DNA of 61,456 nucleotides, the filler included. It is 15 parts of 15 records of this genome, joined end to end, with 100 filler letters (N's around TTAATTAATTAA, not from the genome) between each part and the next. Parts side by side here need not be neighbours in the genome. Positions count along the whole stretch, not along the records: positions 9,960 to 13,306 come from SRR7504441_33953; 14 more parts are not named here. One strand, given 5' to 3'. The translations under genes were made by a program, and so were the position numbers. Positions 1-61,456 of the stretch are shown one piece after another. The notes below the pieces were generated by a model. It made no database searches. It saw only the letters and a program-made list of their open reading frames with translations, and was not told the DNA's origin. How positions within the stretch are numbered: the first letter of the stretch is position 1; the number at the start of each line of letters is the position of its first letter.

Positions 1-284
1 AGCTCACGCTTGTTTGGCATTGGGCTTGCCACTGGCTTGACTCCATTTGGCACTGCATCCGCCAAGAACTCTCTCACTATTCCCAATGGCCCTTGACCAT
101 CTTCGCGAATTCCTCGAGTCTATCTAGCCTTGACAGCTTGTCATACTCTTCAAACGCTTAATTAAACAGTTAACTGCTGGTGTCCGATCTGTTGGCCCCA
201 AAAGCCATCCCCTTTAAATATGCAATTTGAATTCAATCAATCGGATTCAATAACGTAAACTCGAATCTTTGACTATCCGATTAA

Positions 285-3032
285 TTAAATGTCAACATCG
301 TCTGAATTTTCCATGGCCAAAAGCTCGAGCGGCGCCGCCCTGGCATCAAGCCTGGCATTAGCCCTGACATCCTCGACCTCCCAGCCTGGCTGTAGGTGCG
401 CACTCGGGTCATAGTCCTCAAGGTCATCCAGCGAGATGATCCCAGCCCCCTCGTAGTGGTCAAACCCATCATTGGTGCCCAATATTGTCAGCGTATCCCC
501 GTCGCGTACATTCGATTCATACAGCGTCGCGCGCCCCTCTTCCAGCCGCACGCCATCACACGACAGCGCTACATCTCCACATAGCCTCGGCATCCAATCC
601 AGTGGTTCAAGCTGCTCCCAGAGCTCAGCAACCGTCCCAAATATCCGGGCTTGGATGCTGTGCATAGCTGGGTGATGCTGGCGCGGCTGGACCCACAGCT
701 GCACGTTCAACTCTCCCATCAGTAGGTCACCGATAAGCTCCAGCCACCTGCCGACCAGGTGATCATGCCACACAGTATAAATGAGCCACGCACCCATCAT
801 ATGTGACTGGTCCTTCGCCTTTGAGCCTGTGGGCCCTCCTGAGCATCTCGTCAAGCCCAGCAGCTTGCGGGTGCAGGGCTGCCACTATCTGTACCGCAGC
901 GCCGAGCAAGTCAGGCCATATGTGTCCAGTGCCCTTCCTGTCAAAGATCTGGAACAGGCACCGAACATAAAAGCTTGGGCTGCAGATGAGCAGGAACTGT
1001 CGCCAAGAGCACGGTCTCCTATCTGGGACGGCCAGCCGCATAGCATCTATTATCTCTGAACATCGCCAGGCTTCGGCCACGGCACCCAAGCCAGTGTCAA
1101 GCCCGGGAGCTAAGATAAGCTCCACGTCCAGCTCTCGCACAACATCAAAGCACCTGATTCACACAACTTGCTAATGCCATGGCCAAGCCAGAGCACTCCC
1201 GGAGCGCGCACAAAGCGTTACAGCTGGTGCAGAACACACGTTCCTGCGATATGCCCAATTTGGCTTCTTTAAAGATGGACATCAACTGCCAACAAGCTCA
1301 CTGCGGTCAACGAGGTGCGCCCACCTGTGTGACAGATCGCAAAGTATCTCCAAGATTCCAACGAGAGCTCACCCTCTCACACAACCTGGCGATCTAGCCT
1401 GCCTTGCTCAGCCTGGCTGAGCATTCACCTGTCTATGTCACCAACAGGCGCGCCAGCTGACTTGGTGAGCATAGTCTGGTAATACGCTTGCAAGTCAGCC
1501 AGCCGAACCTGGTGCCGGCTTCACACCGCTGGCTGTGACCGCATACCCTAGACTGCTCCAGTTCGAACACCGTTTGCTCCCGCGCTTCCATGAACGTGGC
1601 TCTGAGCAGTGGATGCAACACTGCGGTCGCACTCTGCCTCCTCTCCTTCTCAATCCCATCGCCAACAGTGACCAGCCTATGCTTCTCCTCCCACTTGGAC
1701 ATCGCCTGAGTCGAAAACCTGAGCCCTGATCCAGTTGGCATCCCACCTGATACAGTTCGCTGAAGCTGATAGAGCCGGAGAAGTCCTCGTCGACCTGCTC
1801 TAGCAGCTGATCCGGGCTTGAATAGCTCGGGATGAAGTCAAACCACTCGCGAGCTGCACGCCGTGTGTGACAGCCCAACCCACACCAGGGCACCAGAGAT
1901 TGGTGACGTACTATTGTAGTTATGATGTACTAGAGCAACCTACTCAAGCTGCAACTCACCGGTCATGAGTAGATCTGCAAACCCCTCGTACGGTATCCCT
2001 CCAGTAGTTTCATCTGTATAGTGCTAGAACACTCGATTTCAGAATTTTCTCCCATGCGAACTGACCTTGTATAGGTCTTTAACTTGAGCAAACATCGTTC
2101 GACCATCTGACGCAGGAGGCGCCAAATGCCTCCTCTGCCAAGCAGGCTTTTCGTATTCGCGGCATTTGGCCGTTAGCGCGAGCGACTGTCGGCCCAGTCA
2201 GCCCCGGCAGGCGTGTTGTAGACCTGAAGGAAACAGTACCAGGAGACTTGGTCAACCCTATCCGGGGCCTGTGCGTGTTGTCAGTCTAAGCCGCTACCCG
2301 CCCGACGGCTGCCTGCAACAGCCACTCCGACTTCTGACTTCCTTCTGCTGTGCTACAAAAGCCGAAACAGCCTGGCCGGCCAGAATTGATGGTGGCTGCT
2401 TATCTCTGGTGGTCACCAGCGGGGGTGGCGAGCGGTCGGTGCTCGTTGAAGCATATGTGCTCTTTGATCATAACCTAACCCAGCTCGACGCAGACCACCT
2501 CGGATCTGACCACATGGAAGGCATACTCGAGCATTTGTTCGATCTTATACACCTCCGCGCCTGCTGCGGTCACCACACCGCCTCGGGCCCTGGACACCTT
2601 TCAGACAGATGACGTCGATCAACGACGCCGAGGGCTCACTGCTCCCAAACAGGAACGCAAAGTGTCCCCGCACGCACAGATGCACCCGCACCTGCCCCAA
2701 CTCGCTTCCCCCCCACTACATGGGCACCCAGAAAGAAAACCAATTGAGCCGCTTCAGGTCTGCTTGCCTGCGCTCACGCCCGTGAGCCGCGAAGCAGAGT
2801 ATGCGGGGGGTGCCGGTCGTAGTGCCGGCCCATGAGGTACTCCTTCTCGAAATCGGCCTTCTTCTGCCCGATCTGCGCCCAGGCTAGGCCCCGCGGCGGT
2901 GCTCAGGCCCACTTTGCCGAGGAGTCGCTCAAATTTGGACGCGTGCTCTGTCCCCACCGTCTGCCCTCGGGGCAGGCAGCAGGCACTCAGGTTGGAGATC
3001 GAGCACGGATTGGCCATGTGCGCTATCTCCAT
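285..3032 (-). CDS. Multi-exon protein with PH-like N-terminus, several EF-hands and a C-terminal ubiquitin-like domain
   Basis: Joining minus-strand exons across ~25-45 nt introns gives LKRLNWFSFWVRVHLCVRGHFAFLF...IDVICLKGAEVYKIEQMLEYAFHVV (PH-like), QVDEDFSGSISFSEL and FQIFDRKGTGHIW (EF-hands), and TVAELWEQLE...VRLEEGRATLYESNVRDGDTLTIL (Ubl). Exon model and start are tentative. Confidence 0.55.
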
Positions 3033-3134
3033 TGCTGCGGTGCCCCCGAACAGCCCGCCACCTGGAACCTATGGCATTGCGTGAATGGGTTTTATCCTCC
3101 GTGGACGTCGACGTGGCTACAGATCTATACCAAA

Positions 3135-3234
3135 NNNNNNNNNNNNNNNNNNNNNNNNNNNNNNNNNNNNNNNNNNNNTTAATTAATTAANNNNNNNNNN
3201 NNNNNNNNNNNNNNNNNNNNNNNNNNNNNNNNNN
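3135..3234. other. Artificial contig linker N44-TTAATTAATTAA-N44 (first of 14)
   Basis: Same 100-nt spacer at 3135-3234, 6515-6614, 9860-9959, 13307-13406, 16574-16673, 21859-21958, 24983-25082, 30685-30784, 34605-34704, 38797-38896, 43309-43408, 47930-48029, 51588-51687 and 57766-57865. The core has stops in all six frames. Confidence 0.98.
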
Positions 3235-6200
3235 ATTCTGGATACTCCGGATCGATCGAAGCCCTGCAGTTTCAAAGCTTTGCTGGCGTGACACCAGCAG
3301 ATCTGCGGGGGCCAGTTGTGGATGCCGAGTCACTGCTGGGGCTATGCAGATTTGCCACAACCCTCATTGACAGCCTCGACGACCCATCTGTACTAAAGGC
3401 ATGGCTGCTGGGGGCCATCAGTATTGCAGGCCACAGCGCTGAAAAGAAGCCTATCATCACCATTTGTGCTGCCCAGGTTAGAGAAGATGACGAGACGATC
3501 ATCGATGCCTGTGCCAATGTTGTTCGGGCATGCGTTGAGAAGCACCCTCACCTGGCAGAAAGTATCGCCGAGGCCAGGGACTCGAGAGGGCGGTCTTGCT
3601 ATGATATTGCTACGCCGCAATGCCGCACTGCTCTGAACAAGGTTTTGTTGTTCGTGGGAAAATATCGTTTGAAACAGCCCCCCGAGCACCAATCACAGAC
3701 TTCTACCGTCTTTTTGGCCGAAGAGGTCATCGATGAAGCTGCTAAGATCACCCGTCGTGTGGCCATAAAGTTTTTTTCTCGGCAGCAGGAATTCGACAGA
3801 GAAGTACAAGCGAGACTGCAGCACGGAAGCGGGCAGCCCAAGAAGTTGTCAGCTGAGTTCGTAATCTCGGTCGATTCAAGCTTCAATGCTGATTCGAGGC
3901 TTCCTGATGGGCGATCGTTCAGAGCCGAAGCATCGAGCAGATCCCTGCCGCCCTTCGCGATTATCATGCCGGCAGGAGAAAGGAACTTGTTGGTGTCGAG
4001 GGCACAGGATCGGATGAGCGTTGATGAGATGATACAGACAATGATATCACTCGGTAAAGCACTGGCGCACGTACACTCTCAAGGCATAATCCACGGGGAT
4101 TTCAAGCCTTTGAATGCCCTTAGATGCTCTGCGACAAAACGTTGGAAACTGATCGATTTCGACGCCAGTGCTGCAATCGGCTCCAGCGTGGCATCAAAAT
4201 TTAGTGAAGCGTATATCGCACCCGAGTTTATGCGCGCTCTGCTACCCCAGCGTACTGATGGAAGACCGTTACTACACGATGATGGCACAATTGATGGAGG
4301 TTGCATAGAAGCCACTGTCGTACTCGATATCTGGGCGTTTGGTGTCGTCATGTTCGAGCTTTTGACTGGTCACGATCTTTTTCCAAAGGAAGTCAGGGAC
4401 GACACGTTGAGATCGGCGACTCAATGTGAAAAGCTGGCCTCGTGGACGGAACCTTCAGGTGCACAGCTGAGTTTGATTTTAAAGGGCACGGACGCCCCGT
4501 CTAGGATGAAGATCGCGGCCCAAGATCTCGTTGCCCTCTGCCTGCAGGTGTGCTTCGTATCCCATTTTGTGATGTGATTGGTGCCTGTTGTTGCCAGGGC
4601 GAGCCGACAGCCCGACCCCAGTCAATGGCCGAGATCTTAGACCACTGTTTTATGACGATGGAAGATGCCTTTCCTGAGCCGCTCGGGCGTCCACTTTCTT
4701 CGTCTAAAGGAGCCAATGTTATTCTCAGTTACACCACTAGGGATATCTCAGCGATGTGGCGCATCAAGCGAACACTGAGATCACTTGGGGTTACAACAGC
4801 GGACGGCACTGAGGTCTCTCTTAGAGTTGTGTGCAGAAGCGAGTGCTCATTGTTCGGCAGGTGCCACCTGGTGCTGATTGGCGCGCATGGTATTTCAAGC
4901 AGCTGGAAGCAGCCAGTGTGTTTCTCATTATATACAGTCCGAGGTACCTACAATCGGCAGCATGCTACGAAGAGGCACGGGCGGCTCATTCGTGGGGAAT
5001 GCCAATCGTTTGCTGCCATGTTGATGACCCTGAGGATGTTGCGGGCACACTTTTGAAAAACGTAAATTTCAACAAGGCCTCGCCCGAAATGTCCCCGTAC
5101 AAAGATTGGCCCAGCTGTACTCGCCGACAAGAATGGACCGGTACCCTATCAACGGTCATGCGCACAATTCCTGAGGCAACGGGCGACTTTGGTGCGAGCT
5201 TTCCTCAGAACATCTCCATTTTGGTTGCTGCAATTCAAGCTGCGGTGCCACCCTCATCTACTATCCATGCGTCCCTCGTATCTGCTGAGGCGGATCGTGC
5301 ATTTGCTGAGATCCTGCGGGATGAGCTCATTGCCAAGGGGTTCAACATCAGAACAAGTGGTTTGACCGAACCGGAGCAAACAGAGCCTCCAGTGCAAATT
5401 CTCATATTGTCAGGATCGTTTCTGGTGGAGCGCTCGTGTCTTCAAGAGTTGAGATCTGGGTACGAAGCAGGCTCATCTGTGCTACCTGTTCTACACGATA
5501 AGTCATCATTTGAGGATATCTTGATGCATTGTACGGACCAGGAAGTCTCGGGATCTTCCGAACTGGCTTACAGCTTGCCATTCATCTCCAGTATCCTGAA
5601 TCGTGCCAATCGCATTCCCGCCCGCGAAAACTTTAACACAGACCATCACCTACATGTGCTCACATGCGCTTTACAGGGCTTGCTTTTCCTAGATCGAAGT
5701 GAAGCTGCAGTGCTCGCGAGACGCGTTCCCAAGTTGTATTCATTGATCAACAAGGTTATTCCACCAACAACCAACTTTTCCGTGGACTCACGCCATGACG
5801 TTTCGCAGCTGCTTCGAGCGATTCTACCGGATGCTCCTCACTTGGAGTCGTGTTTAGGAACGAGCACCCCCCACTCTATTTCTGGAGCTCCAGCCGAACA
5901 TGGCGAGAGTGAACGACCAGAGCGAGTGGTATTTTGCACAGCTGGCGGAGCCGAAGCAGAAGTCCTCACCGCCCGGATGGAGCTCGAGATGGAGAGATGC
6001 CGCATTCAAGTAGCTAAAGTTGGGCATGGAGATCTGCGTTGGTGGTCTGAGTGCGATCATTCTAGCCATGTCGTTGTGCTCCTGTCTGGAGATTTTGTTG
6101 CGTCAGGCTCAGCTGAGAGTCAGTTGACGTATGCCAAGGATACTGGCCGCAAGATTGTTTACGTGATGCACGATGTCGAGAGCTTTGGGCAGCTGATGGC

Positions 6201-6387
6201 TGCATCGACCCAAATTGTAGCGAAGCCTCGTGTTGACGATGACGATTTGCTCGAAGCCGTTGGCCAGCACCAGCTGATACGATCAATGTCTGCTCAAGAG
6301 CGTGATGTCTTGCGCCAAGCAGCTGAGATGAAAATAACTGAAGAGGAATTAGACATGATAATCATCCGGCGCAACTCAAGTATATAG
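3235..6387 (+). CDS. Protein kinase followed by three TIR-like domains (5' partial)
   Basis: Kinase motifs VAIK, HGDFKPLN, LIDFD, YIAPE, DIWAFG. GT-AG introns 4548-4597 and 4814-4860 join ORFs 3288, 4550 and 4831. TIR-like segments VILSY...VFLIIYSPRYLQSAACYEE, ILILSGSFLVERSCLQEL and VVVLLSGDFVASGSAESQL. Confidence 0.8.
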
Positions 6388-6692
6388 GTAAACCTTTGAT
6401 CAGAGTATACATTACTGTAGCACCATGCTAATTAGACCCTAATATTAAACGCACGGGAGCGGCCGCTATAATTATGCCGACCTCGGGCCCTCATCTCCGG
6501 TGGGATCCTTTTTTNNNNNNNNNNNNNNNNNNNNNNNNNNNNNNNNNNNNNNNNNNNNTTAATTAATTAANNNNNNNNNNNNNNNNNNNNNNNNNNNNNN
6601 NNNNNNNNNNNNNNCGCAAGACTGAGCTGCTGAGACATCAACTGGAGCTGTTCAGGCCGAATGGCGGTGCGACCACGCAGCTGCGCCGTGGA

Positions 6693-9600
6693 TTGGGTAA
6701 TTCTGTACCCGAGCCGGAGCTGAGCTCGATGGAGTATGCGAACGAACCAGTGAGCAACTTTGAGGATAACAGCATTGAGACTACGCTTGGTCAAATGAGA
6801 CAACAGACGGGGCAGAACAGGTCAAATGGGACTCTCCGCAGCGTCGTGGACCGGTTCGTGGCCAGTGATACGCCGGCAGATTTCAAGTCAGAGTTTTCCC
6901 CGGCGAAGATCGCAGCGGAAGGACCCGATGAGCACAGAGTTGTGAATTACTCGGCCGATGAGGTGCAGACCACCACCGATAGGATCATGAACGCGGTGGG
7001 AGGGTTCTCGAAACAGAGTGTCGACAACGGTCCTTATTTTAAAGGCCCGAAGCACAGTGTGGGCAGCAATCCGTGGTTCAGAGGCTTGAACGCTGCTCGT
7101 GACAAGATGGCTGTCGCTGCGGGAGTATTCAGCGATCACGGCAAGATGGGCAATGGGCAGCCAAGCGAGTTGGCAACAGAAGTTGACGCGCCTATTGATG
7201 CAGCAGGGGAGTATTGTAGTACTGGTGCGATCAGTACACCCTTCAGGGAGTCTGAGGAAGGGCACATCCGTCCGAATGTGTTGACTGATGTGGATCCAAT
7301 TGTGGACGCCTGTAAACTTTCTTTCGACGACATCCAGGAACTACAGGAGGCTCTCGATCTGTTGTCGACTGGAGTGAGTCAAGCGACGGGCAGCGTGCGA
7401 CCCTTGTTAGGTATGGCGGTGGGACCGACCCACAAGAGAGATGCTCTTATTTCAGTTGACGAGGTGAAGACTCAACTTGCTTTTGTGGCCACCGTAGTGG
7501 ATCGTATTGTGCGCAAGTTCGACAAGATCCAAACTTTGGAAACGACAATTACTAGCCTAAAAGCCACAGTTCAGATGCTGGGACACAACATGGTGAATCT
7601 ATCCCGGGGAGAGCGCGAAGCAGATGCTGCGGCTCAGTCAGAGGCGTACACCTGTATTCAGGGGTCTCTAGGCGAGCTTAAAGCAGCTGTTGCACTGCTT
7701 GGGGATAACGTTGTGAGGGATCCAGTTACCCTGGACACCCCAGTATTTCAGCTGTTCAGGGTTGTTAGCGAGTTGCAAGACAGCATGCGATCGAGGTCTA
7801 GTGACACAGCAGCCATTCGCCGCTCAGTGGATAAAGTCACTGCTGCTGCCAATTCTGCGTGGTTCAATATCAGCAGAGCAATTGGTAAAGACGAACCTGC
7901 ATCTGACGAGGCGTATCTCTTACGGACATCTTTAAGTGACTTGGAGTCTGCTGCATCTCATGTGCACGACATGGTAGAGTCTTGTGACTGTCGATCTGCT
8001 GGGAATCAACTTGCTTGTGCCAGTGTAGCAAAGCTCCGCAAGTCAATGCATCGTCTGGACGACTCTCTTGAGAATGCCTGGTTTAATGCAAAGCGGCTGT
8101 TACCAAGCAGTGCCAAAAAGGCAGGCGTGTTCCTACAAGACACGAAGTTCTACTTTGATCGAATGCACAACTCAATATGCGACCTCGATGTAGCATTTAA
8201 AGGTGCTGGCGACAGGCTTCTCAAGCTCTTCAAAACCCGAATCCCTGCTGGTGACCGCCTTGCTGCGTCTGTAAATGATCTGTCCGTCGCCCTTGCTAGA
8301 GTAAAACACAGTGCCACACAATCATTAGGTGGCGAGACCAAGGTGAAGTCGCTGATCTCGGCCTGCGATCCCCAGCATTACCACAAAGTGGGTCAAGCCA
8401 TTGAGATAATTGTGACTTCACTAGGAAGTCTTGAAGCTAATCTCACAAACTTTTGCACCAGTTCTCCGGGAAAACGAGACAGCAAATGGTTCAGAGGATC
8501 CGATCCGATATCCTGCTTGCAGTTGGACTTTGAGAAGTTGGCCGATGCTATTGGCGTCGCCTGGGATAGTATGATCAAGGCTACTACTCAGCATAGACAA
8601 GCAGCCCCACTCCATCAAGAGACCGATCCCCACGCAGTTTATGCTCTCAGCGCCGACATCGATCAACTTAGGCAGTCGTTAGACCAATTTAGCGACAATC
8701 TTTTTCATGCAACAGAAGGCGAAGGTCGCCGTTTGAAGATAAGTATCGAAAATCTTAGTGGCGTGATCCGCAAGACTGGCCACGGACTCATCTCAATGCT
8801 GGGAGGGCACAGTCGGCCACGGACAAGTTCTAACTTTGAGCGCAAGGAGTCAAACGGACTCAATCGGACTTGGAGCTATGAGACTGTTCGTAATGAGCCT
8901 GACGATCCTGCCTCTGAAAACACAGGTCTTGAGCATGAGGAGTCATCCACATCACCACAGGGACTCACTCGAACTATCACGCAAAGTTGGATGATTCAAA
9001 ATGAGCATGGCGGTCCTTCTACCAAGAGCAGCCAATCCTGGTTTCGAGGCGCTGTGAAGAAATCCTGGTTTCAAGGCTCGGTGATGTCTACTAATACCGC
9101 TACAGGCAGTGATGCTGCTCAGGCTAGAGAGATTCCATCACAGGGAGTAGATCGATCCAAAGATGGTCAGAGCAGCGACAGCAGGGTGATGAAGCTGGCT
9201 CCTCCTTTCGAGGGTAACCTTGAAACAAAACTCGCGCAATTGGAGGCACGGAAGGCTGAGCTTGTAGCTGCAAAGGACTTCCGGAGTGCGGCAGCAGTCA
9301 AGCAACAGATCAAAGCCTTGAAGGAACGCGAGGAGCAGAACCAAAGCCTGAGAGCGTCAGACGCTGTGAACGATGCCGAGCTTGCTGCGCCTGTCTCAGC
9401 TGAGCGGCTAGGGCAGCTCATTATGCAACTAGGGCAAGTCTGTGATGCAGGTCAAGCCAAGATGCGCCAGGTACTTGGCGATCCCATGTACTTTGCACTG
9501 GCTGCTTACCGATCAAAGCAGTCCCGCGATGCTGGGCTAGATTGTTCTGAGTTCTGGGGCGAGTTCTGGACTCATATCATTGTAGACATTGGAATGAACA

Positions 9601-9859
9601 AGTGTGCTCAATTAATCGAGAGCATGCTAAATGACACCCAGGCCAAGTGGGAAGCTAGCACCGCGGGAAAGGCCCGCGAACAGTTTCTTTGTGACATGGC
9701 CGACTATTATACCTGTTTCCCAGGCAGTTTGGCTGGCAACGTGCATCTTGAAGAGCTGCAGAAGGTCTGGGGTGAATGGAGCGGCCCTCTACTTAAGAAA
9801 CTTGATTTGGATATGGATGGCAATGTTGGACCAGAAGAGTGGCTTCATTTCTGGGACGA
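6693..9859 (+). CDS. Large helical/coiled-coil protein with UVR-like motif and C-terminal EF-hand (3' partial)
   Basis: >1000-codon intronless ORF. LAQLEARKAELVAAKDFRSAAAVKQQIKAL is UVR-like (~9230-9320); LDLDMDGNVGPEEW is an EF-hand. Start uncertain (first ATG at 6729). Confidence 0.7.
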
Positions 9860-10150
9860 NNNNNNNNNNNNNNNNNNNNNNNNNNNNNNNNNNNNNNNNN
9901 NNNTTAATTAATTAANNNNNNNNNNNNNNNNNNNNNNNNNNNNNNNNNNNNNNNNNNNNAGTCGAGTGGGTCAGCCCCACCACATAACAAATGTTACTTA
10001 GTCTTTATCTTGGTGTAGAATCACAGTACAAGTTTGTAGTCTAATTAATATCTAGAGTCACTAAGAGTCACACATTAGTATACTGTAACCTCGAATTAAC
10101 ATAATTCATTATTCTAAACGTATTGAAATGACATTATCTTTGTGGCTATC

Positions 10151-13100
10151 TTATCGGGTGGGTGGTTTTGGGCTCACACTACCTTTCACTACATTAATGC
10201 GGTCGACGAGCTCGCTAAGGATTCCAGACAGATTTGAGCTCGGTAAGGCAGCCGCTCCCTGAAAGCGCTGAACATGAAACTTGAGCTGACCAGTGCAACG
10301 ATCATACCCGACCCAATCGTGCCCTCCGCTCGCGACCTTTCTCTTTAGATTGTGCCTATGGTTCCTAAATTCTTCCCGCGAAAGTGGGAGGTTAGGCTGA
10401 GTAGGGAGCATCAACTCAGCTGTGACCAAGCACTTGCAATCAAGGGCTGGCAGCTCAACAGGATCCAGTCGCACTCCTCCGCGAACAATCTGAACCCTCT
10501 CGCAATCAACGCTTCTTAGGTCCACGGGTTCCTCCCAAGCAACGCTGCCAAAGCCTTCACGTGTGATGCTGAAGTTGTTCACAGCTTGCAGTTCTTCTTG
10601 CGTCATGCCCTGCAATTGTTGAAGTGGCGGAGAATAGGTGTATTCCCGCCCCCGGATCTGCTTGGTGAGCATCACTTCTTGCGGTAACAACTGGACTGTC
10701 TGCTGTGACGATGCGTTCATTATCAAGTGCACGTTGTCCCCACTGATGGAGGTACCACTGATGCTCATCGGCAGACCTTGAAGTGGGAGGGGCATGGGTT
10801 GTGCAGTTGGCAGCTGCAGGCTTGGGCTATTCTGAATCGCCCTGACTGATTGGACAATGTTGATGTGACTAGGTGCAACCCGATGTTGCAATGTCAATGC
10901 ACTTGTCGTCACTGCAACCAGTCCGGACGCCAGCCCAGTGTGACCCAAATTTGCCTTATGTCCCACTAAAACGAGTGGCCCCGCTGCCAGCTCAGTGACA
11001 GAGACCAGAGCCATGAGCTCGGGTATGTCAGTGGAGGGATTACCCATGCCATGCGGATGCGCTACCCTGACACCCTCGGCTGCAGGTGGACTGCCCGCCA
11101 TCGAAAGTGCGCTCTCGGCAGCGCTTGCCATTTTCTCAGGGTCAGCAAACCCCACGGGGAGGAGGGCACTGGTACGGTTTGCTGCCCAACCAATCAGACA
11201 ACCGTCCGTCTTCGTTTGACCCAATATTAATGCACAACATGCTTCGGAGAGTATTGTTCCGTCAGCCTGTGAGTCAAAGGGCCGTATCAAGCCAGCCATA
11301 TCTTTAGGTTCAAGTGCCATCGAACGCGAGAAGGGGATCAGGTTTGAGCTAGTGACAATTGCGTGGCCACAGTGGCCAATATTATCAAGTGCCCGGTGCA
11401 CCGCCAAGTATCCACTGGCACATGCTCCAGAATCGATATTGGCGATAGGACCGTCAACGCCCAATTGAGATGCTATTACCCGTGCAACAGCCCATTGCTG
11501 CAGCATCACGTCGTTTTCGGTGCTAACTGCACAAAACACGCCGCTTCCCTGCGGTGCGCCCTCTAGTTTCGCATCCACAAGACTTGCACAACAACAATCT
11601 AGTAGCAGACAAATGTCCTCGTGGATGGGGTCTTGAGCCTCAGAATTCCACATGATCTCGTGTTTATACACCTTAAGGTCGAGAACAAAACCAGCTGCAA
11701 TTAACTGTATCTGCTGATGCTTTGGCTGGCGTGCTTTTCGGTCAGATGACAATCGCGGCTCGATGCAGTTTGCACCCGTGCATAACGCGTGCCACAGTTG
11801 ATGTGGCATTTCTATGCGCCCTGGAAGTCGGCATGCTTGGCCAAGAAGCTGAACACCCGAGACAGCCTTTCTTGCAGACCTTACAGCATCAGGGATACCG
11901 ATTGTTGGAGTATCTGGTTCTTTAACATGAGCCAGCGTCAGGGGGCTGAAGAAGCAGTCACGAGTTTTACTTGTCTCTTGCTGGGCATGTATAAATTGAG
12001 CTATTGCTTGAGCCGTGGGGTAATCGAATGCCAGCCTGCTTGGCAGTTTGGTGGCCCTGCCTAGCTCGCTCTGGAGCAAGCTTCTGAGTTCAGTGGCTGC
12101 AAGCGAGTCTACTCCACTCTCCACTAAGGAATCGTGCATCACGACTGGCGCTCCTGCAACTTCCTGCACCTTCTGCAGCACCATTTCCTCCACTGCTTCT
12201 AAGGACCGCTGGCTGTCGGGGCTGCCTGTAGCTGCCGTAGGGTGAGCTGAAGCAACCCTGTGGGCAGCGAAACTGGTAAACACTGGTATGAGGTCGAGCT
12301 CTCCATTCTCAGCCAAAGTCAGCTCAAAGCTCCTCAGTTCGCTGTTCTTTAACTGGAGGCTAGTTGAATGCTCTGGCTGAACTGCTGATGATTTTCTTGA
12401 TCCCAATAAGCTTCTTAGGAGCTCGCCATGACTGACGACGAGTACCTCAGACTCCGGACGTGCCATTATCCACTCTAGCGCGCAAGTTCCTCTTCTAAGC
12501 AGTGATCCTGCCGGCTCCAGCTGATCTGCCATCCATAGCTCATCTTTCTCGGTTTGCAACTCCGAAAAGTCCCATTCGCTGAATGTTCTGGCCAGCTCAG
12601 TGCGCGGCCTCCGCTTTGAGTGCAGCAAAATTCCCGAAATCTCGCGCAGCCAGTCAAGCGACACCCGTACAGCATGTGCCGGAAGCAAGATATTTGCGGT
12701 CTGGATTGTCCTAGACAACGACGAGGCAACCACAAGATCCACACCAGCCAGCAGGTCGGCATGCAACATACGAGTCTGGGCTGCCTGCTCTCGGCCTTGC
12801 TCAGTCAGCTCTGCGTCGAAACAATCGTCGTCGGCGATGAGGTGAAGATCCTGATCCTTGGCATTCTCAAAACGCACATTGTGCGCTGCTTGCGCATGCC
12901 GCACAAAATGCACCAGCTTTCGGCGCTTAGTGACGTTTGGTTCAGTAGTGCGGCCCCCTGTAGCAAAGTCTGCCAGGAACTGCGGTGCCTCGTTCTCGCC
13001 ATGCTCCATTCGCATCAACAGCACTGGCCACTTCGCAGGCACCATTCCCACCACGCCTGCGTTCAGATTGAGCTCGAGAGCACGGAATCCTAAATCTTCG

Positions 13101-13306
13101 GTGATTGGGGTCAGGCCTTGCGCCTCCAGCCGTTCCACCACGCCTGAGCTCACTGCCATACCAACTCCTGCCCAAGCACCCCATTGTACGCTGCAGCTTG
13201 GTAATCCCTGGGCCTGCCGCAGCCTCGCTAGCCCGTCTAGGCACGCATTGGCTGCAGCATAGTTAGCCTGACCTGCATTGCCCAATAGTGTCGCTACTGA
13301 TGAGAA
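10151..13306 (-). CDS. Type I polyketide synthase fragment: KR, histidine phosphatase, ACP, KS, Nup98-like peptidase S59 domain (5' partial)
   Basis: [22 protein letters not shown]...SVQWGAW. His-phosphatase: [35 protein letters not shown]...[52 protein letters not shown]-terminus: [10 protein letters not shown]...[20 protein letters not shown]...[15 protein letters not shown]. Confidence 0.88.
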
Positions 13307-13406
13307 NNNNNNNNNNNNNNNNNNNNNNNNNNNNNNNNNNNNNNNNNNNNTTAATTAATTAANNNNNNNNNNNNNNNNNNNNNNNNNNNNNNNNNNNNNN
13401 NNNNNN

Positions 13407-13942
13407 CCTGGTGCCTGAGGAGGAAGCGAGATAGGGTGAAGCCAGAGAGCAGCTACCAAGTTGATAGTGAGTCGGGTCAGCCCATCCAGGATATGGTTGG
13501 CAGCCGGAAGGTTTGGCCCAGGTCACAGTCACGAGACCCCAGTCCAGCTCCAAGGACATCACATGTCCGGCAGGGACAAAGGCCACCAAGGAAGCTAAAA
13601 CCTCTGGATCGTGCTATCAGGGAGCAACAGCTTCCAGGCGAGGTTTCACCGATGCAAGGGCTTGATCGAAATGCTGTCACTGAGATTGAGATGGCATCAG
13701 TGTTGGCTGTTGATGTAGACCCGCCAGCACCCCCTTTACCCCCTGATGATGCTCCACCACCGGCACCTCCCACCGAGCTTCCACCTGCACCCCCAATAGA
13801 CGACCCCCCCGCCAATAGTATGTACTTCAGGGGTGCAACGCAAAAAGAGGCAGTGGTTTCTAGGCTTGAGTCGATCCTACAAGCCATAGAAAGCGAGATG
13901 GCCGGTAATAGCTCACTTGAGACGGATCCCGAGAGGGGTTAG
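13407..13942 (+). CDS. Proline-rich hypothetical protein, C-terminal part
   Basis: Open frame from the contig edge with PPAPP repeats, ending at TAG 13940-13942. Confidence 0.55.
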
Positions 13943-14184
13943 GACCAGATAGCATTGCCCGACTGTCGACGATTTAGATAGCTCGCACTCCGAAATAAAA
14001 GATGCCATAGCAAACGCAACGCCATCCAGCGTATTCTATCTATTGACTATTGCTTGCTGTACACACTCGCGGCCGTATAGTACAATCATAATTATTAGGT
14101 GAGAACCTCCACCATGAGCGCATTGTCGCGTGCACCGAGTCTCGCAACCATACCGATACAGCGCACGTAAGTATGGTGGGGCTC

Positions 14185-14734
14185 CTACGAGCATGGCGCA
14201 CTGCCAGGACTGGAGCTTGAGGCACTGCGCGGTCCCCCTCTCGGGCTGTGGCTCGGTGCTCTGCCCGGGCTGTCTTCAAGTAAGCTGACCGATCGCTGCC
14301 TGATCCGCTGGGCTCTTCTGATCAGGTTCTCCACTTCCCGCTGTCCGGGCGACCCGGGCGACCGGCTGGCAGCGAGCTCGGCGATCTGGCGGTCTTTGGC
14401 GGCTAGCTGCCGTTGCAGCGCGACTACCTGCAGCTCCAGCCCCTCCACCACCGGCGCCAGCCGCTCCAAAGCCTGCCCGAGCTCCGCGAGCCCGGGCTGA
14501 CTCGGGCCCGGGCTGCAGGCCGCAGGCTGCTGCGCCAGCTCGGCCGCGAGATGCTCCACCTGCACCCGGGGCTCTGCTCATGGGATTCAGACCGGCCACC
14601 TGCTCGGCAACGTCCATCTTGCCGTCACCGCGCAGCCGGCCGCCGAGCTGCTGCATCTCGGCGGCTAGTTTGCTCCGCCGCTGACCCCGCGCCCGGGCCG
14701 CGGCGGTGTTGACCGCGACCGGCGAGAGCACCAT
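14185..14734 (-). CDS. Small coiled-coil hypothetical protein
   Basis: ORFs 14276..14734 and 14185..14565 join via a ~40-nt GT-AG intron (DVAEQ|VEHLAAEL). Heptad-like LELQVVALQRQLAAKDRQIAEL. Confidence 0.55.
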
Positions 14735-14982
14735 CGGCGCAGCACCCCTTCCTTGCCCGTAAAAAACGAATCAAATAAAAATAATAATAGAAAACATACT
14801 GGTTCGTTGCTTCGCACACACGAGGACCAGCGCTGGACAAGGCATGTGTTGCCGCCCTGTGCCTGTGGCCTGTGGGATGGGTCATCTCGGGGCGGGGCCG
14901 GGGGAGGGCACCCCTGCATGCGAGCCGTGCCATACGAGCCCAGCGTGGCCCGCCACTGACCGCCGGCTGTGCAGGAAGCACA

Positions 14983-15562
14983 ATGTCAAAGAACATTCAG
15001 GGTCAGGTGCACCGCCGACCGCCGGGCCCATCGGCTGAGCCGCGGGGCAGGACTGGTCAACTCAGGGTTGGTCGAAGGACAACTCAGCAAACCGGGGCGG
15101 CAACAAAACCACCACCGTGGCCCGAGGTGGGGCGCACCCTGGCCGCAGTTGGGTTAAACGCTCCTGGGAACAGGAGGGCAAAGCAACGCCTCGCGTTCGG
15201 GGCAGGGCAACATGCACAAACTGGACGACGCGGACGAAGCGGGCAGACGTGAGTGCTGCCAGCCGGCGGAGCTGGCCAGGCTGACCCCAGCGCAGATGAG
15301 ACTGTGGGGGCTTCGATAAAAAAGCTGATCCAGCAAGGGCGGTTAGCCAAGAAGTGGTCTCAGGTGTGGGCCGGTGCCCGGGGAAGGGGGCGAGCTAGGG
15401 GGGTAGGCCCAGCTAGCAAAGGAGATCTGCGAGGCGCCAAAGGTTGTAAACGAGTACGAGTCAGGGAAAGCAATCCCAAACCAACAGATCCTGGCCAAAA
15501 TGGAAAGGAAGCTTGGGGTCAAGCTGCGCGGGGTGGACAAGAAGAAGAAGGGATCAAAGTAG
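14983..15562 (+). CDS. MBF1: Multiprotein bridging factor 1
   Basis: Removing introns 15007-15050, 15127-15173, 15249-15295 and 15364-15406 gives [10 protein letters not shown]...[78 protein letters not shown], the typical MBF1 HTH. Confidence 0.93.
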
Positions 15563-15823
15563 ACGGCGGTCAGTGACGAGGACCCGTTCGGTTTCCTCCT
15601 TGTAGTGGCATGTGCGATCACTGCTCGATATCCTGCTGAGAGCTAAAGTTGCGTGTACTCTACTTAATAAACCCCCGGGCGCGTAATCGCTGTGACAACC
15701 AGCTCTGGATTAAAGAAGGGTCCCATCCCACAAATCGTGTGTGTACATGAGATAATATGAGTGCTCGAGTCTCATTTAGCGCGCAGCTCAAATCGATAAC
15801 GGATCCATCGCACTCGGCTGGTC

Positions 15824-16573
15824 ATGAAGGTGAAGCGTGGGCGGCCGGCTCCAGGCTGACAGGGTTGGTGCTACCCATGACAGGTCTACATCTACTTCGA
15901 GGGCAAGCAGGTCATCAAGGCCACGCTCCCGAAGAAGTGGCTGACCGAAGAATGCTCAAAGATCATCGAGGCGAGCCGCACTGGCCCGGCGCCCGTGAAC
16001 CAGCCACAGATGTTTGCCGACCATTACGACAAGAAGAACCCCGGCGGGGAACTGGACCGCAGCAAGCTGCAGCTGACTGAGCTCAAGAGGTGCCGCCGCT
16101 GCCCGGGCGCCCCGGCTCACCCTGTCGACGCGCAGCGGCACGGTGCTCCCGTCGACTGGCCGTATCGAAGACCTGGTACACCCCCACGCGGACCTTCAGG
16201 TCATCGAGACGGAGGACGGTGCGCAGCGCGGGCCTCCGCGCACACTGATGCGCCCCTGTCTGCCTGCAGCCCCGGCCAACGCCTCGCAGAATCCGTGGGT
16301 GTCTGGAGGGCACGTCCCTGCAGCGGACAGGCCGGCCGCGCCAGCTGCAAAGACTGGCTTTGGTGAGACCTACAGCAAATGGGACAGGATGGAATTCAGG
16401 TGAGCCAGCCGTCGCTCGGCCGGTGCGGCTGACGGCTGTGGGCCAGTGACGATGAGAAGGACTTCCACCCCAACATCGACAACAACCTAATGATCCGGCT
16501 GAAGGTGTGTGGCTGGCCGTCCCCCGCTGAGTGGCTCGGGCGTGGCAGCGCGAGAAGCGGGCTCAGCGCAAGG
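15824..16573 (+). CDS. Protein with unknown N-terminal domain fused to a Cdc37 N-terminal-like motif (3' partial)
   Basis: Spliced: MKVYIYFEGKQVIKATLPKKWLTEECSKIIE...FADHYDKKNP... then YSKWDRMEFSDDEKDFHPNIDNNLMIRLK, matching the Cdc37 signature YSxWDxxExSDDExxxHPNID. Confidence 0.7.
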
Positions 16574-16874
16574 NNNNNNNNNNNNNNNNNNNNNNNNNNN
16601 NNNNNNNNNNNNNNNNNTTAATTAATTAANNNNNNNNNNNNNNNNNNNNNNNNNNNNNNNNNNNNNNNNNNNNCTCACGCAGGCCGAGTCGCTCATGCTG
16701 ACGGCAGCCACGCGAGCCTAGCTATTGACTGTGTATTCACCACCGCGCTCTACGCAGCACTGCCTCGTGTGTCCGGGCTGCCCACACCACCACTTGACAG
16801 CGTGTCAACCAACGTACACCTCGAGCTCGTTGACCAGCACTCATTTTAATTAACTGAGCAGCAGCAGCAGCTCG

Positions 16875-17855
16875 ATGGTACTCGCCGCGGCCGGTCGCGA
16901 CCAACGCAGGACCGTCCAGGCAGCCCGTCCGGAGGTGCCGGGCCCCATGGGGTCGCTCCCGCCAGCAGCCTCACCAACCCGACGGTCGCGTCGCGGGGAA
17001 AGGGAACGCCGCGGCCGCGCGAGTCAGTATAAAGCTGCCAGTGATGCTCGCCTTCTTGAGCAGCCAGCCGGCAACGGTCTGATCCAGGTCGCGCAGCTGG
17101 GGCTGCCGTGCGCTCAGTCCCAGCCAGCGGGGGGCGGGACCCTGCTCTCGAACGTGCGCTGCCACCTGGTGTACAGCTCGTCCGGCGGCTGCTTCTCCGC
17201 CTCGTCCACCCCCACCCAGATCCCCATGCACTGTCACTGACTGTCGGGGCCCTGCCGTTCCGTTGTGGGCCAATGTCTGCGGGGGAGCAGGGCCCGTCGC
17301 TGGCGCTGAAAGCGCTGTACATGAGCATCGCCACGCTGCTCACCTCGCTCTCCGGCTGTACCCCCGCGCCCTCTGGCAGGTCAGCTCACGGGGGGCAGAT
17401 GTATGGATTAGCCTGCGTGGGCTAGACCTGGAGCATCGGGCGATCCTGGCTATGGTCAGCCTGGGCAGCGCGCTGATCATAAGCGTGGCGTATCATTCTG
17501 TAGCGTTCCAAACCAACATACGGTCAGGCGCATCCCTGCGCTCAGAACTCGGGGCAGGCTGTCGCGCAAACAGGCCAGACAACGCAATAAGCTGGGCTGC
17601 CAGCTGCGAGAGCTGGTCACACTGCACTGGCGGCAGCTGCTGCTCACTCGGCGGATCCAGGTGCGCCAAAATCAGCTGGAGCAGTACTCTGTGGCCTTCT
17701 CAATCTTCTACAATAATTGCTTCTTCCTTTTCTGTGTGATGTTCATGAGCTTCTTCGTCTTTGAGCAAACGAATCCTCCATTTGGTTACATAATTTCAGT
17801 GGCTGGCTCGGCTTTCATTGTGCTATATCACTCGATCCCACGCCAACAAAGCTAA
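16875..17855 (+). CDS. Multi-pass membrane protein (possible DMT/NIPA-like transporter)
   Basis: Several hydrophobic exons (ALYMSIATLLTSL; AILAMVSLGSALIISVAY; VAFSIFYNNCFFLFCVMFMSFFVF; YIISVAGSAFIVLY) separated by short introns. Family call is weak. Confidence 0.4.
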
Positions 17856-17985
17856 ATGGTTGTGCTCAATTAATATTAAAGTGTTTCGCTTTTACTTACG
17901 AGAACTCCAGAGTAAATTAATAGTCGGCCATGAGCTCAAAGGAACTAAATTACTTAGGAGCAAGCCACAAGGCCGTCCAGGTCGG

Positions 17986-19537
17986 CTATCTAGTGCTGTT
18001 AGTGAGGCCCGCGCTCTCGGCTTCGGTGCTCATTGCCCTGGCCCTGGTGTTACATGGGCTGTCTGGTCCGAATGGCTTATACTCGCTCTCAATAGTTGTT
18101 GATCTGCTCCTCGGGTTCATCGGCGAGTCTGGCCCAAACGGCTTGAAGTCCTCCGGTAGCTCAAATGGGTCCTCTTGCGTTGCGGTGCTTACAGCTCCGG
18201 GATTAACAGGCTCAACCTCGGGCGTGCCGGGATCAAACGGCGAGTCATCACCGAATACACTGTGCGCGTCTACAGTTGTCCTTATAGGAGTGACTAGCTG
18301 CTGCTCACAGCTGGTTTGGCTCGCTGGCAGCGGCGCTGGCTGAGCCTCGTCAAACAGGTTTTCAGCCCAGCCCTGGTTCGGACTACTGGACGTGACTGGC
18401 GCCGGCTCCAGCCCGGCAATACCTGGGTCTTGCCCGGCAAGCACTGCAAGCAGCCCGTCGCACACCACTCCTATCTGGGGCCGCCCGGCCGGCTCCTCGC
18501 GCAGCATCCCCAGCAGCGCCGCCCGGGTGGTCATGCTGACCGCTGGCTCTTTGGGCAGCTCGGCACGGCCTGCGCTGGCTCCGTGGCCGCCGCTAGAGCA
18601 GGCACCTCGGATCAGGGCGTCGATCTGGTTATCGCTGGCCTGGAAGAGCAGCTGGAGCAGGAGCACCCCAAGCGCCCACAGGTCCACAGGCAGCCCAAGC
18701 AGCACAGGGAACTGCCAGAGGTCCTTCTGCTCAGGCGCACGGTACTGCGGCGTGGTCATCCGCTCAATGTCCTCCTGCGCATCCGGCACATCCTCCTGCC
18801 CGGCCGCTCGGCGCAGGCAGGCCGCAGCCCACCTTGCAGGCAACTGTGCGCACACCGATCTGGCAGCTGCCAAAGTCACCCACCACCCAGCTGCCTGACT
18901 CCAGCTCGAAAAAGTTGGTCGGCTTGAGGTCCCGGTGGCACACTGCACCGCCGGCTCGGCCCGCCAACCCTGCTCGGCACACCGGAGTGCTCGTGCAGAT
19001 GCCGCACCCCCGCGCACACCTGTCGGGCGGTCAGCCCAGCTGGCTGCCAGCCGGTGCCTGGCAGAATATCTGGAGCACCGCGCTCTCGCTCCGCTGCTCG
19101 ACCGGCCGCATCTGCTGGTTCATCACCTGCACCGGCTGGCAGCCAGCTGGGCCCGGGCTGGCGCCTCGAGCAGCGATCCTGGACGGCAGAGCGGCATGAG
19201 CATGAGCAACTCATGCTGCCCGTCGGCGGCCGGCCTGCTGGCCCACTCGAGCAGCCGCATGGTGTGCGGGTGCTCCCCGACCATCTCCATCAGCCGGGGC
19301 TCGGCCTCTGCCTCCGACAGCCTCTCGCTGGCCACCGTGGCCTTCTTGAGCGCCAGCTTCTCCTTTGTGACGCAATCGACCACTGGCCCGGGCTCGGCCT
19401 GCCCTGGGGAGTGGCCGCTCACCCTGGTGCACCGTGGCGAACGATCCCTCCCCGAGGAATCTTGTGATCCGGACCCGGCGCTCGCCCAGCCGGCACACCC
19501 CGCGACTGCTCCGCGGGCTGAGAGCAACATTCCCCAT
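17986..19537 (-). CDS. Ser/Thr kinase, NAK (AAK1/GAK/STK16)-like
   Basis: Spliced motifs FLGEGSFATV, ALKK, CHRDLKPTN, GDFGS, ERMTTPQYRAPE, VDLWALG. Tail has DPF/SPF/KPF motifs. Needs GC-AG introns 19127-19164 and 19020-19057. Confidence 0.85.
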
Positions 19538-19624
19538 GGATTTGATCGAGCTCTAGATCTTCCGTTACTATTCCCCGGTCAGCGGGTCGCAGCTGGTGGG
19601 GCACGCTGCTGGTCACAGCACAGG

Positions 19625-20305
19625 ATGGGCCAGTGCATGACCACACCGGCGGAGCGGCAGCTGGCGGCCGACCTGCGCCGGGTGCGGGAGGCCAAGGCGG
19701 CGGATGCAGCCCGGGATGCCGAGCTGCAGGCTGCCCGTCAGGCGGCGGCCGAGCAGTCAGTCAAGACCAAGCGCCGCCAGCTGGAGCAGCGGCGGCAGCA
19801 GACCCAGGCGGCGGCCCGCAGCCAGGTCCAAGGGCTGGACGTGCTGCAGGCTGCCCGGGCGGGCGAGTTGGGCACCATCCAGCTGGTGCTCTCCCATGCG
19901 CCGGACCGGCTGGAGCAGACCGACGCCGATGGGTGCACCCCGCTGCTCGAAGCGGCCCGCAACGGGCACCCGGAGGTGGTGCGCGTGCTGCTCGAGGCCA
20001 AGGCCGACCCGAACCGGGCCGACAATTGGGAGCGGAGCCCGGTGCTGCTGGCAGCCTCCAACGGCAACCTGCCCTCGCTGCAGGCTCTGGTAGCTCGGTC
20101 GGCTGATGTGCGGCGGGCGGACAAAAACGGCTGCTCTCCGCTGTGGATGGCAGCCTCGCACGGGCACAAGCTGGCGGTGGAGCTTTTGCTGGAGGCGCGG
20201 GCGGATCCGACCCGGCCGGACAAGTTTGGGTTCACCCCAATGGCTCAGGCCGGCAAGCGTCAACACTGGGAGGTAACCGAGCTGCTCCGCACGCACGGGG
20301 CATAG
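19625..20305 (+). CDS. Ankyrin-repeat protein with putative N-acylation motif (MGQC)
   Basis: GCTPLLEAARNGHPEVVRVLLEAKAD, SPVLLAASNGN and GCSPLWMAASHGH repeats. Confidence 0.9.
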   Translation: MGQCMTTPAERQLAADLRRVREAKAADAARDAELQAARQAAAEQSVKTKRRQLEQRRQQTQAAARSQVQGLDVLQAARAGELGTIQLVLSHAPDRLEQTDADGCTPLLEAARNGHPEVVRVLLEAKADPNRADNWERSPVLLAASNGNLPSLQALVARSADVRRADKNGCSPLWMAASHGHKLAVELLLEARADPTRPDKFGFTPMAQAGKRQHWEVTELLRTHGA

Positions 20306-20537
20306 TACTATAGGTGACTTCGCGCCTTTGGAACCGACCGCGACGATGACATCATATATCATTGAACAGTAAGCTAAATACTCATGAATTAGTATCATGA
20401 CTCTCATTAATTTTACATGGTTGTACGCACTCAAAGGATTATACGTACACGTTGTCAATCGGTCTACAGTATGATTGATCTATGATTATGCTCTTCTTTC
20501 TACGTACGTACTCGTATTCTATTATCTACGGAGACTT

Positions 20538-21701
20538 CTACGTACAACACTGACGAGAGTCGGCGGGCTCATTTGAAATTTGCTCGTCGCTACAGGGCTG
20601 ATCTTGATCGGGCTTAATCTTGGTTGACTCGATGACTGGCTTCTTGTGCCGACTGGTGTTGGTGCTGGTGTCATAGTCCATCAGCTGCTCGCCCGGCCTG
20701 CGGACAGCCGACAGGCACAGCGCCAGTCCGCTCCGCAGCCAGTCGAGCTTGCCGCTGCTGGGCAACGTTTGGACCGAATGCGGCACAAGGAACGAGTTGA
20801 CCGAGACCGAATCTATCGAGCCCATCGCTGCGTGCAGCGCGTACGCCGGGATGCAGAGCGCGTCGCCCGGCCCGAGGTCGGCCACAAACAGCTCGGCCGT
20901 GGCGCACTCCGGCTGCTCCGAGAGCACCTCAGGAAACCTGAAACCGTAGCCCAACCGGCAGTGGTTGGGCACCGCGGTGTCGAACACTGAATAGAGCGGG
21001 AACTTTGAGGTCTCGCTAGCCGGGAACACCCAGACGCGCTTGGCGCCCTCGAGCTGGAAGAGCACGTTATCGAGCGAGTCCTGGTGGAGGTCCGGGGCCG
21101 AAGGGCCGAGCCAGAGCATGTTGATCGCCTCCTCCCACTGGTCGAGCAGCTCCGGCATCGGGAACTGCTCGGCCAGCCCGTCCAGCTTCATCAGATTCTC
21201 ATGCGCGTACAGCGGCTTGCCGGTGTGCGCTCCCATCACGGTACCACACAGCTTTAGCACTGCCTCCCGGTCCCCGATCTCCACCCCGAACCCAGGCTGC
21301 CCGTCCTGCCATCGGTGCTCCTCCTGCGCCGCCCGCATGTTGGCCAGCAGGTCCGAGATCGGCACCCTGAGCCGCCCGCTCAGCCCTGAGCCCCGCAGCA
21401 GCAGCACGCACCGGCTACCGTACTTTTGGCTCAGGTCCCCAAACCGCTCAATCACGTGCGGAGTGCGGACTGCCACCGACATTGTCTGGGCCCCGAGCCG
21501 CTCCTCCAAGTAGGCCCGGTCCCAGCCCGGCAGCTCCGGCAGCGCGAACTTGCCCGGATAGCCGGCCTTGAAACTGGCCCGAATCAGCTCCGGCGAGGCC
21601 TCGGGCCACACAGTGACCGGCTCGGCCGGCCGGAACCCAGCAGCCGGCCTGCTCCCTGGATCATGCCCACTGCCTTCGGCCCGTGAGGCCTCGCAGCCCA
21701 T
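20538..21701 (-). CDS. JmjC/cupin-8 2-oxoglutarate-dependent oxygenase
   Basis: LWLGP...LHQDSLDNVLFQLEGAKRVWVFP...LGPGDALCIPAYALHA (HxD...H triad). Start MGC; C-terminal CCT. Confidence 0.85.
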   Translation of the reverse strand: MGCEASRAEGSGHDPGSRPAAGFRPAEPVTVWPEASPELIRASFKAGYPGKFALPELPGWDRAYLEERLGAQTMSVAVRTPHVIERFGDLSQKYGSRCVLLLRGSGLSGRLRVPISDLLANMRAAQEEHRWQDGQPGFGVEIGDREAVLKLCGTVMGAHTGKPLYAHENLMKLDGLAEQFPMPELLDQWEEAINMLWLGPSAPDLHQDSLDNVLFQLEGAKRVWVFPASETSKFPLYSVFDTAVPNHCRLGYGFRFPEVLSEQPECATAELFVADLGPGDALCIPAYALHAAMGSIDSVSVNSFLVPHSVQTLPSSGKLDWLRSGLALCLSAVRRPGEQLMDYDTSTNTSRHKKPVIESTKIKPDQDQPCSDEQISNEPADSRQCCT

Positions 21702-22133
21702 CGCCACGGACTTGAAAGTCGCCGCAGCTGGCGCGAAGACGTGCAGCTTTGTGGATTCTGGTGGATTGCTTCAATGGTGCATTGCGTGCACTGCATCAGA
21801 GTTCATGCGAAAGCTGCATAGCCCACTACCAGCGTGCAATCTGAGGCTAAGCTTGGTANNNNNNNNNNNNNNNNNNNNNNNNNNNNNNNNNNNNNNNNNN
21901 NNTTAATTAATTAANNNNNNNNNNNNNNNNNNNNNNNNNNNNNNNNNNNNNNNNNNNNTATATTCAGCAGAGATGGCGTTTTCCCCTGATTTGCATACCA
22001 TCCGCAACATAAGTACATTCATTAGAGAAAGTCGGGACGAACGAGACGAGCCCCATAACCAGTTCCCTAGATAAATTCTAACCATCGAAACTTGGATCAA
22101 TATATTTAGTATTGAATTGAATTCTCACTATTC

Positions 22134-24170
22134 TTAATACGATTTGCAACAGGCTAACATGACCGCGTCGAACGTCGGGCAGCACTGGCCTTCCAGCCCT
22201 TCGGCTTGACACTGCGGGTTGGAGGCACACGAGGCTATCCCCGAACTAACAAGAACCAGCTCCGCCGCTCGGCGCGCCATCGCGGCCACTGTTAGCATCG
22301 GGTGGCTGCTTAGTTGGGCAGGCAACAGCGAACTGTCGGCCACGTGCACGTTTGACGTCCCATGCACTTGCATAGTAAGCGGGTCCACGCATCGCTCGAG
22401 CGCACATGTCTCGGCCCAGTGGTTGCCCTCCATGTGAGAATCAACATAACTACTCAGCAGCTGGTCGTAACCCGCGGCGGTCGCCGAAGCGGGCGTGATC
22501 AGCTCCAGCCGGGAGCCATAAACCTGCACCATCGCTTCTACCGTCTGCTCAATCGCCCAGCGGAGCACTCGCTTGTCGTCCGGGTGCGATATGTAGAGGT
22601 CGCTCCAGCTGCTGGCACCCACCTGCACGCTGTCACGCCCGGTGCCGTTCGTAAGCTTCAATTCGAGTTTGGTCTTGGACTTGGGCGACAGCAACATTAG
22701 GAATATATTAAACGTGTCTGTCCGACAGCCCTCGCCCACGCACTCGTCAGAGGCCTCCATGAACACCTCCAGATCCGCCGTGGCCGCAGGGCTAAACGGG
22801 CTGGACAGGTACCCAGCGAGCACAGGGCCGTACTGGGCGAGAGGTCCGGACAGCCGCTTGAAGTAGCTTTTGATAGACTCTGTCGTGAAGTTGGCGTAAT
22901 TATAATTCCTGTACCCTTCCAGCGCGAACCGCATCCGGACGTACACGTGATCCGATAAGTTCCCGCCCACCGCCTCGGACAGCACCCACTCGCTCCTGTT
23001 GGCCAAAAGTCCTTTCTCCTCCAGTTTCAGCAACTCGCTCTCGGGCCCGATTCCGGAGAGCATGAGCACTCGCGGCGTGTTGAGGGCCCCGGCAGTGAGC
23101 ACCACCCGGCCGCTGGCCGAGAGCGGGGCCACTTTGGGGCCGGAAGAGTCGCTGAAGCTCACGGCGGTCGCGAGCCCGGAGCTTTGTTGGATGGAGTCGA
23201 CTCTGGCCCCGGTGATGAGCTTGAAGTTGGGCCGGGCGAGCGAGTGCTTCAGGAACCTGGAATGTCCGTTAGATTCCGTTGCGATCGGAGAGCGGGCAAG
23301 TGCTCACTCGCTACCGCCTAGTGGCCTTAAAGTATCTAGCCGGAGAGCGCACCGGAGGCAGGTGCTCACTCGCTGGCCTTCGACTGCGGTGACTGGAGGG
23401 TAGTTGTACGTGTTTGTCCGCTTCTCCGGGTCTTCGTTCAAAGGCATGCTGCTGAAGTTGAGATACTGGAGCGCTTCCCTCAGCACCGATGCCGGAGCCT
23501 CAAGGTAACGCAACCCATCCGACGAAGGCACGTTCACCGCCTGGCCGAATGTCCGTTAGAATCCGTTAGAATCTGTTGGGGCGCACCTGCATGTAGCTCA
23601 GGATTTGCTTGAAATGTGGGTTGATCTGCTCGAACGACCAGTTGTATCGGGCCATCTCATCAAAGTCCGTTGAGGGCGGCACCATGGTCAGCGCCCCATT
23701 CACCACCCCGCCGCCCCCAAGCACATTGGCCTGGTAGGCCCAGGGGGTGCTCGGCTGGTTGTACTGGCCCATCTTCCAGGCGATCCTGTGGTACATCCCA
23801 GGCACATCGAAGATCGTCAGGTTCCGGCCATACGCCGCTGCCCCACCCTCGCACCCGCTACCCGGAGCAGGGCGCCTTCGTAAGGGGCAAAGGCCGGCAG
23901 CACGTCTCGCCCGCCGTGGGCCGCGTGCCCCGGGGGGCCGGACTCGAGCAGCAAGGTCCGGCGGCCCGAGCCCGACAAGATGTCGCTCACCACGCAGCCT
24001 GCCGATCGAGCTCAGCGCCGGAGCCAGCACCGCGCACCGGCCACCCCGCCGCCCACCACCACGAAATCCCACACCTCCCCGGGCGGGTCCGCCACCCCGC
24101 CGGCCAGCCCGATCAGCCCCGCCAGCGCCAGCCGCAGCGCAGCGCTCGGCAGTCGGTGCATCGGCAGCAT
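22134..24170 (-). CDS. Secreted GMC oxidoreductase, cellobiose-dehydrogenase flavin-domain-like (AA3), with C-terminal Cys-rich module
   Basis: Signal peptide, WDFVVVGGGVAG, LTIFDVPG, LGGGGVVNG, GQRVSTCLRFL...RPNF, VVLTAGALNTPRVLMLSGIGP, NHW, VHVADSS, HP. Tail CASNPQCQAEGLEGQCCPTFDAVMLACC. Introns include 23541-23586 and 23257-23352. Confidence 0.88.
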
Positions 24171-24187
24171 CTGTGACAACGGAACAC

Positions 24188-24778
24188 ATGCGGAGGGGGC
24201 CCCCAGGCCGGCTGGCTAGCCTGCCCAGGCGGCCAGCCGGGCGGGTGGCGCTGCCGGCGCTGCTGGAACAGAGCTGGCTGCAGACCCAGCCGCTGCCGCA
24301 GCTGCCCGGCCCGGCCGCTCTGGGCACTGGCTCCCTGGTTCAAGTCCGGCTGCGCGAGGTGGCTGGTCCAGACGGCCGACTAATAACCGACAGCCAGGCT
24401 CCGTACTCTCGGGCCAAGCTCAGGTGGTACGACGCCGTGGTCCGGTGCTCGCAACGGCAGGCTGGGGCGGCACACAGTGGGCAGGTGGCAGGGGCGGCTG
24501 GAGCGGCGGGGCCCGACCATGTACGGCGTGGAGTGTATGATCCCGCCGCGCAACTGCGAGGGCACCGACGGGAGCTACGGCCCGCGGCTGGAGCCGGAGA
24601 AGAAAGTGCGCAAGTTCCACTGCGACGACGGTGGCCTTGCTGGTCCGTTGGCTGCTATCCGGGCGGTGCAGGGGCTGGTTTCTTTGTGCCGCTGGGGCGG
24701 GTGAAGGCGCATCCGCAGTTTGAGCACGCGGGCGGTTGGATGGATAGGGTCTCCTGCCGCCGGTGGGTGTCCACCTGA
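24188..24778 (+). CDS. CAP-Gly domain protein
   Basis: With two short introns removed: AVVRWQG...MYGVEC...GTDGSY...KFHCDDGAGFFVP, matching the CAP-Gly GVE...DGS...F.C...G.FV pattern. Confidence 0.65.
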   Translation: MRRGPPGRLASLPRRPAGRVALPALLEQSWLQTQPLPQLPGPAALGTGSLVQVRLREVAGPDGRLITDSQAPYSRAKLRWYDAVVRCSQRQAGAAHSGQVAGAAGAAGPDHVRRGVYDPAAQLRGHRRELRPAAGAGEESAQVPLRRRWPCWSVGCYPGGAGAGFFVPLGRVKAHPQFEHAGGWMDRVSCRRWVST

Positions 24779-25234
24779 CGATGGCTTGTATACTATGACA
24801 CGTGGCTTCCACACGTGCGGCTTTTGATACGACCATGTTTACGACAGGTAATATAGATACTCGTACATTTTAAATATTCGTGAAGCCGAGCCTAGGCCAC
24901 ATAACCGGAAGTAAACGTAACTAAGGGAAAAAACAACGGAAATGTCGACCGAGCAGCCAGCCCACGCGGCGGCGCCCGGCGANNNNNNNNNNNNNNNNNN
25001 NNNNNNNNNNNNNNNNNNNNNNNNNNTTAATTAATTAANNNNNNNNNNNNNNNNNNNNNNNNNNNNNNNNNNNNNNNNNNNNATACTGGTGTGTGGCATG
25101 CAACCGGCTATCGACACGGATGATGATATTAAGTGATAACTAGTAGTGCAATCACGTTTAGTTCGACCCATTATTAAATTCTAAAACCCGGCAATGGAGC
25201 ATCGTTCATATCAATTATATGCATACCCTGGGTT

Positions 25235-26080
25235 TCAAGCCCTCCTCACTTGCGCTCGCGAGGCCACCACACTCGGTCCATCAGAGCCCGGTATCAGCCC
25301 GGCCAACCAATCCACAAACTCGCTCTCCGACACGATCCCGTCCCCGTCCTCGTCCAGCACCGCCATCGCTTGCGCCAGGTGCATTCCCCGTAGCTCCACT
25401 CCCAGCCGCCTGCTCAGTGCCCCGAGCTCCGCCAGGTCCACCCCGCCATCCCCTCCCGACATCTGGCGGAACAGCTCCCTGAGCTCGCCCTCAGTGAGCG
25501 GTCCCATCGCTGCCGCCAGATACTGCTTGCCCAGCACCCTCTTGAGCCCGCGCTGCTGGCACCAGAGCGTCAGTCCTTGGACTATCAGCACTAGCCCGAC
25601 AAGTCCCAAGTACCCGCCCGCCGCGTGAGAGTACCAAGGCTCCAGTAGCGCCTGCAACGAGCCCACCGCCGCGTAGAGCAGCCCCCGACCGGACTGCCAC
25701 CCGAGCCCACGACAGTGTGCGGCGACCGTCCGTCGGCAGCACCTGCCCTCGAGCAGCAGCACGATCAGCCCGTGCGCCGCCAGGTAGCCGCAGAGCGCCT
25801 GGATCGGCCAGTTGCCCGTATACCGCCCCTCCACCAGCACCCCCACCGCCGCGGCCAGCGACCCGACCCCGGCCAGTGCGCCCAGCAGGGAGGCGGCCAG
25901 CGAGTTGGCCGCCAGCTGGGCCGAGGGAGCTGCCGGAGGGAGCAGACCGCCTGGCGGGTGCGGCGAGCAGGCTGGAGGGCCAGTGTTGCCCGGCATGGTC
26001 CGGAAGGCCCCAGAGTCCGCTGGCGGGCCGCACTCGCCCGGGGCAACCAGCGGGTCCGCTGCTGCCTCTTCCCTCTCCAT
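25235..26080 (-). CDS. Membrane protein (COPI-associated/Tvp15-like) with EF-hands
   Basis: Four hydrophobic segments including GRGLLYAAVGSL, then MSGGDGGVDLAEL and LDEDGDGIVSESEFVDW. Confidence 0.7.
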   Translation of the reverse strand: MEREEAAADPLVAPGECGPPADSGAFRTMPGNTGPPACSPHPPGGLLPPAAPSAQLAANSLAASLLGALAGVGSLAAAVGVLVEGRYTGNWPIQALCGYLAAHGLIVLLLEGRCCRRTVAAHCRGLGWQSGRGLLYAAVGSLQALLEPWYSHAAGGYLGLVGLVLIVQGLTLWCQQRGLKRVLGKQYLAAAMGPLTEGELRELFRQMSGGDGGVDLAELGALSRRLGVELRGMHLAQAMAVLDEDGDGIVSESEFVDWLAGLIPGSDGPSVVASRAQVRRA

Positions 26081-26097
26081 CAAAGTCCGTTATTTCA

Positions 26098-27624
26098 ATG
26101 CGGCGGGTGGCCGGGATCCTGCGGCAGCTCGACGCGAGGAGCGCGCTTGAGGCCTCCCGGGACCAGGTGCTCAACACAGACCGAGCCACCGCGGACCCGA
26201 GGCTTTACGACCCGTCTCTGGCCGAGCTGCGGCGGCAGCTGGCGGCGGCCTACCGAGTGCTGTTCGAGCGGCGGATCAACACATTTCCATACAACCACCT
26301 GACGGTCGACTGCGGGGGCGGCCGGTTTCTTGTAAACCGGTACGGGTTATCCTGGTCCGAGGTGACCGCCGAGAACCTGCTGCTAGTCACTGGGGAGGGG
26401 GAGCTGCTCGAGGGGGAGCCGCCAGTGATGCGGGCGGCCTTCGTGATCCACCAGGCGATCCACGCCGCCAAAGGCCAGAGCGGCAGGGTGGTCTTCCATA
26501 CCCACCAGACCGCCGCCACGGCCCTGTGCTGCACTGGTGGGAATCCGATGCTGCCGCCAATCACGCCTGCCATTGCGCGGTTTAGGGAGCAGTACGCCGT
26601 GGTGGATGACCGAGTATACTGCGGGATTGCCAACGATGCCAAGGAGGGCCAGCGGATTGTGAAAGCACTGGGCGACGCGGATGTACTGTTCATGGGGAAC
26701 CACGGCATTACGCTCTGTGCGCCCACGGTGGCGGAGGCAGTGCTGGGCGTGCTATGGCTGGAGGAACTGAGCTGCCAAGCCATTGCAGTGATGTCCGGGG
26801 GCGGCAGCGACAGCAACACGGTTGTATGGTCACGAGATCAGGCCGAGGATTTCTTTGTAGAGCAGCAGCGCGCAGCCCCTCCTGCAGTTGGCTCCGGCAG
26901 CCGCCAGAACTACTGGTCAGGCCGAGGGCCGTTTTTGCCAATCGATGCTGATCCCAGGATTGACGTCGCGGTAGCCGCGAGGGCGCTGTCGCGTCTTGGG
27001 TTCGTGCAAGCTAGAGGATCCGCTGTGCTCTCGGTCGCAACACACGCTGGCGCCCTCCGGGTGCAGGGTGATTTCAGCAAGGCATGTGTGGCTGCTGTGC
27101 AGGCCGCTGGGGCCAACAGCGAGCAGTCTGCGCTCGCAGGGCGGCTGCACGCAGCTCTTGGGGCCGCAGCAAAGGTCGTGCTGGTGGCCCCTCTTGCTGG
27201 CCCACTTTCGAAACTGCAACGGCGAGCTGGCAAAGCTCTGCTGCCGATTTCGCAAGATGCGATGCTTATGGCCAATCACGTAGTTTTTGTGGCCCCTGGA
27301 GAGCGGCAGGGTGCGCTTGAGGCAGCCGCGCTGGACACACAGACGCGGGTGGCGTTGGACGGGGAACAGGTTGTGGTGCGAGGGAATTCAGCGGGGCACG
27401 TGCTAGGATTGTATGAGAGATTGCAGAAGGCGGCCGAGATACAGCTTTTGGCGATGGACTGTGGCCAGCAATTGAGGTCGGTGCTGCCTGAGGTCATTGC
27501 GCAGCCGCGGAATGCCTTTTTGTGCCAAACTGAGGACGAGTATCCGCACACGCTACAGCTACAGCTGGAGTGGTACAAGCGCATGCTTGTGGCTTGCGAT
27601 CCACAATTGTTAGAAGATGTTTAA
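26098..27624 (+). CDS. Class II aldolase/adducin-family protein with a second degenerate domain
   Basis: YNHLT, FLVNRYGLSWSEVTAENLL, AFVIHQAIH, FHTH, FMGNHG. Second half repeats the fold without the His ligands. N-terminus MRRVAGILRQL looks like a transit peptide. Confidence 0.88.
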   Translation: MRRVAGILRQLDARSALEASRDQVLNTDRATADPRLYDPSLAELRRQLAAAYRVLFERRINTFPYNHLTVDCGGGRFLVNRYGLSWSEVTAENLLLVTGEGELLEGEPPVMRAAFVIHQAIHAAKGQSGRVVFHTHQTAATALCCTGGNPMLPPITPAIARFREQYAVVDDRVYCGIANDAKEGQRIVKALGDADVLFMGNHGITLCAPTVAEAVLGVLWLEELSCQAIAVMSGGGSDSNTVVWSRDQAEDFFVEQQRAAPPAVGSGSRQNYWSGRGPFLPIDADPRIDVAVAARALSRLGFVQARGSAVLSVATHAGALRVQGDFSKACVAAVQAAGANSEQSALAGRLHAALGAAAKVVLVAPLAGPLSKLQRRAGKALLPISQDAMLMANHVVFVAPGERQGALEAAALDTQTRVALDGEQVVVRGNSAGHVLGLYERLQKAAEIQLLAMDCGQQLRSVLPEVIAQPRNAFLCQTEDEYPHTLQLQLEWYKRMLVACDPQLLEDV

Positions 27625-27786
27625 CATATGTTTTAATTAATTTAGCTGCTTCTTTATTTTTGTTTTACGTACATGTACATGTTCTACTCATTTGATTGTA
27701 GAGCCGGTAGATACTAGTAGATACCGGTATCTAATTGTTTTACACTGCAAGGAGCCTAAAGGAGCCCTTGCCGTCCATGCGCCTAT

Positions 27787-30363
27787 CTATGCAAGGACAC
27801 CGCGGCACTGCCAATGCGCCATTTCACCGTAATGCGTGTATGTGGCATTCGTGACCTTGACAGAGCGCAGGTTGGTCTCAAACGAGAGAAAGTGCGGCGC
27901 CTGCAGCCCGTCGCCCTGATCTCCAAACACGCATGGATACAGCCGCAGGTAGCCTTTCTCATCGAATCGGTCCTCAGTGTGAGATGGCCGCATGGTGCGC
28001 CCTGCGCGGCCTTGCTGGCGGCAGATCAGCTCGCCGGTATCGTCATTGTACAAGTCGAACGTAATGCAGGCAGCGGCGTGGCAGTGCCCGTTGACATGCA
28101 TGAGCTTGATGCCGGTTTGGTTGGCTGTGGGCTGCGGGGTGGCCCACACATCAGTCCTGGTGTCGCCCGGATGCAGCATGTCCTTCACTTTGAATTTGAA
28201 CTCATTCACCTGGATATTACTCGAGTTCACGTCTATTCGGCTGTGTGACGGTGTCTGCTTGACCACGTCGTACTCTCCAGCAAGCGAGTGGTACATCCGA
28301 GTCAGCAGCTGGTGGCTGGCTGCACTGGTCGCGGTGGCCGGAATATACTCTTGGTACCATATCCTGATTTTCATCCTGAACTGGAGCCGATCTTTCGAAA
28401 TCCGACCGCTTTGCTCCCGGTCAGTGAGCAGCCACTTGTGGTGGCAGCAGCCTGTGCCGCCTATGTAGGTGGTGATGTCGCAGCGAGGGTTCCGAGTCGG
28501 GAGCAGATCCGTTGGAGTACTGTCGTGGCAACTCCCTCCGTTGTGCTGAAGCCTCTCGGTGCTGTTGTCGTCGTGAGTATACACAACTGCGCCTTGAGTT
28601 TGGCCAAACGCAATCTGCTCTCCTAGGATGCAGTTGGGCACACCGAGCTTTGCCAGGACAATGCTGGAGGAGCTCATTGTCTTGTGGAACCCATAGCTAG
28701 CCGATGACCTGCCACCACCAGTAGTCAGACCGAGCCTGGCTATAGAGCGCTCACCCGATCGCACTCATGAACTGGATCACGGAGCCGTCCCCGGTAGCGT
28801 TGAAGCTGTACTGAGCAGACACAGCCCCAGCGAACCCACGGCTGAGCACCACCGTCCTCACTCCATCAGCCACACTCATCGAGACTAGCTGCACTTGGGT
28901 GGGCAGCCTGGTGCCTCCCGTATGAAGCCCGAGCTTGTACTCGGCCACCTTCCCAGTGCCATCTATGATCATCGCTCCGGGCTGCTGCGACATCTCGGTG
29001 GCACCAAAGGCCACTCCAAACCAACGGTCACTCGGGCCACTGACTGTGATCGTGGCATTGCCGCCTTGCACCGCTGAATTCATCTCAATCCGCAGACCCA
29101 CCAGAGACTCGGCCGACCCAATCAGCCGAGCGGGAGCAAGCGTGCCGTTGGGTCCGCCGCAGGGCACCGGGCCCGACTCCAGCCGATTGAAATAAACCTG
29201 CTGCTCGAGTGTTGTAGGGTCCACACTCACTGAGCAGCCCGTAGGCAGGCTGGGCTCAGATCCTTCCGCCTTCCGCACCGTCGCGTTGGGCAGACCCAGC
29301 TTGGCCGCGGCTGCAAAGCACTCGGGAGAGGTGGCGATGGGCCGCAGCCCTGAGCGGGGCTTGCTGTCAGCTTGTAACGTGTACTGTCCGTCAATTTCCT
29401 TGGAAATACGGTCCGTGCACGGGCACTCGAGCAGCCCGGCTGCCAGCCCCAGGGTGAGTCAATCAGCCAAGCACAGACAGCTCACAGTAAACCGCGTCTG
29501 GGCCAGTCAGCGGCGCTGCATATGCTTTGGGCACCAGTTTTGGGTCAGGGACAAACCCGTCAGCCGCTGTTTGCATAGAGCCGTCACGGTTCCTGGTATC
29601 TATCTGCATTGGCTCGATCCGGAACCCCACAGGGCTCTCGACCAGCTGCGCGTATCCGTGAGGGTAGCCTGCGCCCAGGTCAGTCTGGCCATCTGGTACA
29701 GCACGCGCCATGGAAGCTCTTCCTCCACTCGCCGCCATTCGCCTCATCAAAGTCTACTATCACTGGAATACTCGAATTAGGCGTCGGGTCCTCCGGCGCC
29801 CGCGCCATCCACATGGATGCCGGCTGGCCTTGGTACGCGCCCGAGAGATGCCCGGCCCCTCGGGCCAGCGGGTCCCGGGCACCGCTCACTGGCACTCTGT
29901 ACATTTCGGCGAGCTTCCCGACGACCCGGGCACTGTAGTGGTGATTGTAGCTCCACGTCACCGGCACCGGCCTGCCGCGCGTCAGCCCGGCGACCCCCGG
30001 GCGCGCTCACGTCTCGGTGCCGTCTGGGTCCGTCATGACCTGATCGAACTCATACCCGACGATCGCCATGGTCTTGTCGTCATACGCTCGAATGAACGTC
30101 TCCGGAAACCTGAACAATGGGCCCATGGTCCACCACACTTGCGAGTACACGGTGGAGATCTCCTCCGAGTAGGCCTCCACATATTGGACCGGGTTATCGG
30201 CCCGCCCCCGGCTCGGGTAGCTGGCGAAGCTCGTGTTGAACGGGACGACAGGGGCCAGGCCGCTGGCGGTCGAGTTGCCGTTCTGGATGTAGTACTGGCC
30301 GTTCATGTTGCTCAGCTCCGCCTGCGCCAGGGCCAGGACGACCACTGCGATGAGCAACTTCAT
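27787..30363 (-). CDS. Secreted copper type II monooxygenase-like (PHM/SURNod19-like) protein with internal DOMON-like domain
   Basis: Signal peptide MKLLIAVVVLALAQA; YNHHY; ATITVSGPSDRWFGVAFGA...VADGVRTVVLSR; GHCH...LYNDDTGELIC...HYGEM. Split over several ORFs by short introns. Confidence 0.62.
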
Positions 30364-30784
30364 GGACTCTTACAGTAGATCTAACGGATGTTCAGACAGT
30401 CCACATGTCAGGCAGTCAGCCAAACTTCAGAGGGTTCTTGAACGGCGATTAACAGCAGAACAATTGATCTCGACCTAGGCACGCTACGAATCTCCTGCTG
30501 CCGTACATCAAGCTTGACATCATTATTAGATATCTACAACATCATAACGCACACAACATTGTGACACGTCATCGCGTCATCATCTACTGTGGAGCCTGTG
30601 TGGAGCGCGTCAATCATATCGACGCCGGCCTCATTTGAACACCATGCCGAACAGCCGCCGCTCCTGCGTGGTCAGCCCGATCTGNNNNNNNNNNNNNNNN
30701 NNNNNNNNNNNNNNNNNNNNNNNNNNNNTTAATTAATTAANNNNNNNNNNNNNNNNNNNNNNNNNNNNNNNNNNNNNNNNNNNN

Positions 30785-31392
30785 GTGCATCCTCCGCCGT
30801 TCTGCTCGGACCCGTGAGGAGCATCACTCTCCGAGTCAGCTCCTCGCCCTCCTCCTCTACCGCCTCCACCGACCTGAGCGCCTCCACCCAGCGTGCCACC
30901 CGGACTGTAAGGCCCTCTCTCCTCCTCCCAGCTGGCCCCTTCTCCACCTGCTTTACTATTGACTTGCAGCCCAGCACGTCCTTGAAGGCCTGCCACACGG
31001 CGAGGACCCCGTGCTCCCCTCGGAGCACCGCCTTAGCCATTGCTGCCTGCCAGCTCATCTGCATCCACCGCGTGTAGCCGCTCAGTTCGCCCCGTACCAC
31101 CGCCCTGCGGACTTTTGCGCCCTCAATGCCCTCTGCGTATAGAGCGTGAGTCTTGGATCTGCTCATCACACACTGCATCTCGCATATGCCGAGCAGATGC
31201 GGCGAAGGCAACTGCCTTGTGGGTACACATCTCGCCTTCTGCGGGTTGCGGTGCAGCTTTGAGCTGGCTGCAGACCTGCTTGTGCAGCTGCCAATCCTGC
31301 GCCTGATGCTCACGGCTGCAATAGAACGCTCGCTTGCATTTTGAGCACCGGTTAGATGCTTCGGCGCCGCACACTAGGCATGTCTTCGCCAT
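30785..31392 (-). CDS. zf-MYND domain protein (3' partial)
   Basis: CLVCGAEASNRCSKCKRAFYCSREHQAQDWQLHKQVC. Confidence 0.85.
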
Positions 31393-31539
31393 GCCCTTTC
31401 TCCCTTGGCCACGACCGCTCGCGAGCCGGGCGCTAACGGACGCCAGATCTACAACCGCATGTACCGGTACTGTAGTCAATCGAGTCAAGCTCTCGGGGCT
31501 GACGGCTCGGGGCGGCAGGGGGTTCGCGTAGCCAGAACA

Positions 31540-32148
31540 ATGTCGCTGCCCGACCCGCGCCTGGCGGCCTACGAGGCGGACTACCCGTAAGCGCCGTAGC
31601 GCCGCCCAGGCCGTGCTGAGCCCCGGGGCAGTTGGGTGGAGCCTCCCACCGACTCAGCAGGCTGGAGCCCGGCCCAGCTCGTCGAATACTTTGAGTCCGA
31701 CGGCCAGACCCGCCCGGGGCAGTTCTATGAGATCACCGAGACGCTGGTGGACGGCTCACCCTTCCCGTTCAGCCAGCTGGCCGGGAAGGCAGTCTACGCG
31801 GTCAACGTGGCCAGTCGGTGAGGCGCGACCCGCCGGGAGTACAAACTGTTGCACTCGCTTGCCGACCGGTTTGGAGACGCGCTCATCCTGCTGGCATTCC
31901 CGACCCGCGAGTTTGGCGGCCAAGAACTGCCGTCTGACAGCGAGGTGCAGGCGTTTGCAAAGGAGCACGGCCCTCACGGGCTGGTGGTTCTGGCCACGCG
32001 AGAGTTGGGTGAGCGGCCGGGCTGGTTCCAGAAGTCCAAGCCCAACTGGAACTTCAGGGGCAAGTGGCTGGTGGGCAAGGACGGCCAACAGCAGATTGCA
32101 GAGTCTGACCCGGAGGCAATGATGGCTCAGATCGCTGAGTTGGTCTAG
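31540..32148 (+). CDS. Selenocysteine-containing glutathione peroxidase-like protein
   Basis: One early GT-AG intron. In-frame TGA 31819-31821 lies in VNVASR-U-G, and the same frame continues LAFPTREFGGQE...PNWNF. SECIS-like element downstream. Confidence 0.9.
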
Positions 32149-32169
32149 TTCTTGAAGGCGTCTAGGCAG

Positions 32170-32252
32170 CCGCGGCGACACATCTAGATGACAGCAACCA
32201 TGCAAAGCTCGCACGAGTGCATGTTTCTCGAGTGGCTGATGTCGCTACGCGG
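32170..32252 (+). promoter_or_regulatory. Eukaryotic SECIS element (type II-like)
   Basis: ATGA 32188-32191, AAA 32204-32206, GA 32230-32231. CATGC/GCATG upper helix, CTCG/CGAG apical mini-helix, GCGACA/TGTCGC lower helix. Confidence 0.75.
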
Positions 32253-32378
32253 CGGCGTATTTTTACATTACATGTATTGGGCAAGGACAGACTTCGACGG
32301 TCTCCATGCCGATAGAAAAATTAAATACATGTAGCATAGCTTCTATTGTATTGATAAGTACATACGCACGTGCTAGAT

Positions 32379-34604
32379 CTATTGTGGTGGACCAAACGTC
32401 ATCATCGTGATTTGTGGTTTTGCTTTTGCCTCCGGAGTGGGGGCCGCGGCTTGAGGCACCTGCGGTGCCGCCGGGTTGCCACCGTAAGTGTTCACATAGC
32501 GTAAACTTGCCAATCTACTTTTGCGATCACGAGGTGCTGTTGGTGCAGTTGGTGCTCCTGGGCCCGCCATTGCACCCATGCTATTCGAGCCCTGACTTGC
32601 ATCATTACCGCCGGATGCTTTTGGAGGTGGGGCCGCCGCCTCCGGAGCCGATTCATTTTCCTTCCCTCGTTCGACCCATCGCCCGAGCTCTTCGTTGAAG
32701 TAGAAGTCGGTATCGTCATCCAGCTGACCGCCCCCTCCAACTGTGCTGCTCCCTTCAGGAGGTTTTGAGGCAGATCCTGACCCTGAAATCGACTCAACAA
32801 TGCTACTGAAGAAGCCGCCCTTGGTGGGCGTCGCATTCTGTGGTGGAGGATTCTGCGCACCCTGGCTCGACGCATCGGTTGAAAGGCGCCGCCTGCACAC
32901 ACAATAGTTAGTCATACGTCAAGAGAGGAGTAGGGTTACTGAGGTTTAACGTCCATAGCAGGCGGTGTGTCTTTCGACCCTCCAAAGATGGATGAGCTAA
33001 TCCGTGAGAGGAAACCACCGCCTTCATTGGCGCTCGAGGGCCCCAGGCGCTTTGCCAAGCTGTCCAATTCAGCAAGATATCTCGGATGGTACTGCCAGCC
33101 AGCACTCCGACATTTGCTTGTAAGGCCTTGAATCGTTTTGACATAGTCATTTGCACGCTTGGTAAAGCCGTACTCTGCCAGCATCTGGGCGTAAACAAGC
33201 TTGTAGGGTTGCAATGCTGGCATTTTGAACTGGCTGTTGGCATGAGTCAGCGCTGCCTCCAGCATTTCGGTGCATTGAATTGTGTGCGGTGTGCAGAAGC
33301 CAGTAGGTTGGCACTGGTGATCTCCGCCGAGCAAAACAACTGCGGCACCACCCTTGTAGTCATGTGGCTGAGGCGCCATCTCAGCCATTAGATAGCAAGT
33401 GTGCGCAGCTGCAGTCCATGATGCAGTACTTTGCAGACTTCTTCCCATGGCTGCAATTCGCTGCTGATGCCCCCCTCGGCTCGGATTCGCCAGTAGCATT
33501 GCCAAAGTCTCTGGCCAGCGCTTCTGGGCACCACATCTGTCAAGACTTGACTGCCCTGAACAGACTTGGATGAAGTTGCCAAGCGGAGAGTCCTGATCAA
33601 ACTGAGCAGCGAGACGAGCAACAGCCTCACCCCACACCTGCTCACCCATTGATCGCGCAATGATTAGAGCTACACCCCAATGACCAGAGGCTTCCGCCTG
33701 GGACAGAGCATCCTGGCGTTTTCCATCGATCAAAAGATTTTCTACACTTGAAGTATCGAGGTCTCTAGCATTGTGATGTGCAAGCATTCCCGAGTATTGC
33801 TGTTGCTGCATGCCTTCGTCACGCAGCACAGAAATCGCTTGCTTCAACGAATCAGGCAAGGTGCCGTCCTGATTGACCTGCATGATGCGGCTAGTTTCAG
33901 TGCACATCAAGTGCAACATCTTCCACAGAATTGTTTGATCCCTCGCAGTCTCGCTTTGTAGCTGCTGAATTGTTGAGGTGGTCGAGCTGACGTACTCTGA
34001 TAGCAACTTTGTATCCATGCTGGGAACCAATGGACCTGGGAACTTTTCTAGGCTTGAATATGAAGCCGTTTCTGAGAGCAACTGACCCACCTGCTTGAAT
34101 TTGACAGGTGGCACCACACCGCCAGTCACAGAGCACTCAGTAGCGCTGAACGCCATGATAAGCTTGCCACCAAAGCCAAACGACACAGCAGGATGGGGTG
34201 GCCTTTCGCTAGGATTTGCATTTTGCTGTGACTGGTACGGGTCAAAGGCCTGAACAGTAGAAGGGCTCTGATGTGTGCTCCAGCTGGCCGGTTGAGGGCT
34301 CCCAAATCCATTTGATGAATTCTGGCCTTGGTACGGATCAAACTGCTGGACAGGGGCAGCCTGGCCCCAACTTTGGTTGGGATCAGGCTGCACCATGTTT
34401 GGCACTTGATCGGTACCATTCATTGTGCCTAGCCCAAAGCCGCCGCTCGACTGAGCATTGGATGCGTAGTCATGATACTGTTGCTGAGACTGCTGAACCG
34501 AGCCATTGTGCTGCTGACTCCAGTCAGCTGGCTGCTGCTGAGGATATGATGTTTGAAAACCGACCACAGACTGTTGTGGCTGCAGGGCTGCAAGCAAATC
34601 AGGT
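32379..34604 (-). CDS. SEC16: COPII scaffold Sec16 (5' partial)
   Basis: HPAVSFGFGGKL, FPGPL, WPETLAMLLAN, AAAHTCYL, QCTEMLE, LQPYKLVYAQMLAEYG, FYFNEELGRWV. One intron near 32897-32936. Confidence 0.88.
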
Positions 34605-34704
34605 NNNNNNNNNNNNNNNNNNNNNNNNNNNNNNNNNNNNNNNNNNNNTTAATTAATTAANNNNNNNNNNNNNNNNNNNNNNNNNNNNNNNNNNNNNNNN
34701 NNNN

Positions 34705-37700
34705 TACGAGCTCTCGGTCGTCCTCTTGGATCTTGGAGCCAAACCGTTGCCAGAACTTGTCGGGGTGCCACACTTTAGCAAGCTTGTGAAATATCTTTTT
34801 TCTCTCCTTGGAATGCAACAGAGCCTCGCGCCTAAGCGATAGTTGCGTTGGGAACTGAATGTCTTCCAACTGAATCACCTCATTGGCATCTAGATACTCG
34901 AATGGGTCAGACCCAAGGTTCTCACTACTAGCAAAGTGTCTCAAAGTCGGCCTCTCAGCAATCTTCCGCGCTGCCTCTTTGCGCTTGAATTCCTTGAGTC
35001 GCTCTGCATCGCGAGAGCGACGACGCTCTTCCTCAAGTCGCTTCCTAGCCTCGCCCTCCGCTCGTAGCCGCTGTGCTCGCTCCTCCTGCTCATCTTTCTG
35101 TTTTTGCTGCTCCTGATCCTCTTGCTCGCGCTGCTTACGGAGCTCCTCCATCCTGCATGCGTGCCATTAAGAATCATGTGTATGAATAAAAGTACCTCTC
35201 TGCATGTTGTTGCTGCTCAACGAGCCGAGCGCGTTCCTTTTCTGCCTCTGCCTGCGCCCTCTCGCGCTCTGTCTCCTTTCGTCGTGATTCGACCTGCGAT
35301 TGATTAAGGTTTAGGCTCTTTGCCACTTCAATAGCAGGCTTACTTGTTCTCGCCTCTTTGCCTGCTCTTGCTTTGCTTCTTCCTCTAAACGTCTCTCTTC
35401 CCGCTTCTCAGCATCGAGCTGCAAGTTGTCAGGGTCAGTCATCTTACCTTACCTAGGGCTAGGGAGACCTGCTCGCGGTGCTTCTCTGAGTCCAGACTGC
35501 ACCACACAGCTTCAGTCAGGGGACATTGATGGCCAAATCACCTGGCTGCAGCCTCTAGTCGATCAAGAAGCTCCTGCCGATCTCGATCGCGAGGCGTCAA
35601 ACAGCCTTTTGCCTCATCAGTTTTTGAATTTGCTATCTGCGCAGCATGCACGCTGCTGCCATCTGAAATATCATCTAGCCTTTTGAGTGCTTCCTTCGCC
35701 CGATGCATGACTCCATCGATGTCGACTCGCTGTTCAGCGGTGGACTCTTTAGCCCGTTGCATGATTTCATTGAGATCCACATCCTCTTTTATCGCTGCAC
35801 TGTCTTGAGCATCTGAGAATTCATCTTTCTGATCAATGGTCACTGAATCATTGGTGTCATTCTCTTCTGCCAGCTCCACAGGACCCTCTGCAGAAGGTAG
35901 CGACGACTCTGGCCTCATGGAAGGCACGTCATCTACAGCTAGATCTACATCATCTGAGCTGTCACAGTCTTGAGACTTACTCTCTTCTGCTTCCATCGTC
36001 CGGTTGCACGTATTTGCCTCCTCTTGCCCAGGCTGAGCATGTGCTTGAGGCGCTCCTTCCTCCGCGTTTGCTTGCTCAGCTACTTGCTGCGTCTGCTTTA
36101 CCTTCTGCATTGCATATTCAGCTGCCACTCTTTCGGGTGTGAGGTCGCCTTCAGCCATGCGTTCCATCCTCCATTGCTCTAAACGGGTTCTCGCAGCAGT
36201 TGGTGCCTTCTGGGCCTCAGTAGTGTTAGATGATTCCCTTGGAGATGCACATGCATCAAACTTACCAAGTCGGATCCGAGGCGATACGAGTGGATGATTT
36301 CGTTCTCCTCCTGGCGTGTTTCGTGGTGCAAGGCGAGGCTCCTGCGACCTACTACGAGGCTCGCTCTTGCTCATAGCATCTAGCTTGTGTAAGGTAGCAT
36401 CTATCTTCTGCATTTTCAGTCCCTTCTCCAGGTTCTGTAACTGAGCGCCATCCAGACAGGAAACGTTATCACGGAGAATGGAGGCTACTCTGGCAACTTT
36501 GTTACTGGATTCAGCTCTCCGAGCAGATTCCGCTGCTGCGGCCGCCGCTTTCTCAGCTCTGGATTCAAGAATCTGAATCCTCTCATTCTGCACTCCTGGG
36601 CGTGCAGCTTTGGTCGGGTTAGCTTTGACTGGAACTTGAACCTCGCTGTGAGCTGTTGTATCCACGAAAGGGGTCGATCGCAATCTAGGCTGTTGAGGCA
36701 CTGTGTCCTCTGTGTTCGTAGCTGATGCCTCCTTATCGGGATACTCAACCGGCTTCGATGCGGACTTTGGGTCAGGCAATGGAGCTCCAGGCTGCACCGG
36801 TGTAGTACCGTTGCTGCATTGCTTGGGAGACCGATGACGCGGAGATGCACGTGACGCTGGCGCCTTGCTGGCTGGCTGGGGTCCACATGAGGGTGGTTTC
36901 AGAAAGTCAGACTCAGCGGTCCTGACAGCTGATAGGTTGAGCCTTGGAACAACTGGCGGAGCGCGAGGACTGGACTTTGCTGGTGATTTCTTGACAAATG
37001 CCTCTAAAGCTATCTGCAGCTCGTCGAGAGTGATAGCACCATTGCTGTCCTTATCGAAGCGCTTGAAGTTGCGCTGATGATCCTTCAACATCCAGGTTGT
37101 GAACTCCTCGTACTGTGTGTTCTTCGTAAATACGTCCATTTCAGTCACTGTCAAGCTGTTGTTCGTCTTGAGCTTATCCGCAATTTTCATCATTTCCCTG
37201 GCTGCTTCAGGAGCTTTGAGCAGCTTGCCTGCCTCGCTCGCTCTTCTTTCAGCTGAGAGCTGTGGCATTGAGTCTCCGAAGCATCGTTCAACAAGGCTCG
37301 GTTCCTTCATGGCTGGTTGATCGTCTTCGATTTCGCTGCACTCAGGCTCAGCGGAGTGTGTCGAAGCCGTGATTTCCACTTTTTGCTGCAAACTTGATTG
37401 CATCGACAGTTCTTCAGCTTTCTCGCCGACCACCTGTGTCCTTTTGAGATCCCTCTCAGCTGCCTCTGCTCGCGCTTTCTCGAGTTGTTCTAAACGATCC
37501 AACAGGCTCTTTTCTGTTTTGCCGCTTTCAGCCTTTTTCAGCAAAGTTGCTCGCTCGTTCACCTTGATGACACGCTTTGGTTCGTCTGGGCACGTTGACT
37601 TCTTCTCGTCGATCGATTTTGCCTCCGTGTTAACCTGTATCTCCGAGTTTGACGACCGTGCAGCACATAAAGGTGCTGTCAGATTGTTCGGCTCCAAATT

Positions 37701-38796
37701 GAGCTGCCCGGTTTGACACGCTTCACCCTCCAAAGACTCACTCCTGCCACGCCGACGAGGGGCCTCCTCTTGTTCGCACTCGAATGCTGGGGTGCCCATA
37801 GTCTTACCAGTAGGGTTAATTGTCACTTTGGGGCTACAAATCTCCGCTTCGTCTTCACGTAGAGACTCTTCGGCCGGATCGCTGCTTGGCTCGTCATCTG
37901 CAACTGACTGCAATTGATGTGCTGCAGATGTGCTGCTCTTGGCCGAATTCAATTTCCATTCCTTCAGTGAACGCCAGGGTAAAGCCACGCCTTGTTCATG
38001 GGAGTGTTGCATTGCGTGTTTCCAGCTCTGGATTGCAGCTCTGGTCGCCGGATCGGCTGCCAGTCTCATGGGAGCGTGTGACTCCTTAGGCTCTGATACC
38101 ATGTCTTTAGGCACCTTTGGCACTACCTCCTGTGATACATCCAAGTTTACCTTTCTATCAGAGACAAGAGCAGTGGGTGCGAGTTCACCGCATGGAGTGA
38201 GAGCAAGCTGTTGTGGCCTGCAACAAGCAATCATCAGCACTGTTACACTCAGGAGTGACACACCGTGAGGCTTCAGGAGGGGTGCACACAACAGATGGGT
38301 CAAGTAATTGCTGTTTCCAATTGAGTGGACCTGTGCGCCTTGAGGCTCCTTGTGATTGAGCAATCTGAGCTGCAACCAAGTCATCCAGGAACTCTATGCT
38401 TGTGTCTGTATGAACATGAGAGGAAGCGGCACCACAAAGTTGTTGAAGTGCAATCGATGCCTGCTGAGACGGGTTCGCAAGACCTGGTACTGCAAGGCTT
38501 GGTTGTTTTAAGCCAACAGATTCAACATCGACAAACAACTTGGATAAAAAGGCTGTGTGTGGTGCCGCAGACTTGAGCATTCCTTCTTCAAAGCTGCTAT
38601 TCGCCAGCTGTGGCATTCTAAGCTCCTGCATCAAGGCCACTTTTGCTTCAGTCTCCAGAGTTTCGACTTCCTTGGCCTTGCGCTCCATCTCATCGAGTGC
38701 CTCTTGAGCTTTTAAGCGTTTTGTTTCCGCTGCTTTCGCTTGCGTTGCCATCTCCTTCTTCAATTTTGCTAGCTCAGCTTCGGCTTTTGCTGCCTT
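34705..38796 (-). CDS. Large low-complexity/coiled-coil protein with EF-hand and C-terminal HPDKF (NFKBIL1/J-like) motif (partial)
   Basis: FDKDSNGAITLDEL EF-hand; KIFHKLAKVWHPDKFWQRFG; charged coiled coils. ORFs 38185, 35538 and 34657 are probably exons of one gene. Confidence 0.6.
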
Positions 38797-39023
38797 NNNN
38801 NNNNNNNNNNNNNNNNNNNNNNNNNNNNNNNNNNNNNNNNTTAATTAATTAANNNNNNNNNNNNNNNNNNNNNNNNNNNNNNNNNNNNNNNNNNNNACTG
38901 TGCTGCCCGCTTGGTGAGCCGCCATCTGTCCAATGCCGTCAGGGCCCTGCTCGCTGCCTCCAAAGGCCCCGCACCTCGTGGCTGTCCCGGATCCCTAACG
39001 GCAGCCTCGCGTTGTCTCTGGCG

Positions 39024-42000
39024 ATGACTGGAGCAAGCGGGACCTGGCTGTGCGTGGCGCTGTGCGTGGCGCTGGCAGCGGCACAGCCGCGAGAGCTGAT
39101 GCAGAAAGTCCAGGAGCGGGCGAGCAAGGCCGGCGTCTCCGACAACACCCAAGAGCGCGCCATCAAAGCCGCCCAGAAGGCAGCGGGCGAGCAGGGCGGC
39201 CGCGGTGCCGATAAGCTGTTCGACGGCATCGACGGGCTGCTCGACAAGATCGAAGCCAGCCAGAGGGTGCACGCGCGCGCCCGGGCCTGCGCCCACGCCT
39301 GCTGCAGGGCCCCGGCGGGTTCCCTCCTCGACAGGCGTTCGGCGCCTGTGATGGGCTGGCGTCCGGGTGCGCGCTTGCTGGGACAGGCGGCCTCAACCTG
39401 GCGGGGCAGAGACCGGTGTGAGTTCGTGCTCGGGCAGACCGAGCTGGAGGGCACGTGCGTCCAGCCGGCGCGATTGGGTGCGCCCTCGGCTGCGACTGCC
39501 GAGCCAGGGTGCAGGCATCCTTGTGTGTCGACCAAATCAGGGTCCGGACGGGCGGCCGATCGGACCCCAGTCCAACCGGACGCTCGACCTGCAGATCGAC
39601 CAACGGGAGAACGCGGCCAGCAGCCTTCACGGCATGATGCTTGCACTGCTATTCGTTGGTGCCCAGGCCTGTGGCCGCGCCTGCCAGACTCGGCGACTGC
39701 AGGCGTGGCTCTGGCCGGATCTAGCTGGGGCACTCTGCGGATGTACCTGTTCGAGCGTGAGTGGGCGCGGTGCGTTACAGCTGCCAAGTCTGAGGGCCAT
39801 TCGCAGCTGAGCAGCGGGGAAGTCGAGGTGAGGCTCGTGCTCGAGGCCGCGCTGAGCTGGCCACAGATGGTGCCGATGACCGGCGAATCGTCGGGCAGCA
39901 GGGAGCGAGCGGTGTCCATCACCAGCCCGCAGGCGCTCTGCTGGGCCATGATCAGTTACTTTGTGGATGTGGGCTCGTGGAAGGAGAGGCTGCGCGGTGA
40001 GGCAGGCCGGAAGCAGATCCTGCATGATGTGCACGGCTACGCCCAGCCTGGGACAGTAACCGCCATCATGGGCCCATCGGGCAGCGGCAAGACTACCCTG
40101 CTAAACGTCGTCGCCGGGCGGGCCAGCAGTGGATGGCTCTCTGGGCATCGGATTTATAACGGGCAAGTGCTCGAGAAGAAGGAATATGAGCTTCGGATGT
40201 CGCGACAAGGCTACGTGCTGCAGACAGATAACTTTTTCACCGATCTGACCGTCCGTGAGATGCTCACTTACTGCGCCATGCTCCGGATGGGCGACAGCTC
40301 CTCGATATCCGACAAGATAACACTCCTTTCCTCGGTGCTTAGTGACGTTAATCTCCAAAAGCAGGCTGATGCTGTGATTGGCGGCCAAGGCTCCGGGACT
40401 GCCGGCATCTCGGGCGGGCAGCGCCGTCGGCTGTCGGTGGCGATTGAGCTGCTGACCAATCCGGCGATTCTGTGCGCTGCATTATGTTTCGATTGCCTGA
40501 CGGTTGGTTGGCAGCATCCTGGATGAGCCTACCTCGGGACTCGATGCTACGTGAGTGCCCTGCTGAGCCTCGGCAGCTGATCTGGGCGGGACAGCTCATC
40601 CCACCAGTTGGTTCAGCTGCTCAACAAGATCGCCCACACGGACCAGCGGACTGTTCTTCTCACGATCCACCAGCCAAGAGCTGAGTCGTTCGAGCTGTTT
40701 GATCAGCTGCTGTTGCTAGGCGAAGGCGGCCGGGTTGTGTACCACGGCCCGGCGCGCAAGGCCATGGCATACTTAGCAGAAGCGCTTCCGGAGATGAACG
40801 CAGAGGGTTATGACAATCCTGGTGATTTTATCATCGACGCTGTTGGTTTGGACCCGTCGCGAGTCGAGGATCAGACCAGTTGCGTCAGCGAGGGGACCGA
40901 TCTTGTCTCACGATACACCACAAGTGGGATGGCGGACTCCGTGCTTCGCTCAGTCAAGTCATTTGTGGCTGGATCGGAGCAGCAGAATGAAATCAAGCAA
41001 GATGAAAGCTGCAACCTGTGCCGATCGGACGGTGAGTGGCACTCGGGCATGGCCTACCAAGTGTGGGTGCTTCTGGCTCGACGGATGCGCCGATCGTTCA
41101 AGGCGTGGCGCAGCCTGCTCACAGTATATGTTCAGATAGTCTTTGTGGCCCTGACTCTTGGATACGCGATGCGTGACAGCGATGATGAATACCCAACTGC
41201 CACCATGGTCTACCAGGTGGCTCGCAGCCAGGCCAGAGTACACTCACGGCTAATGTTGTAGGAGATGATGTTTCTCTTCTGCGCTGTGTCGTATTTGATG
41301 ATCCTTCAGTACCTGGTGTGCATCCCCGAGGTGTTCGAAGAGCGGCCCATCTACCTTCAGGCACAGCTCGGCTGCCAGTGCACCATTCACTCGTCTGTGC
41401 CTGCAGGACAGACTAGCTCGCTCGGTCCGGCCTTCGGCCTATGTGCTCTCTTCCATCTTTACAGACACGCCTCGTGCCCTTGCCCACACGCTCGTGTTCT
41501 ATGGCGTCTCATACTGGCTGATTGGGCTCAATCCGGAGCTCGAGTTTGTGGGCTACACTGTGTTCGTGACAGTCCTGGCGATTGTCGCATGGCAAGCCGT
41601 CATCGGGCTGTGCGCTGCGCTCACTGACAATGCGGGGGTGGTCTATTCATACTTGTTTGTGCTGCTGGGTGGATCTACGCTGTTCGGCGGGCTCTGTATC
41701 CCGTACAGGTGCTTAGCTGCTCGCGCAGTTGCCGGACTGACAGTGTGCGGTGCAGAAATCTCAAGCCCATCTTCAAGCCCTTTTACTACATCTCAGTCCC
41801 TGCTTGGGGCTATCGCTCGGTGATAGTCAACGACCTCGTATGCTGCCACCTTGACCTTACCTGCCCGGTGCGATGCGCTTGCTCTGTGTAAATCTCATTG
41901 CGACCCCAGGGGGTATACTCCACCATCATGCAATCAGAGTTTGTGGCTGTTCGTGAGCTTGGGGAGTCAGTCTATGAGGATTGCTTGGTCAACAATGGCA

Positions 42001-42323
42001 CCGTACCTCTTGGGCAGCTCGGTGTCTTGTACACAGATTTGGCTAGCAGCCCGGACGATTATGCTCCAAAGAAGATGAACGCAGTCTTTGTGCTGATGGG
42101 CTGCACAATAGTGCTTAGGTGGCTCGAAATTGTGGTGCTCCGGATTCGAACAAAGCGAGCCAACGCGCTCGAAGTGATAGATCAACAGGATAGTGACCGT
42201 AAGATTCAGGTGATCAGGGTTAAGGTAGGGGTGAGACTTGGGGGCAGGCTTTTGATGGAACACTTCAACCCAATGACCACAGTCTTTTGTAAAGTTTCGT
42301 TTATTCGTCCATACATTTTTTAA
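39024..42323 (+). CDS. ABCG-family half transporter with N-terminal signal/extracellular region
   Basis: Walker A GPSGSGKTT, signature ISGGQRRRLS, spliced ILDEPTSGLD, TIHQP, NPGDF, and ABC2 membrane segments (ERPIYLQDR...SAYVLS). Many short introns; 3' end uncertain. Confidence 0.92.
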
Positions 42324-42537
42324 ATATCGCATTAAATGTTTAGCCTATTTAAACACCCGCCGTTATGGTGATTAATGCTGCGCCGCGTGAGGTGGTTGCG
42401 GCGGTGCCGTCGTAACTGCAGGCCCGGGGAACGCGAGAAGACCGCGGACCGCCCCGGACCCCTCCAAACGCGCACAGAGATCTGTCGTGCTTGGCGTGTG
42501 TTGTTGACAGCAGCGACCATCTGTGCGGCCGCGGCCA

Positions 42538-43308
42538 ATGCCGGCCCAAGTGCTTACGGCCAGTTACGGGCGCCCACTGATGTCCCTCTTGCACAGTTTG
42601 ATTGCCTCATGGGCGGTGACCTTTCCCACAGTCAAGTCGGCGGCCATCTCGGCCACTCGGGGCGACCACAAGAGGTGCAAAGTACATGCTAAAGGAGGCG
42701 ACTGGCACGATTCGCACCGGTTCGCGTGCGACGACCCGGAAAACACCTACCATCGCTGGACGAAACAGCACTGCAAGATCCTGTGCAATCCGCAGTGCGA
42801 CCCAAGATCCCAGGTGGTTTCTTCCAGATAGCTGCTTGGCGTTACGGTCGGCAGGGGCAGCGGAAGCGTGCTTGTCCGTACGACCGGAGCAAGGATAAGA
42901 AGTGGTGCTTTGGTCACGCTGGCCGGCCTAAGCTTCATCTTTGCGACCCCAATCACCCCAAGCACCCCAAGAAACCCAAGGACTCCGTTTGGGTTATGAA
43001 GAGTTGCAGGGGCATGTGCAGCCCGGACTGCAACCCGGCGCTCCTGCCCTTAGACAGCAGGCCAGGGGCACTGCCAAATGCCGTTGTCCCGGCCACGCTG
43101 CCCCCCGGTCACCGGAACTGCAAACACAAGGTGAGCCGGCTCGCAGCCTGGTTGCCAACTGACATGATTGTGCGCACGCAGTACACGGTGAACACGGTGG
43201 CGGGATTCACGGTGAACCGGCAGACCGGCAGATCGGTGCCGGTTGCAGTGTGTGGCATGTGCAAGGACGACTCGTTCCTGTTGAACCCGGCCTACAGCGT
43301 TGGCCAGC
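42538..43308 (+). CDS. Cys-rich hypothetical (possibly secreted) protein (3' partial)
   Basis: Cys-rich exons with a repeated CDxxxP...W...C...C.PxC.P pattern, separated by short introns. Confidence 0.45.
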
Positions 43309-43408
43309 NNNNNNNNNNNNNNNNNNNNNNNNNNNNNNNNNNNNNNNNNNNNTTAATTAATTAANNNNNNNNNNNNNNNNNNNNNNNNNNNNNNNNNNNN
43401 NNNNNNNN

Positions 43409-43911
43409 GGAGAGCTCAGCAGACCCAGGGCCGGAGCAGTTTGAGCTGACGGCAATCTGCCGGTCGGGGGGCTGCTGTGAGCCAGGGCGCAGGCCTGGGG
43501 GTATGATCCTGTCCGCTGTATGAGGCTAGAGGTGTGGCTGACAGGAGGGCTGGCTGATTGCGATGCCAGGTGCGTGACACGCCGGAGACCGATTTGATGG
43601 TGTACTTTGATCGGTGCAATCAGTTCATCGGTGACGCGCTGGCGCTGGACGGCCAGGTGTTGGTCCATTGCCAGGTGCAGCACAGGCGACCTGCCATGTA
43701 ATGCTTGTGGCAGTGGGGGATGAGCCGGAGTGCCACTGTGGTCGCTGCATACATTTGTAAAACAAGCGGCCGCCCGCTTGATGACGTGCTAGCTAGGATG
43801 CAAGAGCTACGGCCAGTTATCGATCCGAGCCTCCCTGGGGGGATCAATCCGGGGTTCATGAGACAACTAAAAGCTTGGGAAGCGGCCGGCTTTGCTTATC
43901 CTGATTCATGA
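43409..43911 (+). CDS. Dual-specificity protein phosphatase (5' partial)
   Basis: Spliced VLVHCQ|WGMSRSATVVAAY...INPGFMRQLKAWE. Confidence 0.88.
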
Positions 43912-44015
43912 TCGAAGAAAATTTTATACACGTCCTTTGATCAATCGATTATACGAAAACAGTGGAGAGCATTGTAGCAACATCTATGATAATCAATTGT
44001 AGCAGCAATGTCGAG

Positions 44016-45443
44016 TCACAAGGACCGGTGCCTTCTATTACGTACGGCATGCATAAGTGAACTACAACCGCAATACGGATCTAATTCTTGGTCAGACCTC
44101 AAATGAATAGGTTCGTGGTCCTTAAGTCTACGCGCAAATGCTCTATGTACAGTAAGTTTACATAACTCCGCGCAATCCTGAATGCAGGTACCAAAGAATA
44201 TTCCCCTCAGTCTCTTAGGATGGAATAGATATGCATTGGGGCGTTGTCTTGCCACGAAACAGCCACCAAAATAGTCTTCCATTTGAATACTGAGTCCCTA
44301 CAAAGCATAAAGGTCAGCACGCACATTCTCAAGTACCACAATTGCGCACTTAAATGGCTCAAGTTCATCTGTGGTGAGTGGCCTCAATGTAGCAAACGTC
44401 TTTGCACATGACTTTGGTGACACCTGAATGTGGAGGTTACCTAGGCAGGCTGCCCAATCTATTCACCAAGTTCTTCATGACTGCTTGTAACAAGGAGCCT
44501 GGCCATGTAGTAGAGGCGGCAAAGAAGTGAGTACCATCCATGTAGACTGGTTTTGAGATGTCCCCATTGTATAACTGAAGTTTTAAAGAATGACTGGCTT
44601 CGACGAGCCTTCCGACGTAGGTGGAAATCTCAGGACTCCCCTTGGCGGAATCGCCGCTCAATCCACGAAATCAGCCAGTGTGTCTGCGAATGCATAGGTT
44701 ATCACACAAGCCCAAGTGCCTAATATTCAGCGGCACACCCTTGCCTCAAGTATTGTGCTGCTGTAAAACGTTGGGGCAGTTGACTCTGCAGAAAACCACA
44801 GCAACGATGGTTGACCTAAGTGCCATGGTCAGTACGCAGCAGATCAGGCAGCAGAAGGCACCTTTCACGCCAGTGCTAAAGTTTGCCGGGAGCTCCTGCC
44901 GGGCCGGTGAGGCCCTGAAGGCTACACAATCAGACCGTCTCGTGGTCCAAGTGAAGTCCACCGTGAAGAACAAAATTTCTTTGCCATGGGCCTGGCACAG
45001 AGTCCCGCCGGTCAGCTCGGTGCCTCTGGGCGTCTGGCACCTTCACAAAATGCTCGTAAACTTCCTCAAAGTTCCACCTGAACTCCTGAACACCTCTCAG
45101 CCCGAGCCCCATCGGGCTGCCAGACCTGGCAGTCGTGGTCCGAGCCATGATGCAGCAGCACCACCGACGGCCGGGCCTTGCCGACGTACCGAAAGAATTG
45201 GCCGGCGCTCAGCTCGGGAATCGCGGACCTGTCCGGCGGTTGGGCGGGGTCTGGGCGGTTGGGGCACGGGGGTGAGTTGTCGCCGGTGTGGAAGATTTGG
45301 AGCATGAGGATCGGGAGCCCAGCCCCGAGCAGCATCCCCAAGATCACGCCGCTCGAGTACGACGAGCTCACCTCCTCGCTCTCCGCCGCCAGCGCCAGCG
45401 GCAGGCCAACCAGCCAGCCCGCCAGGTGCGGCAGCCCCACCAT
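44016..45443 (-). CDS. Hypothetical membrane-anchored multi-exon protein
   Basis: N-terminal signal/TM segments (MVGLPHLAGWLVGLPLALAA; GVILGMLLGAGLPILML) followed by a chain of minus-strand ORFs. No family recognised. Confidence 0.45.
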
Positions 45444-45538
45444 GGTTGCCAGGGTGACCACCAAGCTGAAGTGAAGTCCGTTATCTCAAAATTCCGGCCA
45501 TCACAAGGCGAGGCCGTCCCTCACCCGCCGTGAACTCA

Positions 45539-46641
45539 ATGGTGATCCTCAAGCTCGCCCTGGTCCTGGCCCTCCCGCTCGCGGCGGCGCACAGCAGCCT
45601 GATCAACCCCAAGCCCCGGAACGCCATCGACAGCGAGCTGCCGGCCTGGAAGGACGGTGCCTCCCCTTACATGTGGGTGGATAACATTGGCCAAGCCGGC
45701 GCGCCCTGCGCCTGCAGGAACGGCACACAGCCGTGCGCCTCTGCCCAGACTTGCCTGTGGTTCAACGTCGGTACCACCATTGGGTGCAGCGAGCCCGACG
45801 GCGGGGACAAAGGCCCGTCCAACCCCAACCGGATTGACCGATGCGGGGCGGGCATGAACGCGACAAACAACGATCCAAACCACCGCACCGTCAACCGCGG
45901 TGCGCTGGCTGGCTCCGACGCGGACTGGACCCGTTTCAACCCCTGGCGCGCGCCGGGCCACGCCCCGGTATACGATCCGTGTGGGCGCGCCAGTGGCTCG
46001 TACAAGGCGACGGCTGGTAAGGGCGAGTACACCGATACCAAGTACGCAAAGCTGGGCGACCTCGGCTCCAAGGTGCTGCCCAAGTACTTCACAGGCAGCG
46101 TCTGGCGAGCCGGCGAGACAGTGGAGACCATGACCAGCTTCCGGGCCAACCACGGTGGAGGGTACCAGTTTCGTCTTTGCCCCGCAGCGAACTTGACTGA
46201 AGCCTGCTTCCAGCAAAACCCGATGCGGTTCATGGGCAACAGCAAGCTGATGATCTCGGACGGCAGCATGATCGAGCTCAACAGCGTTGATGTCTCCTCC
46301 GGGACGCTTCCCCTCGGGAGCACCTGGAGGATGCTCGGAATCCCTGATGTGGCGGGAGCCGCAGTGAGCGGTTGGGCGTTCGAGCCGCCCTGCCATGAGC
46401 CTGGCTACCCGGACCACCCGCCCAGCTTCCCAACCCAAGCCAACTGCACGGGCGACTGGTCCCACAACGTGACGGTGCGACTTGCGCAGCCTGCCGTCGA
46501 TGACGGTTTGACCGGTGCCAGATGTACGACTATCTGCAGGTGCCACACGTGGAGCCTGGCGATTATGTGCTCGGATTCCGTTGGGACTGTGAGACCTCCG
46601 CGCAGATCTGGCAATCTTGTGCAGACGTCAAGATTGTGTGA
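45539..46641 (+). CDS. Secreted LPMO-fold (AA10/AA15-like) copper protein
   Basis: Signal peptide ending AAA followed by N-terminal His (HSSLINPKPRN), second His in ANHGGGYQFRLCP, and after intron 46475-46521 YVLGFRWDCETSAQIWQSCADV. Confidence 0.8.
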
Positions 46642-46851
46642 ACCGACCTGTAGTTATCTTTGGACTGTTCCTCCGCCCAAGCCACGATCTTTATATCTGA
46701 AAATTGTTTGATGAAGATCTAGATCTCTAGTGCGAGGTTAACATAACACTTTCTGCCTTGATTCTCGCACTCGCGTGCATTTGCTTGATGGACTTGGACA
46801 GCAGAGCCATCGCAGAATTCGGCACTCTCAAATCCTCCAGTAAAAACGCAC

Positions 46852-47795
46852 ATGGCTGCGGCTGCAGGCGCGTCCCCGTCAGCCTGTTGCGCTCACTGGT
46901 CCGGGCAGGCCTGTTGGGCTACCGGCTGCGCTCATCTGGCGCTCAGCTGCCGGCCGCTGAGCCGCTGGAGCTGGAGCCCCAGGTGAGCTGGGAGCCGATG
47001 GTGCGCGACCGCATCGCCCGGCTTGCCGAGTCCTCCCCGCCGGGGGTGCCGGTGCTGGTGGGGATCGTCGGTGTGCCCGGGGCGGGCAAGACCACCTGCA
47101 CCGGCACCCTGGCCGCCATGATCCCGGGTTCTGTCCGGATGCCAGCCGACGGCTATCACATCCCGCTGGCGAGGCTCCGCCGGATGCCGGGCGCCGCTGA
47201 TTTGATCTACCGGCGGGGTGCTCCCGACACGTTCGACGCGGCAGCGCTCAAACAGGACCTTCACCAGATCAAAAGCGGTGGCCAGGCTACGGTGGCGCTG
47301 CCAGGGTTCGAGCATGAAAGGGGCGACCCGGCGCCGGGGATGTACATCTTCGACCGGTCGGCTCACCGGGTAGTGCTGGTGGAGGGGCTGTACCTGCTGC
47401 AGCGGCAGGGCGAGTGGGATGGGGTGGCAGCGATGCTAGACCTCACCGTCTTTATTGAGGCCGATGTGAACGAATGTATCAGCCGGCTCAAAAGAAGGAA
47501 TCAGTGTATACCGGGATATGACCCGGAGGAGATCGCCCGGAGGTGCGATATTGTGGACCGCGCCAACGCGGAGCTCGTAGCCAAGGACCGGGACCTGGCA
47601 GATATTGTGGTGCCTGGGTTGGCCTCACACAAGATGATCGGACTCGACTCACGATGGAGCTACACCTGGCGGCTTAGGTCGACCCGAGCAGTGCTCTCCG
47701 GGCCGTCGCAGTTAGAGCCCGCCCGGCCACCGCCTCCGCCCCGGAGGCATTTCTCGAGACCGTATTATCCGCCAGTCATTCGACCAAATTGGTAA
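46852..47795 (+). CDS. P-loop kinase, uridine kinase/pantothenate kinase (Yfh7/FrcK-like)
   Basis: GVPGAGKTT, DGYH, RRGAPDTFD, PGFEHERGDP, LVEGLYLL. ATG 46852 is joined via GC-AG intron 46868-46908. Confidence 0.85.
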
Positions 47796-48126
47796 TTATG
47801 AGCACCGTAAGGATTTAACCTGTAAGCTTACTACTCTTGTTTGCGAGTACTCAAGATTGTATGAGTTATTCTGAGTAATTCTGAGTCTATGAATTGGTCT
47901 AGAACTTACTGTATCAAGACTGAGAGACANNNNNNNNNNNNNNNNNNNNNNNNNNNNNNNNNNNNNNNNNNNNTTAATTAATTAANNNNNNNNNNNNNNN
48001 NNNNNNNNNNNNNNNNNNNNNNNNNNNNNACCGTTCCGGTTTGGACAGTGCCTGAGCAACATGAGCAACAACAACAACGAATAACGGCAAATTTTGTTTG
48101 GCCTCACCCTGCACCGGCTGAACAAC

Positions 48127-48881
48127 ATGAGCTACTCGCCCAAGACAGCCGCCCTCAATGACTTTCGCTCCCGTAGGCGCGAGGCTCGAGGCCGTTCGTA
48201 CACCTCTTCCGCAGCAGGCTACAATCGGGTGCTCCCCCGGGACGTCGAGCGGCGGCTGGAACGGCTGTTTGCGTCGATCGACAAGAATTCCGACTGGGCG
48301 CTGGAGAAGTCGGAGGTGCTGGCCGTGATGGGCCTCGAGGGCGAGGTTGTGATGGACATGGACGTCAACAAGGTGGGTGGCGGCCAGCCGGAGCCGATGG
48401 TTGCGGTCTGGCAGGATTACAAGGTGACCATTGAGGAGTGGATGCGCTACTTCAATAATCAGTGGGAGTTCATGCCGGACTCGGTGCTCTCGATCATGGA
48501 GGTGGTCGAGCGCAGAGTCAAAGGCGTCGATGAGCGCTACGGGCGCCGATCTGCGGCGTCAGCGGCAGGGTATGAGCGAATCATGCCGAGCGACGTGGAG
48601 AGGCAGCTGGACCTGCTGTTCCAAGCGATTGACAGGAACGGGAACGGCGCTATAGATAAGACCGAGTGCATTGCAGCAGCTGGACGCGAGGGGCCTGTGA
48701 TGTTTGATGTGCGGCCACCTGCCGGCCAGTGCGGCTGACAGGCTGGCAGATTGATACCAATCGCGACAACAAGGTCACAGTGGAGGAATGGATGAAATTC
48801 TTCAACCACCAGTGGGATGTCTCGCCCGACTCGGTGGTCTGTATCCTCGAAGTCATGCAGAAGAGGCTTGGACTGATTTAA
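48127..48881 (+). CDS. EF-hand protein made of two duplicated ~100-aa units
   Basis: SAAGY.R..P.DVER.L..LF..ID.N......K.E...KVT.EEWM..FN.QW...PDSV..I.EV occurs twice; two ~41-42 nt introns. Confidence 0.8.
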
Positions 48882-49040
48882 AGTTGCCGGTCGGAGTACT
48901 TACAAGAACCTTACTGCGTAGAGTTTACGGTTCCGCAAGGTTTTGCCATCGGCGATTGTCCTAGCTCAGTGACCTGATTACTATAAGCGCAATCAAATAG
49001 TCGCAAATGAATTATCTGTATAATAGCGCCGCAGTACGTA

Positions 49041-50470
49041 CTAGTTGGCCCTACCGGTACTCGCATACCCGCTCCTGGGGCTCTCAGAAGCAGGTAGCTC
49101 GTCGCACAACAGCTCCTCTGCTAGCTCACCCAGCTGGCATCCCTCAGCTTCAAGATACTGCACTGCAGATAGATTGGGCGCCACAGACTTGAGCTGAAAC
49201 TGGAAATCTGCTTCGCCATCGACCCGGACCAAGTAGAGCTGCTCGGCCAGCGCTTCCACTGCGGCCAGCCCCTCCTCCGCCAGCCGGGCCAGCCGGAGCT
49301 CGTCCAGCTGCAGCTCGAGCGACGCGCTACTGTGTGCCATCGGGCCCTTGACCATCAGTTCGGCTACCCGGGCTGTGAGCACTGTGTGCCCGCTGCCTGA
49401 GAGCTCGAGCGTCAACTCAGCAAGGCACGGAAGCACTGTCCTGTGCTGGGTCGATACCATCCAGCGCCGCAGCTGCAAAACGCCGCTTGCCTGCCCCCAG
49501 TGTACCGGAGCAGGCCCCACCTCGCACTCCACAGTCTCCGCCACCCCTACAACCACTCGCAGGTGCCCGGTGGGCCCAGAGTCGGGCGCCGGCTCTCTGA
49601 CTAAGGACTGCACAGCAGACCCAAACAAGTCGAAGCTTTGGACCCCCAAACGCCGTAGCCTCGCCCCTCTCGGGTCAGCTTGCTGGGCCGCACCAGCTGC
49701 TGCGCTTGGGCTGCTGCACAGAACAGCCAGCGAAGGGTCGACCAATGAGAGTGGGTGGTAGCAGGTGCGCAGAGCCTCGGCCCTCGCCTCCGGGCCTGGC
49801 TGTAGCAGCCCGGCCGCCTGGCTCTGCAGCACCACCAGCTGTGCACCCTGCATCCGCTTCGGGTTCCAGCAGCCAATGCTCCAGCACTCGGAGTCCTGCT
49901 CTGTCACACTGCGCATGATGGCCGCCTCCCGCTCCGGCCCCAGCGACCCGCCATCCATCTGGGCTTGCAGCCGGGCCTGACTCACCCGGATCGCCTGCTC
50001 GCGCCGCAGTAGCGCCTGGTCGGACTTCACTGACCCGACAAGCAGCGCCTGCTCCCCGCCGCAGACCCGCAAGCACTTGGCAAACACGCCCTGGCGCTCG
50101 ACTTCAGCCCTGCTGACGGCAAGACTGCGCTCCTCCATCCCGGGCAACACGAGCCTCCACCCCAGGCGGGTCCCGACACCGCTCTCCAGCGCAGCGCCGG
50201 GCAGGGATCCGACCCAGCCGTACTCCGCTGCAGTTTCGCCATCCACCACCGCGCACAGCGTCACCACAGGAAAGGGGGCTGCTACATCGGCCGGCATCAA
50301 GATCCCGGCTTGAACCGCCCAGTGTCCGGCGGGTACCTGGCGTGAGCCGATCGCAGCATCCCGATCGAGGGGCTGGTGCACCAGCAGGTAGTAGCCCGCG
50401 CGCCCCACCTGCTCCGCCAACGCCGCCTCCTCCCTGCGAGCCTCCTCTGCGCTGTTGACACAGCCCATCT
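49041..50470 (-). CDS. Hypothetical protein with N-acylation-type start (MGCVNS)
   Basis: Long ORF; MGC start; no recognised domain. Confidence 0.55.
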
Positions 50471-50659
50471 TCACCGCGCGGACCGATCGGCCTTGCCGAC
50501 GCCTGTGCGTATTCAACCCGGCAACCGTCAGACCGTGTTCACCAAGCATCCTCAGTACAACACGACAGACAATAGCGGCTCAAGAGACCACCGTCCACTG
50601 AGCTTACATGTGACTTACATGTGACTAAAGTGTTATGGCACTTTACTTTTCACAACTGT

Positions 50660-51587
50660 CTAGTTTGGGCTAGAATCAGCTTGCGACTCGGCGACTATCT
50701 GATCTTGGAGAGTCCACATATTAAGCGAGGGGCCGTTAGGCTTTGGTCGCTGATCTACACCGGCGGTGCGCGGCCGCTCACCGGCCGCTTGCAGAGTAGG
50801 CCGCCCGTGGACAGTTGGCAGGCTGAGGCTACTACTAGGCCTCGCCACCTGCATCGACGCATGGCGCGATTGCTGCAAGTGGTGGGCATGCTTCATTTGC
50901 ATTTCTTGAGGTGATCCCTCTAGCAGCACCAGCGCCCGGTACTCCTCGGCCACATCCAGCCCACCGGCCTCCTCCTCCAGCGACAGCCCCTGGCCGTCCC
51001 CCTGATCCCCAGTGCTCACCGACGCTAGGACTGCCCGCGGGTCCTCGCGCTCCGGCCGATCATGCACGCTGAGCAGGCTGCGCACCCGGAGCTGCGAGGC
51101 CATTAGCTCGTTGCGCCCGGCAGCCTTGTCGCTGTCCTCCAGCCGGATTTTAGCCACCCGTGCTTGCACATCAGCCAGCTGCTCCCAGACTGATCCGTCC
51201 GGATCCGGGCCGCTGGCCATCCCTCCCCTGGGCCGCTCGGCTGGCTAGAACCCCGCTGCACAGCCCCCGAGTGCTCCGCGCTGCCCCGCCTGCACTGTCT
51301 TACCAGCCTCCATGGGCACTGGAGCTCCCCGAAATAATTTGGAGATTCACGGACAGTTGTGCAGCGCAAGCTTTCGGCCGCAATGCACAGGGGGGGCGCG
51401 AGCACTCTCTGTGTGGGCGGTATGTAGTCGCCGCGGGACAGCTCGATCTCGGATGGGGATGGTCGTTCGACTGCGCCACGCCTGGCTGTGCCTGCGGGTT
51501 GCTGTGGGGCCCGGTTGGAGCCAAGGACGCTCCTGCGCTCGGGCTCCAAAGAGACAAGGCCGCGGCTAGCCGTGGTCACCGGTTACC
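50660..51587 (-). CDS. Hypothetical protein (likely 5' partial, spliced)
   Basis: Consecutive minus-strand ORFs 51103..51579 and 50660..51220. Confidence 0.4.
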
Positions 51588-51687
51588 NNNNNNNNNNNNN
51601 NNNNNNNNNNNNNNNNNNNNNNNNNNNNNNNTTAATTAATTAANNNNNNNNNNNNNNNNNNNNNNNNNNNNNNNNNNNNNNNNNNNN

Positions 51688-52180
51688 TGCTGAATCAGAA
51701 AAGGGGGAGGCAATAACTAAGCTTAAAGAGCAAGTTCATGTATCTGAGCAGCTAGCGAGCGAGAGACAGCAACTTCTCCAACAGCGGACTGAATTGATCC
51801 CGCAGGATGTGAGCAGCCCCGAAACTCTCAACCCAATGCCTCCCCCGGGGCTTGCACCAGACCTTTCTAAAAATGCGACATCGTGCGGCCGATTTCACCA
51901 CCCGGTAAATGGCTGCGTGGTGCTGGCTGAGTGCCGTTTAGGTTGGATGCCAGTGCCATGTGAAACATAAGTTGGTGAATGCGTCAATGATCCACGCCAA
52001 CAAACGCTCGCCGATTAGTGTGGCTCCTCAGCTAGCAGTTAAAGAGGAGAAGGTGTGGCTCTGAGCTAGGTTCTTGGGGGTCGGGGTTCATGGATTTGAG
52101 ACGTTCAAGTCTCAAGTGGAACAAAATCAGATAGATTGAGCGAGAGACAATTTCATCGTACTACAACAAGTACTTAATAT
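51688..52180 (+). CDS. C-terminal exons of a hypothetical coiled-coil protein
   Basis: Open frame AESEKGEAITKLKEQV...FHHP, then a GT-AG intron and a further exon. End uncertain. Confidence 0.35.
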
Positions 52181-52441
52181 AATATATAAGTAGTACTCTA
52201 TCGATCGTATCGTTACGGTTTTTCCGCGCTTTACACGATTGTAATAAATTAAAACCTCAACGCTAAGGTATAGCGCTAAGGTCCACCACCAACGTCCGGA
52301 CACACAACTGACACCAACAGATGCATAACGGACATCAACCGACACAATCATAACAGACACCTGTGTTCACCTGTAGGTAGACCACTACCTGTAGGTAGAC
52401 CGTATAGTATGCATAGCACTGGACAGTGGGAGAATCAGCGA

Positions 52442-54111
52442 TCACACCTCGTCAAATTGAGAACTTGGTCCATAATTACGCATGCGCTGCTTTACGGAAT
52501 CTGGGCAAGCCAGTGGCTGCAGTGGCTTGAATGTAGGGTCGATGAAGGAGCTCTGTCCGCCTGGAAAGTAGAACACGTTCTCTGCGAGATCAGAGCATCC
52601 CTCAATTGCGTGCCCAAACAAACCTTGCCTCCACAGCAATAGCAGCACCTCCCACTCAACCTCGGGCAGAATTTCTGGCGGCATGTATGACGCAATTTCC
52701 TTTGCACTGTCGCTCGGAGCATTGGCCGAACGAGCCGACGTCACTAGCTTCGGAGCGTTCGGCGCCAGTTTGCAAACCGCCTGTTCAGATATCACTGCTG
52801 TGTTCTCCAGTTGGGCTGGGGTCGGCAGGAAGACCGGAGAGCCGTGGGGAGTGAAAAGCGAGTCGAGTAAGGACACATTGTGGCTCACAAGGCTTGCTGA
52901 GAGTTGATCCCAAAGACGGCTCACTGGGCTGCGACTGAGCGCGCTCAGCAGATGGGTGACCTCGGAAAGCACGCTGTGGTCAGTCCCTAGCGAGCACTCG
53001 TCTGCCCAGTGGACTGTGCTATTGCTGTCGATCACCTTGGCCACAATCCGATTGATGGCCTGTGCCGACTCGGCCTCGCCACGCACAGTGCATGTTGCCA
53101 TCCTATAAGTGGAACGCTCCAGCGAGGGACATGCCTGCTTTAATGCCTCGAGCGGCCGCAGCAGTTGAAGCCGTAATGCGTTGAACTGAGCCAGTCCCTT
53201 TCCCGTCGGGTCGAGCTGCTGCAGCATGCGAGCCGGCATTCCCACGGGCGCCCACTCGAACGAGTCTACATCGGATGAAGCGAAAAAGTCCATGTCAACA
53301 TCCAAGATCCAGTCCGGGCCCATCAGCCGGCCTAAATCCGATGGCAGCTCGGCAGTAATTACGGTTAGATTGAACTCCACAAGGCTGTGCGCCACTGGGC
53401 TGTCGCTGTGGCTTCCGCTCCGAAGCTTGCAGCTGCTGGCTGGCCACATCTTGTCCAAATTGGGATTCGAGGCACTGTACTTCGCGTGCACGGTCTTGGC
53501 ATTCATGCAGAGCATTTGCACATCGGTGCTGGTTTGGTCGAATGGTAAATTACGCGGATTGGCGATGTCGTACTCGACAACCCCGAGCTCTACCGTGTAG
53601 TGCCCCGGCGCTGGGCCGTTGTAGTAGCCATAAGGGAAGTCTGACCGCAGCCACACCACATTCCGGACCAGCCCAGTGATGATGGCCAGAGGAATAAAGT
53701 TGGCGATGGACACGATCTCCTTCAGAGTCCCTGGGTCGCTCAGCATCCGCCGGAGCTCCGCCCGGGGCATCCTCATCAGCCCCTCTATGCTGTCCGCCGG
53801 CACGGTCACGTCAATCACTAAATCGCTGTGAGAGTCCACATGCAGCAGGTCGTGCGGCCGGTCAAGCTGATCCATCCACACCGGCAGCGCGTCCCCGTGC
53901 CCGTCAACAATGTGCACCTCCGGCCGCGCGCGAGCGGCGGGCCAGCATCGGCCGGGCGGCTCGGCGGCGGCGGCGGTTTGCTCGTGGATGCTCGCGGTTC
54001 GCGGAGAGGCTGCGAACTGGGCACGGGCAGCCACGATGAAGCACCACCACCACCATGGCCGCTATAGCTCGAAGCTGCTATAGTTACAATCGGCAGCATG
54101 CCGACCAACAT
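52442..54111 (-). CDS. UPF0489 (C5orf22)-like putative metallohydrolase, probably secreted
   Basis: VHIVDGHGDAL, LLHVDSHSDL, IANFIP, WILDVDMDFF, VTSARS. A ~44-nt intron after ML gives signal-like MLRPWWWCFIVAARA. Confidence 0.75.
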
Positions 54112-54298
54112 CTAGGGAGCGAGTCGCCGTGGTGGACAATGGCCTAGAGTTGCCTTGTACCAGATAACCTCAGCCACCCGAATCCCAACAATTCCGTGGA
54201 CAAACAGAATTCCAATCTAACGTTACATGTAATCGCACCGAAAGTTCGTTTTCTCACAACTTAGTATACTAGTAGTTCATCAGGCGCACGCCCGCGGC

Positions 54299-55044
54299 TC
54301 AGTTCTGCGAGGAGGCCAAGTTGCTCGCGCGTAGCTTGGCTATCTTGTTGTGGCCCAGGGCCATCTCGAGCCCCATGGCGTCCAAGTCTATATCCTCCGA
54401 CCTGCCAAGGTGCTTGAAGCACTGCTTGGAGCCCTGACCCGACCGTCAGCCCGCCGGCTCGGCCCAGGGCCCACCGTCGGGTCAGTCAGCGGCAGCCAGC
54501 CCCGCCCTGAGGTACATCTCACAAACACCGCCGCTGGACCTGCCCGCACTCTCAGCCCGCTCGGCCCGCCCCGGCACCTTGCACGATCGCGTCCGCTTCA
54601 ATACACTGCGGGGCCTCCGGGCCGCACCCATCCGGGTTCTTGTCCGCGAACGACGGGGTGTTCCGGTGGCCCAGCCCGGGCGGCGGGATCTCGCACTGGT
54701 AGATCCGGGCCCCGAATCCAAACTCGGGCCCGAGCCCATTCCACTCGTAGTCCGAGATGTTGCGGTTGCGCTGCTCGTCGTACTCCTTCTTGAGCCGGGC
54801 CAGCTCCGACTCCAGATCGGCTTTCCGGCTCTTAAGCTGGCCGAGCTCGTTCAGCAAGACCGGGTCGGGCCCGCGGGGCTCTTGCGGTTGGACCGGCTGG
54901 TCCCGCTCTTGGTAGTGGGCCGGGTAGCCGTACCGCATGCAATAGTCCTCCGTGTGCTCGTGCTTCCGGTACGGGACCGTCCGACCCCCGGATCGCACAA
55001 ACGCCTGCGCCCAGTCAGCCCCAGCCCAGCTCAGCCCGCACCAT
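54299..55044 (-). CDS. Hypothetical protein (ATG followed immediately by an intron)
   Basis: ATG|gtgcgg...ctgac...gcgcag|AFVRSGGRTVPY... with coiled coil LKSRKADLESELARLKKEY. Confidence 0.55.
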
Positions 55045-55077
55045 GGATAACGGTCTTTTGCCTCAAAAGCCTCCTCG

Positions 55078-56316
55078 ATGCGCGTGGTGTTGCTGCTGGT
55101 CGCGCTGTGCCTGCCTGCCTGCCTCGGTCTGTGCAGCACATCGTCCGACTGCCAACTGAACGGCCAGTGCCTCGCTGGCCGGTGCTCCTGCTCGGACGGA
55201 TGGCGGGGCCCGAGCTGCGGCGAGCTGGACCTTCGGCCGGTCCGGAGCAGCAAGCAGATGGGATTCGTGCCTTCGACTGACGCCATCTCGTGCAGCTGGG
55301 GCGGCAACATAATCCGAGAGCAGAACGGGCAGTATTCCCTCGTCGCAGCCGCCATGCTAGGGCACTGTGGCATCGACGCGTGGGGATCCAACTCGCAGAT
55401 CGTACACGCTGTAGCCCCTGCTCCGGAAGGGCCCTATATATACAAGCAGACGCTGGTCCCGCACTTTTCGCACGAGCCGAATGTCGTGGTTGCCGAGGAC
55501 AATCGCACGCTGGTGATGTTTTACACGGCCTGCGACACCCGCAGTGGCTGCAACCAATCAGCTCTCAAAGCGTGCGACAGGCCGTCGCAGTTTCCGTGGA
55601 CCGCAGCAGCAAGTCGACAGCACAATGCCATCGACGCTCCCTTGAGCAGGCGCGCCAGGGTTAGGCCTGATGGCCATGATCAGACATGGATGCGCTATGC
55701 CAGCTCCGGCTCAGCAGCCGGCCCGTGGTCGGACCCTGTTGCGATTGACTTCGGGAACGCCTGCAACAACGCACCGGACCCATTCGATACCAACCTGAAC
55801 GCTGTGATCCTGTCTAACGGCAGTATGGTCGGGCTGTGGCGCTGTGTGCAGCGCTCTTCAGCCCCGCCAGCTATCCCAGGAGCTACTGTGATCCACACTA
55901 TGCGGGCAGAGGACTGGCGAGAGCCCAGCTCGTACACATTCTCAGCTGTGAGCGCTTACCCTCAGCGCGAGCACGGAACTGAAGACCCAACGGTCTGGGT
56001 CACCGCAGACGGATCTTTCCACGCGATATTGCACGACGAAGACGGGACCGACCCAGTAGCAGCAGCGACTGCACTCGGAAAGCACGCGTGGAGTGCGGAT
56101 GGGCTCAGCTGGCAGCTTTCGGAGTGCCTGGCATATAATCAGACCGTGAGCTTTGAGGATGGGACTCCGTCGCTTGCACTGGCACGGCGGGAGAGACCAC
56201 ACGTGGCATTGGATCGAGCAGGCCAACCACTGCTCTTGACCAATGGAGTCCAGCCATATCAAAGCCAAGACTGGACGTTCACCCTTGTGCAGGAGATCAA
56301 TCGTCGATCAAACTAA
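55078..56316 (+). CDS. Secreted EGF-like plus five-bladed beta-propeller glycoside hydrolase (GH43-like)
   Basis: Signal peptide; CQLNGQCLAGRCSCSDGWRGPSC; SWGGNI, PEGPY, HEPNV, EDPTVW, HAWSADGLSW, RRERPHV. Confidence 0.78.
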   Translation: MRVVLLLVALCLPACLGLCSTSSDCQLNGQCLAGRCSCSDGWRGPSCGELDLRPVRSSKQMGFVPSTDAISCSWGGNIIREQNGQYSLVAAAMLGHCGIDAWGSNSQIVHAVAPAPEGPYIYKQTLVPHFSHEPNVVVAEDNRTLVMFYTACDTRSGCNQSALKACDRPSQFPWTAAASRQHNAIDAPLSRRARVRPDGHDQTWMRYASSGSAAGPWSDPVAIDFGNACNNAPDPFDTNLNAVILSNGSMVGLWRCVQRSSAPPAIPGATVIHTMRAEDWREPSSYTFSAVSAYPQREHGTEDPTVWVTADGSFHAILHDEDGTDPVAAATALGKHAWSADGLSWQLSECLAYNQTVSFEDGTPSLALARRERPHVALDRAGQPLLLTNGVQPYQSQDWTFTLVQEINRRSN

Positions 56317-56846
56317 ATCTGCTTGATGTAATGAAGGAGGACGTCCACGTACTCGTATACGCTCTACTATACACTGTACACAGCCGAGAGCCCATAGTAT
56401 TGTACTAGTCTGTAAACTAAAGAATGGAGCTGGTGACAGCTAGCCCATTCCGAATCGTCGTTTACACATATCGTACTACGTACGGTGTACGCATATAGAA
56501 GCTTGCTCGTACTCGTACTCATACGTACTTAATTAGTCTACTTTATTGTAATTTACTTGTCAACAAATCCCAATAGCTTAATGTTGACCACGAATTGAAC
56601 TTATAACGTACCAACCCCATAAACTTAGCTCGGCATGCGTTTCTCTAACTCTCTCAAGGTAGCTTGGTCCTTTCATGTGTCGCACAGCGTGGCTTATGGG
56701 CGCAACATTTCTCTCAACATAATTATATCTAGGGGCATCTCACAGCACCTTCTCGCAGTCCTGAGGCGACCGCACATGAGTGCGAACAACACAGGTAGTA
56801 AATGTTGACGCTGGCCTGTCCTCGGTACCTTAAGGTATAGCCTATG

Positions 56847-57200
56847 TCACTGCGGAGTGCTATCTGCGGTGCCATCGGCTACCGACCAGCCCTCGCCGAG
56901 GACCCAATCCATGTATTCCTGGAAGGATATCATGCCGTCGGCATTCTTGTCACACTCCAGCTTGAACCGGTCCAGCTCGGCGTCTTTAACTACACGCCCG
57001 GCTTGCGCGCACAGCATGTAATAAAAGGGGGGGATCTCCTCCGGGTCGATCGCGCCGTTCCCATTCGTATCGGCGTACGTGAAGTCCTGGAGATAGATCT
57101 TGTGTTCTGCAGGCGTGATCACGCGCTGCCCAGTGTCTGCCGAAGCCAGGAGACACGCGCTGCCCAGTGTCTCCTGTACAAGTTGAGTTTTATGACTCAT
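56847..57200 (-). CDS. Small EF-hand calcium-binding protein
   Basis: ADTNGNGAIDPEE and CDKNADGMISFQEY. Start could be 57200 or 57317. Confidence 0.8.
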   Translation of the reverse strand: MSHKTQLVQETLGSACLLASADTGQRVITPAEHKIYLQDFTYADTNGNGAIDPEEIPPFYYMLCAQAGRVVKDAELDRFKLECDKNADGMISFQEYMDWVLGEGWSVADGTADSTPQ

Positions 57201-57521
57201 CGTCTGCGCGTGCTCTTCTTCCGACGGATCCACCGCAGTGCCCCCCTCCTGGGTCTCTTCTGGGAACGGCAACGGACTTTTACTGGAACTGAACGGCAAC
57301 GTCAGACAGCTGTACATGTCGGACGGTATAGAGACCTCTTAGTACCGGTACTCTACCGGTACATGTAGTGGTCGGCCCCTAGCTCCCGGTCTGTGTTTCA
57401 TTCATGTAGTCGCGGACCTCCTCGAATACGAGTACACTTAAAATAAAACTTGTCTTAGTACTCAAGGGCATCTCGGATTGAATGCTCTAAGGCTGCCTCT
57501 GAATACTCATATTTAAATACT

Positions 57522-57742
57522 TCACGTGATCCACTTTTCGACCTCGGCCTTCAACCGCTTGAGCAACGCCTCCTCGAGCTCCTCAACCTCCGGCCTGCCC
57601 GCGAGATTCTCATTCTCGTATTCGTCAAACGCCGCTGGGGCCATTCCGTCGTCCCCTATGTGTGAGTATAGCTCGCTACCCACCGTCTGGCTCCAGTCTG
57701 GTCGAAGCTTCTCGCCGTCCCAGCGAAGCCAGCGGGTGATTG
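57522..57742 (-). CDS. C-terminal fragment of an iduronate-2-sulfatase-like sulfatase
   Basis: TRWLRWDG...PDWS...ELYSHIGD...FDEYENENLA resembles sulfatase C-termini. Truncated at the contig end. Confidence 0.6.
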
Positions 57743-58006
57743 ACATGTAACGTTAGATTGGAATTNNNNNNNNNNNNNNNNNNNNNNNNNNNNNNNNNNN
57801 NNNNNNNNNTTAATTAATTAANNNNNNNNNNNNNNNNNNNNNNNNNNNNNNNNNNNNNNNNNNNNGCCGCCTCCGCCGCTGGTGCCCCGCGCCGCCCTCA
57901 GGCCATCGGCGTCCTTCGCCGGGGGCGGCGAGCTCGAGGCCATCGGCGTCGAGGGCGTGAATGCCGTTAGAACGTTAGACGTCTCCTGACGCAACGCCCC
58001 GAAGCA

Positions 58007-59239
58007 ATGGCCATCTGCGATGAAGAGGTTGAAGAGGTTGATGAGTACGCTGTCATAGATACTGGGGCAGCGACGACCCGGGCCGGGCGGTCCGGGTACG
58101 ATGCACCCCAGGTGGACTTTCCGACGGTGGTGGGGCACCATCCGAACGATATAGTCCCCAGGTTCCCCAGGGATGTGAAGCCTTACTACGTCGGGGTCGA
58201 GGCCGTCTGGAAGCAGCCCGTGCTCACGCTAAAGTACCCAATTGTGGACGAGCATCTGTGGGACTACGATGAGCTCGAGAAGCTCTGGACGCACTGCTTT
58301 GACAACGAGCTGCGCATCTGCATAGGCGACCCCGACCACCCGGAGGACGAGGACGTGAAGGGTGTTCTATTCAGCGAGCCGCCGGAGATGCCCCAAGACG
58401 CCAGGGAGTACCTCACCCACCTCATGTTCGAGAAGTTCGGGGCCCGGTCGTTCTTCCTCGAGTCGACCGCGCTGCTCGCACTGCTCGCCTCAGGCCGTAA
58501 GACCGGGATGGTCGTGGAGAGTGGGGAGCAGTCGCTCCGGGTGGTGCCCATCTATGACTGCTGCACAGTGCGTGAGGCCGTCAGGCGGCAGCGCGGGTGC
58601 GGCGGCCGGGACCTGGACGAGCTTTTTTGCCGGATACTGTGTGAGCAGCCGACGGGACTGCACATGCACACGGGGCCCGAGCGCGAGCTGGCCAAGGAGA
58701 TGAAGGAGAAGCTGTGCTACGTTTCTCTCAACTTCGCCGAGGAGGTTGACAACTTTGCCGGCAAGCAGAAGACCTTTGAGCTCCCGGATGGGACGAGCGT
58801 CGCAGTCCATAATCCGCTCATCCGCTGCCCCGAGCTGCTGTTCAGCCCCTCAACATTCGGCGTCGACGCCCAACCGCTGCACCAACTTGCTGAGATGGCC
58901 GCGTCCGCCTGCCCGTCCGCCTGCCAGCGCGACCTGTTCGGGAATGTCATCCTGGCGGGAGGCAACACCATGTTCCCACATCTGCCCGAGCGGTTGCAAG
59001 CTGAGCTTCAGAAGTTAGCGCCCGAGCAAGTCAAAGTGATCGCCCCGCCTGAGCGCATGATAATGACTTGGATCGGCGGCTCGATATTAACCTCGCTCTC
59101 CGCGTTCGACGGCATGGCAATCCAAAGAAGCATGTTCGAGGATGTTGGCCCGCGAATCGTGCATCAAATGTGCAATCCGCGTGTGTTGAGGAAGGCACTT
59201 AATCCGTCAGCGGAAGAAGAAGAAGAAGAAGAAACGTGA
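58007..59239 (+). CDS. Divergent actin / actin-related protein
   Basis: VIDTG, FPTVVG, LKYPI, KEKLCYVSL, FELPDG, RCPELLF, NVILAGGNTMFP, KVIAPPER, WIGGSILTSL. Confidence 0.92.
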   Translation: MAICDEEVEEVDEYAVIDTGAATTRAGRSGYDAPQVDFPTVVGHHPNDIVPRFPRDVKPYYVGVEAVWKQPVLTLKYPIVDEHLWDYDELEKLWTHCFDNELRICIGDPDHPEDEDVKGVLFSEPPEMPQDAREYLTHLMFEKFGARSFFLESTALLALLASGRKTGMVVESGEQSLRVVPIYDCCTVREAVRRQRGCGGRDLDELFCRILCEQPTGLHMHTGPERELAKEMKEKLCYVSLNFAEEVDNFAGKQKTFELPDGTSVAVHNPLIRCPELLFSPSTFGVDAQPLHQLAEMAASACPSACQRDLFGNVILAGGNTMFPHLPERLQAELQKLAPEQVKVIAPPERMIMTWIGGSILTSLSAFDGMAIQRSMFEDVGPRIVHQMCNPRVLRKALNPSAEEEEEEET

Positions 59240-59426
59240 TGCAAAAGTTCTCGAGCTTGTACTCTTGAATGGGTGACGGATCACCTCATTGATGATTGAT
59301 TTCCGCATCACTATTTTGACAATAATAAGATTTTACTACAACTATAATAAAGCGTTCGGGGGGGTATGCTCCTTTGATATGCATGCTCCTCTCAGAGCAG
59401 TGTCCGGTTGAGCGTAGCCTCATCAC

Positions 59427-59684
59427 TCACATGATATTGCAGGACGGCTCCGGCACGAGGAAGGACGAAGCGCAGGCGGACTGGCACGCCTGCCAATGAG
59501 TTGTCAGAGGGTCCTCGAGTGCATCGGGTCACCGCATAAGCACCATGCAGGGCCAGCCGGGCCAGCTGCCAAAGAGCCGGCGGCGCATGCGGCCTGGCAA
59601 GCAGCGTAGGCAGCCGGTCCGGCCGAGACAACGCCGGCAAAGATGACGAGGAGAGTACGTAGCGATCACGGGGAGCCACAGCAT
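59427..59684 (-). pseudogene. Small secreted Cys-rich GPAAY-type protein, apparently with two frameshifts
   Basis: MLWLPVIA / TLLVIFAGVVSA-GPAAYAACQAACAAGSLAAGPAGP / GAYA | intron 59490-59532 | ACQSACASSFLVPEPSCNIM*. The three segments lie in different frames. Confidence 0.55.
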
Positions 59685-59906
59685 GGCGCTGCCACCGGGC
59701 AGCTCGCGGGAACCAGCCTCTGGTAGCGGGCAGCACTGACCGTGTGTTGACGACGGAGACGAGCAACCGCCGCCGCTGCTGTCTCCATCGCTGTCTCACA
59801 TCTCTGTCCGGCGTGTCGAGCACGACGTACATGTAACCGAAATTCTCTACTAAAATTAGACCAGAAAAACCGGTACGCCAACTGTGGCACTGTGTGGCGT
59901 GATACG

Positions 59907-60796
59907 ATGACACTGTGTGGGCTGCCAGACGAGGTGCTGTGGAACTGCCTGGGCCGGCTCGGGGTCCGGCGGCTGCTCCAGCTGGGCGGCGCCAGCGCCA
60001 AGCTCCGCCGCTGCCTCACCGACCCCGCCCCGCTGCTCAAGAACCTCCACCTGCGCGAGCTCAACAAGGCTGATAAGCACCAGATCCGCGCAATCCTCCG
60101 CTCACCGGCCGGACGGGCGCTGCACGGGGTGGCCACTGTGTGTGGAGCCGGGACGCGGCTGCCCCCCAGTTCACTCGCTGGGCTGCTGCGGGCACTGCCG
60201 AACCTGCGCGAGCTGCGTCTGCCGGTGCGGCCGGCGATGTGCCCACTCACTGTGAAGCAGGGCCTCCGGCAAGTGGACGGCCTCGTGGCGCGGGCCGCGG
60301 CGCGGGTCGGGGCGCTCCGCACGCTCGATCTTACCGGCTGCACAAGAATCACCGACGCGGACATGCAAACCATATGCTCGGCACACGGCCAGTCGCTCCG
60401 TCGGATCTCCCTGGCGGGTGGCTTGGCTAGCTGGCCAGCACGAGGCTGGGCAGGCTGCATCCAGTTCAAAGCCGGCAGCGCACTGCTCGCCCGCTGCCCC
60501 AAATTGCTGACGCTCAACCTGCGCGCGTGCGGTGGGTGGCCGGCCGGCATCTGAGTGACGCTGGGGCTCAGCTAACATGACCGACGCGGATCTGGTGCCC
60601 AAGGAGACACACAGTACCGTTGGCCGGTCCCGGCGGCGGCTGACTGTGTGCGGCAGGCTGCCTGGAGGCGCTGGTGATCGCGTCGTGCTTTTACATCACG
60701 GATGAGGCTGTGGCGGGGCTCAGAGCCACGTGCCCGGAGTTGCGGCACCTAGACTCGCGCAACTGCTGGTACGTTACTAGCGCGCAAGACACCTAG
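59907..60796 (+). CDS. F-box/LRR-repeat protein
   Basis: LCGLPDEVLWNCLGRL (F-box); LRTLDLTGCTRITD, LLTLNLRAC, SCFYITDEAV...CPELRHLD; three short introns. Confidence 0.85.
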
Positions 60797-60914
60797 TCGC
60801 GTATCTAGTACAAGAGACGAGATGCGTATTTACTAGGGATTCAGACTAAAAACATTGTATTAGCTCCGTCAGTACTCCGTCAGTACGTACTCCGTCGGCC
60901 GGTCACGTCATGGG

Positions 60915-61456
60915 TCAGCTCTTAGCACTTGGCGAGCCCTTGGCAGCCCACATGCGATCGAGCTTGACTTGTCCTGGGACCGACCGCACAGCCTTCCTGC
61001 GCTTCTTCCTCGCGCCGGGCACCTCGCCGCCACCGGAGCCTTTGGGCATCCCCAGCCAGCTCTGCAGGCTCACTGGCTGCTCGAGCTTGCGCTTCCTCGC
61101 AGGCTGCTCGTCGCTAGTCAGATCTATCACAGGGCTCCCCCGCACGTCCTGCAGAGGCCCGCGCGCCGCCTGCTGCTGCCGGCGCATCCTCTCCTGCGCC
61201 ATGACCCAAGCCTGTGAGTTGGCCGCCAACTGTGGGTCCTGATAAGCCCCCGCGGCCGGCTGCCTGTCTCGCTTCAGCGTGGCCTCAAGCTCGCTCGATC
61301 GTCTATCCGCCATCACCCTCGCCTCTCGCCGCCTGGCCTCCACCTCTTTGATAGCCCGACGGCGCGCCTCTTCGAGAGGATCACACTCGGCCGCCTTGGC
61401 AGACTGCTGCCTCTGCCTCTCTGCCGTCTGCTGCTGCTGCTGCTGCTGCTGCTGCT
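60915..61456 (-). CDS. Hypothetical nuclear-type protein C-terminus (polyQ, SIM-like, NLS-like)
   Basis: CAG run, VIDLTSDE, RKRK and RKKRRK. 5' partial. Confidence 0.55.
   Translation of the reverse strand, partial: QQQQQQQQQTAERQRQQSAKAAECDPLEEARRRAIKEVEARRREARVMADRRSSELEATLKRDRQPAAGAYQDPQLAANSQAWVMAQERMRRQQQAARGPLQDVRGSPVIDLTSDEQPARKRKLEQPVSLQSWLGMPKGSGGGEVPGARKKRRKAVRSVPGQVKLDRMWAAKGSPSAKS
61428..61456 (+). repeat. (CTG)n microsatellite (polyQ on the minus strand)
   Basis: About 9 CTG units running to the window end. Confidence 0.9.

Follow-up and report, generated by a model that had tools for sequence, protein, structure and literature searches.

A nucleoporin-type S59 domain without its cleavage triplet at the C-terminus of a modular polyketide synthase: a candidate docking module

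The end of a polyketide synthase (PKS) encoded in this DNA raises the question of why a domain resembling the autoprotease of nuclear pore proteins should follow a ketosynthase (KS), and what it could do there without its catalytic residues. The analysed stretch of 61,456 nucleotides ("the window") consists of 15 contigs joined by N44-TTAATTAATTAA-N44 linkers. The contig in question (9960..13306) has such a linker on either side, and parts of it are also found in marine or aquatic metagenome runs. As the PKS is seen only as this 3.3-kb contig fragment, the N-terminal part of the synthase lies outside view. The partial type I PKS reading frame (10151..13306; minus strand, as all features below) has an open 5' end where the contig stops, a consequence of the window being made up of short contigs, and no other PKS pieces were found within the window.

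Pfam analysis of the translation (10151..13285, 1044 aa) gives the order ketoreductase (KR) end, histidine phosphatase, acyl carrier protein (ACP), KS and S59 domain. The C-terminal end of the KR (13169..13285; PF08659, E 1e-11, residues 1-39, profile 141-179 of 180) is followed by a branch 1 histidine phosphatase (12320..12910; PF00300, E 3e-15, residues 126-322), a domain absent from all 120 PKS homologues listed, by the PP-binding ACP domain (11990..12181; PF00550, E 2.3e-9, residues 369-432), and by the N- and C-terminal halves of the KS (10856..11851; PF00109, residues 479-690, and PF02801, residues 714-810). The KS Cys and both His, the catalytic residues, line up with the KS of mycocerosic acid synthase (5bp1_A, E 3e-19). 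With KS, ACP and KR in one polypeptide and the Cys-His-His of the KS kept, the protein is a type I modular PKS. A search with residues 1-860 returned generic type I PKSs only, of which the best shared 29% identity with the query over 39% of its length, and gave no taxonomic hint. The end of the KS and a short linker (10646..10855; AlphaFold2 pLDDT 49-67) lead over to the S59 domain.

The original prediction of a Nup98/Nup145 autoprotease-like fold at the PKS C-terminus was built on peptides that are present in the minus-strand translation (YTYSPP begins at residue 882, window position 10642), and it holds: the last ~165 residues of the PKS subunit, which comes from a marine eukaryote, are a genuine S59 (Nup98/Nup145N-type) β-sandwich domain. 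The autopeptidase S59 (Nucleoporin2) family PF04096 (10262..10645) matches the last 226 aa with E 1e-17 and 65.1 bits (cut-off 28.4) over profile positions 3-143 of 148, and the full 1044-aa frame with E 4.3e-16 (residues 881-1008). When PDB sequences were searched with phmmer, nucleoporins were the top 17 and 19 of the 25 sequences with E<=10 (best E 0.001), and in a protein-atlas feature search S59 clusters ranked best with a score of 0.94. Run on the last 226 aa as a single sequence, AlphaFold reached a pLDDT of 35, and a model of the S59 region built from a 50-sequence alignment was used instead; its pLDDT is 80-97 per 10-residue block (residues 61-190 of P0002) and about 90 overall. The comparison of such a model with Nup98 structures by Foldseek had been proposed as a check, and all 22 PDB matches at E<=0.001 are S59 domains of Nup145N, Nup98 or Nup116 (target TM 0.59-0.79), led by 5cww_A (E 3.2e-9, target TM 0.77); the first match beyond these 22 has E 0.067. 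Profile and structure both match S59/Nucleoporin2 significantly.

The HFS cleavage site had been read as RFQ, and hmmalign puts Arg-Phe-Gln (10259..10267, residues 1007-1009) in exactly these columns, in which 62 of the 129 aligned S59 rows have HFS and 5 have HFT. The query thus does not possess the catalytic His-Phe-Ser (or Thr) triplet. With neither a Ser/Thr nucleophile nor the His, canonical self-cleavage by an N-O acyl shift would be impossible, and because the nucleophile is missing we predict that the domain does not cleave itself. The query residue at the position of S965 in S. pombe Nup189 is Gln, and the exchange S965A in the HFS of that protein stops cleavage (PMC4483485).

The Phe of RFQ is followed by a tail of 36 residues (QGAAALPSS...PKPPTR; 10154..10261, AlphaFold2 pLDDT 43-64) and the stop codon (10151..10153). 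A GT at 10183 (AAAG/GTAGTG) is a candidate splice donor, and if it were used the true C-terminus would differ. S. pombe Nup98 with an uncleavable tail is non-functional (PMC4483485), which suggests that a still-attached tail is able to block the binding groove. The uncleavable tail of the query may therefore speak against docking in trans at this site, and the S. pombe result complicates the simple model in which the query binds a Nup96-like peptide.

Relatives were obtained by an exhaustive HMMER/phmmer search of the whole protein library (150 best representatives). Searches of a word index for homologues of the S59 region gave no match at 574-1827 aa, nor at 1828-5000 aa, where the negative is weak evidence, and no relative was found in metagenome contigs searched with P0001. 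Among the 38 best relatives, a Pfam scan found PF04096 in 37, with KS domains upstream as well in 6 (P0004, P0007, P0012, P0018, P0022 and P0023; KS-ACP-S59 in P0018). The other 112 hits (among P0041-P0156) were compared by blastp for KS only; blastp of the query KS among the 155 stored proteins found the same 6 relatives plus 3 cluster mates. Their identity to the query is 27-45%. Two loci found with P0154 as query encode KS_C-linker-S59 (L002) and a multi-module PKS without S59 (L001). A 96%-identical fragment from another data set (P0003) has the S59 domain intact over 123 residues. Below it, the 12 best phmmer relatives (P0004-P0009 and P0011-P0015, all E<=2e-12, with P0010, a multi-stretch match without PF04096, set aside) are all S59 copies and none has a nucleoporin partner domain; the first match among the nucleoporin rows of our trees follows at E 5e-10. 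The S59 domain comes after the KS in the query and after the ACP in P0018, and it lies at or near the protein end in every complete case; the relatives end 0-23 residues after HF. The linker between KS and S59 measures ~200 residues in relatives versus ~20 in the query. The KS-S59 fusion is thus recurrent in protist PKSs, with the S59 domain at the C-terminus of the polypeptide behind KS or KS-ACP. We found no description of it in the openly accessible papers searched.

The KS-linked S59 copies appear, with moderate support, to form a branch apart from canonical nucleoporins. In the careful tree (52 of the 129 rows) the query, 8 KS-linked and 5 other rows are separated from 38 others with support 90/67, and a single change splits KS-linked from canonical rows in 96% of 200 bootstrap trees; the quick tree of all 129 rows gives the KS-linked clade an SH-aLRT of 83. 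The terminal branch of the query is long (1.07-1.32). Some members of the same clade are non-PKS proteins with an S59 copy (P0009, P0011 from Telonema subtile, P0013 and P0019), so that the domain is a general-purpose module there. Three end states occur in the KS-linked group. P0004, P0154 and P0007 retain HFS and a short tail, which is 9 to 23 residues long in HFS-type PKS relatives (counted from Ser) and carries the conserved sequence SR[VIL]S[TIV][ED]L in P0004, P0007 and P0015; L002 has its stop codon right after HF; and the motif is degenerate in the query, P0012, P0018 and P0022. As some relatives have HFS and some stop precisely at HF, self-cleavage is part of the story of this family. 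Degeneration of the triplet has happened repeatedly, in several independent lineages, with the S59 fold kept.

We consider it somewhat probable that the query domain is a non-cleaving S59 pseudo-protease that a protist PKS subunit retains at its C-terminus for protein interaction, as a docking or anchoring module. It would belong to a non-nucleoporin branch that is recurrently placed behind KS or KS-ACP. With RFQ in place of HFS no canonical self-cleavage would take place and the 36-residue tail would remain attached. We infer that the domain acts as a protein-binding module, like cleaved nucleoporin S59 domains, and docks the end of its subunit to a partner protein, which would most likely be a scaffold or the following PKS subunit; alternatively, within the same proposal, it may hold its own tail. 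Such a docking role is plausible in view of the nucleoporins: the Nup98 domain anchors Nup98 via the N-terminus of Nup96 or the β-propeller of Nup88 (PMC11148069). With 36 residues between it and the stop codon, the S59 domain occupies the extreme terminus, as docking domains do, and no Pfam docking family matches the query at E<=1.

A wider and more tentative idea, possible although we would not call it probable, is that marine protists recruited the S59 autoprotease of the nuclear pore to mature and dock the ends of their modular PKSs. An HFS-type S59 domain would cut off the conserved tail SR[VIL]S[TIV][ED]L..., and the binding groove bared in this way could capture the next subunit or a scaffold. 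Genes with a stop directly after HF may reach the same end state without cutting. RFQ with its 36-residue tail would then represent a locked, non-cleaving variant, in which the tail is bound in cis or the partner has changed.

The domain could, on the other hand, be a decaying relic of an ancestor's self-cleaving HFS-type S59 end, in which the motif has degenerated and the domain has no specific role. The retention of HFS and conserved tail in the near clade members P0004, P0007 and P0015, the degenerate ends found beside them and the long branch of the query would fit such a decay. We regard it as unlikely, as the query still reaches 65 bits with the family profile, matching 141 of its 148 positions, and is modelled with a pLDDT around 90, as the intact domain of P0003 comes from another data set, and as the repeated loss of the triplet with the fold kept is what is seen in non-cleaving Nup116 (3pbp, 3nf5). 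Localisation is a further function to be weighed: the S59 domain may be a tether that binds a Nup82/Nup88-like β-propeller or another scaffold, possibly at the nuclear pore, and the synthase would be fixed at a cellular place and not to another PKS subunit. The structural matches include Nup145N, Nup98 and Nup116 domains complexed with Nup82 or Nup88 propellers (5cww, 3tkn, 7mni, 3pbp), and the S59 copies of non-PKS proteins in the same clade agree with it; the position of the KS-linked clade apart from nucleoporin S59 domains does not, and we hold a tether to be distinctly unlikely. None of the results favours the nuclear pore itself as the site.

KS domains work as dimers, and in the query the S59 domain begins only about 20 residues past the KS end, so it might serve dimerisation at the C-terminus and stabilise the homodimer of KS domains. 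This is very unlikely: the linker of ~200 residues or the intervening ACP in relatives makes the domain poorly suited as a KS clamp, and the solved S59 structures matched are titled heteromeric complexes or single domains. A homodimer prediction for the S59 domain with its tail gave a score of 0.00 in two runs made without controls, which speaks neither for nor against the dimer. That the query still processes itself by non-canonical chemistry, at Phe-Gln or another site, is highly improbable. Its relatives evidently need the post-cleavage state, by HFS with a short tail or by the HF-stop of L002, but the +1 residue of the query is a Gln with neither hydroxyl nor thiol, the His is replaced by Arg, and in S. 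pombe the change of Ser to Ala alone ends cleavage (PMC4483485).

The fusion itself might be an assembly chimera, in which a fragment of a PKS gene was joined to a nucleoporin gene. The window is built from short, low-coverage contigs, and among the contigs of runs X1, X2, X7 and X12 none spans the KS-S59 junction, and positions 10707-10766 are bridged by no independent contig; because of this the junction in the query rests on the assembly of the window together with the architecture of the relatives. Contigs from RNA runs, which are no proof of transcription, cover 10122-10701, and one of them (X7 record 19) is colinear over tail, stop codon and 3' flank (10122-10275). The PKS reading frame is under constraint, with 16 of 30 variant positions in contigs of other runs being synonymous in this frame. 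We reject the chimera as hardly credible: KS then S59 is also the order in 6 representative proteins, in 3 cluster mates and in L002, which come from several sources and show 27-45% identity, the S59 domain of the query clusters with KS-linked copies rather than with nucleoporins, and the frame is single, continuous and free of FG repeats. Read-through into a neighbouring nucleoporin gene is likewise rejected.

To our knowledge the S59 autoprotease family has so far been treated as a nucleoporin-only domain, and we know of no evident counterpart of bacterial docking domains in marine protist PKSs. The KS-S59 finding widens the known range of this family and points to a way, so far undescribed, in which PKSs are finished or docked, by a recurrent nuclear-pore-derived C-terminal domain that exists in cleavable, "pre-cleaved" and dead forms. 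Such S59 caps provide a testable handle on how the very large PKSs of marine protists split, order and hold their subunits. If the docking idea holds, they could offer an orthogonal docking pair for synthase engineering; if a combined maturation and docking were true, it would be a PKS assembly system specific to eukaryotes, with no counterpart in bacteria, and the first case of S59 autoprocessing in proteins other than nucleoporins.

In comparison with known systems, the query shares the profile of the Nup98/Nup145N S59 domain (MEROPS S59, PF04096) over nearly its whole length and has the same fold as C. thermophilum Nup145N (target TM 0.77-0.79, rmsd about 2.5 Å over 140 columns). It differs in having RFQ, an attached KS, and KR, His_Phos_1, ACP and KS upstream, in standing on a branch separate from the 33 canonical rows, and, compared with Nup98-Nup96, in the absence of FG/GLFG repeats or GLEBS upstream and of Nup96 downstream. 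Nup116 and Nup100 likewise keep the S59 fold purely for binding or targeting (matches 3pbp, 3nf5, 2aiv); they end at the S59 domain, whereas the query adds its 36-residue tail, and they bind the Nup82 propeller (title of 3pbp) whereas the binding partner of the query is putative. The spliced form of S. pombe Nup189 is a short Nup98 isoform with a 33-aa tail that is removed by autocleavage (PMC4483485); its layout of S59, short tail and stop resembles that of HFS-type PKS relatives and of the query, but the latter would be unable to shed its tail by this chemistry. Closest are the KS-linked relatives in marine eukaryote data (P0004/P0154, P0007, P0012, P0018, P0022, P0023 and L002), with KS or KS-ACP, then a terminal S59 domain, on the same branch. 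With the docking domains of bacterial modular PKSs, described as short terminal regions (PMC9113145), the S59 domain of the query shares the extreme C-terminal position and the proposed role of joining subunits, while being unrelated to them in sequence and fold.

The finding of a KS followed by an S59 domain lies in the contig segment 9960..13306 of the window, which strings together 15 short contigs of about 3-6 kb with 14 N44-TTAATTAATTAA-N44 linkers between them (window 3179, 6559, 9904, 13351, 16618, 21903, 25027, 30729, 34649, 38841, 43353, 47974, 51632, 57810). Because the contigs are joined by linkers, genes adjoining in the window are not necessarily genomic neighbours. The remaining segments hold Sec16, MYND, TIR, ankyrin, EF-hand, actin-family and ABC-transporter pieces, and the source is therefore a eukaryote; located among them are a TIR-domain protein (4831..6387, plus strand), a Sec16 homologue (32936..34648, minus) and an actin-family protein (57971..59239, plus). 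Neither a second PKS piece nor any nucleoporin piece was found within these other segments.

The query ORF runs on the minus strand from the contig edge to the stop codon at 10151..10153. Pfam assigns to it, all on this strand, the end of a KR (residues 1-39), a branch-1 histidine phosphatase (residues 126-322, 12320..12910, PF00300, E 3e-15), an ACP (residues 369-432), a ketosynthase (residues 479-690 and 714-810) and, at the end of the polypeptide, a Nucleoporin2/'Nup98-96 autopeptidase S59' domain (residues 881-1008, E 4.3e-16). The KS looks catalytically intact: against the mycocerosic acid synthase KS (5bp1_A, E 3e-19), the Cys and the two His, established catalytic residues, line up. The histidine phosphatase is placed in-line between KR and ACP, which is unusual; His residues of the RH and SHG type can be seen in its sequence, and PF00300 occurs in none of 120 listed PKS homologues.

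The original prediction of a Nup98-type fold at the PKS C-terminus is borne out: the peptides it quoted are all found in the ORF translation, and where it would have been refuted by the lack of a significant profile or structural match, both Pfam and Foldseek do match. The last 226 residues alone match the S59 profile at E 1e-17 (65.1 bits, cut-off 28.4), spanning profile positions 3-143 of 148. Among PDB chains searched by sequence, nucleoporins make up 19 of 25 sequences at E<=10, including all of the top 17, the best being Nup145 (E 0.001). AlphaFold reached a pLDDT of 35 for the C-terminal region from the single sequence and a mean of 76.7 with a 50-sequence alignment of relatives; in the latter model 10-residue blocks over residues 61 to 190 lie at 80-97, the KS-side linker at 49-67 and the tail at 43-64. 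All 22 Foldseek matches in the PDB at E<=0.001 are Nup145N, Nup98 or Nup116 domains (top match 5cww_A, E 3.2e-9, target TM 0.77, rmsd 2.5 A over 140 columns), and the first match beyond them has E 0.067. A language-model feature search likewise ranked S59 clusters first (score 0.94).

As noted, the HFS site reads RFQ in the query (residues 1007-1009, 10259..10267); 36 residues follow from its Phe to the stop codon. We aligned to the profile the query and 128 relative S59 domains, picked from 166 domain rows of 154 proteins for covering model positions <=10 to >=128. In the columns of the triplet the relatives show HFS (62), HFT (5), HF followed by the end (12), gaps (7) or assorted degenerate triplets (42), and RFQ occurs only in the query. 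A passage of an S. pombe study identifies HFS as the cleavage site, with Ser-to-Ala stopping cleavage (PMC4483485). Since Arg replaces His and Gln replaces Ser, canonical autoproteolysis would not be expected of the query. Eight codons ahead of the stop, AAAG/GTAGTG (10176..10190, minus strand) resembles a 5' splice site; the C-terminal tail would be different if this GT were used, and one RNA-run contig is colinear through the site.

Searched exhaustively by phmmer with the last 226 residues, 1.84 billion representatives yielded 233 proteins (E<=0.001). The top match, the stored protein P0003, is a 124-aa fragment with 96% identity to the query. None of the next matches, P0004-P0009 and P0011-P0015 (E 1e-25 to 2e-12), is a nucleoporin; ranked among them, P0010 is a multi-stretch match without PF04096. 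Strong full-length S59 matches, along with Nup96, FG or GLEBS partners, are seen from P0016 and P0020 downward. PF04096 is present in 37 of the 38 best matches, with a KS upstream in six (P0004, P0007, P0012, P0018, P0022, P0023), and blastp of the query KS against 155 stored proteins returned the same six plus three cluster mates. P0154 (799 aa) reads ACP-KS-S59 and the metagenome locus L002 KS_C-linker-S59. Marine catalogues, JGI/IMG, ENA and Logan are the stated origins of these records. The fusion is thus real and recurrent. As the domain ahead of S59 is a KS in the query and an ACP in P0018 (KS-ACP-S59 by Pfam), the constant feature is the polypeptide end and not a particular catalytic neighbour. 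A second locus, L001 (1..7115), is a multi-module PKS contig (ER-like, ACP-ACP-KS-ACP-KS, further KS pieces, frames shifting) whose first KS shares 66% identity with the P0154 KS; after it come an ACP and the next KS, not S59.

When all 129 rows are put into a quick tree, the query belongs to a cluster of 18 that also takes in 11 of the 12 labelled KS-linked (SH-aLRT 83). For P0005, P0006, P0008 and P0153 this label reflects near-identity to P0004/P0154 or a KS-end motif rather than a KS Pfam match. A careful tree of 52 of the 129 rows (77 omitted) comprised all 19 near rows, query included, and 33 hand-chosen canonical rows from 30 proteins. Here one branch of moderate support (90/67) separates the query, eight KS-linked and five other rows from 38 rows, and KS-linked rows are split from canonical ones by a single change in 96% of 200 bootstrap trees.

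Further S59 domains of this non-nucleoporin branch occur in P0009, P0011 (from a Telonema subtile transcriptome, not a PKS), P0013/P0156, P0014 (a 176-aa fragment) and P0019, with KS absent from the sequence seen and with degenerate triplets (QFN, QLK, QFL, NFN, HFE). The regions upstream in P0009, P0011, P0013 and P0019 have no Pfam match; a C-terminal AWRIMG motif is conserved between P0009 and P0011, and in P0013 two copies of a Cys-rich motif of ~50 residues flank S59. P0026, P0078, P0095 and P0128 have two S59 domains each. The N-terminal parts of P0006 and P0015 contain a second, truncated copy of the first ~30 residues of S59, and P0015 has a 22-residue insertion within the domain (residues ~107-130), possibly a retained intron.

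PKS-linked S59 ends occur in three states. In the first, a short conserved tail comes after HFS and closes the protein: SRVSTELHPN (P0004, P0008, P0153, P0154), SKVSTELHPN (P0006), SRISIDLNKYETVGSNFSEVCHD (P0007) or SRLSVELQTR (P0015). In the second, the stop comes right after HF, as in L002 (GAG CAT TTC TAG, 1215..1226), whose S59 is encoded in an 'already cleaved' form; P0005 likewise ends at HF. Both converge on one product, an S59 domain with a free …HF carboxyl terminus, the form in which Nup98, once cleaved, is competent to bind. The Nup98 domain is described as having a double role: it first cleaves in cis and then serves as an anchor that binds the N-terminus of Nup96 or the propeller of Nup88 (PMC11148069). 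The third state has degenerate ends: the query (RFQ and the 36-residue tail), P0012, P0018 (…LHSD) and P0022 (…LHSPSP…).

On balance, we lean towards the query S59 domain being a non-cleaving pseudo-protease kept as a C-terminal protein-interaction module of the PKS subunit. The data show its identity, fold, lost triplet, terminal position, recurrence and separate clade, from which we infer that it does not cleave, that it binds, and what kind of partner it would have. What speaks most against this interaction module is the S. pombe study cited above (PMC4483485), in which Nup98 with an uncleavable tail does not function; a permanently attached query tail may therefore fill the groove. The domain might bind its own tail in cis or work through another surface; it may also be a relic, a decaying copy. 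Of the sampled words of the query stretch, a share of up to 0.48 is present in contigs from marine or aquatic metagenome runs, and 16 of the 30 variant positions in these contigs are synonymous in the query frame and 17 at third codon positions, a pattern which, together with these other-run contigs, supports a real, constrained gene. Two RNA-library contig sets cover 10122-10521 and 10320-10701, an origin that alone is no proof of transcription, and one such contig is colinear across tail, stop codon and 3' flank. A localisation tether and a dimerisation element are less likely rival roles for the domain, and cleavage by non-canonical chemistry is a very unlikely rival to the loss of activity suggested by RFQ. 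That the KS-S59 gene is an assembly chimera is very unlikely: contigs of four other runs do not bridge 10707-10766, but the architecture recurs in relatives and the query groups with KS-linked rows.

The single query locus is a predicted dead variant. Across the family, the picture is of a nuclear-pore autoprotease that protist PKS subunits have taken on at their ends, with some copies cleavable, some pre-cleaved and some dead; specialists would find this surprising, and it can be tested directly. No paper linking polyketide synthases with Nup98, S59 or the nucleoporin autopeptidase was found in the open-access literature without supplements, and public domain-architecture listings may already show the combination without comment. 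Compared with the S59 family, the query domain is a member by profile and structure, yet it has neither the defining catalytic triplet nor the nucleoporin context. Its predicted mode of action is most alike to the non-cleaving Nup116/Nup100 type; alternatively, it would resemble a locked form of the short Nup98-tail isoform.

Follow-up and report, generated by a model that had tools for sequence, protein, structure and literature searches.

On the contig described here lies the 3′ portion of a genuine gene encoding a eukaryotic type I modular polyketide synthase (PKS), in which a KR tail, a histidine phosphatase, an ACP, a ketosynthase (KS) and a C-terminal Nup98-type S59 domain follow one another in a single open frame. 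We lean, with a confidence a little better than even, towards reading it as an AT-less (trans-AT-like) modular PKS with a split module, to which an ACP-side phosphatase and a non-cleaving, docking S59 domain would have been added. The organism is an uncultured marine eukaryote, a protist, and its nearest PKS relative is found in Telonema subtile. The architecture is rare among the 270 PKS relatives examined: an S59 domain is present in two of them (P0149 and the fragment P0229) and a histidine phosphatase in none. The sequence-only reading had suggested an undescribed assembly line. This stands for the two fusions, since no description of a PKS joined to a histidine phosphatase or to an S59 domain was found in the literature, but not for the AT-less condition, because AT-less multi-domain protist PKSs have already been published for dinoflagellates, as far as the accessible text of the two sources goes (PMC5725682, PMC7159223).

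The window, by which we mean the whole stretch of DNA analysed (61,456 nucleotides), consists of 15 short contigs with artificial linkers between them, each made of an N run, TTAATTAATTAA and a second N run (14 linkers, against 0 expected). The PKS fragment occupies a single contig of 3347 bases (9960-13306), bordered by a linker at 9860-9959, which joins two contigs and is not biology, and by another at 13307-13406, which leads to the next contig. On the minus strand, a frame enters at 13306, the end of the contig, without a start codon and continues through 1051 codons with no internal stop to a TAA at 10151-10153, which bears out the frame of more than 1000 codons claimed earlier. The flank past the stop codon (9960-10150, minus strand) is AT-rich, with a GC content of 0.34 compared with 0.51-0.59 in the coding parts, and is probably 3′ UTR; GC and GC3 are even across all domains of the frame. 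In tblastn searches of the window with P0274 and P0149, matches fell only within 9960-13306, the other 14 contigs yielding no PKS sequence, and a metagenome scan with six peptides for a 5′ extension or independent copies matched 21 stretches, of which 0 were relatives. A bacterial contaminant contig was considered and rejected: the S59 part matched nucleoporins alone, the 3′ flank is AT-rich, and the two best protein matches are a eukaryotic transcript and an ENA protein. Giant bacterial proteins also score high, through their many repeated modules, with an identity of 31-36%.

All six Pfam families named in the sequence-only reading exceed their curated cut-offs in the 1051-codon frame (6/6), and the order it had given, KR tail, His_Phos_1, ACP, KS and S59, holds. 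The KR is cut short by the contig end: its 46 C-terminal residues (residues 1-46; 13169-13306, minus strand) include Y16 in GQANYAAAN and score 57.7 bits against a cut-off of 22.6, with profile positions 134-179 of 180 alone present. The ACP (PF00550, PP-binding; residues 376-439; 11990-12181, minus strand) scores 37.8 bits against 20.8, and S401, within GVDSL, is its phosphopantetheine serine according to Pfam and residue positions. The fusion of KS, ACP and KR in one frame, with the ACP serine present and the KS residues kept, is that of a type I modular PKS. NCBIfam gave matches to PKS, FabF, CobC and dPGM models, all far under cut-off. The sequence-only reading had also reported that AT, TE and reductase domains were absent. 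This is true of the 1051-codon fragment, where none of these families has a Pfam match, but it does not extend to the whole gene: the frame is truncated at the contig end, so a fragment without AT says nothing about the missing 5′ part.

The terminal KS (residues 486-863; 10718-11851, minus strand) was placed by Pfam, tree and alignment. It matches ketoacyl-synt (PF00109) over residues 486-697 with 53 bits and Ketoacyl-synt_C (PF02801) over residues 721-817 with 49.2 bits (cut-off 20.8 for both). In an alignment with 27 canonical KS domains, C629, H752, K784 and H789 fall in the catalytic columns, and the motifs quoted earlier as Cys/His/His match the columns for Cys, His, Lys and His; the earlier claim is thus confirmed and extended by the catalytic Lys. 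The domain is strongly divergent, reaching 36.9 bits against a canonical KS where other KSs reach 160-300. In a tree of 32 KS domains it belongs to a five-member clade (support 1.0, branch 1.5) together with the terminal KS of Telonema, that of P0004 and both KSs of P0244, and the Cys-His-Lys-His set is kept in this long-branch clade.

The closest relatives are protist sequences, as expected of the eukaryotic, protist type I PKS proposed earlier: P0003 and P0274 of Telonema subtile (EukProt), and P0004 (ENA). In the KR tail, identity is 57% to the Telonema proteins and 52% to P0004; for ACP-KS the corresponding values are 31% and 34%. P0274 is a Telonema subtile transcript of 2360 residues with a complete ORF, in which an AMP-binding part, ACP, KS, DH, ER, KR, ACP and a divergent KS follow one another, with no PF00698, and which ends after that KS. 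Among the eight best matches covering at least 36% of the query, AT is absent from seven (7/8), the exception being P0011. Since P0274 is complete, lacks AT and ends in a KS, the KS-terminal, AT-less (trans-AT-like) split module is, judging from the predicted proteins, a family trait and not an accident of the contig. That the present gene is itself AT-less is argued from these relatives, its own frame being cut at 13306; the KS-ended, trans-AT-like split module proposed earlier therefore stands as a trait of the family and is presumed for this gene. Further relatives may be found in the list of PKS genes from single-cell genomes of protists given as Table S6 of bioRxiv 10.64898/2026.04.17.719054.

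The polypeptide would then comprise the end of a reducing module (...KR, ACP) and the KS of the next. The chain carried by the ACP would pass to the terminal KS, which would condense it with an extender unit held on the ACP of another polypeptide, so that the module would be split between two proteins.

Between KR and ACP lies an insertion of about 220 residues, the histidine phosphatase (branch 1; residues 133-329; 12320-12910, minus strand; Pfam 3e-15). The gap from KR tail to ACP is about 250 residues here versus about 30 in P0003 and about 50 in P0004. The domain scores 56.8 bits against a cut-off of 21.7 for His_Phos_1 (PF00300), and in protein-language-model features (Atlas) it falls in His_Phos_1 clusters (0.96). 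A single-sequence AlphaFold2 model of the phosphatase part alone reached a mean pLDDT of 34.2 and is unusable for the fold. R136, H137, N143, R199, E222 and H293 are all present. R199, E222 and H293 align with PhoE (1ebb), and the R136-H137 motif, which reads RHA, lies outside that alignment and was read from the sequence. The pair R136-H137, the second Arg R199, the acid E222 and the second His H293, along with N143, are what we take to be the catalytic set of this PF00300 branch. Because these residues are kept, the active site looks intact and the embedded phosphate chemistry proposed in the sequence-only reading is plausible. Positioned in the KR-ACP linker, the phosphatase would be reachable by the ACP arm and would dephosphorylate an intermediate or building block that the ACP carries.

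The domain might instead act elsewhere than on the polyketide, as a regulatory protein phosphatase, a fused housekeeping enzyme or an inactive spacer. The histidine phosphatase family includes protein phosphatases, for instance PGAM5, which is among the weak PDB matches here; the Atlas clusters nearest to this part consist of small stand-alone enzymes, about 200-220 residues long; and the domain's absence from every other PKS examined points the same way. Its placement precisely between KR and ACP, close enough for the ACP to reach, and the retention of its catalytic residues make such a role unlikely, though one to be taken seriously; the variants inside the phosphatase are all synonymous as well (3/3), a very small count.

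At the C-terminus, the Nup98/Nup145-type S59 domain (residues 888-1015; 10262-10645, minus strand) matches Nucleoporin2 (PF04096) with 59.8 bits against a cut-off of 28.4 (4.4e-16), falls in S59 clusters in Atlas protein-language-model features (0.94) and aligns with PDB structures. In a PDB search with this domain, nucleoporin domains made up 19 of the 23 matches at E<=1, including all of the 17 best, and with a three-sequence profile of PKS-borne S59 domains all matches (23/23) were Nup98, Nup145 or Nup116 domains, the best at 3.5e-8. Searching the S59 part against proteins of 327-2000 residues returned 0 of 1350 candidates at E<=0.01 by a shared-word method that is weak here, and AlphaFold2 on this part plus one close relative gave a mean pLDDT of 33.6, unusable for the fold. 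In nucleoporins, the S59 motif H-F-S provides a catalytic His and a nucleophilic Ser. Here R1014-F1015-Q1016 stands in its place: R-F-Q aligns with H-F and the residue past the cut in Nup145 (3kep), and F1015 falls on the residue with which the cleaved Nup98 chain (9hcj_U0) ends. A tail of 36 residues (residues 1016-1051; 10154-10261, minus strand) lies beyond the position corresponding to where nucleoporins are cleaved. The nucleoporin context is absent as well, with a KS upstream instead of FG repeats and a stop 36 residues downstream instead of Nup96. The Nup98-type C-terminus of the earlier reading is therefore a homologous domain by Pfam and PDB but, having lost His and Ser, not an S59 peptidase; because R-F-Q replaces H-F-S, self-cleavage is unlikely. 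Nucleoporin S59 domains bind peptides and partners such as Nup96 and Nup88/Nup82. We infer, in line with the docking fold proposed in the sequence-only reading, that the domain serves in interaction or docking: together with its 36-residue tail it would persist as a peptide-binding module holding the next subunit or another partner.

A second AT-less PKS with S59 as its last domain raises the likelihood of such a role. P0149 is a transcript of the choanoflagellate Salpingoeca infusionum (EukProt) encoding 4289 residues, with four KSs, no PF00698 and an ACP-S59 end. Its S59 domain scores 29.9 bits against the cut-off of 28.4; searched alone, the C-terminus matched nucleoporins exclusively (18/18), the best being Nup116 at 1.9e-6. 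It too is of the non-cleaving type, without H-F-S. The window's S59 domain shares only 31% identity with that of P0149 and scores higher against Nup145. The fusions may be of separate origin, and a common function cannot be deduced from them.

A different concern is that the S59 part might be foreign, the assembler having fused the end of the KS to a different gene where sequence is shared or coverage low. Reads spanning the domain junctions were the check proposed in the sequence-only reading. Independent contigs, which come from two studies, bridge the KR/His_Phos junction (X2 at 12377-13213, X1 at 12662-12986), the His_Phos/ACP junction (X1 at 12086-12383, X2 at 12035-12308, X3 at 12212-12626) and the ACP/KS junction (X2 at 11745-12004, X3 at 11877-12124), and RNA-run contigs are colinear over 10122-10521, that of X7 from 10275 across the stop to 10122. 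The KS-S59 join, by contrast, is known from the window's own contig only. In four runs no contig covers 10707-10766, where neighbouring contigs simply end, with no loose ends, and no repeat in the contig accounts for the gap. A search for short proteins (<578 residues) crossing the join (residues 790-930) found none, the one of 144 candidates that passed, P0229, beginning past it. The uncovered stretch in itself proves nothing either way. Depth in the runs examined is just about 3-5 and the contigs there are short; in addition, the window's contig breaks off in a conserved KR motif on which sequences of other PKS genes accumulate, with a depth of 21.6 in the last bin of X1 and loose ends at 13243-13276, which indicates that graph tangles are real in this gene family. 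Even so, the frame stays open and in phase through the join, GC and GC3 are even on either side, and at neither edge of the uncovered stretch does any contig diverge from the window. The S59 domain is moreover an atypical nucleoporin copy, with R-F-Q for H-F-S and a stop 36 residues on, and a fusion of this kind also occurs in P0149, the transcript of an unrelated eukaryote. We consequently consider a chimera quite unlikely. The sampled runs X4-X20, oligo-dT and polyA RNA runs among them, contained 0.05-0.10 of the sampled words, which is no evidence of habitat or expression.

If the fusion is genuine, the S59 domain could still keep its nucleoporin job, binding a Nup96-like or Nup88/Nup82-like partner and so serving as a localization tag at the nuclear pore or another large body. 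It is nearer to true nucleoporins (phmmer 22.6 bits, Nup145) than to the other PKS-borne copy (10.5 bits, P0149), but both S59-bearing PKSs are AT-less multi-subunit types, which need docking, and we regard a pore-related role as distinctly improbable.

Equally, the gene could be a decaying PKS copy, its odd domains the debris of rearrangement. In contigs of X2 and X3, both runs belonging to the same study, a 4-base insertion follows 11172. It would throw the KS out of frame, which means that the copy may be broken in one population or more, and the KS is, as noted, very divergent. Against decay, the window copy is open over its 1051 codons, the catalytic residues of KS, ACP and phosphatase are all kept, an expressed transcript of Telonema has a KS of the same divergent type, and the 3′ end is covered by RNA-run contigs. 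Synonymous changes are also enriched, accounting for 18 of the 34 variants in the runs versus 24% expected (binomial p 2.9e-4), and a pseudogene is very unlikely.

An S59 domain that is still an autoprotease, removing the 36-residue tail or splitting a full-gene polyprotein in the manner of Nup98-Nup96, is hardly credible and was rejected on R-F-Q: homology to the S59 autopeptidase is clear and residues do continue past the cleavage position, as in Nup98-Nup96, but Arg and Gln occupy the places of the catalytic His and nucleophilic Ser, P0149 has Thr-Ser at the motif and ends two residues later, and RNA-run contigs colinear through tail and stop show that no further exon is joined there.

If the AT-less split-module reading holds, its implications extend beyond this gene. 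Many bioactive polyketides are known or suspected products of modular PKSs from marine protists, and to our knowledge hardly any of these enzymes has been characterized biochemically. The occurrence of a protein-binding fold specific to eukaryotes at PKS C-termini in two distant lineages makes S59 a testable candidate for docking of AT-less subunits and, if that is true, a new part for PKS engineering; it also suggests that the nuclear-pore autoprotease fold is reusable after the loss of its cleavage residues. Similarly, an in-line phosphatase whose active site looks complete suggests that some intermediate or building block on the assembly line is phosphorylated, which would broaden known PKS chemistry; we know of no dephosphorylation of a carrier-bound intermediate as tailoring chemistry in polyketide synthesis. 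A bolder proposal, which we hold with considerable doubt, is that protist AT-less PKSs recruited S59, perhaps repeatedly, as a novel type of terminal domain for docking or assembly, and that in the present lineage a PGAM-type histidine phosphatase built into a module made carrier-bound dephosphorylation a step of the assembly line.

Several known systems share parts of this architecture. Bacterial trans-AT PKSs have no in-line ATs, and the ACP that works with the terminal KS of one polypeptide can sit on the next protein; in known trans-AT systems the subunits are joined via short helical docking elements or none. The multi-domain trans-AT-like PKSs of dinoflagellates likewise have no in-line ATs, in so far as the available portions of their descriptions show (PMC5725682, PMC7159223). 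In neither the bacterial trans-AT nor the dinoflagellate systems was an S59 domain or a histidine phosphatase found in the literature. The nearest relatives, Telonema P0003/P0274 and ENA P0004/P0244, have the same KR-ACP-divergent KS order, the long-branch KS clade and the lack of AT in common with the present gene. They differ in having neither histidine phosphatase nor S59 and in their KR-ACP linker of 30-50 residues; P0003 and P0274 stop right behind the KS, whereas in P0244 another divergent KS follows, separated from the first by a region that matches SAM_2 weakly (16.8 bits, below the cut-off of 20.5; E 0.0078), which serves as a lead only. For the phosphatase, a close parallel is the FkbH-type domain, which likewise places a phosphatase beside an ACP within a PKS and links phospho-metabolites to polyketide building blocks. 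FkbH, however, belongs to the HAD superfamily and is found in loading modules, while the domain described here is of the histidine phosphatase superfamily and lies between KR and ACP of an extension module. P0149 resembles the present gene in encoding a modular, AT-less PKS and in closing with a Nup98-type S59 that lacks H-F-S, but there S59 follows an ACP rather than a KS, the KSs are canonical, no histidine phosphatase is present and the host is a choanoflagellate. Finally, the non-cleaving C-terminal domains of the Nup116/Nup100 type (PDB 3nf5, 2aiv, 3pbp, 7tbi), which are the best PDB matches of P0149 and also among the matches of the window's profile, share the fold family, the terminal place and the lack of self-cleavage; in pore proteins they come after FG repeats, and here the domain comes after a ketosynthase.

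A minus-strand reading frame of 1051 codons without a stop runs from the end of its contig at 13306 to a TAA at 10151-10153, and lacks a start codon because the contig ends at 13306. Six Pfam families exceed their curated cut-offs in it: the tail of a ketoreductase (KR; residues 1-46 of the ORF protein), His_Phos_1 (133-329), a PP-binding acyl carrier domain (ACP; 376-439), ketoacyl-synt (486-697) and Ketoacyl-synt_C (721-817), which form the ketosynthase (KS), and Nucleoporin2/S59 (888-1015). This bears out the sequence-only reading, which had proposed the frame, the KR tail, histidine phosphatase, ACP, KS and S59 domains of a polyketide synthase (PKS). It was also right that the segment holds no acyltransferase (AT), thioesterase (TE) or reductase, since none of these families was matched by Pfam in the 1051-codon frame. 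GC content is 0.34 in the 190 bases 3' of the stop, against 0.51-0.59 across the coding parts, as would be expected of a 3' UTR. At the other end, the summed depth of the public sequencing run X1 rises to 21.6 over the KR motif (13208-13306), with several loose ends at 13243-13276; this motif is common to other PKS genes and probably led to the contig break at 13306.

The PKS ORF occupies a single contig (9960-13306, 3347 bases). The window contains 14 copies of TTAATTAATTAA between N runs, against none expected (at 3179, 6559, 9904, 13351, 16618, 21903, 25027, 30729, 34649, 38841, 43353, 47974, 51632 and 57810), and thus strings together 15 separate short contigs, whose order carries no synteny across the linkers. 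Other contigs hold plainly eukaryotic ORFs for actin, Sec16, ankyrin repeats, protein kinase and TIR; the protein kinase ORF (3288-4577, plus strand) and a TIR_2-domain ORF (4831-6387, plus strand) share one contig, and a plus-strand ORF of 1055 residues without a Pfam family (6693-9859) reaches its contig end.

A homologue search of proteins of 578-1840 residues gave 222 matches from 8000 scored candidates, and neither PF04096 nor PF00300 occurs in the 120 of these matches that were listed. The two best matches are P0003, from Telonema subtile (EukProt), and P0004; the window ORF shares with them 57% and 52% identity over the KR tail and 31% and 34% over ACP-KS, respectively. P0274, a longer isoform of P0003 (2360 residues), comprises an AMP-binding part, ACP, KS, DH, ER, KR, ACP and KS, without AT, and terminates shortly past the last KS. 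No AT is listed in seven of the eight best matches covering at least 36% of the query, these matches being length-limited pieces and hence of little weight for an AT-less plan. AT-less multi-domain protist PKSs are already described in dinoflagellates (PMC5725682, PMC7159223), and a 2026 preprint records many type I PKS genes from single-cell genomes of Telonemia, Centroplasthelida, MAST-2 and Picozoa (10.64898/2026.04.17.719054).

Compared with the first KS of P0274, taken as a canonical KS, the window KS reaches 36.9 bits, the terminal KS of Telonema 46-47, that of P0004 43 and the two of P0244, a further relative, 34 and 28; the remaining KSs lie at 96-308 bits, those of full length at no less than 160. 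In a tree of 32 KS domains, hand-picked from 23 of the 282 collected proteins and representing giant proteins by some of their KSs only, these same five low-scoring domains form one clade (support 1.0, branch 1.5). On such comparisons the window KS is assigned to a divergent KS type in its own right, which occurs in some protists. Its catalytic Cys, first His, Lys and second His align (C629, H752, K784 and H789), and this KS type can probably still condense. It is typically the last domain of its polypeptide, and, as no ACP lies downstream of it, the extender must arrive on another protein. In P0244 (ENA, 1666 residues), the two divergent KSs stand in tandem (residues 885-1666), and the stretch between them, with a weak SAM_2 match (E 0.0078, under the cut-off), may be another eukaryotic interaction domain after the divergent KS type.

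The KR tail and the ACP-KS block are separated by about 30 residues in P0003, about 50 in P0004 and about 250 in the window ORF, which identifies the phosphatase as an insertion in the KR-ACP linker. Residues 113-362 fall in His_Phos_1 clusters of protein-language-model features (0.96). The RHG-motif position, read from the sequence, is R136-H137-A, with N143 six residues further, and R199, E222 and H293 align with their counterparts in the broad-specificity phosphatase PhoE (1ebb), in a match that is weak overall (E 0.051). Since these six residues, which we take to be the catalytic set of the histidine phosphatase family, are wholly kept, the putative phosphatase looks active, and the carrier arm should be able to reach it in its position between KR and ACP. 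No histidine phosphatase domain was found among 270 collected PKS relatives (best phmmer E 0.075).

At the C-terminus, residues 866-1051 fall in S59 clusters of protein-language-model features (0.94). Searched alone against the PDB, the window S59 matches nucleoporin domains in 19 of 23 cases (E up to 1), including all of the 17 best, the other four being antibody chains and AcrVA2 (E 0.12 or worse); a profile of three PKS-borne S59 sequences matches nucleoporin domains in 23 of 23, spanning the whole domain (best 3.5e-8). The window residues F-H-V-Q-R-F-Q align with F-K-V-N-H-F and the next residue of Nup145, and F1015 with the position at which the cleaved Nup98 chain 9hcj_U0 ends, so that the His and Ser of the H-F-S site, which are catalytic in S59 self-cleavage, are replaced by Arg and Gln. 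The domain is followed by 36 residues and the stop. Self-cleavage is unlikely, and we regard the domain, as far as sequence can tell, as an S59 homologue that lacks the catalytic residues by which its family is defined.

Public transcriptome data already contain one PKS-S59 fusion, which had drawn no comment. When the collected proteins were screened for S59 with phmmer, the search flagged P0149, a transcript product of 4289 residues from the choanoflagellate Salpingoeca infusionum, which has PF04096 at its extreme end (4174-4284; 29.9 bits against a Pfam cut-off of 28.4) and contains four KS, two KR, four ACP and DH, without AT, in the closing order KS-ACP-S59. Searched by themselves, the last 138 residues of P0149 match Nup116 at 1.9e-6, with nucleoporin domains in 18 of 18 matches, and its C-terminus (W-T-F-T-I-S-T-S-A-A) also lacks H-F-S. 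A local profile search of 282 collected sequences found no additional S59 domains. The window and P0149 domains are only 31% identical, and the window S59 scores 22.6 bits against Nup145 but 10.5 against P0149; being closer to Nup145, it does not establish a single origin of both fusions.

Parts of the stretch are contained in 20 public runs, each with less than half of its sampled words. The sequence-only reading had proposed mapping reads across the domain junctions, and contigs of four runs, three of DNA or unknown kind (two studies) and one of RNA, short and 95-99+% alike to the window, bridge three of the four: KR/His_Phos (X2 12377-13213; X1 12662-12986), His_Phos/ACP (X1 12086-12383; X2 12035-12308; X3 12212-12626) and ACP/KS (X2 11745-12004; X3 11877-12124). 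The phosphatase insertion has thus been independently assembled, and it and the PKS fragment are very probably both real. The fourth junction, KS/S59, has no bridging contig in these runs: 10707-10766, at the extreme KS end, is uncovered and the flanking contigs simply end, so that the join is seen in the window contig alone; among short protein fragments over residues 790-930, only P0229 (124 residues, source 'merc') was found, and it begins past the join. Four points speak against a chimeric contig: the frame is open and in phase from the KS into S59, neither GC nor GC3 is uneven, the S59 copy differs from the normal nucleoporin and P0149 provides a precedent. Fusion of S59 to the PKS is considered likely. 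RNA-run contigs are colinear with the window over 10122-10275 and 10288-10521, spanning tail and stop, which argues that no extra exon is spliced there, DNA carry-over in the RNA library being possible. P0229 is 96% identical to residues 881-1003; the 'merc' catalogue was presumably built from metatranscriptomes and, if so, P0229 is a second sign of expression of the S59 part.

Synonymous changes make up 18 of the 34 single-base differences listed for the run contigs, where random changes would give 24% (binomial p 2.9e-4), as under coding constraint; per-domain counts are very small, with three of three synonymous in the phosphatase and one of two in S59. Pointing the other way, an AAAA insertion (plus strand) behind 11172, inside the KS, occurs in contigs of X2 and X3, which belong to one study; X1 lacks it, and it would shift the KS frame. 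Since the match to P0003 and P0004 continues in the window frame to either side of 11172, it is the window that has the intact copy; the insertion may reflect a broken allele, a paralogue or an assembly error. A further indel of X2, a loss of 4 bases at 9990, falls in the 3' flank.

In the working that we propose, the chain would move from the ACP to the terminal KS and be extended there with a unit on the ACP of another subunit. In nucleoporins, the S59 domain has the Nup96 terminus or Nup88/Nup82 as its partner, and the window S59, freed of its protease role, might bind the next subunit or another partner; such a docking role is put forward tentatively. The phosphatase could strip phosphate from a carrier-bound intermediate or building block, although on-line dephosphorylation is the more doubtful proposal. 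Searches of main texts in an open-access literature collection found no description of a PKS with an S59 or histidine phosphatase domain. The core probably belongs to an established type, the AT-less protist PKSs, and the novelty lies in its two accessory domains, S59 and histidine phosphatase. The Salpingoeca protein, an AT-less PKS, ends like the window ORF in an S59 without H-F-S, but there the S59 follows an ACP, whereas in the window it follows the KS. In trans-AT systems, a split-module logic places the KS and the extender-bearing ACP on separate proteins, and the KS-terminal arrangement of the window PKS matches this logic.
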